Assembly: GCA_965219415.1 (NCBI GenBank)
Contig: OZ244742.1
Coordinates: 512,001-576,000 of the forward strand
DNA: 64,000 nt
Source: Candidatus Marinacidobacterales bacterium
GTDB lineage: Bacteria > Acidobacteriota > Vicinamibacteria > Marinacidobacterales > DATDRI01
Direction of reading: 5' to 3'
The notes beneath the pieces were generated by a model. It saw only the letters and a program-made list of their open reading frames with translations, was not told where the DNA came from and made no database searches. This document shows, one piece after another, positions 1 to 64,000 of the stretch (position 1 is its first letter; the number at the start of each line of letters is the position of its first letter). The position numbers and the translations under genes are program-made.

Positions 1-169
1 ATGCCCGATTCTCTTCCCTTCTCGTCCGGAGCGCAGTGATCCAGCCAGCATATTGCAATCTGCAATCCTCCTCGTTTCATTTCTAAACTCCTTGGATAGG
101 GATGCTGCTCACCGACACCAGGCCGCCCCCAGCGCTACACTGGAACCGGGGTTCCGGCGGAGGTGTGCA

Positions 170-763
170 ATGAACAACAATGACGAATCGGCAAAGCCCC
201 GACTCGGAACGCTTGGATTACCAGAAGCTTGGTCGATAGCAGTACAGCTCACCGGTACTTTCGGATTGGCCGTCTTCCTGGTGCTGTACTACGTGCTCTT
301 CATGCAACCCAAGGCGCAGGCCCGCTACGACCAGTTGACCCTCTCGGTCGACTCCTTAATCGAGGTCGTCGAGCGAGGACAAACCGTCGTAACAAGAGAA
401 CAAGGCGACCGGCTAGAAGAACTGTATATCTTGGCGGTGGCCCCGGAACTCGGAGATCGCTTAGAGCGGGTACTCCCCGACGGTGCGGTCTCTGCCGCCG
501 CGGCTTCCGGCTTGAGGCAGGAACTACGCACGAACCTCGAAGACGTCCTTATCGTGCGGTCTCGACTACTACGCGGATTGAGTCTTCGCGACAGCGGCGA
601 CGTATCTCAGATGCTCGTGGACAAGATACGAGAGCGGGATATTGCCGAACAATTGGCACGTCGAGCCGTGCTAGAGTGGCCGTTCGCCTCTCAAAAGGAT
701 GCCGTCAGCATGTGCAAAGAATCGTTGTACTTTGCCTTTCGCAGGACCGCGCTTGCGAAATGA
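170..763 (+). CDS. hypothetical protein with one N-terminal transmembrane helix
   Basis: ATG at 170 preceded by GGAGG; hydrophobic stretch IAVQLTGTFGLAVFLVLYYVLFM followed by a helical soluble domain. Confidence 0.6.
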   Translation: MNNNDESAKPRLGTLGLPEAWSIAVQLTGTFGLAVFLVLYYVLFMQPKAQARYDQLTLSVDSLIEVVERGQTVVTREQGDRLEELYILAVAPELGDRLERVLPDGAVSAAAASGLRQELRTNLEDVLIVRSRLLRGLSLRDSGDVSQMLVDKIRERDIAEQLARRAVLEWPFASQKDAVSMCKESLYFAFRRTALAK

Positions 764-856
764 CCGTGCGTCGGCAGGCGTGAGGACTCAGGCGAGGATT
801 GCTGGCGACGTCGGAGCCTAACCCCAGCTCACCATCGCCACCCCAAAAGGAGGGCG

Positions 857-1624
857 CTACGGATTGCTGACTGGACCTTGCCCGACCCTAAACGGTCCCT
901 CGATCACCAGCGGCTGATAACGATTGAGCCTCCATGCCTCGTAGAGCCCGAACCCGATGATCAGAAGACCGATGATATTCTCGACACCGGCCAGGAAAGG
1001 TATCGCCGCTACGAAGAGGACGAAAGCAACCAGCCCGACGAAAAAGTCACTCGGTGTAAGCGGTCCCTCCTCGGCTTCGAGCGCGCCCGCAGGGGTATTG
1101 AAGGAAATCACTTCTCCCTCCTCGACGCCCTCGTCACCGATGGAATCGAGGGATTGCGACTCCCCCGCGAGCTCCTCTTCCTCCCACGCCTCGAAAACGA
1201 ACGGAACGTAGGTGCTGACGATGGCTCCGTACGTAAGAACCACCGCGAGGGCTTGATACATCCATCCGCCGCGAGCGTAAGAGCCCCAGTTGACGGCGAC
1301 GCCGACCATGAAACCCACCAAGATCGCCAACAACCCGAACTCGTATCCCGTAAGCGCCAAGACCGCATAGTAGATGCCGGCACCGAGGGCTGCCGCCACA
1401 CTTCCTGCGAAAAGAGCGCGAAGGAATCGGCCCGCGGACGAACCGTTGTACCGTTGGTCCTCGACGGTATAACGACATTTTTGGCAGGCGCTTTGACCGT
1501 TTACGTCGAAGTAGGCATCGTGGATCTGCTCCTGACAAAACTCGCACCCGAGCTGTCCGGCGTTCCCGTCTACCTTTTCGAATCGGATATCTTCTGCAGG
1601 TTGTTGTACGTCGTTCTCGTTCAT
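857..1624 (-). CDS. membrane protein with N-terminal zinc-ribbon-like motif
   Basis: CEFC...CQKC motif followed by about 5 hydrophobic segments. Confidence 0.7.
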   Translation of the reverse strand: MNENDVQQPAEDIRFEKVDGNAGQLGCEFCQEQIHDAYFDVNGQSACQKCRYTVEDQRYNGSSAGRFLRALFAGSVAAALGAGIYYAVLALTGYEFGLLAILVGFMVGVAVNWGSYARGGWMYQALAVVLTYGAIVSTYVPFVFEAWEEEELAGESQSLDSIGDEGVEEGEVISFNTPAGALEAEEGPLTPSDFFVGLVAFVLFVAAIPFLAGVENIIGLLIIGFGLYEAWRLNRYQPLVIEGPFRVGQGPVSNP

Positions 1625-1830
1625 CGTCGCGCTCCGGTAACGTGGCCGAAACCCCACAGGGATGGCCGGCTAAACCCACTAACTCGCGTATTGGACTTTC
1701 AAAATGGGAAGATCTCGTCGTTTCGGTAGATCTAAGCAAGAAGGACGCCAGACTGAAGTTTGGCTGGACGACCGGGCGCGTGCTAAGCCCCCATTGACGG
1801 GCGGCATACCGTATGCGATAAGACAGTCCG

Positions 1831-4074
1831 ATGAGGGCCCGGTGCCTCCTAGGTTGCTCCCTGATAGCCTTCAGCTTCGCAGGGCTCGTCACCGCTCAGC
1901 AGGACGGAAGCCGGCAGACTGAGCGGGCGTCGCGAAGGCTAACAGCAATCCGTATCAGTATCCCCATCGTCATCGACGGTTCGCTCGACGAGTCCGCCTG
2001 GGAAGCAGCGTCCCCGGCGTCGGGATTCATTCAAAACGAGCCTCACGAAGGCGAACCGGCGACCTTCGACACCCTGGTCAAAGTCGTATACGACAACGAC
2101 TACCTCTATTTGGGAGTGCTGGCCCTCGATGACGATCCGGACCGCATCCGGCTCACCGACATCACACGCGATTTCAACATCAGCTCCGGTGATGCTTTCG
2201 GCGTGGTCCTCGATACTTTCCTCGACCATCGGAACGGATACATCTTCCAAACTAATCCCGGGGGGGCGAAGTACGACGCCCAATTCTTCAACGAGGGCGC
2301 CGAGCACAACGTGAACTGGGACGCCGTTTGGCAGGTGGCCAGTACCGTGGGTGGACGAGGCTGGACGACCGAGATTGCCATACCGTTCAAATCCTTGAAT
2401 TTCCGTGACCAGCCGCTTCAAGCCTGGGGGATCAACTTCGTACGGAGAGTCCGGCGCCTCAACGAGGAAAGTTACTGGTCGCCGCTTCCACGGATTCACC
2501 GGCTCCCCCGCGTTTCTCTGGCCGGCACGTTGGAAGGCCTTCAGGGCACGAAGCCAGGACGGAACATCAAGGTGACGCCGTATGCAAAAGGTGATCTGAC
2601 CGAGACTCGGATAACGGGTAGGACCGAGGACCTCGACGGCGGGCTCGATGCCAAGCTGGGGATTGGAACCGGTCTCACTCTGGATCTGACGGTCAACACA
2701 GACTTCTCACAGGTCGAGGCCGACGTACAGCAAGTCAACCTTACACGTTTCAGCCTTTTCCTTCCCGAGAAAAGAGAGTTCTTCCTCGAGAACTCCGGGA
2801 TCTTCCGCTTCGGGTCACCGGAGGAACAGAGGGTCCAGTTGGCCCGCGCCCAGTTCGGTTCCCTCCTGGTCGGCTCCAACATCCGGGGCGCCCAAGCGCG
2901 TGGCGACGACCTTCTCTTGTTCTTCAGCCGCCGTATCGGGCTCTCTGAGATAGGCACGCCCATTCCCATTATCGCCGGAGCACGCCTAACTGGGCGGGCT
3001 GGACCCTACCAACTCGGCCTGCTCACGATTCAGACCGATGCCCTCGAGCCATTCGTGAACGAGGAGAATTTCACCGTGCTCCGCGTCAAACGCGACGTCT
3101 TCGCCAACTCCAACGTAGGCGCCATGTTCATCAACCGGGCTACGACGGGTTCACCCCACTACAATCGAAGCTTCGGCGTCGACGCCAATTTTCGCCTGGG
3201 TCAGAAGGCGGAGATCCTCGGGTATATTGCAAAAACGGAGACGCCCGGGCTCGAAGGAGACGACTTGGCGGGCCGGGTGGCGTTCAACTATGACGGGAGT
3301 TTCGTAAACCTCCGGACATCGGTATCAAGCCTGCAGGACGATTTCAATCCGGAGGTCGGTTTCGCCCCGCGGGTCGGTGTCCGGCGAGGCAGCGCGTACG
3401 TCGGATTCCATATCCGACAGCCGTTTTGGAGGGGATGGATCCGTGAGATCAACGCCCATAGTGAGTTCGACTATTTTACCGATCAGGGGGGCGAGCTGGT
3501 TAACCGGTATTTCAACATCCACATTCCGTTTTACTTGCAGAGCGGTGGCATCTTCGAGATCGGCCGAAACGAGACTTTGGACCTGACACTCGAGCCCTTC
3601 GCCATCCACCCCACTACCATCGTAAGTGCCGGCCTCTATGACTTCACGGAGTACTTCGCCTTTTACTACACCGATCCGAGCCGTACGCTCTCGGGCAACT
3701 TCCGGGCCGGCTACGGCGACTTCTTCTCGGGAACGAAGCGGGATTGGACGGTCGGTGGAACGGTCCGGTTGGGCGCCAATCTCAACGCCCAGGTCATCTG
3801 GTCGACGAATGATGTGGATCTAGCGGAGGGAAGCTTCATAACCCATTTGGCGACCAGCCAGTTCAACTACTCCTTCAGCAACCGCATGTTTCTCAATGGT
3901 CTCATTCAATACAACACCGTGCTCGATCAATGGAGCAGCAACATTCGTTTCAACTGGATTCACCGACCGCTGTCCAATTTTTTCCTGGTTTACAACGAGC
4001 GCCGTGACGCCGTAACCGGCGCGCGATTGGACCGCGCCTTGATCGCGAAATTCACCTATCTCCTCGATTTCTAG
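1831..4074 (+). CDS. secreted/outer-membrane protein, CBM9-like sugar-binding domain plus DUF5916
   Basis: signal peptide; IDGSLDESAW, WTTEIAIPFKSL, TVNTDFSQVEAD, LPEKREFFLE motifs; C-terminal Phe. Confidence 0.85.
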   Translation: MRARCLLGCSLIAFSFAGLVTAQQDGSRQTERASRRLTAIRISIPIVIDGSLDESAWEAASPASGFIQNEPHEGEPATFDTLVKVVYDNDYLYLGVLALDDDPDRIRLTDITRDFNISSGDAFGVVLDTFLDHRNGYIFQTNPGGAKYDAQFFNEGAEHNVNWDAVWQVASTVGGRGWTTEIAIPFKSLNFRDQPLQAWGINFVRRVRRLNEESYWSPLPRIHRLPRVSLAGTLEGLQGTKPGRNIKVTPYAKGDLTETRITGRTEDLDGGLDAKLGIGTGLTLDLTVNTDFSQVEADVQQVNLTRFSLFLPEKREFFLENSGIFRFGSPEEQRVQLARAQFGSLLVGSNIRGAQARGDDLLLFFSRRIGLSEIGTPIPIIAGARLTGRAGPYQLGLLTIQTDALEPFVNEENFTVLRVKRDVFANSNVGAMFINRATTGSPHYNRSFGVDANFRLGQKAEILGYIAKTETPGLEGDDLAGRVAFNYDGSFVNLRTSVSSLQDDFNPEVGFAPRVGVRRGSAYVGFHIRQPFWRGWIREINAHSEFDYFTDQGGELVNRYFNIHIPFYLQSGGIFEIGRNETLDLTLEPFAIHPTTIVSAGLYDFTEYFAFYYTDPSRTLSGNFRAGYGDFFSGTKRDWTVGGTVRLGANLNAQVIWSTNDVDLAEGSFITHLATSQFNYSFSNRMFLNGLIQYNTVLDQWSSNIRFNWIHRPLSNFFLVYNERRDAVTGARLDRALIAKFTYLLDF

Positions 4075-4167
4075 CGGTGACCCGGGCGGAATGCACAACC
4101 ACCAAGCTGTGGTCGAATGAGACTAATGCTTGACGGATGAGACTACCGCAAGCCAGTATATGCGCGA

Positions 4168-5610
4168 GTGCCAACTGAATCCGACAATCCCCAAAGCCTA
4201 GTCCGAGGACTGGTGCCCCCGTTACGCGGTCCCGAAACCCTTCGAGATGCGGCTTCTAGCGTGGACCTGTTCGGTCATCTCGAGCGGAGCATTCGAGAGG
4301 GCGTCCCCAAGAAAAGAGTTCCTGCGATCCATCGACGAGTTGCGCCCCTTGGTTTACGGAGGCGCTCTGCGATGACTATCGCGATCCTTACTATGCGAGA
4401 CTCCTCCTACCTGAAGTTGACGAATTTCCTCATATCCAGGTACCACTACGTTTGCCAACATCTCTATCTGATCTCAAAGCCCGTCACACTTATGGTGGAT
4501 CCTTCGAATGCCTGCCAGCTTCGCTGCCCCGCTTGTGTGCACTCGACGAACGAGGAGTTCACGAAGGGATTTCTTTGGCCAAGTGGGATAATGAAGGTGC
4601 CTGCTTATCGCAGCCTGCTACGAGATCTCGGACCGTTCGCTCTCAGCACGGTTCTCTTCAACTACGGGGACCCCCTGCTTCATCGGGAAATAGCCGATTT
4701 CGTCCTTGCCGCCAACAGCTAGGCCATATCTTCCTTTTTCTCCTCGAATGTGTCGATGAAGTTCGATGTGGATCGGTTCGTCAAGGCCGGACCGGACCAC
4801 ATCATTCTATCCATTGATGGCATCACTCAGGACTCATACGAAAAGTTTCGCAAGCGCGGAGATCTGTCTCTTGCGCTTGCCAACGTACAACGGCTCGTCG
4901 CCGCAAAAAGAAAGTACGGCTTCAATAGGCCGATTCTTTCGTGGCGGTTCTTCACTTTCGAGCACAACCTTTATGAAGTCGATCGGGCCATCGAGATGGC
5001 CCGAGAGCTCGGCGTCGACTACATGCTAATCAGCACGCCCAGTGACGTCTCCGGAGATGATCCCGACGTGCAGGTGGCAACGAGCGAGCGCGAGGGAGTG
5101 TACGGGTTCACGGATCCGCAGATGACTCGCCGGGAACCTAGGCGGATCCTGGACCTGCTAGCTCGATACGACGAAGTCGACCACCTCTTTGCCGAGGATT
5201 GGTTGGCGCGAGCTGGCGAGGAGTCTCTCAACGAAACCAATGTGGGGTCGGGCACCTGCCTGTGGCTCTATTACAACATGACGGTCGACGCCATCGGCCG
5301 GGTCATGCCTTGCTGCATCGTTCCCAAAACTTACGAGAAGTTAGTGTTCGGAGACCTATCCGAAAAGCATCCCGATCCATTCAACACGGAGTCCTACATC
5401 CGGGCACGACTGAGCTTCGCCGATAGACGGCTCTTCGAGGAGTCATCTGACGCGACAGATGGTCAGCAGCCACCGTACTGCTCCATCTGTCCCAAACCGC
5501 CTCCGCTCACCTACAGCCCCGTTAACAGGCTCCAAGACCTGCTCGACCTCGACTTCCGCAAGGCCATCATGGATCCCAACAACGAGCTTCCGTGGAAAAT
5601 GTTCACCTGA
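4168..5610 (+). CDS. radical SAM protein with SPASM/twitch domain, interrupted by in-frame TAG at 4720-4722
   Basis: CQLRCPAC motif, NYGDPLL, SIDG, C-terminal C...GRVMPCC...CSIC; ORFs 4168-4722 and 4750-5610 are in the same frame. Confidence 0.8.
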
Positions 5611-5613
5611 GGC

Positions 5614-7396
5614 GTGTCGCGGAGTACCACCCTCAAGGGAACGACCAGGCTTAGTTCATCCCGCCAGGATGCCAGCACGGGGGTCTCGTCCGCTCGCGGC
5701 GAGCTCCGAACCTCGGCAAGGGTCGTCCTCACGGGTAGCACCCCAATCACGGGAACTCTCCACGGCGGCTCCAAGTTATGGAACCAGAAGAGCTATGACT
5801 TGAGCTCGGTGGCCTACATCAGGGTGAAGCTCGCTGTCTCGCCCGCGAAACAAGAGCCGGCGAATCTACTGCTAAACGTCGTGGGATCAGCCGAAAGGGC
5901 GGAGGAACTTCTTTCCATCTATTCTACGGAACCTCAACGCAAGGTCGGCCTCTTCACGGACGCAAAACCGCATGTTTACCTCATCGACGTCAGATCCTTA
6001 AGCGTATCTGGTGGCGAACGAACGGCTGCCCACTTGGTGTTCGCGCCGATGGACGTGTCCGGGAGCTTCGCGCTTCACGAGATCGAGCTTCTGTACGAGC
6101 CCGACTACCGCCAGGTGGGGCCTGTCCGCGAAGATGCGGTGATCGGAGACACGCTACAGCCGAGCTTCGTTTTTGGTGGAGGAGACACCGAGCTCCTTTT
6201 CAGCGTGGAGCTTCCGTCGCGGAGCCGACTTCATTTCTCGACCGCACGCCGCGAGGGAGGCGTCCCGGCAACCATGGAGGTGGACCTCCGGGCCAACGAA
6301 ACATGGGAGTCCTTGTTTCGAGGAGTCATCGACACCGAAACATGGGCGGACCAACACCGTCGAGCTGGTTCGCTTCGGAGACCGCTCCATCGATCTCCGC
6401 TTCACCATGAGGGCCGGCGGAGACGATGGCGTCTACTACCTCGGTTCACCGCTGGTGGCGGAACACTCACCGGAAGCCCCCATCGTCATCGTCTACCTCG
6501 TGGACACGTTGAGGGCCGATCATCTTTCGGCATACGGGTATTCCCGACCAACCAGCCCGAACCTCGAGGCATTCGCTCGAAGCGCCACCCTGTTCGAGAA
6601 CTGCTACTCTCAGGCCACTTGGACCAAGCCGTCGGTCACCTCTTTGTTTACGGGCCTGGCACCCGATGCTCACCGTGCCGGAGAGCACGGCCAGGCGCTG
6701 TCGACGAGCATCCCGACCCTGGGGCGGCTCTTCCGAAATGCAGGCTTCGTCGCGGTGAGTGTCATCGCGAATGCGCACGCCGGTTGAAGCTCGAACCTTC
6801 ATGGCGGCTTCGACCGAGTAGTGGACCGAAGTGCGGATGGCTCTTCCTCGACCGACGCCCGAGCGGTGCAGGCCGGCTTGAAGTCGGCCATCGAGAGGCA
6901 CCGTGACGAGCCGCTGTTGCTCTACGGCCACCTCATCGATCCCCACCTTCCTTACGCAGACCCCGGCGGCTGGGCCGACCGATTCAACGATGGCCAGACG
7001 ACCGAAGAGATCGCTGCCTACGACGGAGAGATCCGGTACATGGACGAGGCCTTCGGTGCCCTGGTGGACGAGCCAAGAGCCAGCGGTGTCCTGGATCGCG
7101 CCATCATCGTCTTTACGTCCGATCACGGTGAGAACTTCCGGCACGGTCTCTCGGTACCACACGGCGCGACCCTGGAGCAATCGGAAACGCGGGTCCCTCT
7201 CATCTTTTTCGGGAGAACCCATTTTCCCGAGGGGGTGCGGGTCACCACCAACGTCCAACTCGTCGACGTCCTGCCAACTCTCCTCGATCTGAACCACATC
7301 GAGTCACCCACGATGGACGGCCGCTCTCTCCTCGGTTTGGTGACCGGCGCCCCGTTTCTCGTTGGTAGCCAAAAGAAGAGAGTCGGTCGGCCCTGA
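5614..7396 (+). pseudogene. sulfatase-family protein (frameshift near 6350, in-frame TGA 6785-6787, C-terminus lost at about 7350)
   Basis: VDTLRADHLSAYGYSRPTSPNL, WTKPSVTSLFTG, DPHLPY, YDGEI, SDHGE, VQLVDVLPT, DGRSL motifs across three ORF pieces. Confidence 0.75.
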
Positions 7397-7631
7397 GCGT
7401 GTCGATGCCGATTAGGATGACGCGCTGGGGACTTTCCGCTCCCGCCACCGGTGGCAGAGCCGTCGTTGCCCCTCCCGGCGCGTCGGCGATTGCTTTCGCG
7501 TCGTTGCCAGCCCCCGCGCCGCTGCCGCTCCCGGAACTGAACCAGAATCCCAGACCCATACCGACCAGGGCCGCGATCGCAGCGACGGCCAACAGTGTGC
7601 GCATACCGAAGGAAAATCTCACATTGTCCAT
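7350..7631 (-). pseudogene. 5' fragment of a second sulfatase-family gene
   Basis: RBS AAGGAAGG + ATG 7631, signal/anchor peptide, then VILIGIDTLRADRLSSFGYQRET, after which similarity stops. Confidence 0.75.
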
Positions 7632-7764
7632 CGTAGTTCCTTCCTTTGATGACGTGGTTCCATCCTCAAAGCCCTCGCTTCGAGCGTTGGTCAGACGATT
7701 GCAGCGAGAGTAGTTCAGGTCTTCGCGGCGCCACACCGCTCGCTATTTGGGGAACAGATGGTAA

Positions 7765-7776
7765 TATTGTACAATA
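7765..7776. promoter_or_regulatory. perfect palindrome TATTGTACAATA in AT-rich divergent intergenic region (possible GntR-type operator)
   Basis: 12-bp palindrome between divergent sulfatase-like genes; regulator assignment is inference. Confidence 0.35.
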
Positions 7777-7857
7777 GTTTTAGTTTTCAAGTCCCAATAT
7801 CAAACCTGAATTGCGGTGTTCGACAAAAAGCAATCCTCCACAACGTAGATCTACGTA

Positions 7858-9978
7858 TTGAATCTCGATCATTTGCTGCGATCCTTGGAGAGAATGGTGC
7901 GGGCAGCCGAGTGCGGAATCTTTGCAATGGCTAACGCCGTGACGCGAATGCGCTCAGTCTTGGCCGGCATCCCGTGGCGCCGCGCCATCCCACCGCGCAG
8001 TGGTTGGCTCCGCCTCTTCGCCTCGCCCTTGAGCTATATCTTCGCCGCCAGCTTCTTGTTGACCGCCATCGCAAAAACGACGGTGCTGGCACGCCACGAA
8101 GACGTTTCGTCCTGGCTGTTGCACGTCCCCTGGGCCGTTTCCAACGACGCATTCGTCTACTTCGGTCTCGCCGCGCATTTCGCCGCCGTCGAAGCCCGCT
8201 TGCCGGCGATCCGCGGCGTCACATTCCCGCTCGCGGGACTGATCGGATTCATCGGTCTCGTCAACGCTTGGTATCTGAGCGTTGCCGGTTGGCAGCTCAA
8301 CGCCGACATTGTGAGCGTTGGCATCCAACGACTGGACGACACGCTGCAAATCGCCGGCGAACAAGTGTCGAGCATGGTGACCGTCGTCATCTTGGTTCTA
8401 TCCATCGCCGTCGCGATCCCGATCGCCCTTCGCTACCTCCTTTTTCGCACCAAGGGGCCGTGCAAGACGCTCGAGCATGGACGCGAGCGCGCCCATTGCG
8501 CTCTAGCAGCGGCGCTCTTGGGCGGGCTGATGTCCCTCGTCCTGCCAACGCCGCTTTTTTTTGGCGCGCAAGAGTTGGGCAGTAACGCAGCGGTGTACAC
8601 CTACTGGACTTGGGCAACGCAAAGAGACCCGGATAACTTTGTTGGCTACGATCCACCCTACCTGGTCAGCGAAGAAGAGCTGGGCCGCTTCGGCGATAAA
8701 GAGGACCGACCCAACATCCTCATCGTGATCCTAGAGTCGATCCGCTACGACCATACTTCCTTGGCGCCTCCCGACTATGCTAAGGGAACGGCAACGCCGA
8801 ATCTTTCGTTCATGGCCAAACGCGGAACCAGCGCGAGCTATGCCCGGGCCGTAGTACCGCACACGACGAAGTCGATTTTCGCAGTTCTCTGTGGCCGCTA
8901 TCCGCTTTTGCAGACGCGGACTCTCGAACAGTCCGACAATATTGCGGTGCAATGCCTACCGCGCATTCTCAGTGACACCGGTTACCGCACGGCGTTTTTT
9001 CAGAGCGCGCGCGGCACTTTCGAATTTAGGCCGCGGGTCGTCGAAAAGCTCGGTTACCAGCAATTTTCAGCGTGGGAAGATATACAGGGCGAGCCCGTGG
9101 GATATTTTTCTTCCGACGACGAGAGCTTGGCACCAGTGTTCTCGACATGGCTCGACGCCGGCAAAGACACAACAGGAAAAAGTGGTGCACGAGCACCGTT
9201 CATGGTGACGATTCTAACCTCGACGACCCACCATCCTTACCGCTTGCCCGAGCGGGTTCGCCAGCGCGTCGAAAAAAGCGGCACTGCCAGCGGAAGCGAC
9301 GAGGAGAACTACGCGCGCCTTGTCGAGAGTCAAGACCACATGCTGGGCGCCTTGTTAAAGACCCTGGACGAGCGAGGCTTGCGCGAATCCACCATCGTCG
9401 TAGCCTTGGGCGATCACGGCGAGGGTTTTGGTCACAAGGGCGTGGGCCAACACGACGCCAACGCCTTTGAGGAAGGCTTGCACGTGCCACTCGTGTTCAG
9501 CGGCCCGGGAGTTCCGCAAAAAACAATCGAGGACAACGTCACCCTGGCCGACGTGACGCCGACGTTGATGGGACTCTTGGGTCTGCGTTTGGCAGAAGAC
9601 GCCAAGGGCAACGTGATAGGAATGGATATCCTCAGTACCAAAGTCCCCCGCCGCGTGCTCTATTTTTCGTGTTGGTTCGAAACCGTATGCGAAGGTTTTG
9701 TCATCGGACGGGAAAAGGTAATCTATGCGCCCCAGATGAAGGCCGGCTGGTACTTCGATCTCGCCGCCGACTCCCTCGAAAAGCAGCCGCGCGAAATTCC
9801 TTTTCACCTGCGGGCTCGCCTGCCCGCAATGCATCGAGAACTCGACGCCTACCGGGCCGCGCGCAATTTCCCCGTCGAACTCGGGCCGGTGATGTATGAC
9901 TATCATCCTTGGCAGTGCACGCCGGGCCGGCCGTGTACCCATCCCAATGCTCGGCCCATTCGTTTCGACGAGTTTTGA
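7858..9978 (+). CDS. membrane-anchored sulfatase-like/LTA synthase (LtaS) family protein (start uncertain)
   Basis: about 5 N-terminal TM segments; PNILIVILES, VPHTTKS, THHPY, GDHGE, LADVTPT motifs. Confidence 0.8.
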   Translation: MNLDHLLRSLERMVRAAECGIFAMANAVTRMRSVLAGIPWRRAIPPRSGWLRLFASPLSYIFAASFLLTAIAKTTVLARHEDVSSWLLHVPWAVSNDAFVYFGLAAHFAAVEARLPAIRGVTFPLAGLIGFIGLVNAWYLSVAGWQLNADIVSVGIQRLDDTLQIAGEQVSSMVTVVILVLSIAVAIPIALRYLLFRTKGPCKTLEHGRERAHCALAAALLGGLMSLVLPTPLFFGAQELGSNAAVYTYWTWATQRDPDNFVGYDPPYLVSEEELGRFGDKEDRPNILIVILESIRYDHTSLAPPDYAKGTATPNLSFMAKRGTSASYARAVVPHTTKSIFAVLCGRYPLLQTRTLEQSDNIAVQCLPRILSDTGYRTAFFQSARGTFEFRPRVVEKLGYQQFSAWEDIQGEPVGYFSSDDESLAPVFSTWLDAGKDTTGKSGARAPFMVTILTSTTHHPYRLPERVRQRVEKSGTASGSDEENYARLVESQDHMLGALLKTLDERGLRESTIVVALGDHGEGFGHKGVGQHDANAFEEGLHVPLVFSGPGVPQKTIEDNVTLADVTPTLMGLLGLRLAEDAKGNVIGMDILSTKVPRRVLYFSCWFETVCEGFVIGREKVIYAPQMKAGWYFDLAADSLEKQPREIPFHLRARLPAMHRELDAYRAARNFPVELGPVMYDYHPWQCTPGRPCTHPNARPIRFDEF

Positions 9979-10038
9979 GGACCGTGCGGGACCTGGAGAG
10001 CGGCGAAATCACTAGCGCTTTTGACGCTGCAAATTTTA

Positions 10039-13000
10039 TCAGTGAAAATCCCGGCTTCGCCCGTGCTGGGGCTGCACCTTGAGGCTAGGAGCCCAAAGCT
10101 CATCGGCGATGAGGTGCACGACATTGTCGCGGGCTTCGAGCTTGCCGGTGACACCGAGGAAGGGCGCGGTCTTGACAAGCACCGCATAGCGTTCGAAGAC
10201 CCTCGTCCAAATAACGAGATTCACGAAACCGGTCTCATCTTCTAGAGTCATGAAGGTGACCCCCGATGCAGTCCCCGGGCGCTGGCGGCAGATCACTAGT
10301 CCCGCGTAACGAATCTTTTTTCCGTGCTTCATCTTCGAGACTGTCTCCGCATCCGGTAGACCTTGAGCACGGAGGGCTTCTCGCAATGGGCCTAGGGGAT
10401 GCCCCCGTGTGCTATGTGAAGACGCATGATAATCCCAGGCAATGGTCTCGAATTCGTCGAGCTTCGGAAACTCCGGAGTTTCTTCTGCACATTCGAGGGG
10501 CAAAGACCGTGAAGGCTCGCGAGCCAAACCGCGGACATCCCAGAGCGCGGCTCTTCTCACCTTGCCGAATCCATCGAAGGCACCGGCTTCGGATAAGACT
10601 TGGAGAGCTCCCTCGTTCAATCGAGTCCGACGAACGAAGTCTTCGATAGAAACAAAAATCCGTTGGCGACGGGCGGCCTCGATCCGCTTCCAATCTCCTT
10701 CTCCAAGACTTTTGACATAGCGGAGCCCCATACGTACCGCATAGGGAAACGCCCCTTGGCCCGCCGTAGCCTTGGCGGAGGCGGCTTCGGCGTGCTCCAG
10801 CGTGCAATCCCAATCGCTTCGCCGAACCTCCACCGAACGGACCTCGACATCACGCCGCTTGGCGTCATCAATGATGGTCGCCGGAGAATAAAAACCCATC
10901 GGCTGAGCGTTCAAAAGAGCACAGGTGAACTCGGCGGGATAATGTCTCAAGAGATAGGCGGCGGCATAGGCAATCAAGGCGAAACTCGCGGCATGACTCT
11001 CCGGAAAACCGTACTCGCCGAAGCCCCGGATCTGCTCGAAGACCCTCTCCGCAAACTCCGGCTTGATCCCCTTCGCCTGCATCCGTGAAATAAGTCGCTC
11101 GCGATGCTTCTCGATGCGCCCGGTGCGGCGCCACGCCGCCATGTCGCGTCGGAGTTGATCGGCCTCGCCGGGAGTGTAGTCAGCCGCCACGACCGCCAGG
11201 CGCATCACCTGCTCCTGGAAAAGAGGCACGCCCAGCGTCTTCTCAAGCACCGGCCTCAAAGACGGATGGGGGTACTCCACCGGCTCTTCTCCGTTCCGCC
11301 GGCGAAGGTAGGGGTGCACCATCCCTCCCGTGATCGGACCGGGCCGCACGATGCTCACCTCGACCACGAGGTCGTAATAATGACACGGCCGGAGGCGAGG
11401 AAGCATCGCCATCTGCGCGCGGCTTTCGATCTGGAAGACTCCAACCGTCTCGGCACGACAGATCATGTCGAAGGTCTCGGCATCGTCCTTGGGGATCGTG
11501 GCCATGGATAGATTGATGTCCCGGTGCCGCTCCAGCAAGCGAAAGCAGAGGTCGAGCTGCGTGAGCGCGCCGAGTCCCAGGAGATCCACTTTGAAGAGTC
11601 CCAGGGACTCGATGTCGTCTTTGTCCCATTGGATCACCGTGCGGTCGGCCATGGTGGCATTCTCGATGGGGACGATGTCGTGGACCGGCTCGTGACCGAG
11701 AAGGAACCCGCCAGGATGGATCGACAAGTGCCGCGGAAAATCTTGGATCTCGTAGGACAATCTCAATAAGTGCTGGTTGATCGGAACTTCCGGATCGAGG
11801 CCGGCGTGACGGAGCGCCTGCGCGGAAACGCCATCGTAGTGAGAGAGAATCTTGGCCAGACGATCGAGAGAGGTCTCCGGAAGTCCCAGGGCCTTTCCCA
11901 CGTCGCGTACCGCCGAGCGGGCGCGATAGCGGATGACGTTCGCCACCATCGCCGCCTTGTCTCGCCCGTACTTTTCGTAAACGAACTGGATGGCCTCTTC
12001 CCTTCTCTGATGCATGATGTCGAGATCGATGTCGGGAGGCTCGTTGCGATCCTTCGACAAGAAACGTTCGAACAAGAGCCCCATACGCACCGGATCCACC
12101 GCGGTGATGTTCAGGCAGTAGCAGACCGCCGAGTTCGCCGCCGAGCCGCGGCCCTGACACAGAATTTCATTGGCGCGGCAAAACTGCACGATCTCGTACA
12201 TGGTGAGGAAATATCCGCAGTAATCCAGTTCCTCGATGAGACGAAGCTCCTTTTCGACTTGCCTCACGACATCGGCTGGAACGTCGCCCTGGTAACGGCG
12301 GCGCGCACCTTCCATCGTCAATCGATGAAGCCATTCCGCGGAGGTCGTCCCATCCGGAAGCCGTTCGGCAGGGTAACGGTAGCGAAGCTGGTCCAAAGAA
12401 AAATCACAGCGCGCCACGATCTCTTCGGTCCTCGCCACCGCCGAAGGATCATCGGCGAAGAGCTGCTCGAAAGAAAAAAGTGTCCTCAACCCATGCTCGG
12501 CGTTCGGTTTGGTTTGTCGCCCTGCCGTCCGCACTGTTAATCCGTGGCGAATGCAAGTCAAGACATCTTGCAGATCGCGTCTTTCGGGAGTGTGGTAGAG
12601 CACCTCCACCGCAGCGACGATGGGTATTCCATGGCGCGCGGCGCGCTCACGTAATCGCGCTTCCTGAGGCACCTCGGTATCACGGCGATGTCGCGCCGCC
12701 ATCGCGTAGAGCCGATCCCCAAAAGCCTCCCGTAAGGATTCGGCAACCCTTCCCGGATCGGACTCCCCTACCAACAGGCTTCTCTCCCCTCCCCAAAGAG
12801 CAAGGAGTCTGTCCTGATGTCCAAAAACTTCGTCCCAGCTCACCGAGGACTCGCCTTTGGGCGAACGGAGCCGGCCGGCGGTCAAGAGTCGGCAAAGACT
12901 CGCATAACCACGACGGTCCTGGGCTAGTAGCAGGATGACCGAGCCATCTTCGACCGTCACTTGCGCCCCGATGAGAAGCTGCACACCTATCTCTTTCGCT

Positions 13001-13179
13001 TTCACATGGGCGCGTACCACGCCATACACTCCGTCGCGATCGGTGACCGCGAGGGAACGCAAACCAAGCCGCTGTGCTTCTTCAACGAGCTCCTCCGGGT
13101 GACTCGCCCCTTCGAGGAAGGAGCCATTGGTCTTGCACCAGAGAGGCACGTACGTCATTTGAGTTTCGACGACAGCCAC
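10039..13179 (-). CDS. dnaE2: error-prone DNA polymerase III alpha subunit DnaE2 (ImuC)
   Basis: PHP domain [36 protein letters not shown]-like motif, diagnostic C-terminal SRDFH. Confidence 0.97.
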
Positions 13180-13227
13180 CTCATCTGTCCTCCAAAGCTG
13201 TCACCCTAATATTGAGAGGTACGTATG

Positions 13228-14715
13228 TCACTCGACGCGCCCTTCGAGAAACCAGCGGCGCCGCTTTCGATCGTAAAAAATCCAGAGCATCTCCCCGCGA
13301 AGCATGTTCACGAAGTAGTACTCGCGGTGGACGCCGCCGGCCCACCAGCCTCCGGAAAAGACGTAAGGGCCGACGAATTTTTGGACCGGCCCGTACTCGA
13401 GTCCGCGCAAGAGCCAGCCATCAGGCTCGTGACGGGATCGATGTGGAAGGAGAAGCGGTCTTTCGTAGATTCTTCTCACCAGAAGACGTGGGCCGCTCTC
13501 TTTTCGAGGATGAGGGATGGTCGTCTTTTCCATGGACTCCCATCGAAAGCTCGCCTGAGGAAGATGACTGTCGTGCAAATGGGCTCGCACCACGACCGTG
13601 TCCCCAAATTCCGCCCGGAGACGAGCAAGAGCGCGGCTGCCCGCCTCCAGATCGCTGCGCGGTTTCTCGGTGAACAAAAGATCTTGTTCGGGGAGGATCT
13701 TAGTTTCACAGACGGTCAAATGGAGCGCCACCACGCCTGATTTGAGCCGCAATGATTCCAGACGTAATCGAATGAGACCCAGGATCTGCGCGCTATCGAC
13801 GGTCGGCGCCGCGGTGCGAATCCGCTCTCCGTACTCCCCCTCGCGATCGAGAACCAGTCGAAGCGTGAGCTCGGTCAGCGCCTTGCTTTTCGGCACCAGC
13901 TCCGCCAAAAGCGAATCCAGCATCCTCTTTATGAGAAACAACAACCGCTCGGAATCGGCGTCCGGGGCATCCAGCAAGAACTGGCGCTCGAGGGGCTCCA
14001 CGGCGGGATGAGGTTGAAGGGGAGCCCAGAGATCTCCGGCGGCGAGACGGTACAGCCGATGCGCTTCGACGCCGAATCGCTTCAGGAGACCCTTGGCCGG
14101 AAGCTTGAGGAAACCCGCAACCGTGCGAACTCCGAGCTTATCCAAGGCATCTCGCACCCCAGGCTCGATCTCCAAACGGTCCAGCTGGACTCGACGGGCG
14201 GCCCGGTTTTCTTCACCGGTATCCTTGAAGACCTTTGCTCCAAGGATAGATTTGGCCACCGCGAAGGTTCCGAAGCGAGTGAACCCCACGACGATGGTGG
14301 ATAAAAAACCAACTTTCAGAAGGTCTTTGCCAACGGCACTCGCCCAATCCTCTAGAGTTTTGTAGAGCCGTCCCAGTCCTTGGGCATTCAGCCAGAAGAC
14401 GCCCGGTGTCTCGGGCGCCGGCTCCACCTCCGGCGTGTAATGACGGAGCCGATCGGTGAGAAGCTGGACACCGTTTTCGATCTCACGATGGGAAACGGTG
14501 CCTGCCCTTAAGTCGGATGCCAACGATAACGCTTGGGCATAACGTTGCCCGGGGAGGACGCGCGCTCGCCTAGCCTTTTCGTTTACCCAGAGCAGAGGAG
14601 AGCTCGGTCGATCCTCGGCAACGACGGCAACCGGAAACTCCTTCCAATCCGGATGTTCCCGAAGGAGGAGTTGGAGTGGGAACGCCGGAACATCAACACA
14701 TGCCAGCCGGACCAC
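13228..14715 (-). CDS. imuB: inactive Y-family polymerase ImuB
   Basis: RLACVDVPAFPLQLL N-terminus; C-terminal GPYVFSGGWW...REYY...WFLEG; upstream of dnaE2 in the operon. Confidence 0.93.
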   Translation of the reverse strand: MVRLACVDVPAFPLQLLLREHPDWKEFPVAVVAEDRPSSPLLWVNEKARRARVLPGQRYAQALSLASDLRAGTVSHREIENGVQLLTDRLRHYTPEVEPAPETPGVFWLNAQGLGRLYKTLEDWASAVGKDLLKVGFLSTIVVGFTRFGTFAVAKSILGAKVFKDTGEENRAARRVQLDRLEIEPGVRDALDKLGVRTVAGFLKLPAKGLLKRFGVEAHRLYRLAAGDLWAPLQPHPAVEPLERQFLLDAPDADSERLLFLIKRMLDSLLAELVPKSKALTELTLRLVLDREGEYGERIRTAAPTVDSAQILGLIRLRLESLRLKSGVVALHLTVCETKILPEQDLLFTEKPRSDLEAGSRALARLRAEFGDTVVVRAHLHDSHLPQASFRWESMEKTTIPHPRKESGPRLLVRRIYERPLLLPHRSRHEPDGWLLRGLEYGPVQKFVGPYVFSGGWWAGGVHREYYFVNMLRGEMLWIFYDRKRRRWFLEGRVE

Positions 14716-15340
14716 GGCAAGTCTCCCGATGTACTTGTCCCGGGCCGCGTCTTTTGTCCTTGAGAACCGAGAGCTCGATGCGATAAGGAGCCGCTGGAGG
14801 CCGGTGAGCCTCCGCCCTCAGTGAAACGAGGGAGCCGAGAGAACTTGCATGGGTCGGCTTTTCGGTAAGGACGACGACCGCCGTGTCGTGTTTCTTGGCC
14901 AGTCCGACCAAGCGTGTCAGCAGCGACGTGGGAATGGATGTGTATGCGACGCACTCTTGTCCCATGCTTGCGGGGGCCGGCTTCGGGCCGAGGTCGATCG
15001 CCACGAGTCCAAATCCACCCGAGCGAACGAGCTGCATCGCCGATCGCGCCGCAGTGTATGAATCACGGGCACGAACGACCGCGAGGGAATCCAAGTCGAT
15101 CCCACCCGCCGCGGCGTCGGGCGGAAAAAATGTGCTCGACAGCAATGTGATCCAGGCGACGGGCTCGCCCCTCCATTGCGCCTCCAGCACCAGCCCGAAA
15201 GCCGCGGTCAACGTCGCCGTCGCTCCGCTTCCGGAAAGCTCCACCAGGCGCCCGGCAATTTGAGGAACACCCCAGGGGACGACGATCCTTAGTTTGCTGT
15301 CGGTAGAGAGACTGGTGGTGACAAAACTCTGGCGAGCCAC
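14693..15340 (-). CDS. imuA: RecA-like ImuA protein
   Basis: GRLVELSG with degenerate Walker A, FFPPDAAAGGIDL, RSGGFGLVAIDL, SLGSLVSLR; overlaps imuB start. Confidence 0.88.
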   Translation of the reverse strand: MARQSFVTTSLSTDSKLRIVVPWGVPQIAGRLVELSGSGATATLTAAFGLVLEAQWRGEPVAWITLLSSTFFPPDAAAGGIDLDSLAVVRARDSYTAARSAMQLVRSGGFGLVAIDLGPKPAPASMGQECVAYTSIPTSLLTRLVGLAKKHDTAVVVLTEKPTHASSLGSLVSLRAEAHRPPAAPYRIELSVLKDKRRGPGQVHRETCRGPAGMC

Positions 15341-15351
15341 GGTTGTCTCCC

Positions 15352-16194
15352 CTATCCCGCTAGCAGCTGAGGAGCGACCATCTGGCGGGCGGTGGCGACC
15401 GAGCTCTTTCGCTTATTCAGAATCTTCTGAAGCTCCTGAGCATTGATGACCGCCTGGCCCTGCCAGTGATTATTGAAGATGACAAAAGTATGTTGGCTCT
15501 GCTTCTCGATCTCTCGTAAGCGGGGTATCCAACCCATCAGCTCACGACGGCGGTAATTGTAATCGTAACGGTAGCCTTGATCTTTCACCCACCACTTCCA
15601 CCACCTAGAGGCATTACGTCCATGGAACCGCACGTAGCCCCGATCAGAGGTGACGAGAGCACGAGGACCGGGGAGCTTGGCCAGTTTCGGCGTATCCACA
15701 CACGCGACGCCGATATCCCATCCTCTGAGAAAGTGGAGCGTCTCTTCGTCGAGCCAACTGTCGTGACGAAACTCTACCACCAGGGGGAGTCCTTCCAGCG
15801 CCGCACGGAGTCGACAGACGTAAGCACGATGCTCGGGATTATTGATGAAGGTGAAAGGAAACTGGGCCACCACCGCTCCCAACTTCCGAGCTTGGACGAG
15901 CGGAGCCAGCGAAGCGGCAAAATGATGGGCCAGACTCAGGTCCTTCGTCTCTAGTGGACGTTGATGCGTCAGGCGACGATGCGCCTTCACGGTAAACACG
16001 AGCCTTCCTGCCGAGCGGCGAAGCAAACGCTCTTGATCCTCCACGGTCGGCATCCGGTAACGGGTGAATGTCAGCTCGCAGCAATTGAATTGTTCGGAGT
16101 AAAAATCCAGGTAGTCTTCATAAAGTAACCACGATGGATAAAAGCTAGGAGACCAGTTGTGATAACCGTACCCGCTCGTACCGATGTAAATCAC
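15352..16194 (-). CDS. DUF72 (YecE-like) TIM-barrel protein
   Basis: IYIGTSGYGY, FTVKAHRRLTH, QFP, VEFRH, YVRFHGRN, YDYNY, FNNH motifs. Confidence 0.93.
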   Translation of the reverse strand: MIYIGTSGYGYHNWSPSFYPSWLLYEDYLDFYSEQFNCCELTFTRYRMPTVEDQERLLRRSAGRLVFTVKAHRRLTHQRPLETKDLSLAHHFAASLAPLVQARKLGAVVAQFPFTFINNPEHRAYVCRLRAALEGLPLVVEFRHDSWLDEETLHFLRGWDIGVACVDTPKLAKLPGPRALVTSDRGYVRFHGRNASRWWKWWVKDQGYRYDYNYRRRELMGWIPRLREIEKQSQHTFVIFNNHWQGQAVINAQELQKILNKRKSSVATARQMVAPQLLAG

Positions 16195-16282
16195 TTGACA
16201 CCTCCCTCTAGAGACACTTCTCCCCTTTGATTGACTGGGTGTTTCTGAGAAAAACGCTAGTTGCGACTAGAAAAAATGAAGA

Positions 16283-16501
16283 CTAACTTTCTTTGGCCAC
16301 GTGACGACGAGGTCTGAACTCGAGCCAAGCACCGATAGCTCGTAATCGCGTGGTAAGACCCCCTTCTCCGTATTGGATCTTCACCGCATCGCGAATCACC
16401 TCGCCCATTGGCCTACCCTGCTGGCCGGCTACTTTTTCGAGACGCTGATAAAGATCCATGGGAAGCCGGACCGCTTTTTTGCTCATCCTCTTGCTAGGCA
16501 T
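16283..16501 (-). CDS. small ribbon-helix-helix (CopG-like) DNA-binding protein
   Basis: AVRLPMDLYQRLEKVAGQQGRPMGEVIRDAV fits the beta-alpha-alpha RHH pattern; start overlaps lexA stop. Confidence 0.7.
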   Translation of the reverse strand: MPSKRMSKKAVRLPMDLYQRLEKVAGQQGRPMGEVIRDAVKIQYGEGGLTTRLRAIGAWLEFRPRRHVAKES

Positions 16502-17105
16502 ATTTCCGTATCAGTCCGACGACGACTCCCCGGATGCGGACTGCCTCCTCTCCCACGATGAGGGGAGAGTAATTCGGATTAGCCGGACGGAGCTCGATTC
16601 GCTCCCCGTGTCGGTAGAACCTCTTGACGGTGGCCTCGCCTTCTGCCAGCGCCACCACTGTCTGACCGGGTTCGGCACTCTCTCGTCTATGCACGATCAG
16701 CAAATCGTCCTCGTGAATACCGTCCTCTACCATGCTGTCGCCCGTCACCTTCAAGGCAAAGTGCTCGCCCCGGCCGCCGAGAAGGACTTCGGGGACATCA
16801 ATGGTCTCGGGAACCTCTGGGGCTTCGACGGGACCACCAGCCGCGACCGTACCTAGCAGGGGCAAAGTAACGGCGGCGGCCGCTTCCGGCTGGTCGGAAA
16901 CGATTTCCAGGGCCCTTTTCTGGTTGCCCCAGGGCGATTTTATAAACCCTTTTCTTTCAAGCTGTTGTAGATGTTTCCGCACTGAGTTCAAGGAGGCGAA
17001 GCCGAACTCCTCTCGAATTTCCTCATAGGAAGGAGGACGCCCGTTCTCACCTCGGTAGGCCTTCAAGTAATCGAAAACGGCTTGTTGTTTCTGTGTTAAA
17101 TCCAT
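16494..17105 (-). CDS. lexA: SOS repressor LexA
   Basis: LTQKQ...PPSYEEI winged HTH, Ala-Gly cleavage site (VAAG), GDSM catalytic Ser, TVKR catalytic Lys. Confidence 0.97.
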   Translation of the reverse strand: MDLTQKQQAVFDYLKAYRGENGRPPSYEEIREEFGFASLNSVRKHLQQLERKGFIKSPWGNQKRALEIVSDQPEAAAAVTLPLLGTVAAGGPVEAPEVPETIDVPEVLLGGRGEHFALKVTGDSMVEDGIHEDDLLIVHRRESAEPGQTVVALAEGEATVKRFYRHGERIELRPANPNYSPLIVGEEAVRIRGVVVGLIRKYA

Positions 17106-17112
17106 GGGAGCT

Positions 17113-17141
17113 AATATAGGTGCAAATTAGGTGTAGATCAA
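17113..17141 (-). promoter_or_regulatory. sigma70-type lexA promoter TTGATC-N17-TATATT with CACCTA-N5-CACCTA direct repeat
   Basis: -35 at 17136-17141, -10 at 17113-17118, ATG 7 nt downstream, no SD; repeats at 17117-17122 and 17128-17133. Confidence 0.75.
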
Positions 17142-17194
17142 CGACAAGATGTAGGGGTCCCTCGGCCCCCCGCCCCCACCCTTTGGGCTTAGTG

Positions 17195-17282
17195 GGGGTC
17201 GGATCCGAAAATGTGACAGCGTCAGTCAGGCCAGACGCCGGGATCAGAGTCAGACCCGTGTTACATTTTTAGATCCGACCCC
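17195..17282. repeat. inverted doublet of 24-bp REP-like repeat
   Basis: ggggtcggatccgaaaatgtgaca (17195-17218) and reverse copy ggggtcggatctaaaaatgtaaca (17259-17282). Confidence 0.8.
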
Positions 17283-17284
17283 TG

Positions 17285-17945
17285 TCAAAAAGCGATGATC
17301 AAGCCGGCGGTGGCGCCCGCCTGCCACGACGCCGAGCCGCCAAACGCGATCAAACATCCCCCCCGAAGCGAACAAAAGAAGGCACCCCCGCCTGCTACAT
17401 AATGTGGGCCAAGCGCGGGCGTCGAGACGAAAACCCAGCCGCTCGGAGAGAAAGACTTTGACGCCGCCACCGAAGCCAAGCGAGAAACGCCAATCGCTCC
17501 CTGCGCCAGCCAAGCTCGGGCTGAACCGTGTTGCGCCGAGGGCCAGCACAATGAACGGGCGCACGGCGGGCTTATCGTCGTCGTCGTCGAAATACTCTGC
17601 ACCTTCGCCTAAGAACTCGTAAACCCCGCCCGCCTGGAAGTACTCGACGTTCACATCCAAGAACTCGACCCCGGGCCGAAGGGCGTCGGTGCTCCGGAGC
17701 TCGAGTCCCGTCTCCTGACGGCTGTAAATAAACTCCACCGCGGCGTCTGCGCGCACCCGCACATCCACCAAGAATCCGAAAACAGGGTCCGCCTTGATGT
17801 CGACGCTGCCGTCTCGGACTCCAAAACCGCCGCCAAACTGCCAGCCGTAATAAGGAGTGATTTCCACGGTTTGTGCGTTTCCCAGGCCCGAACTGGCTCC
17901 CAGAGTCAGCGCCATCAGTAGTACACGAACTTTCTGCGTTTTCAT
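17285..17945 (-). CDS. outer-membrane beta-barrel protein (frameshift near 17400)
   Basis: signal peptide, EITPYYGWQFGG, alternating beta strands, alternative-frame C-terminus AGLIIAF. Confidence 0.8.
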
Positions 17946-18034
17946 CACCTAAGAATTATAGCGTTGCCCTGAGGGAATAAAGCCGCCCCCACCAGTACCT
18001 GCTCCAATAGCGAACGGAGCTATGGGAGGTACGG

Positions 18035-18881
18035 ATGACCAAATTACGGCGACTCGGGAAGCTCGGAGACCCCCGCCACTATCAGATCGCGATCCTGACC
18101 ACCCTCCTCGTTTACGGCATTCTCTGGCTCGATTTCGAGGTCCGCGCCGCCCAGGCCATCGGCATCTTGATCACCGCTCAGCTCACTCAGTATGTGTGCA
18201 CCAGGCTTTCCGGACTACCGCGCTTCGATCCCAAGAGCGCCCTCATCTCCAGCCTATCGTTGTGCCTGCTGCTGCGGACCAACTTCCTGGCGGTCGCGGT
18301 CGGGGCCGCCGGCATCACCATTGCGAGCAAGTTCCTCATCCGCTGGAACGGAAAGCATGTCTTTCAACCCCACGAACTTCGGTCTCGTGGCCGCCATTCT
18401 TCTAACCGGTGAAGCTTGGGTCTCGCCGGGTCAATGGGGCGCCGGTGTCTACTTCGGATTCTTGATGGCGTCTCTCGGAGGACTCGTCGTGAACCGCTCA
18501 TCCCGCAGCGATGTGACCTATGCGTTCCTCGGCTTCTATCTCGCGGTTCTCTTCGGCCGCTCTCTCTGGCTCGGCGAGCCGATGACGATTCCCTGGCACC
18601 GGCTTCAAAACGGAGCGTTCCTTCTATTCGCATTTTTCATGATCTCCGATCCGAGGACCACCCCCGACACACGCGCCGGCAGGATTCTTTTCGCCCTGCT
18701 CGTCGCCGTCGGAGCCGGATTCGTTCACTTCGTTCTCTATCGCCCTAACGGATTGCTTTTGGTCTCTGGCCTTATTCGCGATGATCGTACCGTTCATCGA
18801 CCGGCTGCTGCCGGGAATCCAATACCAATGGAAACGTGCGCCGGCGACACCCGTCGCACATAGCAAAGGAGAAACCAATGA
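18035..18881 (+). CDS. RnfD/NqrB-like membrane protein (frameshifts near 18360 and 18760; end approximate)
   Basis: DPRHYQI, SALISSLSLCLLLR, SKFLIR..GKH.FNPTNFG, WVSPGQWG, FFMISDPRTTP. Confidence 0.85.
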
Positions 18882-20212
18882 AACGGCTGTTGATCTTGTC
18901 GGCTCTCATCCTGGCGGCGGCATCCTCTCAGGAATCGGTGAGAGCCTTTTGCGGATTCTACGTGGCCAAGGCCGACGCGAAGCTCTTCAACAAAGCCTCG
19001 CAGGTGGTCCTGGTCCGCCACGATGACAAAACCGTCATCACCATGGCCAATGACTTTCGGGGAGACCCAAAGGAGTTCGCGGTGGTCATTCCAGTACCCA
19101 CCTTCATCGAGCGGGGGCAGATCCACGTCACCAACAAGGCGTTGATCGATCACCTCGACGCTTATACGTCGCCACGATTGGTCGAATACTTCGACGAGGA
19201 CCCCTGCCGCTACGGTATGTACGACATGGCCCAGGAGGCACCGGCCGCAGCCGGAGGGCGCTTGCGAAAGTCAGCTAACGACGCGGCTCGAAGCCTGGGA
19301 GTTACTATCGAGGCCCAGTACACCGTCGGTGAGTACGACATCTTGATCCTCTCCGCAGAGCAGAGCAACGGCCTCGAGAAGTGGCTCAAACAGGAAGGCT
19401 ACAAATTACCCCCCGGTGCTTCGCGTGTCTTGGGAAGCTACATCAAGCAAAACATGCGGTTCTTCGTGGCCAGGGTGAACCTCGAGGAGCAGTCGAAGCT
19501 CGGTTTCAACTACCTGCGTCCCCTCCAGGTCGCCTACGAATCTCCGAAGTTCATGCTCCCTATTCGACTCGGCACGGTGAACGCGGACGGCCCGCAAGAG
19601 CTCTTCATTTACGCTTTGACCAAAAACGGCCGCGTGGAGACGACCAACTACCGAACCACCAAACTCCCCACGGGGATGGATATTCCCGTTTTCGTGAAAA
19701 CCGAGTTCGGGGACTTCTACCGCGCGATGTTCTCCGAGCAAGTCAGGAAGCAGAACATGAGAACGGTTTTTTTGGAGTACGCGTGGGACATGGCATGGTG
19801 CGACCCGTGTGCCGCCGACCCTCTCTCTTACACCGAGCTCCGGGAGCTCGGTGTTTTCTGGCAGGACGGACGCCACTCCCGCGGCTCACAGGCGCAGCAA
19901 GTCTTCGTGACGCGACTTCACGTCCGTTATGACGGCGAGCACTTCCCCGAAGACCTCGTCTTTCAGGAAACCTCCGATCGCGGGAACTTCCAGGGACGCT
20001 ATGTGCTGCGTCATCCTTGGAAGGGCCGCGACAACTGCCCGGTGGCGCAGGAATACCGGCGCAACGTCGAGCAGCGGCAGGAGAAGGAGGCTCAGGCCCT
20101 CGCATCGCTCACGGGTTGGAACATCAACGAGATCCGCCAGAAGATGAACTTGCGGGGCGGTGACAGCCCCGGCGGTGGAAGCTGGTGGGAGCGGCTCTGG
20201 AAAAACAACTAG
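18878..20212 (+). CDS. DUF2330 domain secreted protein
   Basis: signal peptide then AFCGFYVAKADAKLFNKASQV, PRLVEYFDEDPC, MLPIRLG, CDPCAA, FQGRY. Confidence 0.92.
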   Translation: MKRLLILSALILAAASSQESVRAFCGFYVAKADAKLFNKASQVVLVRHDDKTVITMANDFRGDPKEFAVVIPVPTFIERGQIHVTNKALIDHLDAYTSPRLVEYFDEDPCRYGMYDMAQEAPAAAGGRLRKSANDAARSLGVTIEAQYTVGEYDILILSAEQSNGLEKWLKQEGYKLPPGASRVLGSYIKQNMRFFVARVNLEEQSKLGFNYLRPLQVAYESPKFMLPIRLGTVNADGPQELFIYALTKNGRVETTNYRTTKLPTGMDIPVFVKTEFGDFYRAMFSEQVRKQNMRTVFLEYAWDMAWCDPCAADPLSYTELRELGVFWQDGRHSRGSQAQQVFVTRLHVRYDGEHFPEDLVFQETSDRGNFQGRYVLRHPWKGRDNCPVAQEYRRNVEQRQEKEAQALASLTGWNINEIRQKMNLRGGDSPGGGSWWERLWKNN

Positions 20213-20271
20213 CGCTGCTCGCTCAGTAGGGGCTGCCCCCTGTTGGAGGGGGGGTTGGGCCCTCTCCGTCC

Positions 20272-23200
20272 TCAGTCCGAGGCCACTCGCTCCGGAGACT
20301 CGATTCGCTGCCTGCCTATATCCTTACCACCCACTATCGCCTCCCCGATGTTCAAGAGATGATCCTTCATTCTTCGGTAGGCATTGGCGATGTCCATGTA
20401 AGAGGTGCTGATCAACGGATCAACTGTCTCTTCAGATAGTCGGCTCCAGTGACGGTCTCTCAACGCCCTGATCTTCTCGGTGATCTCACGGCTATCCCGA
20501 CGTATTCCAGACAAGTACTCATCGAGTTCGTCGACTGTAAAGCCTTCATGCACGCTGTCGTAGTATGCGGCGATCACGTCGTGCAACTCCAGCAACTCTT
20601 CTTGTTGAGATGGCGATAGGGCCACGTTAGCTTCTCGTAGTCGCAGATAAAGCTTCAAGACGTTGGAGACGTAATCGCTCACCGATTCGAACTCGTCGGC
20701 TAGTCGCAGCTGAGATCTCGCCTCCTCGGCGACGTGATGACTCACGTCGACAGAAAGGAGATCGGTCAGAAACCGCGTAATTTCGATTTGAACGTCGTCG
20801 ATAATCCTCTCTCGCTGGAAAATCTTCTCAACCAAGTCTCGGTGCTCCTTCTTGTTGGTGATAACGGTGCGCAGGTCATCCAGCATTGCTCTCACGTGTT
20901 GATCGGTTCGCGTAATTTCAAAGCCAGATTGCTCGATCGCGATCAAGGGCGAGCTCACCAGACTGAAATCCAAATGCGTCAAACGCTCCCTTTCCGCCGC
21001 AGGCTTGTCCTTGACCAGCCTTGTCAGAGCGTTTGCTATAGGGGTAATGAACGGAACGAACAAGAGTGCCGTAACAACGTTGAACACAGTATGTACCACA
21101 GCAATCCCGGCCGTCATGTAGGGGAAGGTCCCTCCGGGCAGCTGCATGTTCGGGTCCACACCTCGCATCACAAAGTTGTCGATGAAGGGGAGATACACCG
21201 GGAGGAAAAGAGCCGTAACGACAGCAACCCCGGATACGTTGAAGAATATGTGAAAGTAAGCGGTTCGTTTGGCGTTAACATCGTCCGCCCCAAGAGAAGC
21301 TAAGTAGGCGGTAATTGTCGTCCCAACGTTCGTGCCCAAAACCAAAGCGGCGGCGGTTTGGAAGTCGACCACCCCGGTATTGGCGAGGGCGATCGTCATT
21401 CCCAGAGTAGCCGATGATGATTGAATGATGAGAGTCACCACACAACCTACCAGCGCGGATTTCATGACCCCGACGTAGTTGGTGGCCTCGAACATATGGA
21501 ACATCGCCACGAATTCTGGAAGATCCCTAACCGGCTTGAAACCATCCTTCATGAGCTCCAAGCCAAAAAACACCATCCCGATCCCAAGAGGGGATGTCCC
21601 GCCGGATGTTGAATTTGGGGTAGCGGCGGCTCCTTGGCCGGCCTAAGAATAGGTCTGCCAAACAACCGTCTCCAGAGGGGGACAAGGAGCCACCAATGCC
21701 TAGGAAATCAAAGAAGCCAGTAAGAAAGCAAACGCACTCGCCTACGGGCAAGGTAGTTGGCCAAGTCGGTCAGATACTGCTACCGATGATAGCTGGGATC
21801 GCGGCCACGAAGGCGGAACTGACGGAATGGGTGTACGAGCAAGGACTGACAGCTCTGCACCTACTGCTCAGAGAGGACGCCGAGGAGATCGCGGGGCTCA
21901 AGGGCAAGCACGAGAAGGAGCGAACTCATAACCACTGGGGGAGCACGAACGGAGAGCTGAGCTTCGGTGGTCGTCGCATCCAAGTGTCGCGACCTCGAGT
22001 TCGCTCGAAGTCGGGCGAGGAGGCGTCGCTTCCACACTTCGAAGCCTTCCGCGAAGAAGACCCGCTTCCAGAGCGAGTGTTGAATCAGATCTTGGTGGGG
22101 GTATCGACCCGAAATTACGAATCGAGTCTGAACAAACCCGCGGCCAAGTTGAAGTCTCGTGGCACGAGTAAGAGTGCCGCCAGCCGTCACCTCGTGAGCC
22201 AGACGACTAAGAAGCTCGAGGAATACCTGTCTCGGCGGCTAGAGGAGTTCGAGCTTGCGGCACTGATGCTGGATGGCCTTGAGGTGGCCGGACAGACCGT
22301 CGTCGTAACTCTAGGTATCACAATAGATGGAACGAAGGTGCCCCTGGGTATATGGCTGGGCTCGACGGAGAACTCTCGGGTGTGCACCGCGATGTTGCAG
22401 GACCTTCTCGAGCGGGGCTTGCGCGTCGATGAGTCGATTCTCTGCGTAGTGGACGGAGGCAAAGGCATCCGCAAGGCACTCGTCGACGTTTTGGGGGACC
22501 TCGCGGTCATCCAAAGGTGCCAGATCCATAAACTCCGGAATCTTCGCTCGTACCTTCCCAAGTCTCGTCACGCCTACGTACTCCAGACGATGAAGGAAGC
22601 CTACAAGTGCAAGAGTGCCGACAAGGCGCGCAAGCGACTTCAGGCATTGGTGTCGTGGCTCGAGCGAAACGGCTACGACGAAGCTGCCGGAAGCCTTCGT
22701 GAAGGGATGGAAGAGACACTCACGGTCGTGAAGCTCGCGCTGCCCGCCTTACTTCGCCAGTCTCTTGCCACGACGAACGCCATTGAGAATCTCAACGGAA
22801 CCATTCGCAGAGTATCGAGAAACGTCAAGCGTTGGAAGAGTCCTTCCATGGTTCGCCGATGGACCGCTCTTGGCGTCGTCACCGCGCAGAAAAAGTTCCG
22901 GCGTATCAAAGGCTATCGCCATATGGGCGCTTTCGTTCACGCGCTTAGAAGCAAACAGAAATCTCTTGACAGCGATGAGTTTGCTGCCTAAGAGTATTCA
23001 CAGGTGCCGCCGCTACCCGACCAAATTCAACAGCGGCCGGGACATCCCCTCCCAAGAATCGCCAGGGCTGAGTAGCGTAGTTTCTCTCGCTTGATAAACA
23101 ACCAGCCGAAGGCCGCCAGGCCGAGCAGGGGGAGACCGTATTGCCCTATTTTCAATGTTAGTATCCACCCAGTGATCGTGGTGCCGATATTGGCACCGAT

Positions 23201-23476
23201 AATGACCCCGACGGCTCCAGTGAGTGTCATGAGCTCGCTATTGACGAGGCCGATTACCATCACCGAAGTGACCGAGCTCGACTGGATAAGGGTGGTGATG
23301 AATAGCCCAATACCCACTGCCACAAATCGGTTGGAGGTGACCACGCTGATCATGCGCCTTATGCTGTCGCCGGCGACGACTTGAAGACCTTGTTGCATGT
23401 ATTTCATGCCGAGCAGAAAAATGCCGAGGCCTCCAATGACATGAAAAGCCATTTCTGACACTAAACCAACGTTCAT
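20272..23476 (-). pseudogene. Na/Pi cotransporter (NptA/YjbB-like, PhoU domains) interrupted by IS256-family element
   Basis: two QSSS repeats with GANIGTT and GTNVGTT; removing 21590-23049 and one TSD restores ALAILGIGMVFFG. Confidence 0.92.
21590..23049 (+). mobile_element. IS256-family element (transposase 21696-22991)
   Basis: imperfect terminal IRs GGGGATGTCCCG..TGTTGAATTTGG; 8-bp TSD TCCCAAGA at 21582-21589 and 23050-23057; LDG, DGGKG, QRCQIHK, TTNAIE motifs. Confidence 0.95.
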
Positions 23477-23699
23477 AGGCGCTCTTTCTTCTCCAAATGT
23501 AGAAAGATAGGAATGCCGATCTTGGCTACCTGTAAAAACGGAGACGAATCCTCCATGGCTCGCCTGACTCTTGTCTATCTGGACGCCGAAACTAACACAT
23601 CCAGGCCAGCGAGGGGAAGCACCAACCAAGACAAGCGCTGGGTTTGCCGACCCTGATCAATCGACCGAGCCACATTCTTTCTTCGTATAATGGCGAGAC

Positions 23700-24361
23700 A
23701 TGTCTCGTTCCCGCGACACTTCCGAGCACTATGTCACCGTCGAGCGCACCGCGCGCTTCGTCACGATGGGGGCGACCGACCAACCCACCGAGCTCTGGTT
23801 CGTCTGCCACGGGTACGGAGAACTCGCCGCCTCCTTTGTCCAGGGACTCTCGGTACTCGACGATGGGACGCGCCTCTTGGTCGCCCCCGAGGCGCTTTCC
23901 GGTTCTATGTGGACGGGACACATCAAAGGGTTGGTGGCTCCTGGATGACTCGCGAGGACCGTGAAAACGAGATGCGTGATTACCTGAAGTACCTCGATGC
24001 GGTGAAGACGGAGGTTTTCTCTCGGATCCATGGCGCGTCCGCGCGCATCACCGTCCTCGGCTTCTCGCAGGGAGCGGCCACTGCAGCGCGGTGGGCCAGT
24101 CGAGGCACGGTCGACGCGGCGAGGCTAATCATTTGGGGGGAGAGCCTTCCGCCGGAGCTAGAGGATGAGGAGAGTCTGAAGCGCCTACGCGCAATGAAGC
24201 TCACATTTGTCCATGGCACGCGAGACGAGTTTTTCACAGCTGCTCGATGCTCCGAGCTCAGAGAGCGCCTCGACCGCCTCGGCGTCCCGTTCGAGGAGAA
24301 AAGCTTCGAGGGCGGGCACCGGCTGGATGATACGGCGCTTCTCGAAATCGTCTCCCGCTAA
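23700..24361 (+). CDS. alpha/beta hydrolase (phospholipase/carboxylesterase), frameshift near 23900
   Basis: CHGYG, APEALSRFY, WMTREDR, GFSQG nucleophile, GTRDEF, FEGGH. Confidence 0.85.
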
Positions 24362-24551
24362 CACGGTCCACCATCAGAGTCCCATAATTTCCTGTAACCT
24401 TTACCTAAGTTAGCCGTCTCCAAAGTGTCTCCGAACCGCAAGACCGCAAAACTTGAACCCAGACGGCGACCCGCGCACGATTTCGTCCCAAGCTAAGAGT
24501 TGATATTGGGGACTCCAGTTTGAAGTCTATCCGCGACGAGGGAGGGGTGCC

Positions 24552-25086
24552 ATGGGACCGGCAATTAGGGAGCAGGCCAGTAGAGTTGTCGCCATTTCTG
24601 TTTTTCTTATTAGGCTGTCAGTTGTCGCTGGGATTCCGCAAGCTAGCTTCGCACAGTACACGTTTGAAGTCACAACCGTCGATGCCGCGGCTGACGTCGG
24701 TCGCCACAGTGCGATCGCGGTCAACCCCCAAAACAATCACGTTCACATCGTCTATTACGATGCGACGAATAATCATTTGAAACACGCGTACCTGAACGAG
24801 TCCGGTAGCTGAAACACCGAGACAGTGGACTCCTCGCCGTTTGTCGGAGGCCAAGCGATCGCAATGCACATTGATAGTAAAGGGCGGCTTCACGTCACCT
24901 ATAGTGACAGTGGGAATGGAGCCTTAAAGTACGCGAAAAAAAGGGCCCCGGCTGGTCGATTCGGACGATAGATACCGGCGACTATCCTTTCGCCTTTGCG
25001 CTTTCAATCGCCGCGGATCGACAGGGACATGCTTACATCGCATACGCGGAGGGGCAAGAGCTCAAGCTTGCTTTCGAAGACCGCTC
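24552..25086 (+). pseudogene. 5' half of secreted beta-propeller-like repeat protein (gene X), cut by IS3
   Basis: signal peptide; repeats TVD...SAIAVN...HIVYYD...LKHAY and TVD...IDSKGRLHVTY...LKYA; in-frame TGA at 24810-24812; ends at CTC target site. Confidence 0.7.
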
Positions 25087-25105
25087 TGAACCGCCCCGGG
25101 TTTCC
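25087..25105 (+). mobile_element. stranded outer tip of the IS3-family left inverted repeat
   Basis: TGAACCGCCCCGGGTTTCC matches the IR starting at 31337; its continuation is found inverted at 32639. Confidence 0.9.
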
Positions 25106-26472
25106 GGATGTGTGCCGAGGTCCGTGGAAAAAGAACGGTGCCCTCCACTCCGTCATCAGAGTATCATATCAGGCGGCGACCTCCGCGTGTTCGAGAGCCT
25201 CGCTCAGACGTTGGTAGCCGTCGATGCGTCGTAGTTGAATCTGGCCAGAGGCGATAAACCCAAACAGCAAAGCGACCGCAGACTCCTCGCTGGAGAACGA
25301 CGCTTGGGTTTTCGTCCGGCGTCGAAACTCGCGGTTGAGATTCTCCAGAGCATTGGTCGTTCGAAACGATTTCCACATGGCACGAGGGAATTCGTAGAAG
25401 GTCAGCAGCTGATTACCGGCCTCCTCTAGGCTTCGGACGACGGCCGGCGCGAGAGGCGTCCACTTGGCGACGAGCTCGTCATAGGCTTTGCGAGCATCGA
25501 TCCCGTTCTTGGCGTAGACGATCCGGTTGTAGTCACGCCGGAGCTCACGGCGTGCGTGCGCCGGGCAATGTTGGAGCAAGTTGGCGCGCTTGTGCTCGGT
25601 ACATCGCTGCAACCGGCACCCCGGCCACTTCTCCAGCGCTTTCGTCAGCCCCTTGTGGCCGTCGCTGATCACTAGCTTGGGAGCCCGGAGTCCTCGAGCC
25701 TGGAGTCCCTCCAGCACGGAGCCCCAATGCGTCGAGGCTTCGCTCACCGCCAGACGCAATGACAACAGACGTTTCTGCCCGTCTGGCGCGACCCCGAGCG
25801 CGGCCAGTACGGGTACGCTGATCACACGTTTCGCCATCCGCACTTTCAGGTGGAAGCCGTCCAGGTAAACGATCGCGTAGACCTCCTCGCTGAGAGCACG
25901 GTTCTGCCATTCCTCGAAGCGCTCCTTCAGCCGGCTAACCACGCGAGACACCGCGCTCTTCGATAGGTGCTCCTCACCGAGCAGTGGTTTCAGCGCTTTG
26001 CGGACCCGGCGGCTATTTGTGCCCGACAAGTACGTCCCCAAGAGCGCCTCGTCGACCTCACGAGTCCGGCGCGCGTACCGGGGCAACAGCTCGCTCCTGA
26101 ACTCTGTCGTTTCTCCCGTTTCCTCGTCTCGCACGCGGGCTCGTGGCACCCGGAGCTCGCGAGTTCCCACCGACGTCGTCACGCGACGGGTTTCGGCTCC
26201 GTTGCGATATCCACGGCGGTCTTCCGCACGCTCGTAGCTACAACACCCCAGCGCTTGGTCGACTTCCTCCTCGAGCACAACCTCGATCGCCTCCAGTACC
26301 CGCATACGCAGCCGAAGTTGGACGAACTCCCGGTACTCGCTTACAGACTCCTTCAATATGGTGGTAGGCTTCTCCATGGCGTAATCCTCCTCCTCGCCTT
26401 TCCAGGCGCGGTTTCGTTTTGCTTAACCGGAGGTTACGCCATTCTTATTTCCACGGGAAGCGGGACGGATCC
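25106..26472 (-). mobile_element. IS256-family element copy 1 (transposase 25169-26377)
   Basis: IRs GGATGTGTGCCGAGGTCCGTGGAAA and GGATCCGTCCCGCTTCCCGTGGAAA; YLDG, SDGHKG, QRCTEHK, TTNALE motifs. Confidence 0.95.
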
Positions 26473-27074
26473 AACAGCTGCAGCCACTGACAGTCATGCA
26501 TATCGGTTTTACGCCCGGGGACGTTTTTTAACTGTCGAGCATTTACCAGCACCACTTCAAGACCCCGCGATTCAAGCAACTCATAAATCGGAATCCAATA
26601 GACGTAGGTGCTTTCCATCGCAACCGATTCGACTCCTTGCTCGATGAGCCAATCCCCCATTTGATTCAAAGACGGTGTCGTTGGGGAAAACACCCGCACG
26701 TTCACTTTACCATCCGACAAGGCCGGCCCACATACCCAATGCTCACGACTGCCAATATCGATGCCTGCTACCTTCGACCTTGTCACCGGCAGCGATTGCG
26801 GCGACGGATTCTTCGACTTCCTACCACTCTTTTTCACGCGCTTGTGCATCTCTGACCTCACATGTATTTTTGTGAGTGAAGGCTCCGGCCCGAGATGGCG
26901 ATTGTTAGGATTCTGACCCTGGGGAGTGCTTCCGTTCAAAGCCTCGCCAATGATAGGGAGCCGGCTCGGACCCAAGCTCGTCCTGGGGCATTAGTGCACC
27001 AGTGGTGCTACGGGGTTTAGCTGCCGGGGCCTTCACCGACAACCCTTTTATCAGCTCAGGTAGTTTCTCGCCTG
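26473..27074 (-). mobile_element. IS110-family element, left part: non-coding leader plus DEDD domain (ATG 26849)
   Basis: VAGIDIG, VAMESTYVYW, GRKTDMHDCQWLQLL; reading frame continues at 34006 on the + strand. Confidence 0.93.
26876..27036 (-). ncRNA. candidate IS110 bridge/seek RNA
   Basis: about 160 nt closed by a 14-bp stem with one mismatch; internal 7-8 nt segments match the element's target and donor junctions. Confidence 0.7.
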
Positions 27075-27140
27075 ATAGGGCCGGCCTCAGCCGGCGGCCT
27101 TGCTCGTCTGGACAAGATTTTGCCCCGGCAGTTCGGAGCC

Positions 27141-27671
27141 CTAACCAATCAACGTTTCGGCGGCGATGCGCTCGTAGACTCTTCGATCGCCCTCCGAAAA
27201 ACAGCAGAACACTACCCGTGCCGGTAAGGGGTTCGCTTCGAGCCAATCACGGACGGTGAGCTGGGCGATCTCCGCCGCCTTCTCGAGCGGAAAACGGTAC
27301 GCGCCGGTCGCGATGGAAGGGAAGCCAATACTCTGGAGGTCGTGCCCCTGCGCAAGCTCGAGGCTTCGTCGGTAGCAGCTCGCGAGGAGCTCGGGCTCAC
27401 GCCTCTTGCCACCGCTCCATACCGGGCCCACGGCATGGATGACATACTGTGCTAATAGTCGATACCCCTTGGTGATCTTGGCTTCGCCGGTGGCCGCGCC
27501 ACCGAGCGTCTCGCACTCCGCGAGAAGCTCCGGTCCGGCCGCCCGATGGATGGCGCCATCGACGCCGCCCCCGCCGAGCAGAGAAGTGTTGGCCGCGTTG
27601 ACAATAGCGTCGACATCCAGCTTGGTGATATCGCCCTGTGTGATCTCGACGCGACCACCTGAGTAGGGCAT
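27141..27671 (-). CDS. ymdB: macro domain protein, O-acetyl-ADP-ribose deacetylase
   Basis: GDIT..DVDAIVNAANTSLLGGGGVDGAIHRAAG, HAVGP, FPSIATGAYRFP. Confidence 0.93.
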   Translation of the reverse strand: MPYSGGRVEITQGDITKLDVDAIVNAANTSLLGGGGVDGAIHRAAGPELLAECETLGGAATGEAKITKGYRLLAQYVIHAVGPVWSGGKRREPELLASCYRRSLELAQGHDLQSIGFPSIATGAYRFPLEKAAEIAQLTVRDWLEANPLPARVVFCCFSEGDRRVYERIAAETLIG

Positions 27672-27744
27672 GGGACTTCCGACTTTATGACCGTTGCCAA
27701 ACCGGCGTCAAGCCGGAGCGGCTCCTTAGATTACGCGCAGTCAG

Positions 27745-28038
27745 GCCCTGGAGCTTGGTCCCGACGGCATTCGAGTGAACTCGGTCTCGCCAGGCTGGAT
27801 TGGGTGCCGGCTCATGGACGAATGGACCGGCGGCGATCGCGCCAAGACCGACAAGGTGGGGGGGCGCTTTCATATCCTGGGTCGGGTCGGCAATCCGGAC
27901 GAGGTCGCACGGGCGGCGTTGTTTCTTTGCTCGGATCACGCCTCGTTCATCACCGGGACGGATGTGGCGGCAGACGGAGGCTATACGGCCATGGGACCGG
28001 AGCGTACCGACGCCGCCATACCCGGGCTGATGTCTTAG
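27745..28038 (+). pseudogene. 3' fragment of SDR oxidoreductase
   Basis: ALELGPDGIRVNSVSPG...GRVGNPDEVA...ASFITGTDVAADGG; Rossmann and YxxxK region absent. Confidence 0.85.
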
Positions 28039-28043
28039 CGCAG

Positions 28044-28763
28044 CTACTCGATCACGCGAAAGCTCTGTCCTTCGGGTAGCTGAAGCGTCCTACCGTCGAA
28101 TGTGGCTTGGAACGTCTCGTCTGCGGCGTAGTGGGCCTTATCTCCTTGGACCGAAAACCACCGCATGGCCTCGAGCCGGAGCGCATCGCCCTCGCGCTGG
28201 TAGCGGCCCGAGCCTGCCAACCAACCCTCATCGGGATTCGTCACCAGCACGAAGTGTTCGTCGGTGAGGGCGAGCATGCCACGGTCCAAGGCGATGAGCT
28301 TCGTTTTCGTCGTGGGGACCCTGACGAGTTTTTCGGTGGCCCCGTTGGCGAAGCTGAGAAATAGATACTTGTCACCACGCTTGTAACTCACCTCATGGCT
28401 TGTATTGGAGCGTCCCGCCAAAAGAGTATCCTCCGCCGGTGTCACAACGATTCCGGTCTCGACGTCGAAATGCACGACGCCGCCTGACTTCACTTGGTAC
28501 CTGCCGATATGGGCGTCGGTGAGTTGGCGTTCCATGGGCTCGCTGCCGTGCATCGCTTGATGTATGAACCATCCATCGTGGAAGAGGAAAAGCCCTACCA
28601 AAGGCTTATCTCCATGGTCGGGGCCTTCGAACCGCTCGGAGGACCAAAGGTGTCTGAACGACTCGTAAGACCACAGGCCCGCGATTTCATCGGTGGAAGC
28701 CATAGAAGCTAGCGGGGGTAACAACAGCCAACAGGTCAGAGCAAGCGCGGACTTTGTTTTCAT
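28044..28763 (-). CDS. secreted hypothetical protein, possibly tandem lipocalin-like beta domains
   Basis: signal peptide MKTKSALALTCWLLLPPLA; IAGLWS and two G-R-Y motifs. Confidence 0.6.
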   Translation of the reverse strand: MKTKSALALTCWLLLPPLASMASTDEIAGLWSYESFRHLWSSERFEGPDHGDKPLVGLFLFHDGWFIHQAMHGSEPMERQLTDAHIGRYQVKSGGVVHFDVETGIVVTPAEDTLLAGRSNTSHEVSYKRGDKYLFLSFANGATEKLVRVPTTKTKLIALDRGMLALTDEHFVLVTNPDEGWLAGSGRYQREGDALRLEAMRWFSVQGDKAHYAADETFQATFDGRTLQLPEGQSFRVIE

Positions 28764-28782
28764 GTGGCCGGTTATATCACGT

Positions 28783-30830
28783 CTAAGGAAACGGGTTAAA
28801 AGCACCCTTTGCCCAGCGATCGGGAATTTTGCTCGGAAACTTCGACGACTGTTCGGTATCGGCCCAGCTGTAAACGGTGGAGAGATTGGGGTCATTGTTG
28901 GCGTCGTTGTCGCGGAAGTTGAAATCGAGGCCGATCGTTCCCACCGTTGGCAGGTCGGGATCCAGGGCGGACTTGTCGATCCGCACCTCCAGCCACCATC
29001 CCTTGTGATCCAGGGACACTGCCGAGGTCACGCCGGCCAACACCTGGTTCTTGTAGCTGCCGGTTGTTGTGAACAAGTTGACCCGGTTGGCGGCGTCGAT
29101 AACGAGCTGAATATCCGAGGTCGAGCCGCCAAGAGGGTTGGATCCGCCGTCGTTTCCGGGATCGATATAGATTTCGATGCAGTCGTTAGCCCAGTTCCTC
29201 GGCCTTCCGTTCCTCGTCTGGATGTCATCGTCTTTGATGCGAACCAGAAAGTAAAGTGTCGATGCGTCGTGGCGCGCGTAGACCTTGGCGGTGTGGTCGG
29301 GCGCCTTGGTCGGCAGGGCCAGATTAGTGGCTCTCCCCCCGAAGTAAACGATTCCTTTTTCTACGCCCACGAATGCGATGTCTCCGGAGATGACATCCCC
29401 ACCCCGGACTTTCGAAGAGAACTCACTCAAGTTCCAGTCGCCCTGTTTCCCGTCGACGACAATCGTGCCGGCCGGTTTGATGTTTAGCGTCGGCCGCGTG
29501 AGTGCCGATCCGGTCGTGAACGACCACTGGGGACCGGTTGTCGTTCCGGCATCGTTGACCCCGTCGATGCGCCATGAGTAAGTCGTTTCCGCAGCCAAGG
29601 TTCCTGGATCGAAGACCGTGGCGGTTTGATTTCCCTGGAATGCGGGAGGGGTGCTGGTACCGAAATAGACATCATGAGATGCGGCGCCGACTCCCGATGA
29701 CCACTGGAGCTCCGACTGGGCGCTGACGTTGGAGCCTCCGTTCGGTGGGTTGGGTGCGGAGGCAGGTGCGGGCGGGCCCAGCGGAGCCTTGGCTACGGTT
29801 ACGACGTCCAAGTAGAAAACGCCTTCGCCTTGGCGGCGGATGCGGAAGTCGGCCCCCTTGCTTTGGCGATTGCCGAAGAAAAGCGTCCACTACGGTCCAG
29901 GTCTTTTGACTCCAAGAATTTGGTGTCGTTTCCTATTGCCAGTTCTGGATGCACCGTGAACGCCCCCGCTCGCCGAGTCGTATTCGAGCGCAAGATTCTT
30001 GCCGTTGTCGAAGTAGGTCACGGTGATTTGAACGGCCGGCTGACTTCCCTCGAAAGCGAAGGAACCCACCACGTTGAAGTACATGTAGAGATCGGTCTCG
30101 GTATCCTCGTTCTGTCGGGCGATGCGGCCACCGATTTCGGTGACTAGGGTGTCGCCGTCACTGGGTTCGACTCGGTAGAGCCCGGACTCTTCGTCGACCC
30201 GGCCGAGATCGACATCGACCGACGAGTCTGGAAAGGGGCCACCTACCGCCACCACCCAATCGGACTGGCTGGGCGCTTCAAACGTGTGGAAGCTCGGGCT
30301 CAGGACGCCCAGAGGAATTTCTTCGTAGTCCCGCTTGGTATTGACGGCGACCGCGAAACGGGGGCCAGCCATGTTGGCAAGATCCATCGCGATCGAAGAG
30401 GCGCCTTCTTTGTAGAACAGGTAGGTGGTCTTCGACTCTCGTAGGGCTCGGCCGTCGGTCAGCCCGTTGGCAAATAGGAGGTTGGCGTTGAAACGATTCT
30501 TCCAGAAACGGGCATAGGTCAGGAGTTGGTTCGCGTTCGAGTAGGGGAGCGAGCCTTTGCTGTCTGGCAGCGGTCTTAGGTCGCCCCAGATATTCGCCAC
30601 GCCGCCGGCCATGGTCGAGTTCCAGAGGCCCCGCCGGGTCTCGGTCTGATCGTAGTCCTTCGAACGACCCTCGTTGCGGATGCGGAAGCGGTCCTCCGAC
30701 ATCACGGGTTGGCCAGGCACTGTGTTCAACGCGGCTCGATAGACGTCGTAGGTCGGCTTGTGGGTGTTCGTAGCTAGAATAGTCCAGCGGCTCGTTCCAG
30801 GTCACGAACTCGGAATGGTCCGACCCGCTG
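28783..30830 (-). pseudogene. multi-domain carbohydrate-active/surface protein with C-terminal CBM9-like domain; 5' end missing, frameshifted
   Basis: GQPVMSEDRFR..RRGLW..MAGG segment, Fn3-like YDVYFGT/YSWRID-type module, VDGKQGDW...DCIEIYID...IGLDFNFRDND. Confidence 0.7.
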
Positions 30831-31336
30831 TTGGGTCCAACACATCGCATTCGCGCCTCGAAGCAGGATGATCGGAGATCCGTTCGAATCAACTGCAACG
30901 ATGGCCGAAAAATAGATACTTTCGGGAAAGTACGGATCGCTCAAGTCAACTGACTCTGGTGTGCTCCAAGAGCTGCCTGTGTTGGCGAGGTAATAAAGCC
31001 TACTTGGAGGGTGTGGTGGTGGAACACCGAAGCTGGTCCCCACGATATAGCTGAGGTGATGTGTGCCGTCTCGCAGAAATGATGAAACGCTGTGGACCCT
31101 GTCATTAATATTGAAAACTTCCTATGATCTCTTCGCTCCAGTCACCGTTGGCAACGGAGTATGAAAGACGCCGCAGCTGATCAAACGCAGAATCAAAAAA
31201 TGCAATATGAACGTTGGGAGAAGTAGAAACGCTCGGTTGATCGATAACTAACTGGGGCCCTGACGAAGTCCGAACCGGAATTCCATTCTGTCGAAGGAAG
31301 GGCACGACAGCCCAAGAATACAGATAAACTGTAGAG
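30830..31336 (-). pseudogene. 3' part of gene X (beta-propeller-like), displaced and inverted
   Basis: joining 25086 to 31333 across the CTC TSD gives an open frame EDRSTVYLYSWAVVPFLR...VHIAFFD...WSEEII...RLYYLAN.GSSWSTPESVD. Confidence 0.75.
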
Positions 31337-32639
<1,303 letters not shown>

Positions 32640-34005
32640 GGATCCGTCCCGCTTCCGTGGAAATAAGAATGGCGTAACCTCCGGTTAAGCAAAACGAAAC
32701 CGCGCCTGGAAAGGCGAGGAGGAGGATTACGCCATGGAGAAGCCTACCACCATATTGAAGGAGTCTGTAAGCGAGTACCGGGAGTTCGTCCAACTTCGGC
32801 TGCGTATGCGGGTACTGGAGGCGATCGAGGTTGTGCTCGAGGAAGAAGTCGACCAAGCGCTGGGGTGTTGTAGCTACGAGCGTGCGGAAGACCGCCGTGG
32901 ATATCGCAACGAAGCCGAAACCCGTCGCGTGACGACGTCGGTGGGAACTCGCGAGCTCCGGGTGCCACGAGCCCGCGTGCGAGACGAGGAAACGGGAGAA
33001 ACGACAGAGTTCAGGAGCGAGCTGTTGCCCCGGTACGCGCGCCGGACTCGTGAGGTCGACGAGGCGCTCTTGGGGACGTACTTGTCGGGCGCGAATAGCC
33101 GCCGGGTCCGCAAAGCGCTGAAACCACTGCTCGGTGAGGAGCACCTATCGAAGAGCGCGGTGTCTCGCGTGGTTAGCCGGCTGAAGGAGCGCTTCGAGGA
33201 ATGGCAGAACCGTGCTCTCAGCGAGGAGGTCTACGCGATCGTTTACCTGGACGGCTTCCACCTGAAAGTGCGGATGGCGAAACGTGTGATCAGCGTACCC
33301 GTACTGGCCGCGCTCGGGGTCGCGCCAGACGGGCACAAACGTCTGTTGTCATTGCGTCTGGCGGTGAGCGAAGCCTCGACGCATCGGGGCTCCGTGCTGG
33401 AGGGACTCCAGGCTCGAGGACTCCGGGCTCCCAAGCTAGTGATCAGCGACGGCCACAAGGGGCTGACGAAAGCGCTGGAGAAGTGGCCGGGGTGCCGGTT
33501 GCAGCGATGTACCGAGCACAAGCGCGCCAACTTGCTCCAACATTGCCCGGCGCACGCACGCCGTGAGCTCCGGCGTGACTACAACCGGATCGTCTACGCC
33601 AAGAACGGGATCGATGCTCGCAAAGCCTATGACGAGCTCGTCGCCAAGTGGACGCCTCTCGCGCCGGCCGTCGTCCGAAGCCTAGAGGAGGCCGGTAATC
33701 AGCTGCTGACCTTCTACGAATTCCCTCGTGCCATGTGGAAATCGATTCGAACGACCAAAGCTCTGGAGAATCTCAACCGCGAGTTTCGACGCCGGACGAA
33801 AACCCAAGCGTCGTTCTCCAGCGAGGAGTCTGCGGTCGCTTTGCTGTTTGGGCTTATCGCCTCTGGCCAGATTCAACTACGACGCATCGACGGCTACCAA
33901 CGTCTGAGCGAGGTTCTCGAACACGCAAAGGTCACCGCCTGATATGATACTCTGATGACGGAGTGGAGGGCACCGTTCTTTTTCCACGGACCTCGGGACA
34001 CATCC
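32640..34005 (+). mobile_element. IS256-family element copy 2 (transposase 32734-33942)
   Basis: near-identical inverted copy of 25106-26472 (about 10 amino-acid differences in 402). Confidence 0.95.
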
Positions 34006-35043
34006 CAGCTGTTACACAGCTGTGGTCTGTTGCGAGGCTCGTTTCGTCCTGGTGAGTCGGTCTGCCGCCTACGCTCGCTTCACCGACAGCGTTGCAGCCT
34101 CATCGAGCAGTGTAGTCGAGCTATTCAATGGATACAGAAATCTCTGGACCAAATGAACGTTCAGGTCCATCGTGCAGTGACCGACATCACCGGCGTCACA
34201 GGCATGCTCATCGTGCGCGCCATCGTTGATGGTGAGCGTGACCCGTCAAAGCTGGCTGCATTTCGTGACCAACGCTGCAAGAAGAGCGAAGAGGAGATCG
34301 CCGAGCATCTTACCGGCACTTGGCGTGACGAGCATCTTTTCAACCTCGCATCGGCTCTGCGTCTCTACGATGCGCTACAAGCCGAAGTCGAACTGTTCGA
34401 CCAGCGTATCCTTGAAGTGCTCATCGAACTCCAGCCGCCACAACGCAGACACCACAACGTGCCAGCTCATCCAAATCCGCAAAAACGATACGACATGCAG
34501 CATCGGGGCGAGAGCGAACTGCGCAACGAGCTGTGGCGTTTTGCTGGATGCGACCTCACCAGGATCGACGGAATCAGTCCAAGTCCAACCACCGCCGCCA
34601 TTGTCCTCACCGAGATCGGATTCGACCTCTCTGATTTCCCTTTCGAAAAATTCTTCGTCTCATGGCTACATCTCGCCCCACGTCGCCCTATCTCCGGCGG
34701 TAAACAACTCTCCAAACGCCGCAACGGCGCCGGCTCCAATCGCATCGCCGGTGCCTTACGTATGGCCGCTGTATCTCTCTCCCGCTCCAAGACCGCCCTA
34801 GGCGCTTACTATCGCCGCACTGCTCGCCGTAAAGATGGCAAAACCGCCGTCTTTGCTACAGCACGCAAGCTCGCCCAGCTCGTCTTCCGCATGCTCAAAT
34901 ATGGCCACGATTACATCGATATCGGCGAACGTGCCTTCGAAGACCGTTTTCGCCAAAACCACATCAACGGTTTACAAAAGGCAGCCGAAGCTCTCGGATA
35001 CACCCTCACTCCCCAGGCTTCCGGAGGGTAGTTTCGGGTCAGG
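34006..35043 (+). mobile_element. IS110-family element, right part (coiled-coil and Tnp domain, stop 35031)
   Basis: LLHSCGLLRGSFRP, DITGVTG, RIDGIS, ISGG catalytic Ser region, ATARKLA; subterminal GGTAGTTTC then CAGG core. Confidence 0.93.
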
Positions 35044-35147
35044 TCGTCGCGAAGTCCCGTTACATCCCCTCAGAGGCCGCGAAGTTGCGTCAGCGCCGCT
35101 TGGGCGGTGTTCCGATGGGAAGGGAGGCGGCACCGACGTCGGGGCTC

Positions 35148-35281
35148 GGTGGAAAAGCTCTGGAAAACTTGTGCATAACGTGTGTGATCGTTGTGAAAAT
35201 CCCACACCCCCTATATGTTGGGGGTGGAGCCTATAAATACCCCAAAAAATGGTTGACAAAGCCTCCAAATGCCCCGACAAT
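35148..35281 (+). promoter_or_regulatory. phased DnaA-box-like array, two NrdR-box-like sites and TTGACA-N17-GACAAT promoter
   Basis: 9-mers at 35148, 35159, 35170, 35181, 35192; CCCCTATATGTTGGGG at 35208 and a weaker box at 35240; -35 at 35253. Confidence 0.6.
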
Positions 35282-35528
35282 ACGCCCCGACATTTGGAGG
35301 TTTAGGTTGGGACGAAAGGGCATTCTCTGGGTTCTAAAGCCTTTTTGAAAGGCTTCTGGGATCATCCCCTCACACGGGGTGAGGCTTCCGTCTCACCTTC
35401 CGCATTACGTTTCGCCCAAATTCTCCCCCCCGTCAAAGGTTGGTTTTCTCGCTCTTGCGCCGAATAAAAGTGGAATAGAGGACCCGCCTGCCCGGTAACC
35501 CCTCCGACACTGCAGGAGGAGGGATACC

Positions 35529-38082
35529 ATGAACCCGTTTTCAAACTCAGTCCTGGCCGGCTTCGTACTTTTTTCCGCCGCCTGTATCGGAGCGGAAGCC
35601 GAACCTACTTCTCGACCTGCCTCTGGCCCAGCCGGTTTCGAACCGACCCCGGCCACTTTATCCGACCGAGGCAAGATCTCGAGCGGCGACTTGAGGGTCA
35701 TGGATGACGACCTGGGGGTGCGGAGCTTCCCGCTCAAACAGACCAACGTTCGCGCCGAGATCGTCGAAACGTAGCCCGAGTCGAAGTCACTCAGAGCTTC
35801 CACAACCCTTACGACAAGAAAATCGAGGCAGTCTACGTGTTCCCCCTCCCCAACCGAGCCGCGGTGGACGATATGACGATCGTGGTCGGGGAGAGAACCA
35901 TTCGTGGCGTCATCAAGAACCGCGACGAGGCTCGCCAAATTTATGAGGCGGCGCGAAAAGCAGGGCATGTCGCCGCCCTGCTGGATCAAGAGCGACCGAA
36001 CATCTTCACCCAATCGGTCGCCAACATTCTCCCGGGCAATCAAGTGGAAGTGAAGATCCGCTACGTCGAGGCACTCCCCTATGAATCGAGCTCCTACGAG
36101 TTCTCGTTCCCGATGGTCGTCGGACCGCGGTTTATACCGGGCGCAGCAACGTCATCCGGCAACCGGGGGTGGGCCCCGAACACCTCGGACGTGCCGGACG
36201 CCTCACGTATCACGCCACCGGTTCTCAAACCGGGCCAGCGCTCGGGGCATAATATTTCGGTAAAGGTGACGCTCAACGCCGGCACGAAGCTGCAGCAGCT
36301 AATGTCCCCTTCCCACGACATCGACATCCAGCGAAAGGGTCGGAAGCGCTCATCGAGCTGAAGCAGGAAGACTCCATTCCCAACAAGGACTTCGTGCTCC
36401 GCTACCAAGTCGATGGGAATGCTCCGAACGTGGTGCTCCTCCCCCACCGGACGAAGGGCAGCGGTTACTTCTTGATGCTCATCCAACCGGAGGAGCGGCC
36501 AGCCGACACGAAGATCACACCCAGGGAGATGATCTTCGTTGTGGACGGCTCGGGCTCGATGCGTGGATTCCCCATGGACAAGGTCAAGGAAGCCATGCGG
36601 CACTCGCTCAAGAACTTGAACCCGCAGGACACGTTCCAGATCGTCCGCTTCTCCAACCGGGCGGAGACCTTTGCCCCCCTACCGGTGCCGGCGACCCGCG
36701 AGAACGTCCAGCGCGGGCTGGGTTATGTCGAGGGCCTTTCCGGTCGCGGCGGCACGATCATGTTGGAGGGGGTCAAGACCGCCCTCAACTACACCGATGA
36801 CCCCACGCGGCTCCGCATCATCTCGTTCATGACCGATGGATACATCGGAAACGAAAACCAGGTCCTCGCTTACCTCGAACAGAATCTCGGCCGCGCGCGG
36901 CTCTTCTCGTTTGGCGTCGGGAGCTCGGTGAACCGCTTCCTGTTGGACAAGATGGCGGACTTCGGAAGAGGTGCGGTGGAGTACGTGCTCCCGAATGACG
37001 ACGCCGAGGCGCCGGTCAAGAGATTCTACGAGCGCATCCGGGATCCATATCTCACCGACATCGAGATCGACTGGAACGGGCTCGAGGTCACGGACATTTA
37101 TCCCGAACGGATTCCCGACCTCTTCTTGGGCCAACCCGTGGTCGTACATGGCCGCTACACAGAGGCGGGCCACGCCTCGATTACGCTTCACGCGCGACTG
37201 GGTGGCAAGCCCTATCAACAGAAGATCAAGGTCGACCTTCCCAATCGACGCAAGCGAGGAACGGCTATCGGTACTCTGTGGGCACGGGCTCGCATCGAGG
37301 ATCTTTCCGACCAGCACATCGTGCATCCTCGACCGGAGCTCGTCGAGGAGATCACCAAAGTCGCGCTCGCTCATCGTCTGGTTTCTGCCTACACGTCTTT
37401 TGTCGCGGTCGAGAAACAGCTCGTGACCGGCTCCGAGCAACCGGTCCTGGTGGAAGTACCGGTGGAAATGCCAGCCGGGGTCAGCTACGAGGGCGTCTTT
37501 GGAGGCGAAATGGAACTGGAACAAACCGCCAAGCGCCGTGTGGCAGGGAAACTATCCAGTCCCATGATCCTCGCCTCCCCGGCGGCCCCTAGCGAGCCAG
37601 TCGCCCAATCGGCGGAATCCGCGGTCAGGAGCGTTACAACTCGCCCGCGGGAGAACCAGCGCCAGGAAGAACGAGACCGATTCTCCCTCGACGACAAGGG
37701 CGAGGAGCAAGCCGTTGTGGCCTGCCGCATCGAGGCGGCCCGCACGAGCTACCGCGTCGGCGAACCGATCGAGATCCTGGTCACCATCGCCAACCTCACC
37801 GGCCAAACGGTCCAAGTTCCCGCGGCGCTTTCTGCCATCGACGGGACGGCACGATTCCAAGTCTTGGACACGAATTGGAAGCCCTTCCAGCACCCGACAC
37901 CGAATGCCGTTACACCGAAATCGATCCCCCTTCAGCCCGGCGCGAAGGTGACTCTGCGCATGGTTCTGAACGCCGCCGGTGGATACCAACTGAGCCTACC
38001 CGGGACGTACCACATCGTGCTGCTCGGCGCAGCGATCGGCCTACCCAATTCCAACACACTCACGATTCGCGTCGTTCTTTGA
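35529..38082 (+). CDS. secreted (lipo)protein with VIT and vWA domains (frameshifts near 35765 and 36350)
   Basis: strong RBS; EVTQSFHNPY..IEAVYVFPLP, FPMVVGPRF, MIDAS DGSGSM, GGT, MTDG, FGVGSSVNRFLL, LVSAYTSFVAV. Confidence 0.9.
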
Positions 38083-38087
38083 CGCGG

Positions 38088-38137
38088 AGAAGGGGATCCC
38101 GGCCGCGCCCAACGGCCAGGGGTCCTCTTCGTTTTTC
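38088..38137 (+). terminator. GC-rich hairpin with U tract after the VIT-vWA gene
   Basis: gaaggggatcccggccg...cggccaggggtcctcttc followed by gttttt. Confidence 0.55.
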
Positions 38138-38206
38138 CCAACTCTTTCCCACGGCGTTGGTGTGCGCGAGCCAAGGAAAATATAATGTCTGCGAAAGGAC
38201 GACTGA

Positions 38207-40234
38207 GTGTATTCAATTCAACCCGCTCAACTGAAACCCGGCGTCACAGCGGACGGCCTCCCGTCCTCGAGCCAGCCCACGACCGAGGGCGGTCGAGCCC
38301 TCATCCAGGGAAAAACTCTCATCTTCTGGGATCCCAAGCGACCGGGCGAGAAGCTCGACGCCATCGATACCGACCAAATCACTCCCGCCAAGGACTGTGT
38401 ATCGGAGAGTCTCGACAAGCTGGACGAAAAATGGAAGGTGGGAACGTTCCGTTACTTGATGCCGGATTTCCGCAAGAGGGTGCACGCCGGCGAGACGTTC
38501 GTCATTGCCGGGGATCGCTTCGCGATCGGCTCTTCGCGGGAGATGAGCCCCGCCGGACTCAAGGCCGTCGCCGAGGAAGTCGGGCTAGAGCTCGTCGTGG
38601 TCTGCGGAAACAACCTGGGCGACATCTTCCGTCGCAACGCGTTGAACCTGGGGCTGCGGGTGGTCCAATCCCCAGAGGCCGTCGCAGACGCGCAAGACAA
38701 CGATATCTTCGGCTTCAATCCCACGACACGCACTCTCACCAACGAGACACAACAGCGAACGTACGAGCCGCTTCCACTGACTCCAAAGGAAGACGAGATC
38801 CGCCGGAGCGGCGGCATCTTCTCCGTGGGCCGACGTGAGTTTCGACACTCGGTAGAGCAGCCTCCGGTGATCGAGTGGCCCGATGCCGACACCGCGCGCC
38901 GACTGACTACGACCGAGCAAATCGTCTGGGCGCATCGCGTGGACAAGAACGCCGAGGTCCGCCCGGGAGCCACCTTGCGGGTCTATGCCGATCTGCTCCC
39001 GGCGTCGGACGGAACCGCCCCCTTCGCCATCCACACGTTCAATCAGATCACGGGTGGCAACACGATCTATCCGCGCCTGGCCGCCATCGCCAACGACCAT
39101 TTCGTCTTCACCGGCAAAGACTCCGACGAAAAACAAACGTCCATCGGCCGCGCCTTCGCCAAGATGCATGAGATGGAAAAGCCCTACTATGCCACCCCCG
39201 GTGACGGCATCTTTCATTTCTACTTCCCCGAGCAGGGATTGATTCTGCCCGGACAGTTCATCCCTGGAGCCGACTCACATAGCCGCGCTTACGGAGCCTA
39301 CGGCGCGGTTGGGATCGGGGTGGGTTCGACAACCCTGGGGTTCGGTTGGTCGACCGGCTACGTCTACTTCACACTCGCCAAGGCACGACGTGTCGTCTTC
39401 ACCGGCGAGCTACAGCCTTGGGTCAGCGGCAAGGACATCGTGCTCAAGCTTCTCGAACGCTGGGGCGCGGGGCAGTCGCAGGGCATGTCGGTCGAGTTCG
39501 TAGACAGGGACCGGCAATTTCCCATCGCCTACCGCAACACCATCGCCAACATGATGGCGGAAGGCGAGGCACAAAACGGTATCTTCGCGGCCGACGACAC
39601 CACGCTAGCCTGGTATCGCGAAAAAGGGCTCGAGCTCCCTTACCCCCCTATCCAGCCCGGGACCGATGCGGCCTACGAGATCGACGAGGAGCTCGACCTA
39701 TCGGAGGTCAGGCCTATGATCGCCAAGCCCTTCAGCCCGGGCAATGCGTTTCCGGCCGACGAAGTCGCGAAGGAACGGCTTTCCTTCGACAAGGCCTATA
39801 TCGGCTCGTGCACCAACGGCAGCTACCAAGATCTGCTTCAGGCCGCGCTCGTGATCCGGGCGGCACGCGAGACGGGACACAAAGAGGCCGCCAGGGACTT
39901 CGTGATCTTTCCTGGCTCGGGGGGAGTGAGGAAGCTCATCGAGAACCCCGAGCCGCGTCTAGACGGGGAGTCCATTGCGGATGTCTTGCGTTCGGTGGGA
40001 GGGCAGATCCGAGATTCCTGGTGCGGGCCCTGCTTCGGTCAAGGCCCCGACGCGCTGCAGTCGGGTGAGCGCGCCATTACCTCCTTCAATCGTAACTGGC
40101 AAAACCGCATGGGATTCGGTGGCGAGGGATTTCTCGCAAGCCCCGCCGTGGTAGTCTCCTCCGCACTTCTCGGGTACATGGCCCCACCGAGCGAGTTGCA
40201 GCTCTCGTGGAAGCCCGAGCTCTACGGCCTATAG
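38207..40234 (+). CDS. aconitase-superfamily dehydratase, fused small-then-large subunit (LeuD-LeuC type)
   Basis: N-terminal IDTDQI, GSSRE, IFRRNALNLG swivel domain; NDH, GADSHS, GSCTNG, CGPC, TSFNRN, LASP. Confidence 0.9.
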   Translation: MYSIQPAQLKPGVTADGLPSSSQPTTEGGRALIQGKTLIFWDPKRPGEKLDAIDTDQITPAKDCVSESLDKLDEKWKVGTFRYLMPDFRKRVHAGETFVIAGDRFAIGSSREMSPAGLKAVAEEVGLELVVVCGNNLGDIFRRNALNLGLRVVQSPEAVADAQDNDIFGFNPTTRTLTNETQQRTYEPLPLTPKEDEIRRSGGIFSVGRREFRHSVEQPPVIEWPDADTARRLTTTEQIVWAHRVDKNAEVRPGATLRVYADLLPASDGTAPFAIHTFNQITGGNTIYPRLAAIANDHFVFTGKDSDEKQTSIGRAFAKMHEMEKPYYATPGDGIFHFYFPEQGLILPGQFIPGADSHSRAYGAYGAVGIGVGSTTLGFGWSTGYVYFTLAKARRVVFTGELQPWVSGKDIVLKLLERWGAGQSQGMSVEFVDRDRQFPIAYRNTIANMMAEGEAQNGIFAADDTTLAWYREKGLELPYPPIQPGTDAAYEIDEELDLSEVRPMIAKPFSPGNAFPADEVAKERLSFDKAYIGSCTNGSYQDLLQAALVIRAARETGHKEAARDFVIFPGSGGVRKLIENPEPRLDGESIADVLRSVGGQIRDSWCGPCFGQGPDALQSGERAITSFNRNWQNRMGFGGEGFLASPAVVVSSALLGYMAPPSELQLSWKPELYGL

Positions 40235-40268
40235 CTCGCCGTAGCGACACAGGACGGAAAGAATCAAA

Positions 40269-41906
40269 ATGAAGACGTTGAGACCTGCCGATTACCAACC
40301 GAAACTACCGATCGATAAACTGATCCTCGAAGAAGCCCCGGGCGACGAAGCCGTTCCCATGGACGTCGTCTTTGTAGGCGGCGGGCCCGCGGGATTGGCG
40401 GGCGCCATCGAACTGGCACGCCTGGCCAAGAAGGACGACACCGAGCTCGAGATCGGCATTATGGAAAAAGCCGAACGGCTCGGCGATCACTGTTTGTCGG
40501 GCGCGGTCGTCGACCCGATCGCCTTCCGCGAGCTTTACCCCGAGCTCGAAGACAAGGATTTTCCCTTTCGCACTCCGGTCGAGAAGGAACGCGTCTATTT
40601 AATGACCCAAAATGGGCAGTTTCGGCTACCCACGCCGCCAACCATGCAGAACCATGGCTTCTACGTCGCCTCGCTCTGCGAGATCACGCGCTGGCTGGGA
40701 GAGAAGGCCGAGGAGCTCGGGATCAATGTCTTCACCGGTTTCCCGGTCGATTCCCTGCTCGTCGAGGGCAAGGGCGTTCGCGGAGTTCGTACCACTCCGG
40801 GCGGCCTCAACAAAGATGGCCAACCGGGCGGCGCCTATGTCCCGCCCACCGACGTAACTGCCCGCGTCACCGTGCTTTCGGAAGGAACGCGCGGCCCCCT
40901 GACCCAGGCTTACTTGAGCTGGCAACAAATCGGCGCACCGAATCCACAAATCTTCGGTCTCGGCGTCAAGGAGCTTTGGGAGGTCAAGCGCCCTTTGGAT
41001 GCTGTCGTCCATACGCTCGGCTGGCCACTTCCCCTGGACGCGTTCGGGGGCAGCTTCTTCTACCCGATGGCGGAAAACTTAGTCGCGCTAGGCATCGTCG
41101 TGGGACTCGACTATCGGCAGCACTCGCTCGACGTGCACGAGCTCTTGCAGAGACTGAAGTCCCATCCGCTTTTTCGTCCCTACCTGGAAGGTGGGGAAAT
41201 GCTGGAGTGGGGAGCCAAAACCATGCCCGAGGGCGGGTACTATTCGCTCCCGGATCGCTTTCATGGGGACGGCCTCTTGATGGCGGGAGACGCAGCCGGA
41301 TTCGTCGACGTACCGTCGTTGAAAGGCATTCATTACGCGATGATGTCGGGCATCTTGGCGGCACGGACCATCTTCAAGGCCTTGAAGGCTGACGATACGT
41401 CGGCGAAGGCGCTCGGCGGATTCGACGCCGCGGTCAAAGACAGCTTCATCTATCGCGATCTTTACCGCAGGCGGAACATGCGGCTGACCTTCAAATCCGG
41501 TTTCTATACTGGAGGGGTCAAGGCGGGCCTAATGACCGTCACCAAGGGTGCCTTTCCTGGACGTAAGATCGACATCGAGGAAGACGCGGCCGAACCGAAG
41601 GAGGTGGTTCCCACTTCCGAAACCAAACCGGACGGCAAGCTTACCTTCACCAAGCTGGACGGCGTCTTCCGGTCCGGCAACAACACGCGCGACGACATGC
41701 CTTCGCATCTCGACGTGACTCCCGACGTGCCCCCCGACGTCGCCGAGCTCTACGAGCACATGTGTCCCGCATCGGTCTACGAGCGCCAGGACGGCAAGCT
41801 GGTCGTCAACCCCGCCAACTGCGTCGATTGCAAGACGACGGACGTGCTGGGGGCCCGCTGGGCGCCGCGCGAGGGCGGCGCCGGCACCAAGTACAACCGC
41901 ATGTAG
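40269..41906 (+). CDS. electron transfer flavoprotein-ubiquinone oxidoreductase
   Basis: GGGPAGL FAD site, HCLSGAV, GVKELW, HTLGWPL, GDAAGF, KGIHYAM, C-terminal CPASVYE...NCVDCKT ferredoxin-like part. Confidence 0.93.
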   Translation: MKTLRPADYQPKLPIDKLILEEAPGDEAVPMDVVFVGGGPAGLAGAIELARLAKKDDTELEIGIMEKAERLGDHCLSGAVVDPIAFRELYPELEDKDFPFRTPVEKERVYLMTQNGQFRLPTPPTMQNHGFYVASLCEITRWLGEKAEELGINVFTGFPVDSLLVEGKGVRGVRTTPGGLNKDGQPGGAYVPPTDVTARVTVLSEGTRGPLTQAYLSWQQIGAPNPQIFGLGVKELWEVKRPLDAVVHTLGWPLPLDAFGGSFFYPMAENLVALGIVVGLDYRQHSLDVHELLQRLKSHPLFRPYLEGGEMLEWGAKTMPEGGYYSLPDRFHGDGLLMAGDAAGFVDVPSLKGIHYAMMSGILAARTIFKALKADDTSAKALGGFDAAVKDSFIYRDLYRRRNMRLTFKSGFYTGGVKAGLMTVTKGAFPGRKIDIEEDAAEPKEVVPTSETKPDGKLTFTKLDGVFRSGNNTRDDMPSHLDVTPDVPPDVAELYEHMCPASVYERQDGKLVVNPANCVDCKTTDVLGARWAPREGGAGTKYNRM

Positions 41907-41923
41907 CGGGCGGAAAGCCCCTA

Positions 41924-44172
41924 TCAGAACCGCACGGAAAAGCTCAGATAGAACTGTCCCTTCGACTCGTTCGGCAAGGGATCGAGGTTGAAGCCGTAGC
42001 CAAAGCGGAAGGGGATATTCCAAACGGGGATGCGAATTTGCGCCTCCGCCCCCGCGTCGAAGCGTAGCAATGGCTGTTCTTCGCCTTCGAAGTCGCTGGT
42101 ATAGACGTTGCCGAGGTCGAAAAAACCTACCAGACGAAGCCTCCGGTGGATCGCGTACTGATACTCGGCGCCGGCGTAAAGAAGTTGTTCTCCTCCGACG
42201 ACGACGTCTTCCGTTCGAGGGCCGACCCCTCGTACGGGAAAGCCGCGCATATCGTTCTCCCCTCCCAGGAAGAGTCTCTCGAAACGAGGAAGTCCTTCCG
42301 CCTCGGTGGTACCGAACGGCCATACGGCTCGGGCTCGACCGGATAGTGCGACCAGGTGCCGACGACTACCGTCCAACGGCTGAAGATGATTGACCTGGCC
42401 GCCGGCGCCGAAGAGCTCTACGTCGCCTCCTAGAACCCCCTCGACAAATTCCGTCCTCATCTGGGCCGAGGTCCCTCGAGTCGCAAATACCGGAGCGTCA
42501 CGTCCATCGAAGCCAACCGCCCACTCGACACGATGAGTCCGGAACCGCTCGCCCACGAACGGAGTCAAAAATGGAACGAACTCATCGAGCTCCGAATCGA
42601 GTGTAAATTGGGAAAAAGCCAAACCAAATCGATGCTGGAGTCGACGTACCGCCGGGCCGGTCGCTCGAATTCTGAGATCATAGGAATCCTCGGAGGTCTG
42701 GTCGGGAAACTCGAGGGAGAAGCGTGTGAAATCCACGGCCAGGGAAAACGCCCGGCCGAGCGTGAACGGATCCAAGTAGCCCACCGCGAAATTCTGGAAG
42801 CGATTTCCCAGATCGACCTCGGCCCGGAACGTTTCGCCCCGGCCCAGGAGACTCCGCGTGAGGAACTGACCAGTGCCCGTCGCCCCCTGGATTGGGTTCG
42901 CATTGCCCCCGATCAAGTACTCGAACGTCGGGATCTCGTCGAGGTGGAACGCAATCTCGGCCGTCAACAACGCGGAGACCAGTTTGACCTCGGGCTGCAC
43001 GGAGCGAAAGCTTGCGAGCCGCATCAAGGACTGTGCGCTGGCCTCGAGTCCGCGCGGCGTGAATGGCTCTCCTTCCGCCAGGACGAGATACTGGCGCAGA
43101 TCCTGATCCCGGTACCGGCTATTGCCCGTGAAACTCGATCCGCCCTACGCGATACATGGGGCCTACGGTCACATCGAGACTGAGATGAACGCCGACGGGT
43201 TTGCGCCTCCACCCGTTCGTCTCGTTCCACTCGAACCAACGCGTAACCCCGATCCCGGTAATACTCCTCGATGCGCCGAACCACCCGATCGATGGCGGTG
43301 GCATCGTAAACGTCACCCCCGGACATCGAGATCCACTCCAGAACGTTTTCTTCCGTCAAGAGAAGGCCGGTAGCAACGGCTATTTGGCCGAGCTCGTAAC
43401 GCTCTCCCTCGTTGATGGGGATGACGATCGACACGCGACCGGGCTCTATCTGTTTGGTCAGCACAGGTCCGACGTGCACTCGCAAGTACCCCTGGCGGCG
43501 ATAGAAAGAGCGGGTTCGCTCGACGTCCGCGTCGAGCTCTTCCGAGCGCAGGCGATCCTTTCGCGTGAGCCAGCTTTTCCAATCAGAAGGACGTAGCTGC
43601 ATGGCGCCCCGGAGCGCCGCATCGTCCTGCTCGCGGTTTCCCCGGAATTCGATGCGGGCGACCCGAACCATGATGCGCCGCGAGACATCGAGAACCAGGT
43701 CGATTCGGTTCCCCTCCGCCGGCTCGAGCTCCGCCGATACGTGGAAGGAATCTCCGAGGAAACGACCGAGCACCTTGGCGGCCCTTGCAGCATCAGTCTC
43801 ATTGAAGAAGCTTCCCGGGCGCAGGTCGACGCCTCGCTCTCGAACCTCTTCCACGAGATCCGAGTCGGTCTCGGGGTCTCCCCGGATACTTACCGAGCGC
43901 AGCAGGGGTTTTTCTTCGACCTCTACGACCAACCGAACGCCACCCGATGCATCCTCGGTGCCGAAGCGGATGTCTTCGAAAAACCCCGTGTCCCACAGGC
44001 GGCGAAGGGCGTCTCGAAACTCCGTCGGGCTGGGAGCCTTTCCTCTGAGTGGACCCACGTACGCCATGATCGTCTCGGCAGGCACGTGCAGGTTTCCAAT
44101 GACTTCGATACCGACTACCGGCTGCTGGGGAGAGCCCCATAAGAGCGCGACGATGCTGAACGGAAGCAGCAT
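41924..44172 (-). CDS. BamA/Omp85-family protein with POTRA domains (frameshifts around 43050-43200)
   Basis: LRRLWDTGFFEDI, VEVEEKP, IEFRGN, YRRQGY, INEGERY; LGGENDMRGF; terminal SVRF. Confidence 0.88.
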
Positions 44173-44334
44173 TTGCCTCAGGCCACGGGTTTGGAACGGG
44201 GGCTCCCCCTAGACTACCTTAAAGGACGTCCTCGGCTAGTGCCCTAGTGGTCAGGCTTGGAGGGTTATTTGGCTTCGCCCCACGAAACGCGGTAGACTTA
44301 GTCAACCCAATCCAGTCTAATCCGGGAGAATCCA

Positions 44335-44724
44335 GTGACTTTTTCCGCAGACAATGGCGCTAACCCGAGCGCACGAAGAAGATACCGTTTTGAAGCCAAG
44401 GAGCCGATTCCGGTGCTGGTACAGACGGCCGGCAGCTGGCAACCGGGACACGTCCACAACCTCAGCCCTCGAGGCGCGTTCGTGACGCTGGACGCCGACG
44501 TTTGGGTCGGCGAAGAGGTCACGATGGTCCTGGGCTTGCCGACCAACGCGGGAGGCCGCTTGAGTCTACGCGGCCTCACGGTCTGGCGAAATCCGTCTTC
44601 AGAGATGCCAGGCTACGGTCTGATGATTCGCGATGAACCCGATCGTGACTCGAGTCTTCAGCAGGCGATCGGTCGATTGTCTCAAAGTGGTTTGCTGTTC
44701 GATACCGAGAAGGGACTAGGGTAA
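44335..44724 (+). CDS. PilZ domain protein
   Basis: RRRYR and NLSPRG c-di-GMP motifs, VWRN, GYGL. Confidence 0.8.
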   Translation: MTFSADNGANPSARRRYRFEAKEPIPVLVQTAGSWQPGHVHNLSPRGAFVTLDADVWVGEEVTMVLGLPTNAGGRLSLRGLTVWRNPSSEMPGYGLMIRDEPDRDSSLQQAIGRLSQSGLLFDTEKGLG

Positions 44725-44742
44725 AACCCCCGATGGGTACCC

Positions 44743-45767
44743 ATGAGCACCGAAGTCATCGTCTTTTCCGATCTGCACTTCGGAGATCCCCGCTCTTTAC
44801 TTCATAGCTCCCGCCATCTCGAGAAACTTCTCGCGATCGCTCGTGCGCATCGGCCGATCCGTCGCTTCGTCCTTCTCGGGGACATCCTCGATCTCCAGAT
44901 CGGCAATTGGTCGATAGCCATCGAGGGCATTCCCGAGGGAACCGGTGGACGCCGTTCGGTAGGTTTTCGCAGATTCCTGAACGAGTTAGTCCGCGAGACC
45001 GAGGCACGCCAAGTTCATTACATCCCCGGGAACCACGACTACCGAGTCTTCGACTACCTATCCGTCGAACGTTACCTAATGGCCAGAGTCGCTACCGGGA
45101 AGCGATTGCACGGCAAGGTGAGCTTCTATCGTCACTGGCCAACACCGTTCCTACGCGGCATACTTGCCGACGGTGACGTTTCCTTCGAAGTTCGGTACCC
45201 GCACCTCGAGCTTCGCCTCGCAGGTCATCGGCTGGTTCTGGGCCACGGGCATTATCTCGACGCAAGCCAAGGTCTAGGCATCGACGCGCGCCGCGCTTTC
45301 GACAAGGTCGATCCTAAAGACGCCAAGGCAGTGACCAAGGCCCGCCAATATTTCTTTCGACGAGTCGGGCTCTACCAAAGCATCGTGGACGGCGGCGCCG
45401 TGAACTATCAGGTCAAACAGGGAATCTATCGACGTGCGGTCGGTGCGGTTCACGCCATCACCAAGCTCAACGAGTTGACCGGAGCCAAGGCCCGGGGCCG
45501 CCCCATCGATCGCGGTCTCAAACAAAACATCCTAGCCTACACCCGGTTCTGTTGCCGAGGACGCAAAGTGGATGGTTTCGTCTTCGGCCACACGCATCGA
45601 GCCGGCGAGGCTGCCATCGCCCTCGCGAACAGGCACTAAGGGTCTGGAACTGCGGCACGTTTCTCGACGAGAAAGGCGCCAAGGGAAAAGTTGGGAGCTT
45701 CCTCTTGCTCTCGTCGAAGAAAGACGTCCCGCTCTCGGAATTGGTACAGACGATGTGGTTGGACTGA
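44743..45767 (+). CDS. calcineurin-like metallophosphoesterase (frameshift near 45635)
   Basis: SDLHFG, GDILD, GNHD, GHGH, GHTH, WNCG. Confidence 0.85.
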
Positions 45768-45769
45768 GT

Positions 45770-47203
45770 CTACTTGATGTGGGTGGCGAGAAAGTCGATG
45801 AGGTCGATCTTGGCCACGATGCCCACGACATCTTGTTCGTCCAAAACGACGGCGACGTGACCCCGGGCAAAGATCTCTGCCAGGGCCTCGAGTGAGGTGC
45901 GCGGCCCAACGAGTTCCATGTGCTCGGTCGTCACCAGCGGGGCGATGGTCTCGTCTTTCTGGTGGGGCGCCCCATGTACCATGTGATTCAAAAGATCGAC
46001 CTCGGTGATCATCCCCTTGAGGTCGCCCCTATCCACCACCGGAACCTGCGAGATATTGTGTTTCTTCATGGTGCGAATGACTTCCATCATCCGATCGTGC
46101 GGGGACACGACGATGACCTTGCTCAGTCGCTTGATTCTCAGGATGTCTTGAACCGTCCCCTCCACCAGATCGGACTCCAAGAATCGGTTCTGCCGCATCC
46201 AGTCGTCGTTGAAGAACTTGGACAGATAGCGCGAGCCGGAGTCGGGAAGCACCACCACCACCATCTTCCCTGCCGGCAAGCCTTTGGAATAGCGCAGCGC
46301 CGCCGCCACCGCCGTTCCCGCCGACCCACCGACGAACATGGCTTCCTCCCTCATGAGGCGACGCGCCATCAGGAAGGACTCCCGGTCGCTCACCTGAACG
46401 ACATCGTCCACCACGTCGAAGTCCATCGTGGAGGGTAAGAAGTCCTCCCCCACGCCTTCGACCTTGTAAGTGTGCGCCGCACCCAGTTTCCCGGTCTTGA
46501 AATACTCGTAGTACAAGGAGCCCACCGGATCGGCACCAACGATCTCGACCTCGGGGTTCTGTTCCTTCAAGTATTTCCCGGTGCCACTGATCGTACCGCC
46601 GGTGCCCATGCCCACGACCAGGACATCGAGCTTGCCTCCAGTCTGCCTCCAGATCTCGGGACCCGTCGTGTGGTAGTGCACCTGTGGGTTCACCGGATTG
46701 TGATACTGGTTCGCGTAGACGGCGTTGGGCGTCTCGTCCGCGATCTTGCGGGAAACCGCGTAGTAGCTACGCGGATCCTCGGGCTCGACCGCGGTCGGCG
46801 TGATGACCACTCGGGCACCAAAAGATTGCAGCAGCCGGATTTTCTCGTCACTCATCTTATCCGGCATGACGAAGACGCACTTGTATCCCTTGATGGCCGC
46901 GCCAATCGCCAATCCCACGCCGGTGTTCCCCGACGTGGCCTCCACGATAGTGCCGCCGGGTCGGAGGTCACCGCGACGCTCGGCCTCCTCGATAATCGCC
47001 ATGCCGATGCGATCCTTGACCGAGCCCCCGGGATTCAAGAACTCCGCTTTCGCAAGAAGAGTGGCCTTTATGCCACGAGTGACCGAGTTGAGTTGGACAA
47101 GCGGTGTATTACCGATCGTCGCCAGGATGTTGTTGCACATGTCCGCCTGGGCAGGAGATCCGGCTGGCTTGGTCGGCGTTTTAGTCTTCGTTTTCGTCTT
47201 CAA
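45770..47203 (-). CDS. cystathionine beta-synthase with C-terminal CBS domains (start 47203 or 47140)
   Basis: IGNTPLV, NPGGSVKDR (PLP Lys), TSGNTG, GMGTGGT, PDSGSRYLSK, ISQVPVV. Confidence 0.92.
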   Translation of the reverse strand: MKTKTKTKTPTKPAGSPAQADMCNNILATIGNTPLVQLNSVTRGIKATLLAKAEFLNPGGSVKDRIGMAIIEEAERRGDLRPGGTIVEATSGNTGVGLAIGAAIKGYKCVFVMPDKMSDEKIRLLQSFGARVVITPTAVEPEDPRSYYAVSRKIADETPNAVYANQYHNPVNPQVHYHTTGPEIWRQTGGKLDVLVVGMGTGGTISGTGKYLKEQNPEVEIVGADPVGSLYYEYFKTGKLGAAHTYKVEGVGEDFLPSTMDFDVVDDVVQVSDRESFLMARRLMREEAMFVGGSAGTAVAAALRYSKGLPAGKMVVVVLPDSGSRYLSKFFNDDWMRQNRFLESDLVEGTVQDILRIKRLSKVIVVSPHDRMMEVIRTMKKHNISQVPVVDRGDLKGMITEVDLLNHMVHGAPHQKDETIAPLVTTEHMELVGPRTSLEALAEIFARGHVAVVLDEQDVVGIVAKIDLIDFLATHIK

Positions 47204-47261
47204 GGGCGGCTTATCGACTTTCGATCCATGATAGGACCAGCCCCGCGGGAAGTCAACGAGG

Positions 47262-47913
47262 GCCGTTCTCGAAAAGGCACCAAGATGATCATCTGGTCGC
47301 TCGGCGCCATTGTCGCACTCAACAACGCCGGATACGACGTCGGAGCCTTGATCGCTGGACTCGGCATCGGCGGTCTGGCCTTGGCGATGGCGGCTAAGGA
47401 TACGGTCTCTAACATCTTCGGTGGCTATACGATCTTTTCCGACCGTCCTTTTACGCTCAACGACCGCGTCAAGGTTTCCGGCTACGACGGCTTCATTCGG
47501 GAGATCGGAGTCCGAAGCACTCGACTGGAAACCCTGGAAGGTCGTGTCGTCACCCCATTCCGAACTCGACGTTCTCGGACTCCCCGGTCGAAAACGTGAG
47601 CGCGGAGCCCTCGAGGAAGGTCGTCTTGAACCTCGGCCTGACCTATGACACGACAACGGAACAGATGAGCCAGGCGATGACTCTGCTGAAGGCGATCGCA
47701 GCCAAGAACGAAAACCTCGAGGAAAAGGTACTCACGTCCTTCAACGCCTTCGGAGATTTCGCGATGAACATTCTATTCATTTACTACATCAAGCCGGATA
47801 GCGACATCTCGGGCACGACGACGGATGTGAATATGGCGATCCTAACGGAGTTCAACCAGGCCGGGCTCGACTTTGCCTTTCCAACCCAGACGCTTTACAC
47901 GAAAAGGCTCTGA
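47262..47913 (+). pseudogene. MscS mechanosensitive channel, 5' part missing, frameshift near 47555
   Basis: GLGIGGLALAMAAKDTVSNIFGG, DRPF, IGVRSTR, LGLTYDT, FAFPTQT. Confidence 0.85.
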
Positions 47914-47961
47914 TCTCGCGCGGGAGTCGCCGTATAACGGATGGGCTATACTGGAGCCCAA

Positions 47962-48696
47962 ATGCGCATCGTCGTCGTGATACCGGCGCTCGACGAAGAA
48001 CGATCCCTGCCTTCGGTTTTGGCGGACATACCGCACCCGTTGGTCGATGAGGTCGTTGTCGTCGACAACGGGAGTCGCGATCGCACCGCGGATGTTGCGC
48101 GCGCCGGTGGCGCGACGCTGGTCCCGGAGCCAAGGCAAGGCTACGGGCAGGCTTGTTTGACCGGCATCGCGGCACTGAATTCCAATCCACCCGACGTCGT
48201 CGTCTTTGTGGACGCCGACTATAGCGACCGCCCTTCGGAGCTTCCCCAGCTGATCGATCCAATCCTCACCGATCAGGCAGACATGGTCGTCGGCTCGCGG
48301 GTTTTGGGAGAACGGGAGCCAGGCGCACTAGCACCGCACGCACGTTGGGGGAATTGGCTGGCCACCTGGCTGATCCGTCTACTCTATGGAGTTCGGTTCA
48401 CCGATCTCGGGCCGTTTCGCGCCATACGCTACTCGACTCTGCTCGCCCTAGGAATGAAGGATCGGGATTACGGATGGACCGCAGAAATGCAGGCCAAGGC
48501 GGCGCGAGCCGGTGTGCGTTCGACGGAAGCTCCGGTCAGCTATCACCGTCGCATCGGCCGCTCCAAGATCACCGGCACCGTAAAAGGAACGGTCCTGGCC
48601 GGCTGGAAGATCATCACTACGATTCTTCGCTGTCGTCTCACTTCCGTTCCAGACGCCGCCGGCCTCCATGAGGGCGCACCGCTTCTCCGACGTTGA
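47962..48696 (+). CDS. GT2 family glycosyltransferase
   Basis: VVIPALDEE, VVDNGSRD, GYGQAC, DAD, TDLGPFRAI, RIGRSK. Confidence 0.93.
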   Translation: MRIVVVIPALDEERSLPSVLADIPHPLVDEVVVVDNGSRDRTADVARAGGATLVPEPRQGYGQACLTGIAALNSNPPDVVVFVDADYSDRPSELPQLIDPILTDQADMVVGSRVLGEREPGALAPHARWGNWLATWLIRLLYGVRFTDLGPFRAIRYSTLLALGMKDRDYGWTAEMQAKAARAGVRSTEAPVSYHRRIGRSKITGTVKGTVLAGWKIITTILRCRLTSVPDAAGLHEGAPLLRR

Positions 48697-48697
48697 C

Positions 48698-50113
48698 ATG
48701 CGGCGCACCAAGATCATCGCCACCCTCGGTCCGGCTTCCTACCAGGCCAACGTCATCGAGCGTCTCATGGAAAGCGGCGTGAACGTTTTTCGGCTCAATT
48801 TCTCTCACGGGACCCACCGGCAACACCAAGAAACCCTCGAAACCGTGCGTCGGATCGCGAAACGGCTCGGCCAGGCGGTCGCGTGTCTACAAGACCTCTC
48901 CGGTCCTAAGATTCGAACCGGCGATGTTTCGGACAAGAAGGGCGTCCTCCTGAAGGAGGGTGCTACTTTAACGCTGACGACGGAGGCCATGGTTGGAACC
49001 ACCGAGCGTGTCTCCACGACTTACCGGCATCTTCCTCAGGATGTTCAACCGGGCAAGCGCATCCTCCTCGACGATGGTCTCATCGAATTGGAGGTAGAAG
49101 CCGTCTCTGGTGGGGAAGTGAAGACCAAGGTCGTGAGCGGCGGCCGTTTGAAGTCGAAAAAGGGCATCAATCTGCCGGGGGTGCGACTCTCCGTTCCTTC
49201 CTTGACTCAAAAGGATCGGGATGACCTCGAATTTGGATTGTCGCTCGACGTGGACTTCGTGGCCCAATCCTTTGTCAGAAGCAAGAAGGACGTGGAAGCA
49301 CTGGGTAGCCTCTTGCAGGAACGGGGGCGCGCCGACATGCCGGTCATTGCGAAGATAGAAAAACCGAGTGCGGTCGATAATCTATCCGACATTCTCGATG
49401 TCGCCCAGGGGGTCATGGTGGCGCGCGGTGATCTCGGAGTCGAGCTCCCGACCGAGCGCGTACCCATGCTTCAAAAGGAGATTATCCACGCCGCGAATGA
49501 GAGGGGGCGGACCGTCATTACCGCAACCCAAATGCTGGAGTCGATGGTGGACCATCACCGTCCGACCAGGGCGGAGGCTACCGACGTCGCCAACGCGATC
49601 TTGGACGGGACCGACGCGCTCATGCTCTCCGCCGAGACCGCATCTGGTAAGTATCCCGTCGAGTCCGTGGCAACCATGGCGCGCATTGCCGAGTACACCG
49701 AGAAAAGCTTGGGGCCACGCCGTCGACGCTCCGACTTCAACACTCTCGAAGGGTCTCCGGTTGCAAGGGCCGTTGCGGTCGGTGCCTGCCGCGCAGCTGA
49801 ACAACTCGGAGCCCGTTACGTCGTCGTTTTCACCGAGTCCGGCTCCACGGCTCGGCTCGTCAGTTACTGCCGGCCGGAATCCGAGATCCTCGCCTTTACC
49901 CCCAATGAGCGCGTGTATCGCCAGCTCGCCATGACGTGGGGGGTTACCCCGGTGCGGGCCCAGCACTATGAAACGACCGACGCTATGCTGGAGTCGGGTA
50001 TGAAGCTTCTTTCGGCGATGGGCAGGGTTGATTCCGGCGACATCGCGATTCTGGTCTGTGGCACGACCACCATCGAGGGCGCCACCAATATGATGAAGAT
50101 ATATCGGTTCTGA
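48698..50113 (+). CDS. pyk: pyruvate kinase
   Basis: RRTKIIATLGPAS, RLNFSHG, GPKIR, AKIE, MVARGDLG, TATQMLESM, PTRAEATDV. Confidence 0.97.
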   Translation: MRRTKIIATLGPASYQANVIERLMESGVNVFRLNFSHGTHRQHQETLETVRRIAKRLGQAVACLQDLSGPKIRTGDVSDKKGVLLKEGATLTLTTEAMVGTTERVSTTYRHLPQDVQPGKRILLDDGLIELEVEAVSGGEVKTKVVSGGRLKSKKGINLPGVRLSVPSLTQKDRDDLEFGLSLDVDFVAQSFVRSKKDVEALGSLLQERGRADMPVIAKIEKPSAVDNLSDILDVAQGVMVARGDLGVELPTERVPMLQKEIIHAANERGRTVITATQMLESMVDHHRPTRAEATDVANAILDGTDALMLSAETASGKYPVESVATMARIAEYTEKSLGPRRRRSDFNTLEGSPVARAVAVGACRAAEQLGARYVVVFTESGSTARLVSYCRPESEILAFTPNERVYRQLAMTWGVTPVRAQHYETTDAMLESGMKLLSAMGRVDSGDIAILVCGTTTIEGATNMMKIYRF

Positions 50114-50181
50114 GCCGACCGAGCAGTAGGTGATTTCGACCTAGATGTAGCGATTGGAATCATGTTAAAGCCTGTACCTGC

Positions 50182-50213
50182 ATCATACCCGACGTGTTCT
50201 CGGGTCTTGTCAA
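50182..50213 (-). promoter_or_regulatory. MerR-type promoter TTGACA-N20-TATGAT with spacer palindrome
   Basis: -35 at 50208-50213, -10 at 50182-50187, ACCCGA-N7-TCGGGT at 50187-50205. Confidence 0.5.
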
Positions 50214-50235
50214 GTCCTTTTTTTCACAAAAAAAT

Positions 50236-50865
50236 TCACTCGTCATTTTCCGTGATCCTATATTTCGTCAACTCCAGAGAGATGATACCCTGCTCTTCTT
50301 CTTTAGAAAGCCGTTCCGTGAGCGTTTTTAGGAAGTCGACGCCGAACCCGAGACCCTTGACGGCACACTTCCTGAGTTCTTCTAGAGAGTCGCCATAGAT
50401 ACGCGCCTGTTCCTTAAGGCCATCGCTGACGATCTTGTATTTTTCTTTCGCCAAGTCCGTCGCGTCGAGCTTTTCAATCACCTTGCGTCCAACCTCCGAT
50501 TGCGCCCTAGCGACGTCGTTGAGGGCTTCCACTATTTTGGCGTCCGGTAGTAGAAAGCCAGCTTTAACCGCCATCGCGTCCACATCTATAAAGAGTGGCT
50601 CTCTGGTTCGATCGAGGTTCTGAACGCTTTCCTCATCGTGAACAAGGTAAGAAGAACGGATCTGGCGAGTTAGGTTTTGTATTCGCACGAGAAGCTCGAC
50701 GGAATCGATATAGATGCTTCTTTTCAGTGTCCACCACTGCTGTTTCTTCCAAACCAGGAATGAGATCCATTGGCCCAGCAGCATCAAGAGCACAGCGCCT
50801 ACGATCGCGAAAATAAATTGATGCTGTTCAACGAACGTTTTTGCAGGCTCTTCTACCAGGGTCAA
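50236..50865 (-). CDS. hypothetical single-TM helical protein, lower GC, coupled to the integrase
   Basis: start overlaps integrase stop; TM FIFAIVGAVLLMLLGQWISFLVW. Confidence 0.65.
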   Translation of the reverse strand: MTLVEEPAKTFVEQHQFIFAIVGAVLLMLLGQWISFLVWKKQQWWTLKRSIYIDSVELLVRIQNLTRQIRSSYLVHDEESVQNLDRTREPLFIDVDAMAVKAGFLLPDAKIVEALNDVARAQSEVGRKVIEKLDATDLAKEKYKIVSDGLKEQARIYGDSLEELRKCAVKGLGFGVDFLKTLTERLSKEEEQGIISLELTKYRITENDE

Positions 50866-51979
50866 AACAGACTCCCCTCCAGCCGGTCGACCTCATCAAT
50901 CCGATCGGCGGTCGCTAGGTTGTGGAGCTGCGCGTACTTTCCGTACAGATCCAATGTGATCGTTATCACCTTGTGGCCAAGCTGGCGCTGAAGCCAGACC
51001 ATATCCGCTCCCTTCTCGAGGTGGATCCTAGCAAAGGAGTGGCGGAGCGACTTGGGTGTGTGGTGAATCGGTAGCTCGGCCTTCTCGAGGATCTTCTTGA
51101 AACGGTGCGGAAGCTCGCTCGGAAGGTAGTGCGTGCGTCGCCGATTTAGGAACAGCCACGGCGGCATTTCCGGCCAACCCTTGCCGATCTTCTCCTCGGA
51201 CCGCTGAGCCTTCCACCCTAGGAGCGCGGACTTGAGGCCGCTACTCATGTCGACGTAGCGATCATCTCCGGTTTTGGTGCAAATCACCTTGCTCGCGGCA
51301 GAACGTTCCACATGGATCCGCCGGTCTTTGAAGTCGATATCTGTCCACTGAAGCGCGGCCGCCTCGCCAGGCCGGAGTCCGGTTCGCGACATGAGATAGA
51401 AAAGGGGGAAGAGGTCCGGGTCGACTCTCTTTGCCGTCATCAAGAACTTGTTGACCTGGCTCTCCGTGAAGGACTTCACTTTCTCGGGTAGCGAGCTCTG
51501 CAACTTCCCAAGATTCATCCTCGAGGAAAGTTTGGTCGCCGGGTTCACGTGGATGAGCCCATCCTCCACGCCTGGTCGAAGATTTGAGTCAGAAGAAGGT
51601 TGAGCGCTTGAACCGAGCGCGGAGCCTGACCGGCCTCGAGTCGACTCGCCAGAAACTTACGCAACATGGAACGCTTCACGTCGCGGAGCCGGTAGTGGCC
51701 CAGCATAGCAACAATGTGCGCGTTCATCTTCGAATGATAGGTCCGATAGGTTTGCCGGCGGAACGTTGGTTTCTTGACCGCGAGCCACTGCATCGCGTAC
51801 TGGCCGAAGAGAGTTTTCGGGTCGACGCCGGGTTCGTCGTCGAGCTGCGCAATGAGCTCGTCCCTCTCCTTCTCTGAGTGGGTCGTGAGGTTGTGGCGAA
51901 CCTTGTTGATGTCGCGCCAGTGGACGATATAGACGTAGGCCTCAAGTTTCGGTCGCCATACCTTTGTCCACCCCGCCAC
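50862..51979 (-). CDS. phage-type tyrosine recombinase/integrase (frameshift near 51560)
   Basis: GTG 51979 with AAGGGAG RBS; core-binding region; TGLRPGE, KSLRHSFA, QLGH, LYG catalytic motifs. Confidence 0.9.
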
Positions 51980-51996
51980 GTGGTCTCTCCCTTTTC

Positions 51997-52857
51997 TATG
52001 GAACGTAATCGTCGGAGATAATGCGACCGGCAAGACCACGCTTCTACGGGCACTGGCGATAGGCCTCTGCGACGCGTCGAGCGCAGCGGGACTCGTTCGC
52101 GAGCTGAAGGGTGGGCTGTGCCGGTCCAACTCAAAAGAAGGCGAGATCGTTATCGAATTACGCGAGCGTGAAAAGTCTCGGAGGTCTTGGACGATCAAGA
52201 CGATCCTTGAAGTGATTGAGAATACTGGCGAGCAGGTCACGCAAGAAGTCTTCTCAACGACGATCGATGACGTGTGCGGTGGAGCCAAGTCTATCGATAA
52301 CCGTAACTTTCCTTGGGAGAAGTTATTCGTCGTCGGGTACGGTCCAGGGCGAGCTGTCGAAGGCCGCGAGGAATACACCGAGTATCGGAACGTTGACGCC
52401 GTATACACCCTGTTCCGCTATGACCAGCCGCTCCAGAGCCCCGAACTCGCTTGGCGACGGTTGCAGTCAGCCGCAGCAGAGAAGGCAGCGCCGAGAAAGA
52501 AAGCGCTCGCGCAAGGGTCGATCTGCAAATCCAAGATTTGCTCAACGACGTTCTGGATCTTCAGCACGGTGAATTTGCGGAGCTGCGACCCAAAGGCATA
52601 TATCTCAAGAGAGTCGAGGGCACTCAACCGCTAAGCTCACATGCGGACGGGTATCGGTCTACAACAGCATGGGCGCTTGATTTGCTCGCATGGAGACTGC
52701 TTTTTAACCGCGGTCGTCTCGCCGATTCAATGGATGGTATCGTGTTGATAGACGAGCTTGAGCAGCATCTTCACCCTCGCTGGCAACGTTTTCTCGTCGC
52801 AAAGCTTGCTCGACAATTCCCAACGCTACAGTTCATAGCCCCAACGCACTCTGCGTT
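51997..52857 (+). pseudogene. AAA_21/ABC-like ATPase, truncated at both ends and frameshifted
   Basis: GDNATGKTT Walker A, VGYG..R, ADGYRS signature, GIVLIDELEQHLHPRWQ, THS. Confidence 0.85.
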
Positions 52858-53062
52858 GGAGTCAAGCCCATTCTTAGTTGAAACTCTCCACGGCTCACGT
52901 TTAAGCGACCTTCTTCTTCGATACGGTTGATGTCTTCGCCTCGATCTTCAGTTCCCGCTTGAGAGCTTCGCGAAGCTTGGGAAGATGGCGGTAGCCCACC
53001 ACCTTCCTCAAGCGCGGTTCGATGTCTACGAGCGCCGTTGCCAACCAGCGCTGGCGTTGGCT
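52858..53062 (-). mobile_element. IS256-family remnant (transposase C-terminus plus right end)
   Basis: QRQRWLATALVDIEPRLRKVVGYRHLPKLREAL...KKKVA, stop at 52901-52903; end sequence abuts the truncated ATPase. Confidence 0.75.
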
Positions 53063-53179
53063 TATGTGGTGGCCGCCTAACGTAAGTATTCTCCCTGAGG
53101 TAGGGGCAAATTAGGACACTACCACTGAAGGTCCTGTTATTTCGTGTCCCTCACACTCTGCGCCCGGACGGCAATTTTG

Positions 53180-54551
53180 GAGCTCTTGTCAATAGGTGTG
53201 TAAAAAAGTTCAGGCAGCAGCAACCTTCGACGACTCCGTTACCCTGTCTCCATCTTCAAATCGAACGCCCAGGTGAACCTCTCGCATCAGCTCCGGTGCG
53301 TTGAGCCGGCGAAAATTCTTCTCCGCAACCAGAAGCAGTTTGAAGATTGTCGCAGTGGCGGACTCGACTTTCTTGAACCTTTTGGCCGCATCCGTTCTCA
53401 ATCTCAGTGCAGCGAACGGTGACTCCACGACGTTGCTCGTGCGAAGGTGTTGCCAGTGAGGCTTGGGAAAGGAATAGAAGCTGACCATCCGCTCCCAGTC
53501 CTCGTCGAGCACGTGCGCGGCCCCCGGAAGACCCTTGCGCAAGCACCAATCCTGGAACTTGGCCTTCTTCGTCTCGCACTCCTGCAGGCTGGTGGGGTAG
53601 GGGGTCGCCGTCAACAGCGGCTTGGCCTGCGCCTGGTCCCTTTTCGGAATCCGGTCCAGTACGTTGAGGATTCGGTGGTTCCAGCACCGCTGCTCCTCAG
53701 CTTCTGGAAATACGTTTCGGGTCGCGGCCCAGATGCCGAGATGACCGTCACCGATCACCAAACGGGGACATCTCAGACCGCGCTTCTTCAGTCTCCGTAG
53801 CAGCGACGACCATGACGCTTCGGATTCTCGATGCCCGGCCTCCAGCGTCAGGACGATTTTCGTCCCGTCGGACAGGCCACCAACCGCAACTAGCACCGCC
53901 GCCTTGTCCTTCTCAAGGCCGGCCTTCACGTACACGCCATCTACCCACAGGGACACGAGCTCGAGTTCGTCCAGTGGGCGAGCTAGCCACTGCTCGTACT
54001 CTCCCTGCCATTTCTGTTTCAGCCGCGACACCGTGCTGGGAGAAAGTGGAGCGTCCTCCCCTAGAAGCCCGCGGAGCGCCAAATCGAAATCTCCGTGAGC
54101 TAGTCCATGCAGGTACAGCTCCGGAATCAACTCGCTCACCGTTTCGCTCCGACGCTTGAACAGCGGAAGCACTCGACTTTCGAACCTCTCCTCCACGTCC
54201 CCTACTCTCGGCCGGCGAACCGTCACCGTGCCCACGCTCATCGTCAGCTTCCGAGGCTTACCGTATCCATTTCGATAGCCCGCCGTTGTGTCCACGGGCT
54301 TCCGTCTCTCCGATTTCTCACGCCCGAGAAGCTCCGTGACTTCGGCTACCATCAGCTCCTGCACCCAATCCTGGATCTCGAGCCTCGCCCACTTCTCCAG
54401 CGACTCCCAAGCCACCCTTGACGAGCTCCGTCGTCCTGTGGTCTTTTCCTTCATGGCGGTGTCTCCTTCCGTTGGCCCCTTCACGCCGTGTTTCGTGACG
54501 CGGAAGGTTACTCCGCCTTTACTTTATTTCCACACCTTCTGAGGGTAGCTC
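53180..54551 (-). mobile_element. IS256-family element (transposase 53210-54484, likely start 54454)
   Basis: IRs GAGCT..TCA.AGGTGTG.AAA.AAAGT; flanking direct repeat CAATTTTGG at 53172 and 54551 (boundary ambiguous by 1 bp); WVDG, GDGHLG, QRCWNH, TSNVVES. Confidence 0.93.
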
Positions 54552-54719
54552 AATTTTGGATTGAACAACGGCCTGTTTCCAGAAGGACTGGAGAATCTAG
54601 GGACGACTCGCCGCTGAATTCTTGCCCTTAATTGAAGACGGCCCGTGCTGGAGGCCCCAGCCGACATTTACTGCGAAGCCTTACGACTTAGCTTCCGCCT
54701 CGAAGAGGCCGGCCGTTGG

Positions 54720-55142
54720 TCAACGGGCTTTCTTGTGAAGCGAGCGCGACGGGGGAACGATGGTAAAAGAGGATTCTCCCTCTGGCTCCGGGCTCGACGA
54801 AGGTGGAACGATGGCGAATTTCATGATGTCTCGGATGGCAAGGGCCGTCTCGGGCGGGACTTTCGTCAGACGCATGCCGTAACCGGGCGGTAAAGCGCCC
54901 GTGGATTGAGCACCCTGGTTATCCCACTGCACTAGGCCCTCCGCCTCGACCGGCTGTTCCGTATCGCTCAGCAGGAACAGCAGCAGACGAACCGTCGCTT
55001 GGGGCAAAATGCGCATGTTGGTGGCGATGTAGACGCCGCCGTGCGAAAGAGAGAGGACAGTCCCTTGGCCCCGGTGGAATGCTGTCTTGATTATGACAGC
55101 GTGCTCCCCGGAGAGGTCGACCCGCGAGACTAAGACCGCCAT
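54720..55142 (-). CDS. PilZ-like domain protein lacking an obvious RxxxR motif
   Basis: SLSHGGVYIAT, EGLVQW, PPGYGMRL. Confidence 0.7.
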   Translation of the reverse strand: MAVLVSRVDLSGEHAVIIKTAFHRGQGTVLSLSHGGVYIATNMRILPQATVRLLLFLLSDTEQPVEAEGLVQWDNQGAQSTGALPPGYGMRLTKVPPETALAIRDIMKFAIVPPSSSPEPEGESSFTIVPPSRSLHKKAR

Positions 55143-55607
55143 GCTACCATTCTCATCTTCAGCATTGGGGGTCGCTGCGAGGTGGCCCCGAGAGACGCTC
55201 GGATTCGAGACTCGGAACTACTCTCACGATATAGGGATAGGGCAAGAATTGCCGTGATGCGGGTCACACGTCACGAGAATTCTAAGGGGTGCGTCCGCAA
55301 ATTTCGTGGTTGGGTACCGGAGGGAAGGCAGCGGGCGTGTGCAAGGCTCGTCTCGGAGGTTCGAGCCAGGCTGACCGGTAAGGTAATCGACTACGGGGCT
55401 CCGTGTGTGACTGGATCGTTGATACAGGTCAAATTGACAACGTCCAGCAGCTTCACTTAGAATAGAAATAACTCATCATAGAGGCCTCTAGTCCTGGCGC
55501 CGCAGAGCGCCTACGCGAAGAAGCGTGTTTTTCGGGAGCTTTTTGACGATTTACCACCTGCTCGGGGCTCCCGCACTGAAACTCAGAGAGGAATCATCGG
55601 GAGCCTC

Positions 55608-56036
55608 ATGAGAGATATCGAAAGGGCGAGACCAAAAGTCCTTCGCAACGCATGGCGTTCTCTCAAACTGCAAGGCGTTGGCTATGCGAAGCTGTGGCAC
55701 CGCTTCGATTATCCCGAGGAATGCTGCGGCGGCGTGTTGGTCTGGCGCGTGCGCATAGGAGGCCCCAAGCCTCGCAGACGGGTCGTTCGATCTGACGTCA
55801 ACGTACAAGAACTGAAATACGGAATCACCCGGAGCGATTGTGGGAGGACCTGGCAACACCAAGGTCGTGATAAGTTGAAACTTAGAAAACTGGGAGAAGG
55901 AGAGTTGCGGAAGGATCTGTTCTTGCTACAGCAGGATGTGTTCCCCGAGGCTCTCGCATGCGTGGCGTTCATTGAACCCAGGATCCAATCGCAAACCGAA
56001 GTCGATCCTTCAGAAAGGACTGTTTCCGGAAGTTAA
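55608..56036 (+). CDS. hypothetical protein
   Basis: GGAG RBS + ATG, 142-aa basic ORF; no recognisable motif. Confidence 0.35.
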   Translation: MRDIERARPKVLRNAWRSLKLQGVGYAKLWHRFDYPEECCGGVLVWRVRIGGPKPRRRVVRSDVNVQELKYGITRSDCGRTWQHQGRDKLKLRKLGEGELRKDLFLLQQDVFPEALACVAFIEPRIQSQTEVDPSERTVSGS

Positions 56037-56055
56037 GTAATCAGGGTTCTCATGG

Positions 56056-56214
56056 CTACCTCCTTGGAAAGACACCGACCAGTCCCGCCCGCCGGCGAGC
56101 CCACTCAAGCTCGTCCTCTTCCCGAGCCTTCGGATCGGTCTCGATGATGTCCGCGACGCACGCGACGCATAGCCGGCCTTCCTCGAGCGGGGAGCCGCAG
56201 GCTTCGCATCTCAT
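56056..56214 (-). CDS. 52-aa zinc-ribbon microprotein (absent from the ORF track)
   Basis: MRCEACGSPLEEGRLCVACVAD...; ATGA overlap with the upstream RHH stop; its end contains the GGAGG RBS for the next ATG at 56053. Confidence 0.65.
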   Translation of the reverse strand: MRCEACGSPLEEGRLCVACVADIIETDPKAREEDELEWARRRAGLVGVFPRR

Positions 56215-56384
56215 TTCGACACCCCTAGCTCCGCCTCCATAGGCGGGATCGCGAAGTTGAGAGCCTTCCGAACGACCGACGCACGTGAAACGGTCGGGTC
56301 GGCATCGGCCGCCTTTTTCGCTTGGACGATTCGATCGAGACGCTCCATCTGCGTGCCGGTGATATAGACAACCAGGCGCTCCAT
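56211..56384 (-). CDS. ribbon-helix-helix DNA-binding protein
   Basis: MERLVVYITGTQMERLDRIV...SRASVVRKAL RHH pattern. Confidence 0.7.
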   Translation of the reverse strand: MERLVVYITGTQMERLDRIVQAKKAADADPTVSRASVVRKALNFAIPPMEAELGVSK

Positions 56385-56692
56385 CGAGGGGCCCTCAATA
56401 GCCTTTGGTGGCTTCGCGTGGCTCACAGGGCACACCTCTCACTGGACTGCGGGACCCATGTCGGAGCCAAGGACACGCTACGACCAGCAGGATCACTCGG
56501 TACCGGGTTTGTAGCGGTCAGGCGGGGGGGTCTTAGCCCAGTAAATCCGGCCCCTCGAAGAGAAAGGGGAAGGGCCTCCTGGGCCGGCGACTTGTTAGGC
56601 CAGTGTCGCCTGGAGGCGCCTAGTGATCGGCACTCCACAAGCCGAAAGTAGATGAAGATTTATCGGTTCTAGATCTTTTATAATAGACTGAC

Positions 56693-58999
56693 TTGAGCAA
56701 GAAACGTCGAACCCGGCGGCGCCGCTATTCGCGCCTTCGCTTCAAGATTACCTTCGCCGCGCTCACCCTTGTCAGCATCGCACTTTTCTATATTGCCGCG
56801 GTGCTCATCGTCCACTACTTCAAGTTCTCTCGTGAGATCGCCCTGCGGCTCGAAGGCGAGCGGCTGGCGAGGCCAAGCTGGGTCTACGCGCGGCCCTTCG
56901 AGCTGCGCACCCAGCAGAGGCTGTTGGAATCCGAGTTCATCGAGCTTCTGAACTCGCTTCGCTACCAGCGAACCAAGAGCTCCGTGCAAGAGCCGGGTAC
57001 GTTTTACAAAGCCAAAGACGAAATCCGAGTGCATCTAACACACTCCGGAAAAAGCGACTCGCCGCACATCATCGGGGTTCGTTTTTGGGACAAGTCGGTA
57101 CAAGGCATTCGAGAGTTCCCTAGTGAAAACGCCCTCACAACAGTAGGCTTCGAAGCCGTCCCCGTGACAACGCTCTTCGGAGAAGAGCGGAGCAAACAAA
57201 GGTGGGTGTCTCTAGAGGAGATCCCGCCTCTCGTCATCGAGGCGGTGCTGGCTACCGAGGACCGTCGGTTCTTCGAGCACACCGGTCTCGATCCCGTTGG
57301 GATCGTGAGAGCCGCATGGCTGGACATCAAGAGCGGCGAAGTAAAACAGGGAGGAAGCACGCTCAGCCAACAGCTGGTCAAGAACTACTTCTTGACCCCG
57401 GAAAGAACCGTGCGGCGCAAAGCCCTAGAAGCCTTTCTCGCCATCATCCTCGAAAGCCGCGCAAGTAAGGAAGAGATCCTCCAGCTCTATCTCAACGATG
57501 TGTACTTAGGCCAGCGTGGCTCGTTCGGAATCAACGGTGTGGGCCAAGCGGCCAAGATCTATTTCGGTAAGGACGTCAAGAACCTGGAGCTCGAAGAAGC
57601 TGCACTCTTGGCAGCTCTCATCCGTGCGCCCAACGCCGCGTCCCCTTTCCGACATGCGGACAAGGCCCGCGCCCGCAGGGACATCGTGCTCGACCAAATG
57701 GCGCGCCATGGTTTCATCGAGCGAGACGCCGCAGAGGCAGCCGCCGCGAGACCGCTTCGAATCGAGATCGGGGCGGTGGACGTGGGTGAAGCCCCTTACT
57801 TCATCGACGCTCTACGCGAAGAGCTCTTCGACCGCTACCCACCGGAAGCGACCGTCAACCTGACCGTGCACTCCACGATGGATCGATATCTTCAAACCGC
57901 CGCCCAGCGCGCGGTGGCGGACGGACTCACCGAGATCGGGGAGAAACTCTCCGGAAAGAACAAACCCCGGGACGTCCAGGCGGCCCTCATTGTGATGGAG
58001 CCCTCTCGCGGGGACGTCCTGGCGCTCGTTGGTGGACGAAGCTACGGTCTCAGTCAATTCAACCGGGCGACCGAAGCACGACGTCAGCCGGGAAGCGCCT
58101 TCAAGCCCTTCGTCTACCTCGCCGCTTTCGAGCGAAGCTACGAGTTGACGCGCATCGGTGGTTCATCGATCCGATACTTCACGCCCGCCAGCGTCGTGCG
58201 CGACGAGCCCACGACGATCTGGCACGGAGGAAGGCCATGGCGCCCGTCCAACTACGATCATCGATTCTCCGGCGACGTCACCTATCGTCACGCCTTGGCT
58301 CGTTCACTCAATGTGGCCACCGCGAAAGTCGGAAAGGAAGTTGGCTACGAACGAGTGGTCAAGCTCTGGGATGCCATCGGAACGCACAGTAATCTCCAAC
58401 CATACCCTTCCGTCGTGCTGGGAGCCTTCGAAATGACACCACTGGACCTGGCCACCGCCTACACCGTCATCGCTAACCATGGTGTCCGCGTCGATCCTCG
58501 ATTCTTCGTCGAGGTCAAAGACGCCAAGGGACGGACCCCCGACCGGTTGGAGACCGCCCGCCATGCGGTAGCGCATCCGGCGAGCGCCTATCTGGTAACC
58601 GACATGATGCGAAGCGTCATCGACCGGGGCACGGCGAGAGAGATTCGGGCGCGCGGTTTCAAAGCGGTCGCTGCCGGCAAGACCGGCACCACCAACGATA
58701 CTCGCGACGCCTGGTTCGTCGGGTTCACGCCTGACCTACTCGCCATCGTGTGGGTCGGATACGATGACAACAAACCGCTGGGACTCACCGGCTCGCAAGC
58801 GGCATTGCCGATATGGACCCGCTTTATGAAGTCCGCGGTCTCCGGTCGAGAGAGTGGAGTGTTCGAGCCACCGAGCGGCGTGACCTTCGCCCGCATCGAT
58901 CCCGAAACGGGGCAGCTCGCGCGAGCATCTTGCCCCAGCGGCCAGTCCGAGACTTTCATCACCGGTACTGAGCCGCGCGCCTTCTGCGCCCGACACTAA
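56693..58999 (+). CDS. mrcB: class A penicillin-binding protein (PBP1B-like, UB2H domain)
   Basis: EDRRFFEH, GGSTLSQQLVKN, RKALE, YLN; PGSAFKP, SLN, KTG motifs; UB2H-like insert after the TM helix. Confidence 0.9.
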   Translation: MSKKRRTRRRRYSRLRFKITFAALTLVSIALFYIAAVLIVHYFKFSREIALRLEGERLARPSWVYARPFELRTQQRLLESEFIELLNSLRYQRTKSSVQEPGTFYKAKDEIRVHLTHSGKSDSPHIIGVRFWDKSVQGIREFPSENALTTVGFEAVPVTTLFGEERSKQRWVSLEEIPPLVIEAVLATEDRRFFEHTGLDPVGIVRAAWLDIKSGEVKQGGSTLSQQLVKNYFLTPERTVRRKALEAFLAIILESRASKEEILQLYLNDVYLGQRGSFGINGVGQAAKIYFGKDVKNLELEEAALLAALIRAPNAASPFRHADKARARRDIVLDQMARHGFIERDAAEAAAARPLRIEIGAVDVGEAPYFIDALREELFDRYPPEATVNLTVHSTMDRYLQTAAQRAVADGLTEIGEKLSGKNKPRDVQAALIVMEPSRGDVLALVGGRSYGLSQFNRATEARRQPGSAFKPFVYLAAFERSYELTRIGGSSIRYFTPASVVRDEPTTIWHGGRPWRPSNYDHRFSGDVTYRHALARSLNVATAKVGKEVGYERVVKLWDAIGTHSNLQPYPSVVLGAFEMTPLDLATAYTVIANHGVRVDPRFFVEVKDAKGRTPDRLETARHAVAHPASAYLVTDMMRSVIDRGTAREIRARGFKAVAAGKTGTTNDTRDAWFVGFTPDLLAIVWVGYDDNKPLGLTGSQAALPIWTRFMKSAVSGRESGVFEPPSGVTFARIDPETGQLARASCPSGQSETFITGTEPRAFCARH

Positions 59000-59004
59000 A
59001 GCTC

Positions 59005-60046
59005 ATGCCCACCATTACCGAGACCGAAATCAAGGAGCAGCCCGAAGCATGGGCGAAGACGTTCAACCGGTTCCGCTCGGATGGAGAAAACGTCCGGGCC
59101 GCGCTCGAAGCCTTCGCCGACAAACGGTTGGACTTTACCGGCTGCGGGACCTCGTACTACTTGGCCCTCTCGGCCGCCTCGGCCTGGACCAGCATTGCGG
59201 GTCGTGCGGGTCGCGCCGTGACCGCTTCCGACGTGTTCCTCCATCCCAGCTCCCTCTTTTCGCAAACCGGCAAGCCGGCGGGAATCGTCATCTCCCGATC
59301 CGGTGAAACGACGGAAGCGGTTAGGGCGGCCGAGTACCTGAGCAAGAAAATGGAAACAGAGACCGTCGCCGTAACCTGTCACGCCGACAACCAGTTGGCG
59401 GGCGTCTGCCGGCGGAAGCTAGTTGCGGAAGCGGCGGAAAAAAACGTCGTCATGACGAAGTCCTTTACCAGCATGCTGCTGCTATTGGAGTGCCTGGCGG
59501 CCAGTGAGTCCGGCAATGACGAGCTCCTCGACGAACTGGCCACACTTGCCGCCCGGTGTCGGGAGCTCATCCCTGAAGTGGATGCTCGGGCAAGAGAAAT
59601 CGCCCAGCTCGATGCCCCGGACCACTTCGTTTTTCTAGGGCAGGGGCCCCTCTACGGGCTCGCGTGTGAGTCGATGCTCAAAATGAAGGAAATGTCCCTC
59701 TCCGCCTCCGAAGCCTTTCATACGCTCGAATTTCGACATGGCCCCGTTGCGACGGGTTACCGAAGAATCCTTGGTGGTGCTACTCCTCTCGGACATGGCT
59801 CGGGAGCAAGAAATAAGGGTCCTACAAGACGTACAACGTTTAGGGGCCACCACGATGGTGATCGGGGACAATTTGAAAGGTGTGACCGCAGATTTCGTCT
59901 TCGAGTTGCAATCCGGCGTGCGCGATGTGGTCCGTCTTCCGCTCTACATGCCCATCACGCAACTTCTTGCCCATCATCGCGCAAGACACAAGGGCATCGA
60001 TCCCGACAATCCCAAGAACCTGACGCAAGTCGTTCTGCTGGAATGA
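59005..60046 (+). CDS. SIS-domain sugar-phosphate isomerase/deaminase (AgaS/GlmS-like), frameshift near 59745
   Basis: EIKEQP, GCGTSY, ISRSGETTE, VVMTKSFTS, LKMKE, EFRHGP, PDNPKNLTQVV. Confidence 0.9.
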
Positions 60047-60980
60047 AAGACTACGACATCCTCGTCGTCGGTGAACTGAACGTCGATCTCATACTTGACG
60101 ACATCGCGGCCCCTCCCCAATTGGGGAAAGAGATCTTGGCCGAACGAATGCACTTGGTGCTGGGAAGCTCTTCCGCGATTTTTGCCAGTAACGTGGCGAG
60201 CCTAGGCGCCCGCACCGCCTTCGTCGGCAAGGTGGGCCAGGATGACTTCGGTCGTTTCGTGATGAGCCGCCTCGAGGAAAAGCACATCGACACCAGCTAC
60301 ATTCTTCAGGACGAGCATCTCACCACCGGCGCCAGCGTCATCTTGAGTTATCCGGAAGAAAGAGCCATCGTCACCTACAAAGGCGCCATGGACGAGCTGG
60401 TTCATGGCGATGTTGCCGGCGAAGCGCTGAGTCGGGCGCGTCACCTTCACCTCTCGTCCTACTACCTACAAAAGGGCATCCAACCAAGCTGCCCGGCTCT
60501 CTTCAAAACCGCCAAAGATTCGGGCCTCACGACGTCTCTCGACACCAATTGGGATCCGGAAGAGAAGTGGGGCAACGAGATCTTCGACCTCTTGCCACAC
60601 GTAGACGTGTTTCTCCCCAACAAGAACGAGGCGTCTCTGCATTTCCCGCCAGGACTCGGTCGATAGCGCCCTCGCTCACTTGAGCCAATACTCCCCGACC
60701 GTTGTGATCAAGTTGGGCGAGGAGGGTGCGCTAGCGACTCAGGATGGAGCCATTCATCGCGGCGCCCCACTCGATGTCACTCCTGTGGATGCGGTAGGCG
60801 CCGGGGACAGTTTTGACGCGGGCTTTGTCCTTCACTATCTCGAGGGCTCCGATATCCGGCGTTGCCTGGACTACGGGAATCTTTGCGGAGCACTTTCGGT
60901 GACCCAGCCCGGGTGGAACCGCGGCCTTCAGCAACCCGGAACAGATCGAGCGAGACCTGGAGAAGCTCAGTGGCCACTAG
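60043..60980 (+). CDS. PfkB-family carbohydrate kinase (frameshifts near 60640 and 60910)
   Basis: VVGELNVD, LGSSSAIFA, GKVGQDDFG, DTNWDP, PNKNEA, DAVGAGDSFDAG. Confidence 0.9.
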
Positions 60981-61864
60981 GTCGAAGCTCTGGCTGATCT
61001 TCGCCTTGATCACGACTTCGTCTTGGGGACTGTGGGGTGCCCTGATCGAAATTCCCGAAAAGGCAGGCTTCCCCGCGACACTCGGCTACTCAGTTTGGAC
61101 CCTGACCATGATCCCGCCGGCATTGATCGCCCTTCGACTCATTAGTTGGAAACTCGACACGCACCCACGCTCCGTTTGGTTCGGTTTGGTTATCGGTTTT
61201 CTCGGCGCGGGCGGCCAGCTCATTTTGTTTCAAGCGCTCCGAATGGGCCCGGCCTACTTGGTCTTCCCTTTCATTTCCCTCTCGCCGGTGGTGACTATTC
61301 TGATGTCCTACGGGCTCCTGAAAGAGCGCGCTAGCCGGTTGGGATGGCTTGGAATCGCGCTGGCTCTGCTAGCTATCCCTCTGCTCTCATACCAGGAGCC
61401 GGGAAGCTCGGTGGCGGACGGCTACTTCTGGATGCTCTTGGCGCTCCTCGTGTTTCTAGCTTGGGGAGTCCAAGCCTATTACATGAAAGTCGCCAACCAA
61501 ACCATGAGGGCGGAGAGTATATTTTTCTACATGATGGCGACCGCCATCATCCTCCTCCCGATGGCACTCCTGATGACCGACTTCTCGCAACCCATCAATT
61601 GGGGCTTCAAGGGGCCTTACCTTGCTGCCATGATCCAGGTCCTGAACTCCATCGGCGCGCGCTGCCTGGTCTATGCGTTTCGTTACGGGAGAGCCATCAT
61701 CGTTAGTCCGATGACCAATGCCATCGCGCCGGTGATCACGGTGGTCATCTCCCTAGCCCTCTATCGCGTAGTGCCCCACGCTGTTGTACTGAGTGGGATG
61801 GCTTTGGCCCTTAGCCGCTGCATTCTTAATGGCGATCGAAGAAGAGCCGGGATCGCCCGCCTAA
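60970..61864 (+). CDS. EamA/DMT-family transporter (frameshift near 61815)
   Basis: about 10 TM segments, two EamA repeats (GPAYLVFPFISLSP; GRAIIVSPMTNAIAP). Confidence 0.88.
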
Positions 61865-61889
61865 GGCTCGATTCGCGACGTGCTACTCG

Positions 61890-62820
61890 CCCCAAACGCG
61901 CCGGCTCCAGGTACTCGCCCTCGAGTGGACCGGCGATAGCTTTTCCAGAAAGAACGAGCCATGTCGTGCCTGTCTGCTCGTCCTTCATCGTCAGGCGATC
62001 GTCTTCCTTCTCGACTTCGCCGAACGTTAGCTCGCGCCCTTCCTCCGACTGGGCCACGAACGCAACCGCCGTCTTCGCGCCCTTGGCGTAGGCCGTCACC
62101 AACGGAACTCCGGCCAGCCGCGCTTGAACAGATTTCTTCTTCTTGAGCTTTTTCAGAGGAAACACCATCGTTTGCCCTTCGACGTAGACGCCGATCACTT
62201 TCTCCTTCCCGTGCAGGCGCTTGTCGGTCACCGTCGCGTAGCCGATCCCGATGGAACGGTCGTTGAAGTAACTCGCGTAGGCCGATCCGCGGGCGCGTTC
62301 TCCAGTATGGAGCACGAGCGTATCCGGATGGAGCTTCTTCCATTCCTTCCAGGTTAGGAGCGACGAAGCGATAGGGCGAAGTTGCTTACCTTGGTAGCGT
62401 CCCGAGATCGCGGTCCCATCAACTTGCGGCCAGAGGCTATCGGTCTGGCGATCGTACATCACCAAAGAGTCCTCGATGAGCTTTCCGCTGACACCGAAGG
62501 TCAACTCCTCCCCTTCCACTTCGCGGGCATACACGATGCCCGTATGCGCGAGTGGTCACCAGGTCACTGCGACGGGTGTGTCTCCCGAGCCGGTCGTTCA
62601 CGATCTCGTGTCCATCGAGTACCCAAGCGGAGTAGGCCTTCGCTGCCTCCACGTCGAAGAGCCCAATGACGAGCTCTCTGTCCGAAAGGAACTTGTCACC
62701 CTCTTCTGCGCTCACGAATTGGGGATCATCGATCGCCGGTATGGCGTCTCTCTCAACAACCTGAACGATCTGCTGGCTGGGAGCCAGCATCGTGTATAGA
62801 ACGAGCCCGTACAGAAACAT
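61890..62820 (-). CDS. DUF3179 domain protein, probable selenoprotein (UGA at 62556-62558); frameshift near 62585; 3' end apparently truncated
   Basis: RDAIPAIDDPQF, AKAY...HEIVND, VAVTW-TGA-PLAHTG, FGVSGKL, MYDRQTDSLW, TWKEWKKLHPDT. Confidence 0.88.
62514..62555 (-). promoter_or_regulatory. SECIS-like hairpin immediately 3' of the UGA
   Basis: CCACU-CGCG/CGCG-A-AGUGG lower stem, GCAUAC/GUAUGC upper stem, G-starting apical loop about 16 nt from the UGA. Confidence 0.7.
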
Positions 62821-62888
62821 TACCCACCTCCACCCGCCAGTATACTTTCGTCGCCGATGAGCGATGTGAGATCCCCGACAGTTCCTCG

Positions 62889-62954
62889 TGTCACATAATT
62901 GGATCCGACCCCGCCGTCTTGACCATACACGGGGTCGGATCTAATTATGTGACA
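62889..62954. repeat. inverted doublet of the same 24-bp REP-like repeat
   Basis: tgtcacataattggatccgacccc (62889-62912) and ggggtcggatctaattatgtgaca (62931-62954). Confidence 0.85.
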
Positions 62955-63642
62955 GGCGGCGGTAGCCACCCACATCCTGTTGGGGTTTCCCCCCAACGGA
63001 CTCCAAGCCGTTGAACACCTGGATATCTCCTTAAACACCTCAATGGAAAGCGTTTGAACATCTCGACCGCACACGCAGACCGAGGCATGGTTCTTGCCTT
63101 ATGTGACCTTAAGTTCGCCACACCTGCGCCATTTGGGTAGTGGCACCTCAGACCGAAGGAAAGGAAATGACCGGCCAGATCGAGTCGCTCCGAGCCGAGA
63201 AGCGTTCGCTCTCGTTCTCGCCGAACCCGGCGAGCACCCAGGCTACCAGCTCCGCTATTGCCTCGTCTTCAATCAGTGCATCGTATACCGTCCCGGGCGC
63301 GACTACCCCGAGTCCAATAACGGTTTCTTCCTCAACGAAGTGTTTGACAGCGGCTGGGCACTCTATGTGACGTAGGCGAGCCGCCGACCTCAAGCGCCGG
63401 CCCTGAGGCCGTGAAAAAGTCTGCAAAAACACTTGACAAGGTTGGGCAGGTGTTTCGAAAAACGGAGACTTCTGCACGCAGATGCCATCCTGAAGCGCAC
63501 AGGCGCTCACTCCCTTCCTTACCCCAGAGTTTGAACATTTTTTCTCATCCCAGCCGGTTTGCTCCGCCTAACAGCGTCCAAGGGCCTCAAAAAAACTGTT
63601 GTTATATTAGGAGAAGCTCGATTCGAAAAAGGGGGCAACGCC

Positions 63643-64000
63643 ATGATCGAAAGAATAAAGACATACTTCGAGGCACGCGAGCGTGTCTCCACCGAACAGC
63701 TCGACCGCACAGCCGAGAAACTCGTTCGCGCCGAGAAACGAAACGTCGCACTCGTCATCGCGCACATCGCAGAGATGTCGAGAAGAAAGGGGCATCTCGA
63801 GCGCGGGTACAAGAGTCTCTTCGAGTGCTGCACCAAGCGCTTGAACCTAGGCGAGGGTTCGGTCGCACGGCGGATTCAGGTGGCCAATGTATCGAAACGT
63901 TTTCCCCAGCTCCTCGTCGCGTTGGCGAAAAACCGGGTGAGCCTTACCGTCGCCGGTTTGCTCGCACCGCATCTTCGAGGGGAAAACATCGAGAGGCTCC
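63643..64000 (+). CDS. N-terminus of DUF222-like protein, often with C-terminal HNH endonuclease; runs off the window
   Basis: AEKLVRAEKRNVALVIAHIAEM..RK.HLERGYKSLFECC..RLNLGEGSVARRIQVA...FPQLL..L...RVSLT; RBS AGGGGG. Confidence 0.75.
   Translation, partial: MIERIKTYFEARERVSTEQLDRTAEKLVRAEKRNVALVIAHIAEMSRRKGHLERGYKSLFECCTKRLNLGEGSVARRIQVANVSKRFPQLLVALAKNRVSLTVAGLLAPHLRGENIERL

Follow-up and report, generated by a model that had tools for sequence, protein, structure and literature searches.

The leader of an IS110-family element found in the window, i.e. the whole stretch of 64,000 nucleotides of Candidatus Marinacidobacterales DNA analysed here, very probably encodes a guide RNA of the bridge/seek type, roughly 166 nt long, for a 462-aa DEDD recombinase of the IS110 family. 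Bridge/seek RNAs are established for IS110/IS1111 elements (Durrant et al. 2024, PMC11208160; Siddiquee et al. 2024, 10.1101/2024.04.26.591405). As judged from sequence comparisons, the present one is a genuine RNA of the bridge type, belonging to a distinct IS110 subfamily that is very large and mostly environmental, and it differs from the IS621 example. A preliminary description of the window had proposed that the leader could be read against the insertion site and the ends of its own element, a proposal that now receives strong support from the structure shared with homologues and from covariation.

The element of the window is cut in two by an IS256-family insertion, and its halves are separated by an IS256-IS256 inversion. 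The N-terminal part (26473..27102, minus strand), with the leader and the start of the transposase gene, comprises the first 630 nt, from first base 27102 to the IS256 insertion; element positions 1-630 align with the intact copy L005 with 4 differences and are also matched by BLAST to other copies of the genome. Transposase codons 1 to about 126 (26473..26849, minus strand) carry the DEDD_Tnp_IS110 domain (Pfam PF01548, E 1.2e-13), and the C-terminal part (34006..35040, plus strand), likewise matched by BLAST to other genome copies, carries Transposase_20 (Pfam PF02371, E 1.3e-11), with the stop codon at 35029-35031 (plus strand). The first part adjoins IS256-family copy 1, encoding a Mutator-type transposase (25106..26472, minus strand; Pfam PF00872, E 5e-87), and the second part adjoins copy 2 (32640..34005, plus strand), these two copies (25106-26472 and 32640-34005) having opposite orientations and 98.9% identity. 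An 8-bp duplication, CAGCTGTT, lies on either side of the IS110 break, and a second duplication, GGGTTTCC, flanks the outer ends of both IS256 copies and belongs to the other IS256 site. Since the target duplications CAGCTGTT/GGGTTTCC are exchanged, the 6.2-kb segment 26473-32639 was inverted by recombination between the IS256 copies, and the undoing of this inversion in the preliminary description was justified on the same grounds. As to the order of events, one IS256 copy entered the IS110 element, and recombination with a second, inverted copy then flipped 26473-32639. In the window copy, the RNA gene is intact and the recombinase gene is split, so that this copy could move only with the help of intact copies elsewhere in the genome. 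An IS3-type ORF (rve + HTH_21; 31417-32223, minus strand) adjoins IS256 copy 2, and this stretch of the genome is an insertion-sequence cluster. Once the order is restored, the immediate left neighbour of the element is a macro-domain protein gene (27141-27671, minus strand; Pfam PF01661, E 2.6e-45).

The true left end of the element is base 27102 and its core is the dinucleotide AG. About ten element copies are present in the source genome, nine of which were compared. The left junction had previously been placed at ccctat-CAGG, with CAGG as a core shared by both ends; this position falls inside the element, 37 bases too far in, as homology continues leftward of it for at least 19 nt in 9/9 copies and for 37 nt in 7/9, up to CAAGGCC (CAAGGCCGCCGG). 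On the right side, similarity among copies stops at GGGTCAG. AG, rather than CAGG, precedes the left end (27103..27104, minus strand) and follows the right end (35041..35042, plus strand, with the right flank GTCGTC next) in 36/36 copies from 13 family groups; in all 13 groups, where multi-copy groups were compared among copies of single genomes, the shared part begins just after AG and stops before AG. One group, CBDEST, consists of 5'-truncated copies and its true left end was located later.

Outside the left core copy lies the left target half AGACG (27105..27109, minus strand), which belongs to the flank, reads GGACG in other copies and is colinear with the paralogous empty site cttgtccagacaAGgttttc. 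Inside, an outer left-end module (27073..27102, minus strand) is made of 8 nt, a GC-rich palindrome (27080-27095) and the motif CCCTATCA (27073-27080), at a position conserved across families. It is followed by the left subterminal inverted repeat GAAACTACC (27059..27067, minus strand; 9 bp), whose 9-bp partner at the other end (35027-35035, plus strand) contains the stop codon and precedes the left-donor half GGGTC (35036-35040, plus strand); just 11 nt, AG core included, lie downstream of the stop codon. Both 9-bp repeats had been correctly recognised earlier, and the strings ccctatCAGGcgaGAAACTACC (minus strand, about 27080-27059) and GGTAGTTTCgggtCAGGtcgtc (35027-35047) are present as described. 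In homologues, the left end starts on its outer side with about 8 nt and continues inwards with a GC-rich palindrome, then a motif of the kind GGATCATTCAGG (CCCTATCAGG in the window element) and the left inverted repeat GAAAC..., and the right end reads ...GTTTC, 5 nt and AG; an inverted-repeat partner (8-mer, at most 1 mismatch) was found in 20/36 of them. The palindrome between core and motif keeps a fixed place in 14/23 families (minimum-free-energy fold) with differing stem sequences, and its folding energy is no better than chance against shuffles (mean z -0.42).

Unoccupied sites point to the same ends. Three unoccupied paralogues of the right flank of the window element exist in the genome, and the restored target cttgtccagacg-AG-gtcgtcgcgaag aligns gap-free with these three sites (cttgtccagaca-AG-gttttcgcgaag), from which it follows that the element sits between two AG dinucleotides. 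Copy C3:166k is flanked by aaatctcgtccggacgAG on one side and gttttttcc on the other, that is an intrinsic-terminator-like hairpin with the element within its 3' arm, and the orthologous hairpin is present without the element in the related genome G002; G002 alone was usable for this copy, the spacer in G001 being too diverged. A clean empty site was sought in close relatives for three further copies and was found for none of them: for C1:665k, synteny in G001 stops at the neighbouring gene; for C1:1521k, the flanks are non-contiguous in relatives; and for the window copy, the syntenic place in G001 carries an element remnant instead. This remnant (L025; G001:C1:1923440-1923710), in a genome of the same genus, comprises the inner left end and the RNA start and lies downstream of the orthologue of the macro-domain gene of the window; this may reflect an old insertion or two insertions at the same site. 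Altogether, site-specific insertion without target duplication and with a short core at both junctions, as is characteristic of the IS110 family, was observed.

The earlier layout, in which ccctat-CAGG immediately precedes the element, CAGG serves as the core and the leader copy of CCCTATCA acts as guide to the left target flank, is extremely improbable. It offers a symmetric arrangement, with CCCTATC-AG-GCGA-repeat on the left and repeat-GGGTC-AG on the right, and the 8/8 identity between leader and motif is real. However, the 37 nt outside the proposed junction travel with the element in 7/9 copies, and 19 nt in 9/9; the motif was never found apart from the element in this genome, where GAGGCCGGCCCTATCAGG, with at most 2 mismatches, occurs 10 times, at 9 element copies and 1 diverged remnant, with 0 free-standing occurrences; and the unoccupied paralogous sites have no motif. 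Moreover, the place of the motif is conserved in families with unrelated flanks, and several families, L078 and L094 among them, have the motif without a following AG. As a description of the present-day ends, this layout, whose empty sites would end ...CCCTATCAG, is refuted.

Right flanks are hardly conserved among copies of this element (+1 G in 9/9, +2 T in 7/9) and show no conservation in the Marinacidobacterales family, so the readable target amounts to only about 7-8 nt. The genome contains 2,439 GGACGAG sites, of which 8 are occupied. Palindromes surround 3/8 of the occupied sites vs 19/2,431 of the others, at least 3 of these 19 being opposite-strand readings of occupied sites; this enrichment may simply reflect the survival of intergenic insertions, and it is not read as a sign that hairpins are recognised. 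The right flank itself (35043-35300) forms with three other loci of the source genome (G000 C1:576238, C1:1808369 and C1:64893) a small paralogous family, each member being preceded by a terminator-like hairpin; the window member has no Pfam match, and its paralogues resemble by eye an HNH-type N-terminus, as a candidate assignment.

Several degenerate or rearranged forms of the element were also encountered. In G000, C3:2136493 and C3:617543 have a left end that diverges from that of other copies about 20 nt in, one of them appearing truncated and the other having a variant outer module (..tcgAG-CTTCGGCGGCCTTCGTGAGGCC..). C1:1979165-1980588 and C2:269447-268024, in the same genome, share an identical 232-nt deletion, through which the donor guide is lost together with the 3' half of the RNA and the beginning of the transposase gene. 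The mini-elements L026 (in G003) and L023 (in G001), about 65-75 nt long, contain only the left-end module and left repeat fused to the right repeat and right end, and L026 has the flanks GGACG-AG ... AG-GT; these short forms may have arisen by deletion, or may be non-autonomous elements mobilisable in trans. Head-to-tail tandem copies (L040, L051-L053, L078, L092/L095) are common in related families; there, a right end (TTTC-N5-AG) from the same element or from a relative of it often serves as left flank. In these tandem-copy families the target guide is nearly identical to the donor guide, so that these elements seem to target one another at the right end.

The RNA gene itself (26874..27039, minus strand; 166 nt, helices P1-P7) is matched by covariance model R1 with 149.9 bits (E 4e-31), and the leader RNA is conserved in at least 36 distinct homologues. 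The conserved leader was located by simple sequence anchors in 60/80 loci, the covariance model adding further loci, and alignment A1 holds 36 distinct sequences in 183 columns. RNAalifold on A1 gave 33 pairs, among which 12 show compensatory changes. After extension of P1 to 14 pairs, 93.2% of 1,435 cells are paired vs 83.9% in shuffles, compensatory changes on both sides are seen in 20/40 pairs, and 0/500 shuffles match any of five structure measures; sliding the 3' partners by 1-3 columns as a control left 34-56% paired. Frequent G.U pairs assign the RNA to the sense strand of the transposase gene. The window sequence alone adopts the same fold (-68.7 kcal/mol, z -2.87), and model R1 finds 10 matches in the genome, 7 of them full length. 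The RNA encloses two arms under one long stem, P1, which is the closing stem reported before (27023-27036 with 26876-26889), its 14 bp being more exactly 13/14 pairs with one C.A mismatch; P1 covaries strongly in the family. The mismatched position, A1 column 12 with 173, is C.A in the window element and 3 other sequences (CA in 4/36) and elsewhere covaries between U-A and C-G.

A scan of 26300-27400 against Rfam returned 0 matches at E up to 10, and a simple sigma-70 promoter scan together with an intrinsic terminator scan of 26780-27200 returned none. By eye only, a -10-like TGATAAAAG is seen at 27045-27053, with TAGAAT-like counterparts in other families. RNA-library contigs from three studies cover the leader, namely X16 over 26894-27049 (one difference), X15 over 26878-27068 and 26878-27006, and X19 over 26896-27098; owing to possible DNA carry-over, and as assembled contigs carry no end or strand information, they give a weak hint of expression. 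The same contigs show little or no cover of the transposase part of the stretch, such absence being uninformative.

Amid constant surroundings, three unpaired stretches of the RNA vary among families, and each covaries with a DNA partner. Segment 1 (26977..26983, minus strand), GGACGAG, i.e. 5 nt and the core AG, matches the left flank followed by AG and is referred to as the left-target guide. It is followed by C at 26976, the base with which the left end also begins, and this +1 identity holds in 20/23 loci. When 10-50 nt upstream of the left-end motif were scanned, the cognate 7-mer was perfect in 20/32 loci (mean 6.41 of 7), compared with 4/974 non-cognate pairs (mean 4.52), and 0/10,000 permutations reached the observed mean. 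The window copy has one mismatch between its left flank, AGACGAG, and its guide, GGACGAG. Two cases of natural reprogramming were observed: in L041 (94% aa identity) guide and flank both read GGGCAAG vs GGACGAG in the window element, and L106 and L073, 97.6%-identical copies from one isolate in two assembly records, differ as GGCCAG vs GGCTAG in guide and flank alike. The stretch GACGAGCT (26975-26982), formerly read against the reverse complement of the right flank, is present with its 7/8 match, and it belongs to GGACGAG(C), which reads the true left flank and AG; the match to the right flank results from a quasi-palindromic target and holds in only 2/9 copies, at paralogous sites.

Segment 2 (26913..26919, minus strand), GGGUCAG, again 5 nt and the core AG, matches the right end followed by AG and corresponds to the left-donor guide; its identity with the element right end had been rightly pointed out (GGGTCAG, 26913-26919). 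Its partner was set by position alone: wherever a reverse-complementary copy of the left repeat could be located (20/36 loci), the 5 nt following that copy were taken. Segment 2 equals these 5 nt in 18/20 loci, with 4 of 5 in one and 3 of 5 in one, and AG comes next in 20/20; the observed mean is 4.85 of 5 vs 3.24 with guides shuffled among loci, and 0/10,000 shuffles were as high. Over the aligned RNAs, AG ends the target guide in 35/36 (TG in L044) and the donor guide in 36/36.

Segment 3, CCCUAUCA (26951..26958, minus strand), is identical to the left-end motif at 27073-27080. The identity of CCCTATCA at 26951-26958 (8/8) is thus real, and it is selected; the partner is an internal left-end site and not the target flank. 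Cognate pairs reach a mean of 7.29 of 8 and non-cognate pairs 5.96, with 0/10,000 permutations as high, and the DNA site lies close to the outer side of the left inverted repeat, at a distance of 18-30 nt from the core. The partners of segments 1 and 3 were found by scanning, for which the permutations control; the loci are mutually related and not independent, and their guide sequences are diverse.

The four-segment covariation anticipated earlier is therefore found for the GGACGAG, GGGTCAG and CCCTATCA segments (0/10,000 each) and is without support for the fourth, TCGCC. The latter is complementary to GGCGA beside the motif in the window element, and by eye not in the Marinacido and Terrig families; it is more likely part of helix P5/P6 of the RNA. 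All three guide-like segments have left-guide polarity, i.e. top-strand identity. For top-strand-complementary segments of the RTG/RDG type, matching the core with the right flank or the core with the left end, column-by-position covariation gave no diagonal, and 5-mer complement scans gave no column common to more than 4/23 loci, guides shorter than 5 nt being below detection. Two of the four IS621 guide types are thus missing or too short to see.

A very unlikely alternative is that the leader is a cis-acting 5' untranslated structure controlling transposase expression, the identities with the ends being repeats bound by protein or remains of duplication. About 120 nt of one element separate segment 3 from its DNA partner, so that duplication or conversion is imaginable, right guides were not found in the 5-mer scans, and the RNA ends and binding are predicted. 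Yet the left-target segment covaries with DNA outside the element that differs among copies and families, which a role as untranslated region does not explain. The identities are, in addition, islands of 7-8 nt in unlike sequence, which argues against gene conversion, and the related IS621 and ISEc21 use leader RNAs as guides (PMC11208160; 10.1101/2024.04.26.591405).

A guide role of the leader being preferred, a further alternative bears on segment 3 only. This segment may be a second target-type guide or a relic, the outer left-end module being a captured former target and the left end being recognised by protein on the inverted repeats alone; this is rather unlikely, to a lesser degree than the two preceding alternatives. 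Its polarity of left-guide type, unlike the IS621 RDG, the AG or AA that follows the motif in many families in a core-like manner, the long recombinase (462 aa) and the repeats of 8-9 bp are in its favour. On the other side, the covariation of segment 3 is retained across families (7.29 vs 5.96 of 8; 0/10,000), which points to present selection, and the module is kept in the natural mini-elements L026 and L023, as expected of a cis site. Segment 3 would accordingly be assigned to left-end (right-donor) recognition, in replacement of an RDG of the IS621 type.

As for the recombinase, PF01548 in the N part followed by PF02371 in the C part places it in the IS110 family, and intact copies, such as G000 C1:665,045-666,697, encode 462 aa. 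By eye, GIDIG, MEST and KTDMHD in the N part correspond to the DEDD residues. The C part aligns with the IS621 transposase (PDB 8wt6; E 2.4e-9), the Ser of ISGG standing opposite the Ser of YESG, which would be the catalytic S241 provided that the solved chain has two extra N-terminal residues. The 79 related loci share 29-94% aa identity, all but one at least 41%, and come from metagenome-assembled genomes, except for one isolate, labelled Acidobacteriota, Bryobacterales, Kiritimatiellae, Opitutales, Myxococcota and others. The family comprises at least 7,999 protein clusters, 7,999/8,000 scored candidates having E 1e-20 or better, and nearly all of them are unnamed and metagenomic. Relatives in plasmid records have at most 48% identity; model R1 matches the one from a Nostoc plasmid (50.8 bits) and gave no match on the one from a Citrobacter plasmid (L119, 46% aa identity).

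With respect to known systems, a structured RNA in the non-coding end whose loops covary with target and donor, which defines a bridge RNA, was found. Likeness to IS621 further includes a DEDD + Tnp recombinase, a left-end RNA that precedes the gene and has two arms, guides for left target and left donor that have top-strand sequence and contain a 2-nt core, and a core at both junctions without duplication. In IS621, left guides pair with the bottom strand, core included, and right guides, on the 3' side, pair with the top strand (Durrant et al. 2024, PMC11208160), and handshake bases aid strand exchange (Hiraizumi et al. 2024, PMC11208158). This layout, with a 5' guide for the bottom strand and a 3' guide for the top strand in each loop, is not that of the window element, where left guides lie on the 3' sides of the loops, in contrast to the 5' sides in IS621. 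By its location on the 5' side of the donor loop, segment 3 takes the place that the left-donor guide has in IS621, but it matches the left end; such a third segment, with a left-end partner 18-30 nt from the core, is a feature unlike IS621, as is the single stem enclosing both arms. Besides, RTG/RDG top-strand guides exist in IS621 and none was detected here, the core is AG here and CT in IS621, the subterminal repeats measure 8-9 bp vs 2-3 bp, and the recombinase has 462 aa vs 326. The distinctness from IS621 claimed in the preliminary description is hence plausible, and P1, the 8-9-bp repeats with an upstream RNA and the 462-aa recombinase on which it was built are real; the actual differences are to be found in guide position, polarity and the third site.

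ISEc21 also gives rise, from an upstream non-coding region, to a short seekRNA with target-matching stretches, and reprogramming between close relatives is a further likeness (10.1101/2024.04.26.591405). It differs by a transposase of 358 aa and is not reported to have long subterminal repeats; in the window element, only one strand is matched. The IS1111 group resembles the element by its subterminal inverted repeats of 7-17 bp, within which the 9 bp found here fall, and by frequent insertion into palindromic or repeated sequences. In IS1111 the RNA lies downstream of the gene and transposases have 330-350 aa (Siddiquee et al. 2024, 10.1101/2024.04.26.591405), in contrast to the upstream RNA and the 462-aa recombinase of the present element; the long downstream non-coding region with RNA that characterises the IS1111 group is absent from the window element. 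The Evo-PIN/COMPASS preprint (10.64898/2026.10.21.760802) describes 86 bridge-RNA covariance models, many of which deviate from IS621 yet covary with target and donor. The subfamily of the window may be among these 86 models, and the third site, 18-30 nt in, may lie at or beyond the 25-nt windows used in that catalogue for donor rebuilding (10.64898/2026.10.21.760802). In the passages of this literature that were consulted, no bridge RNA is described whose three guides share one polarity or whose donor site lies away from the core.

The RNA structure, the three covariations between segment and DNA, and the element ends are matters of observation; from these, a mechanism can be proposed, in which the RNA would be produced and bound by the recombinase and its segments would act via base pairing. 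In arm 1, the P2-P3 loop carries the left-target guide on its 3' side, and this guide would bind the bottom strand through the 5 nt left of the insertion point and the AG core. In arm 2, P4/P5 and P6 delimit a large loop, whose 3' side, with the left-donor guide, would read the last 5 nt of the element and AG, and whose 5' side, with segment 3, would read the 8-nt site within the left end. Recombination at AG would then yield flank-AG-element-AG-flank, without duplication. More tentatively, and with less confidence than in the guide RNA itself, it is conceivable that the bridge RNA of this subfamily reads one DNA strand only, by means of three guides of the same polarity and no top-strand guides, with a left-end site set off from the core by a hairpin-forming spacer.

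Bridge recombinases are under development as programmable DNA-rearrangement tools and, to our knowledge, mechanistic insight into them comes almost entirely from IS621 and its close relatives. The present element offers intact, near-identical copies in one genome and a guide code readable from natural variation. For annotation, correct ends, a core and a covariance model are gained for a family without Rfam coverage. If true, a one-strand layout would suit single-strand recombination (copy-out or top-strand transfer), as well as a short, one-sided target code directed to terminator hairpins, in their 3' arms, or to right ends that belong to related elements. Should one-strand reading and the third left-end site be upheld, they would bear on the open question of single-strand movement, the strandedness of excised IS621 circles having been probed with nucleases (Xie et al. 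2026), and would widen the known design space of bridge RNAs.
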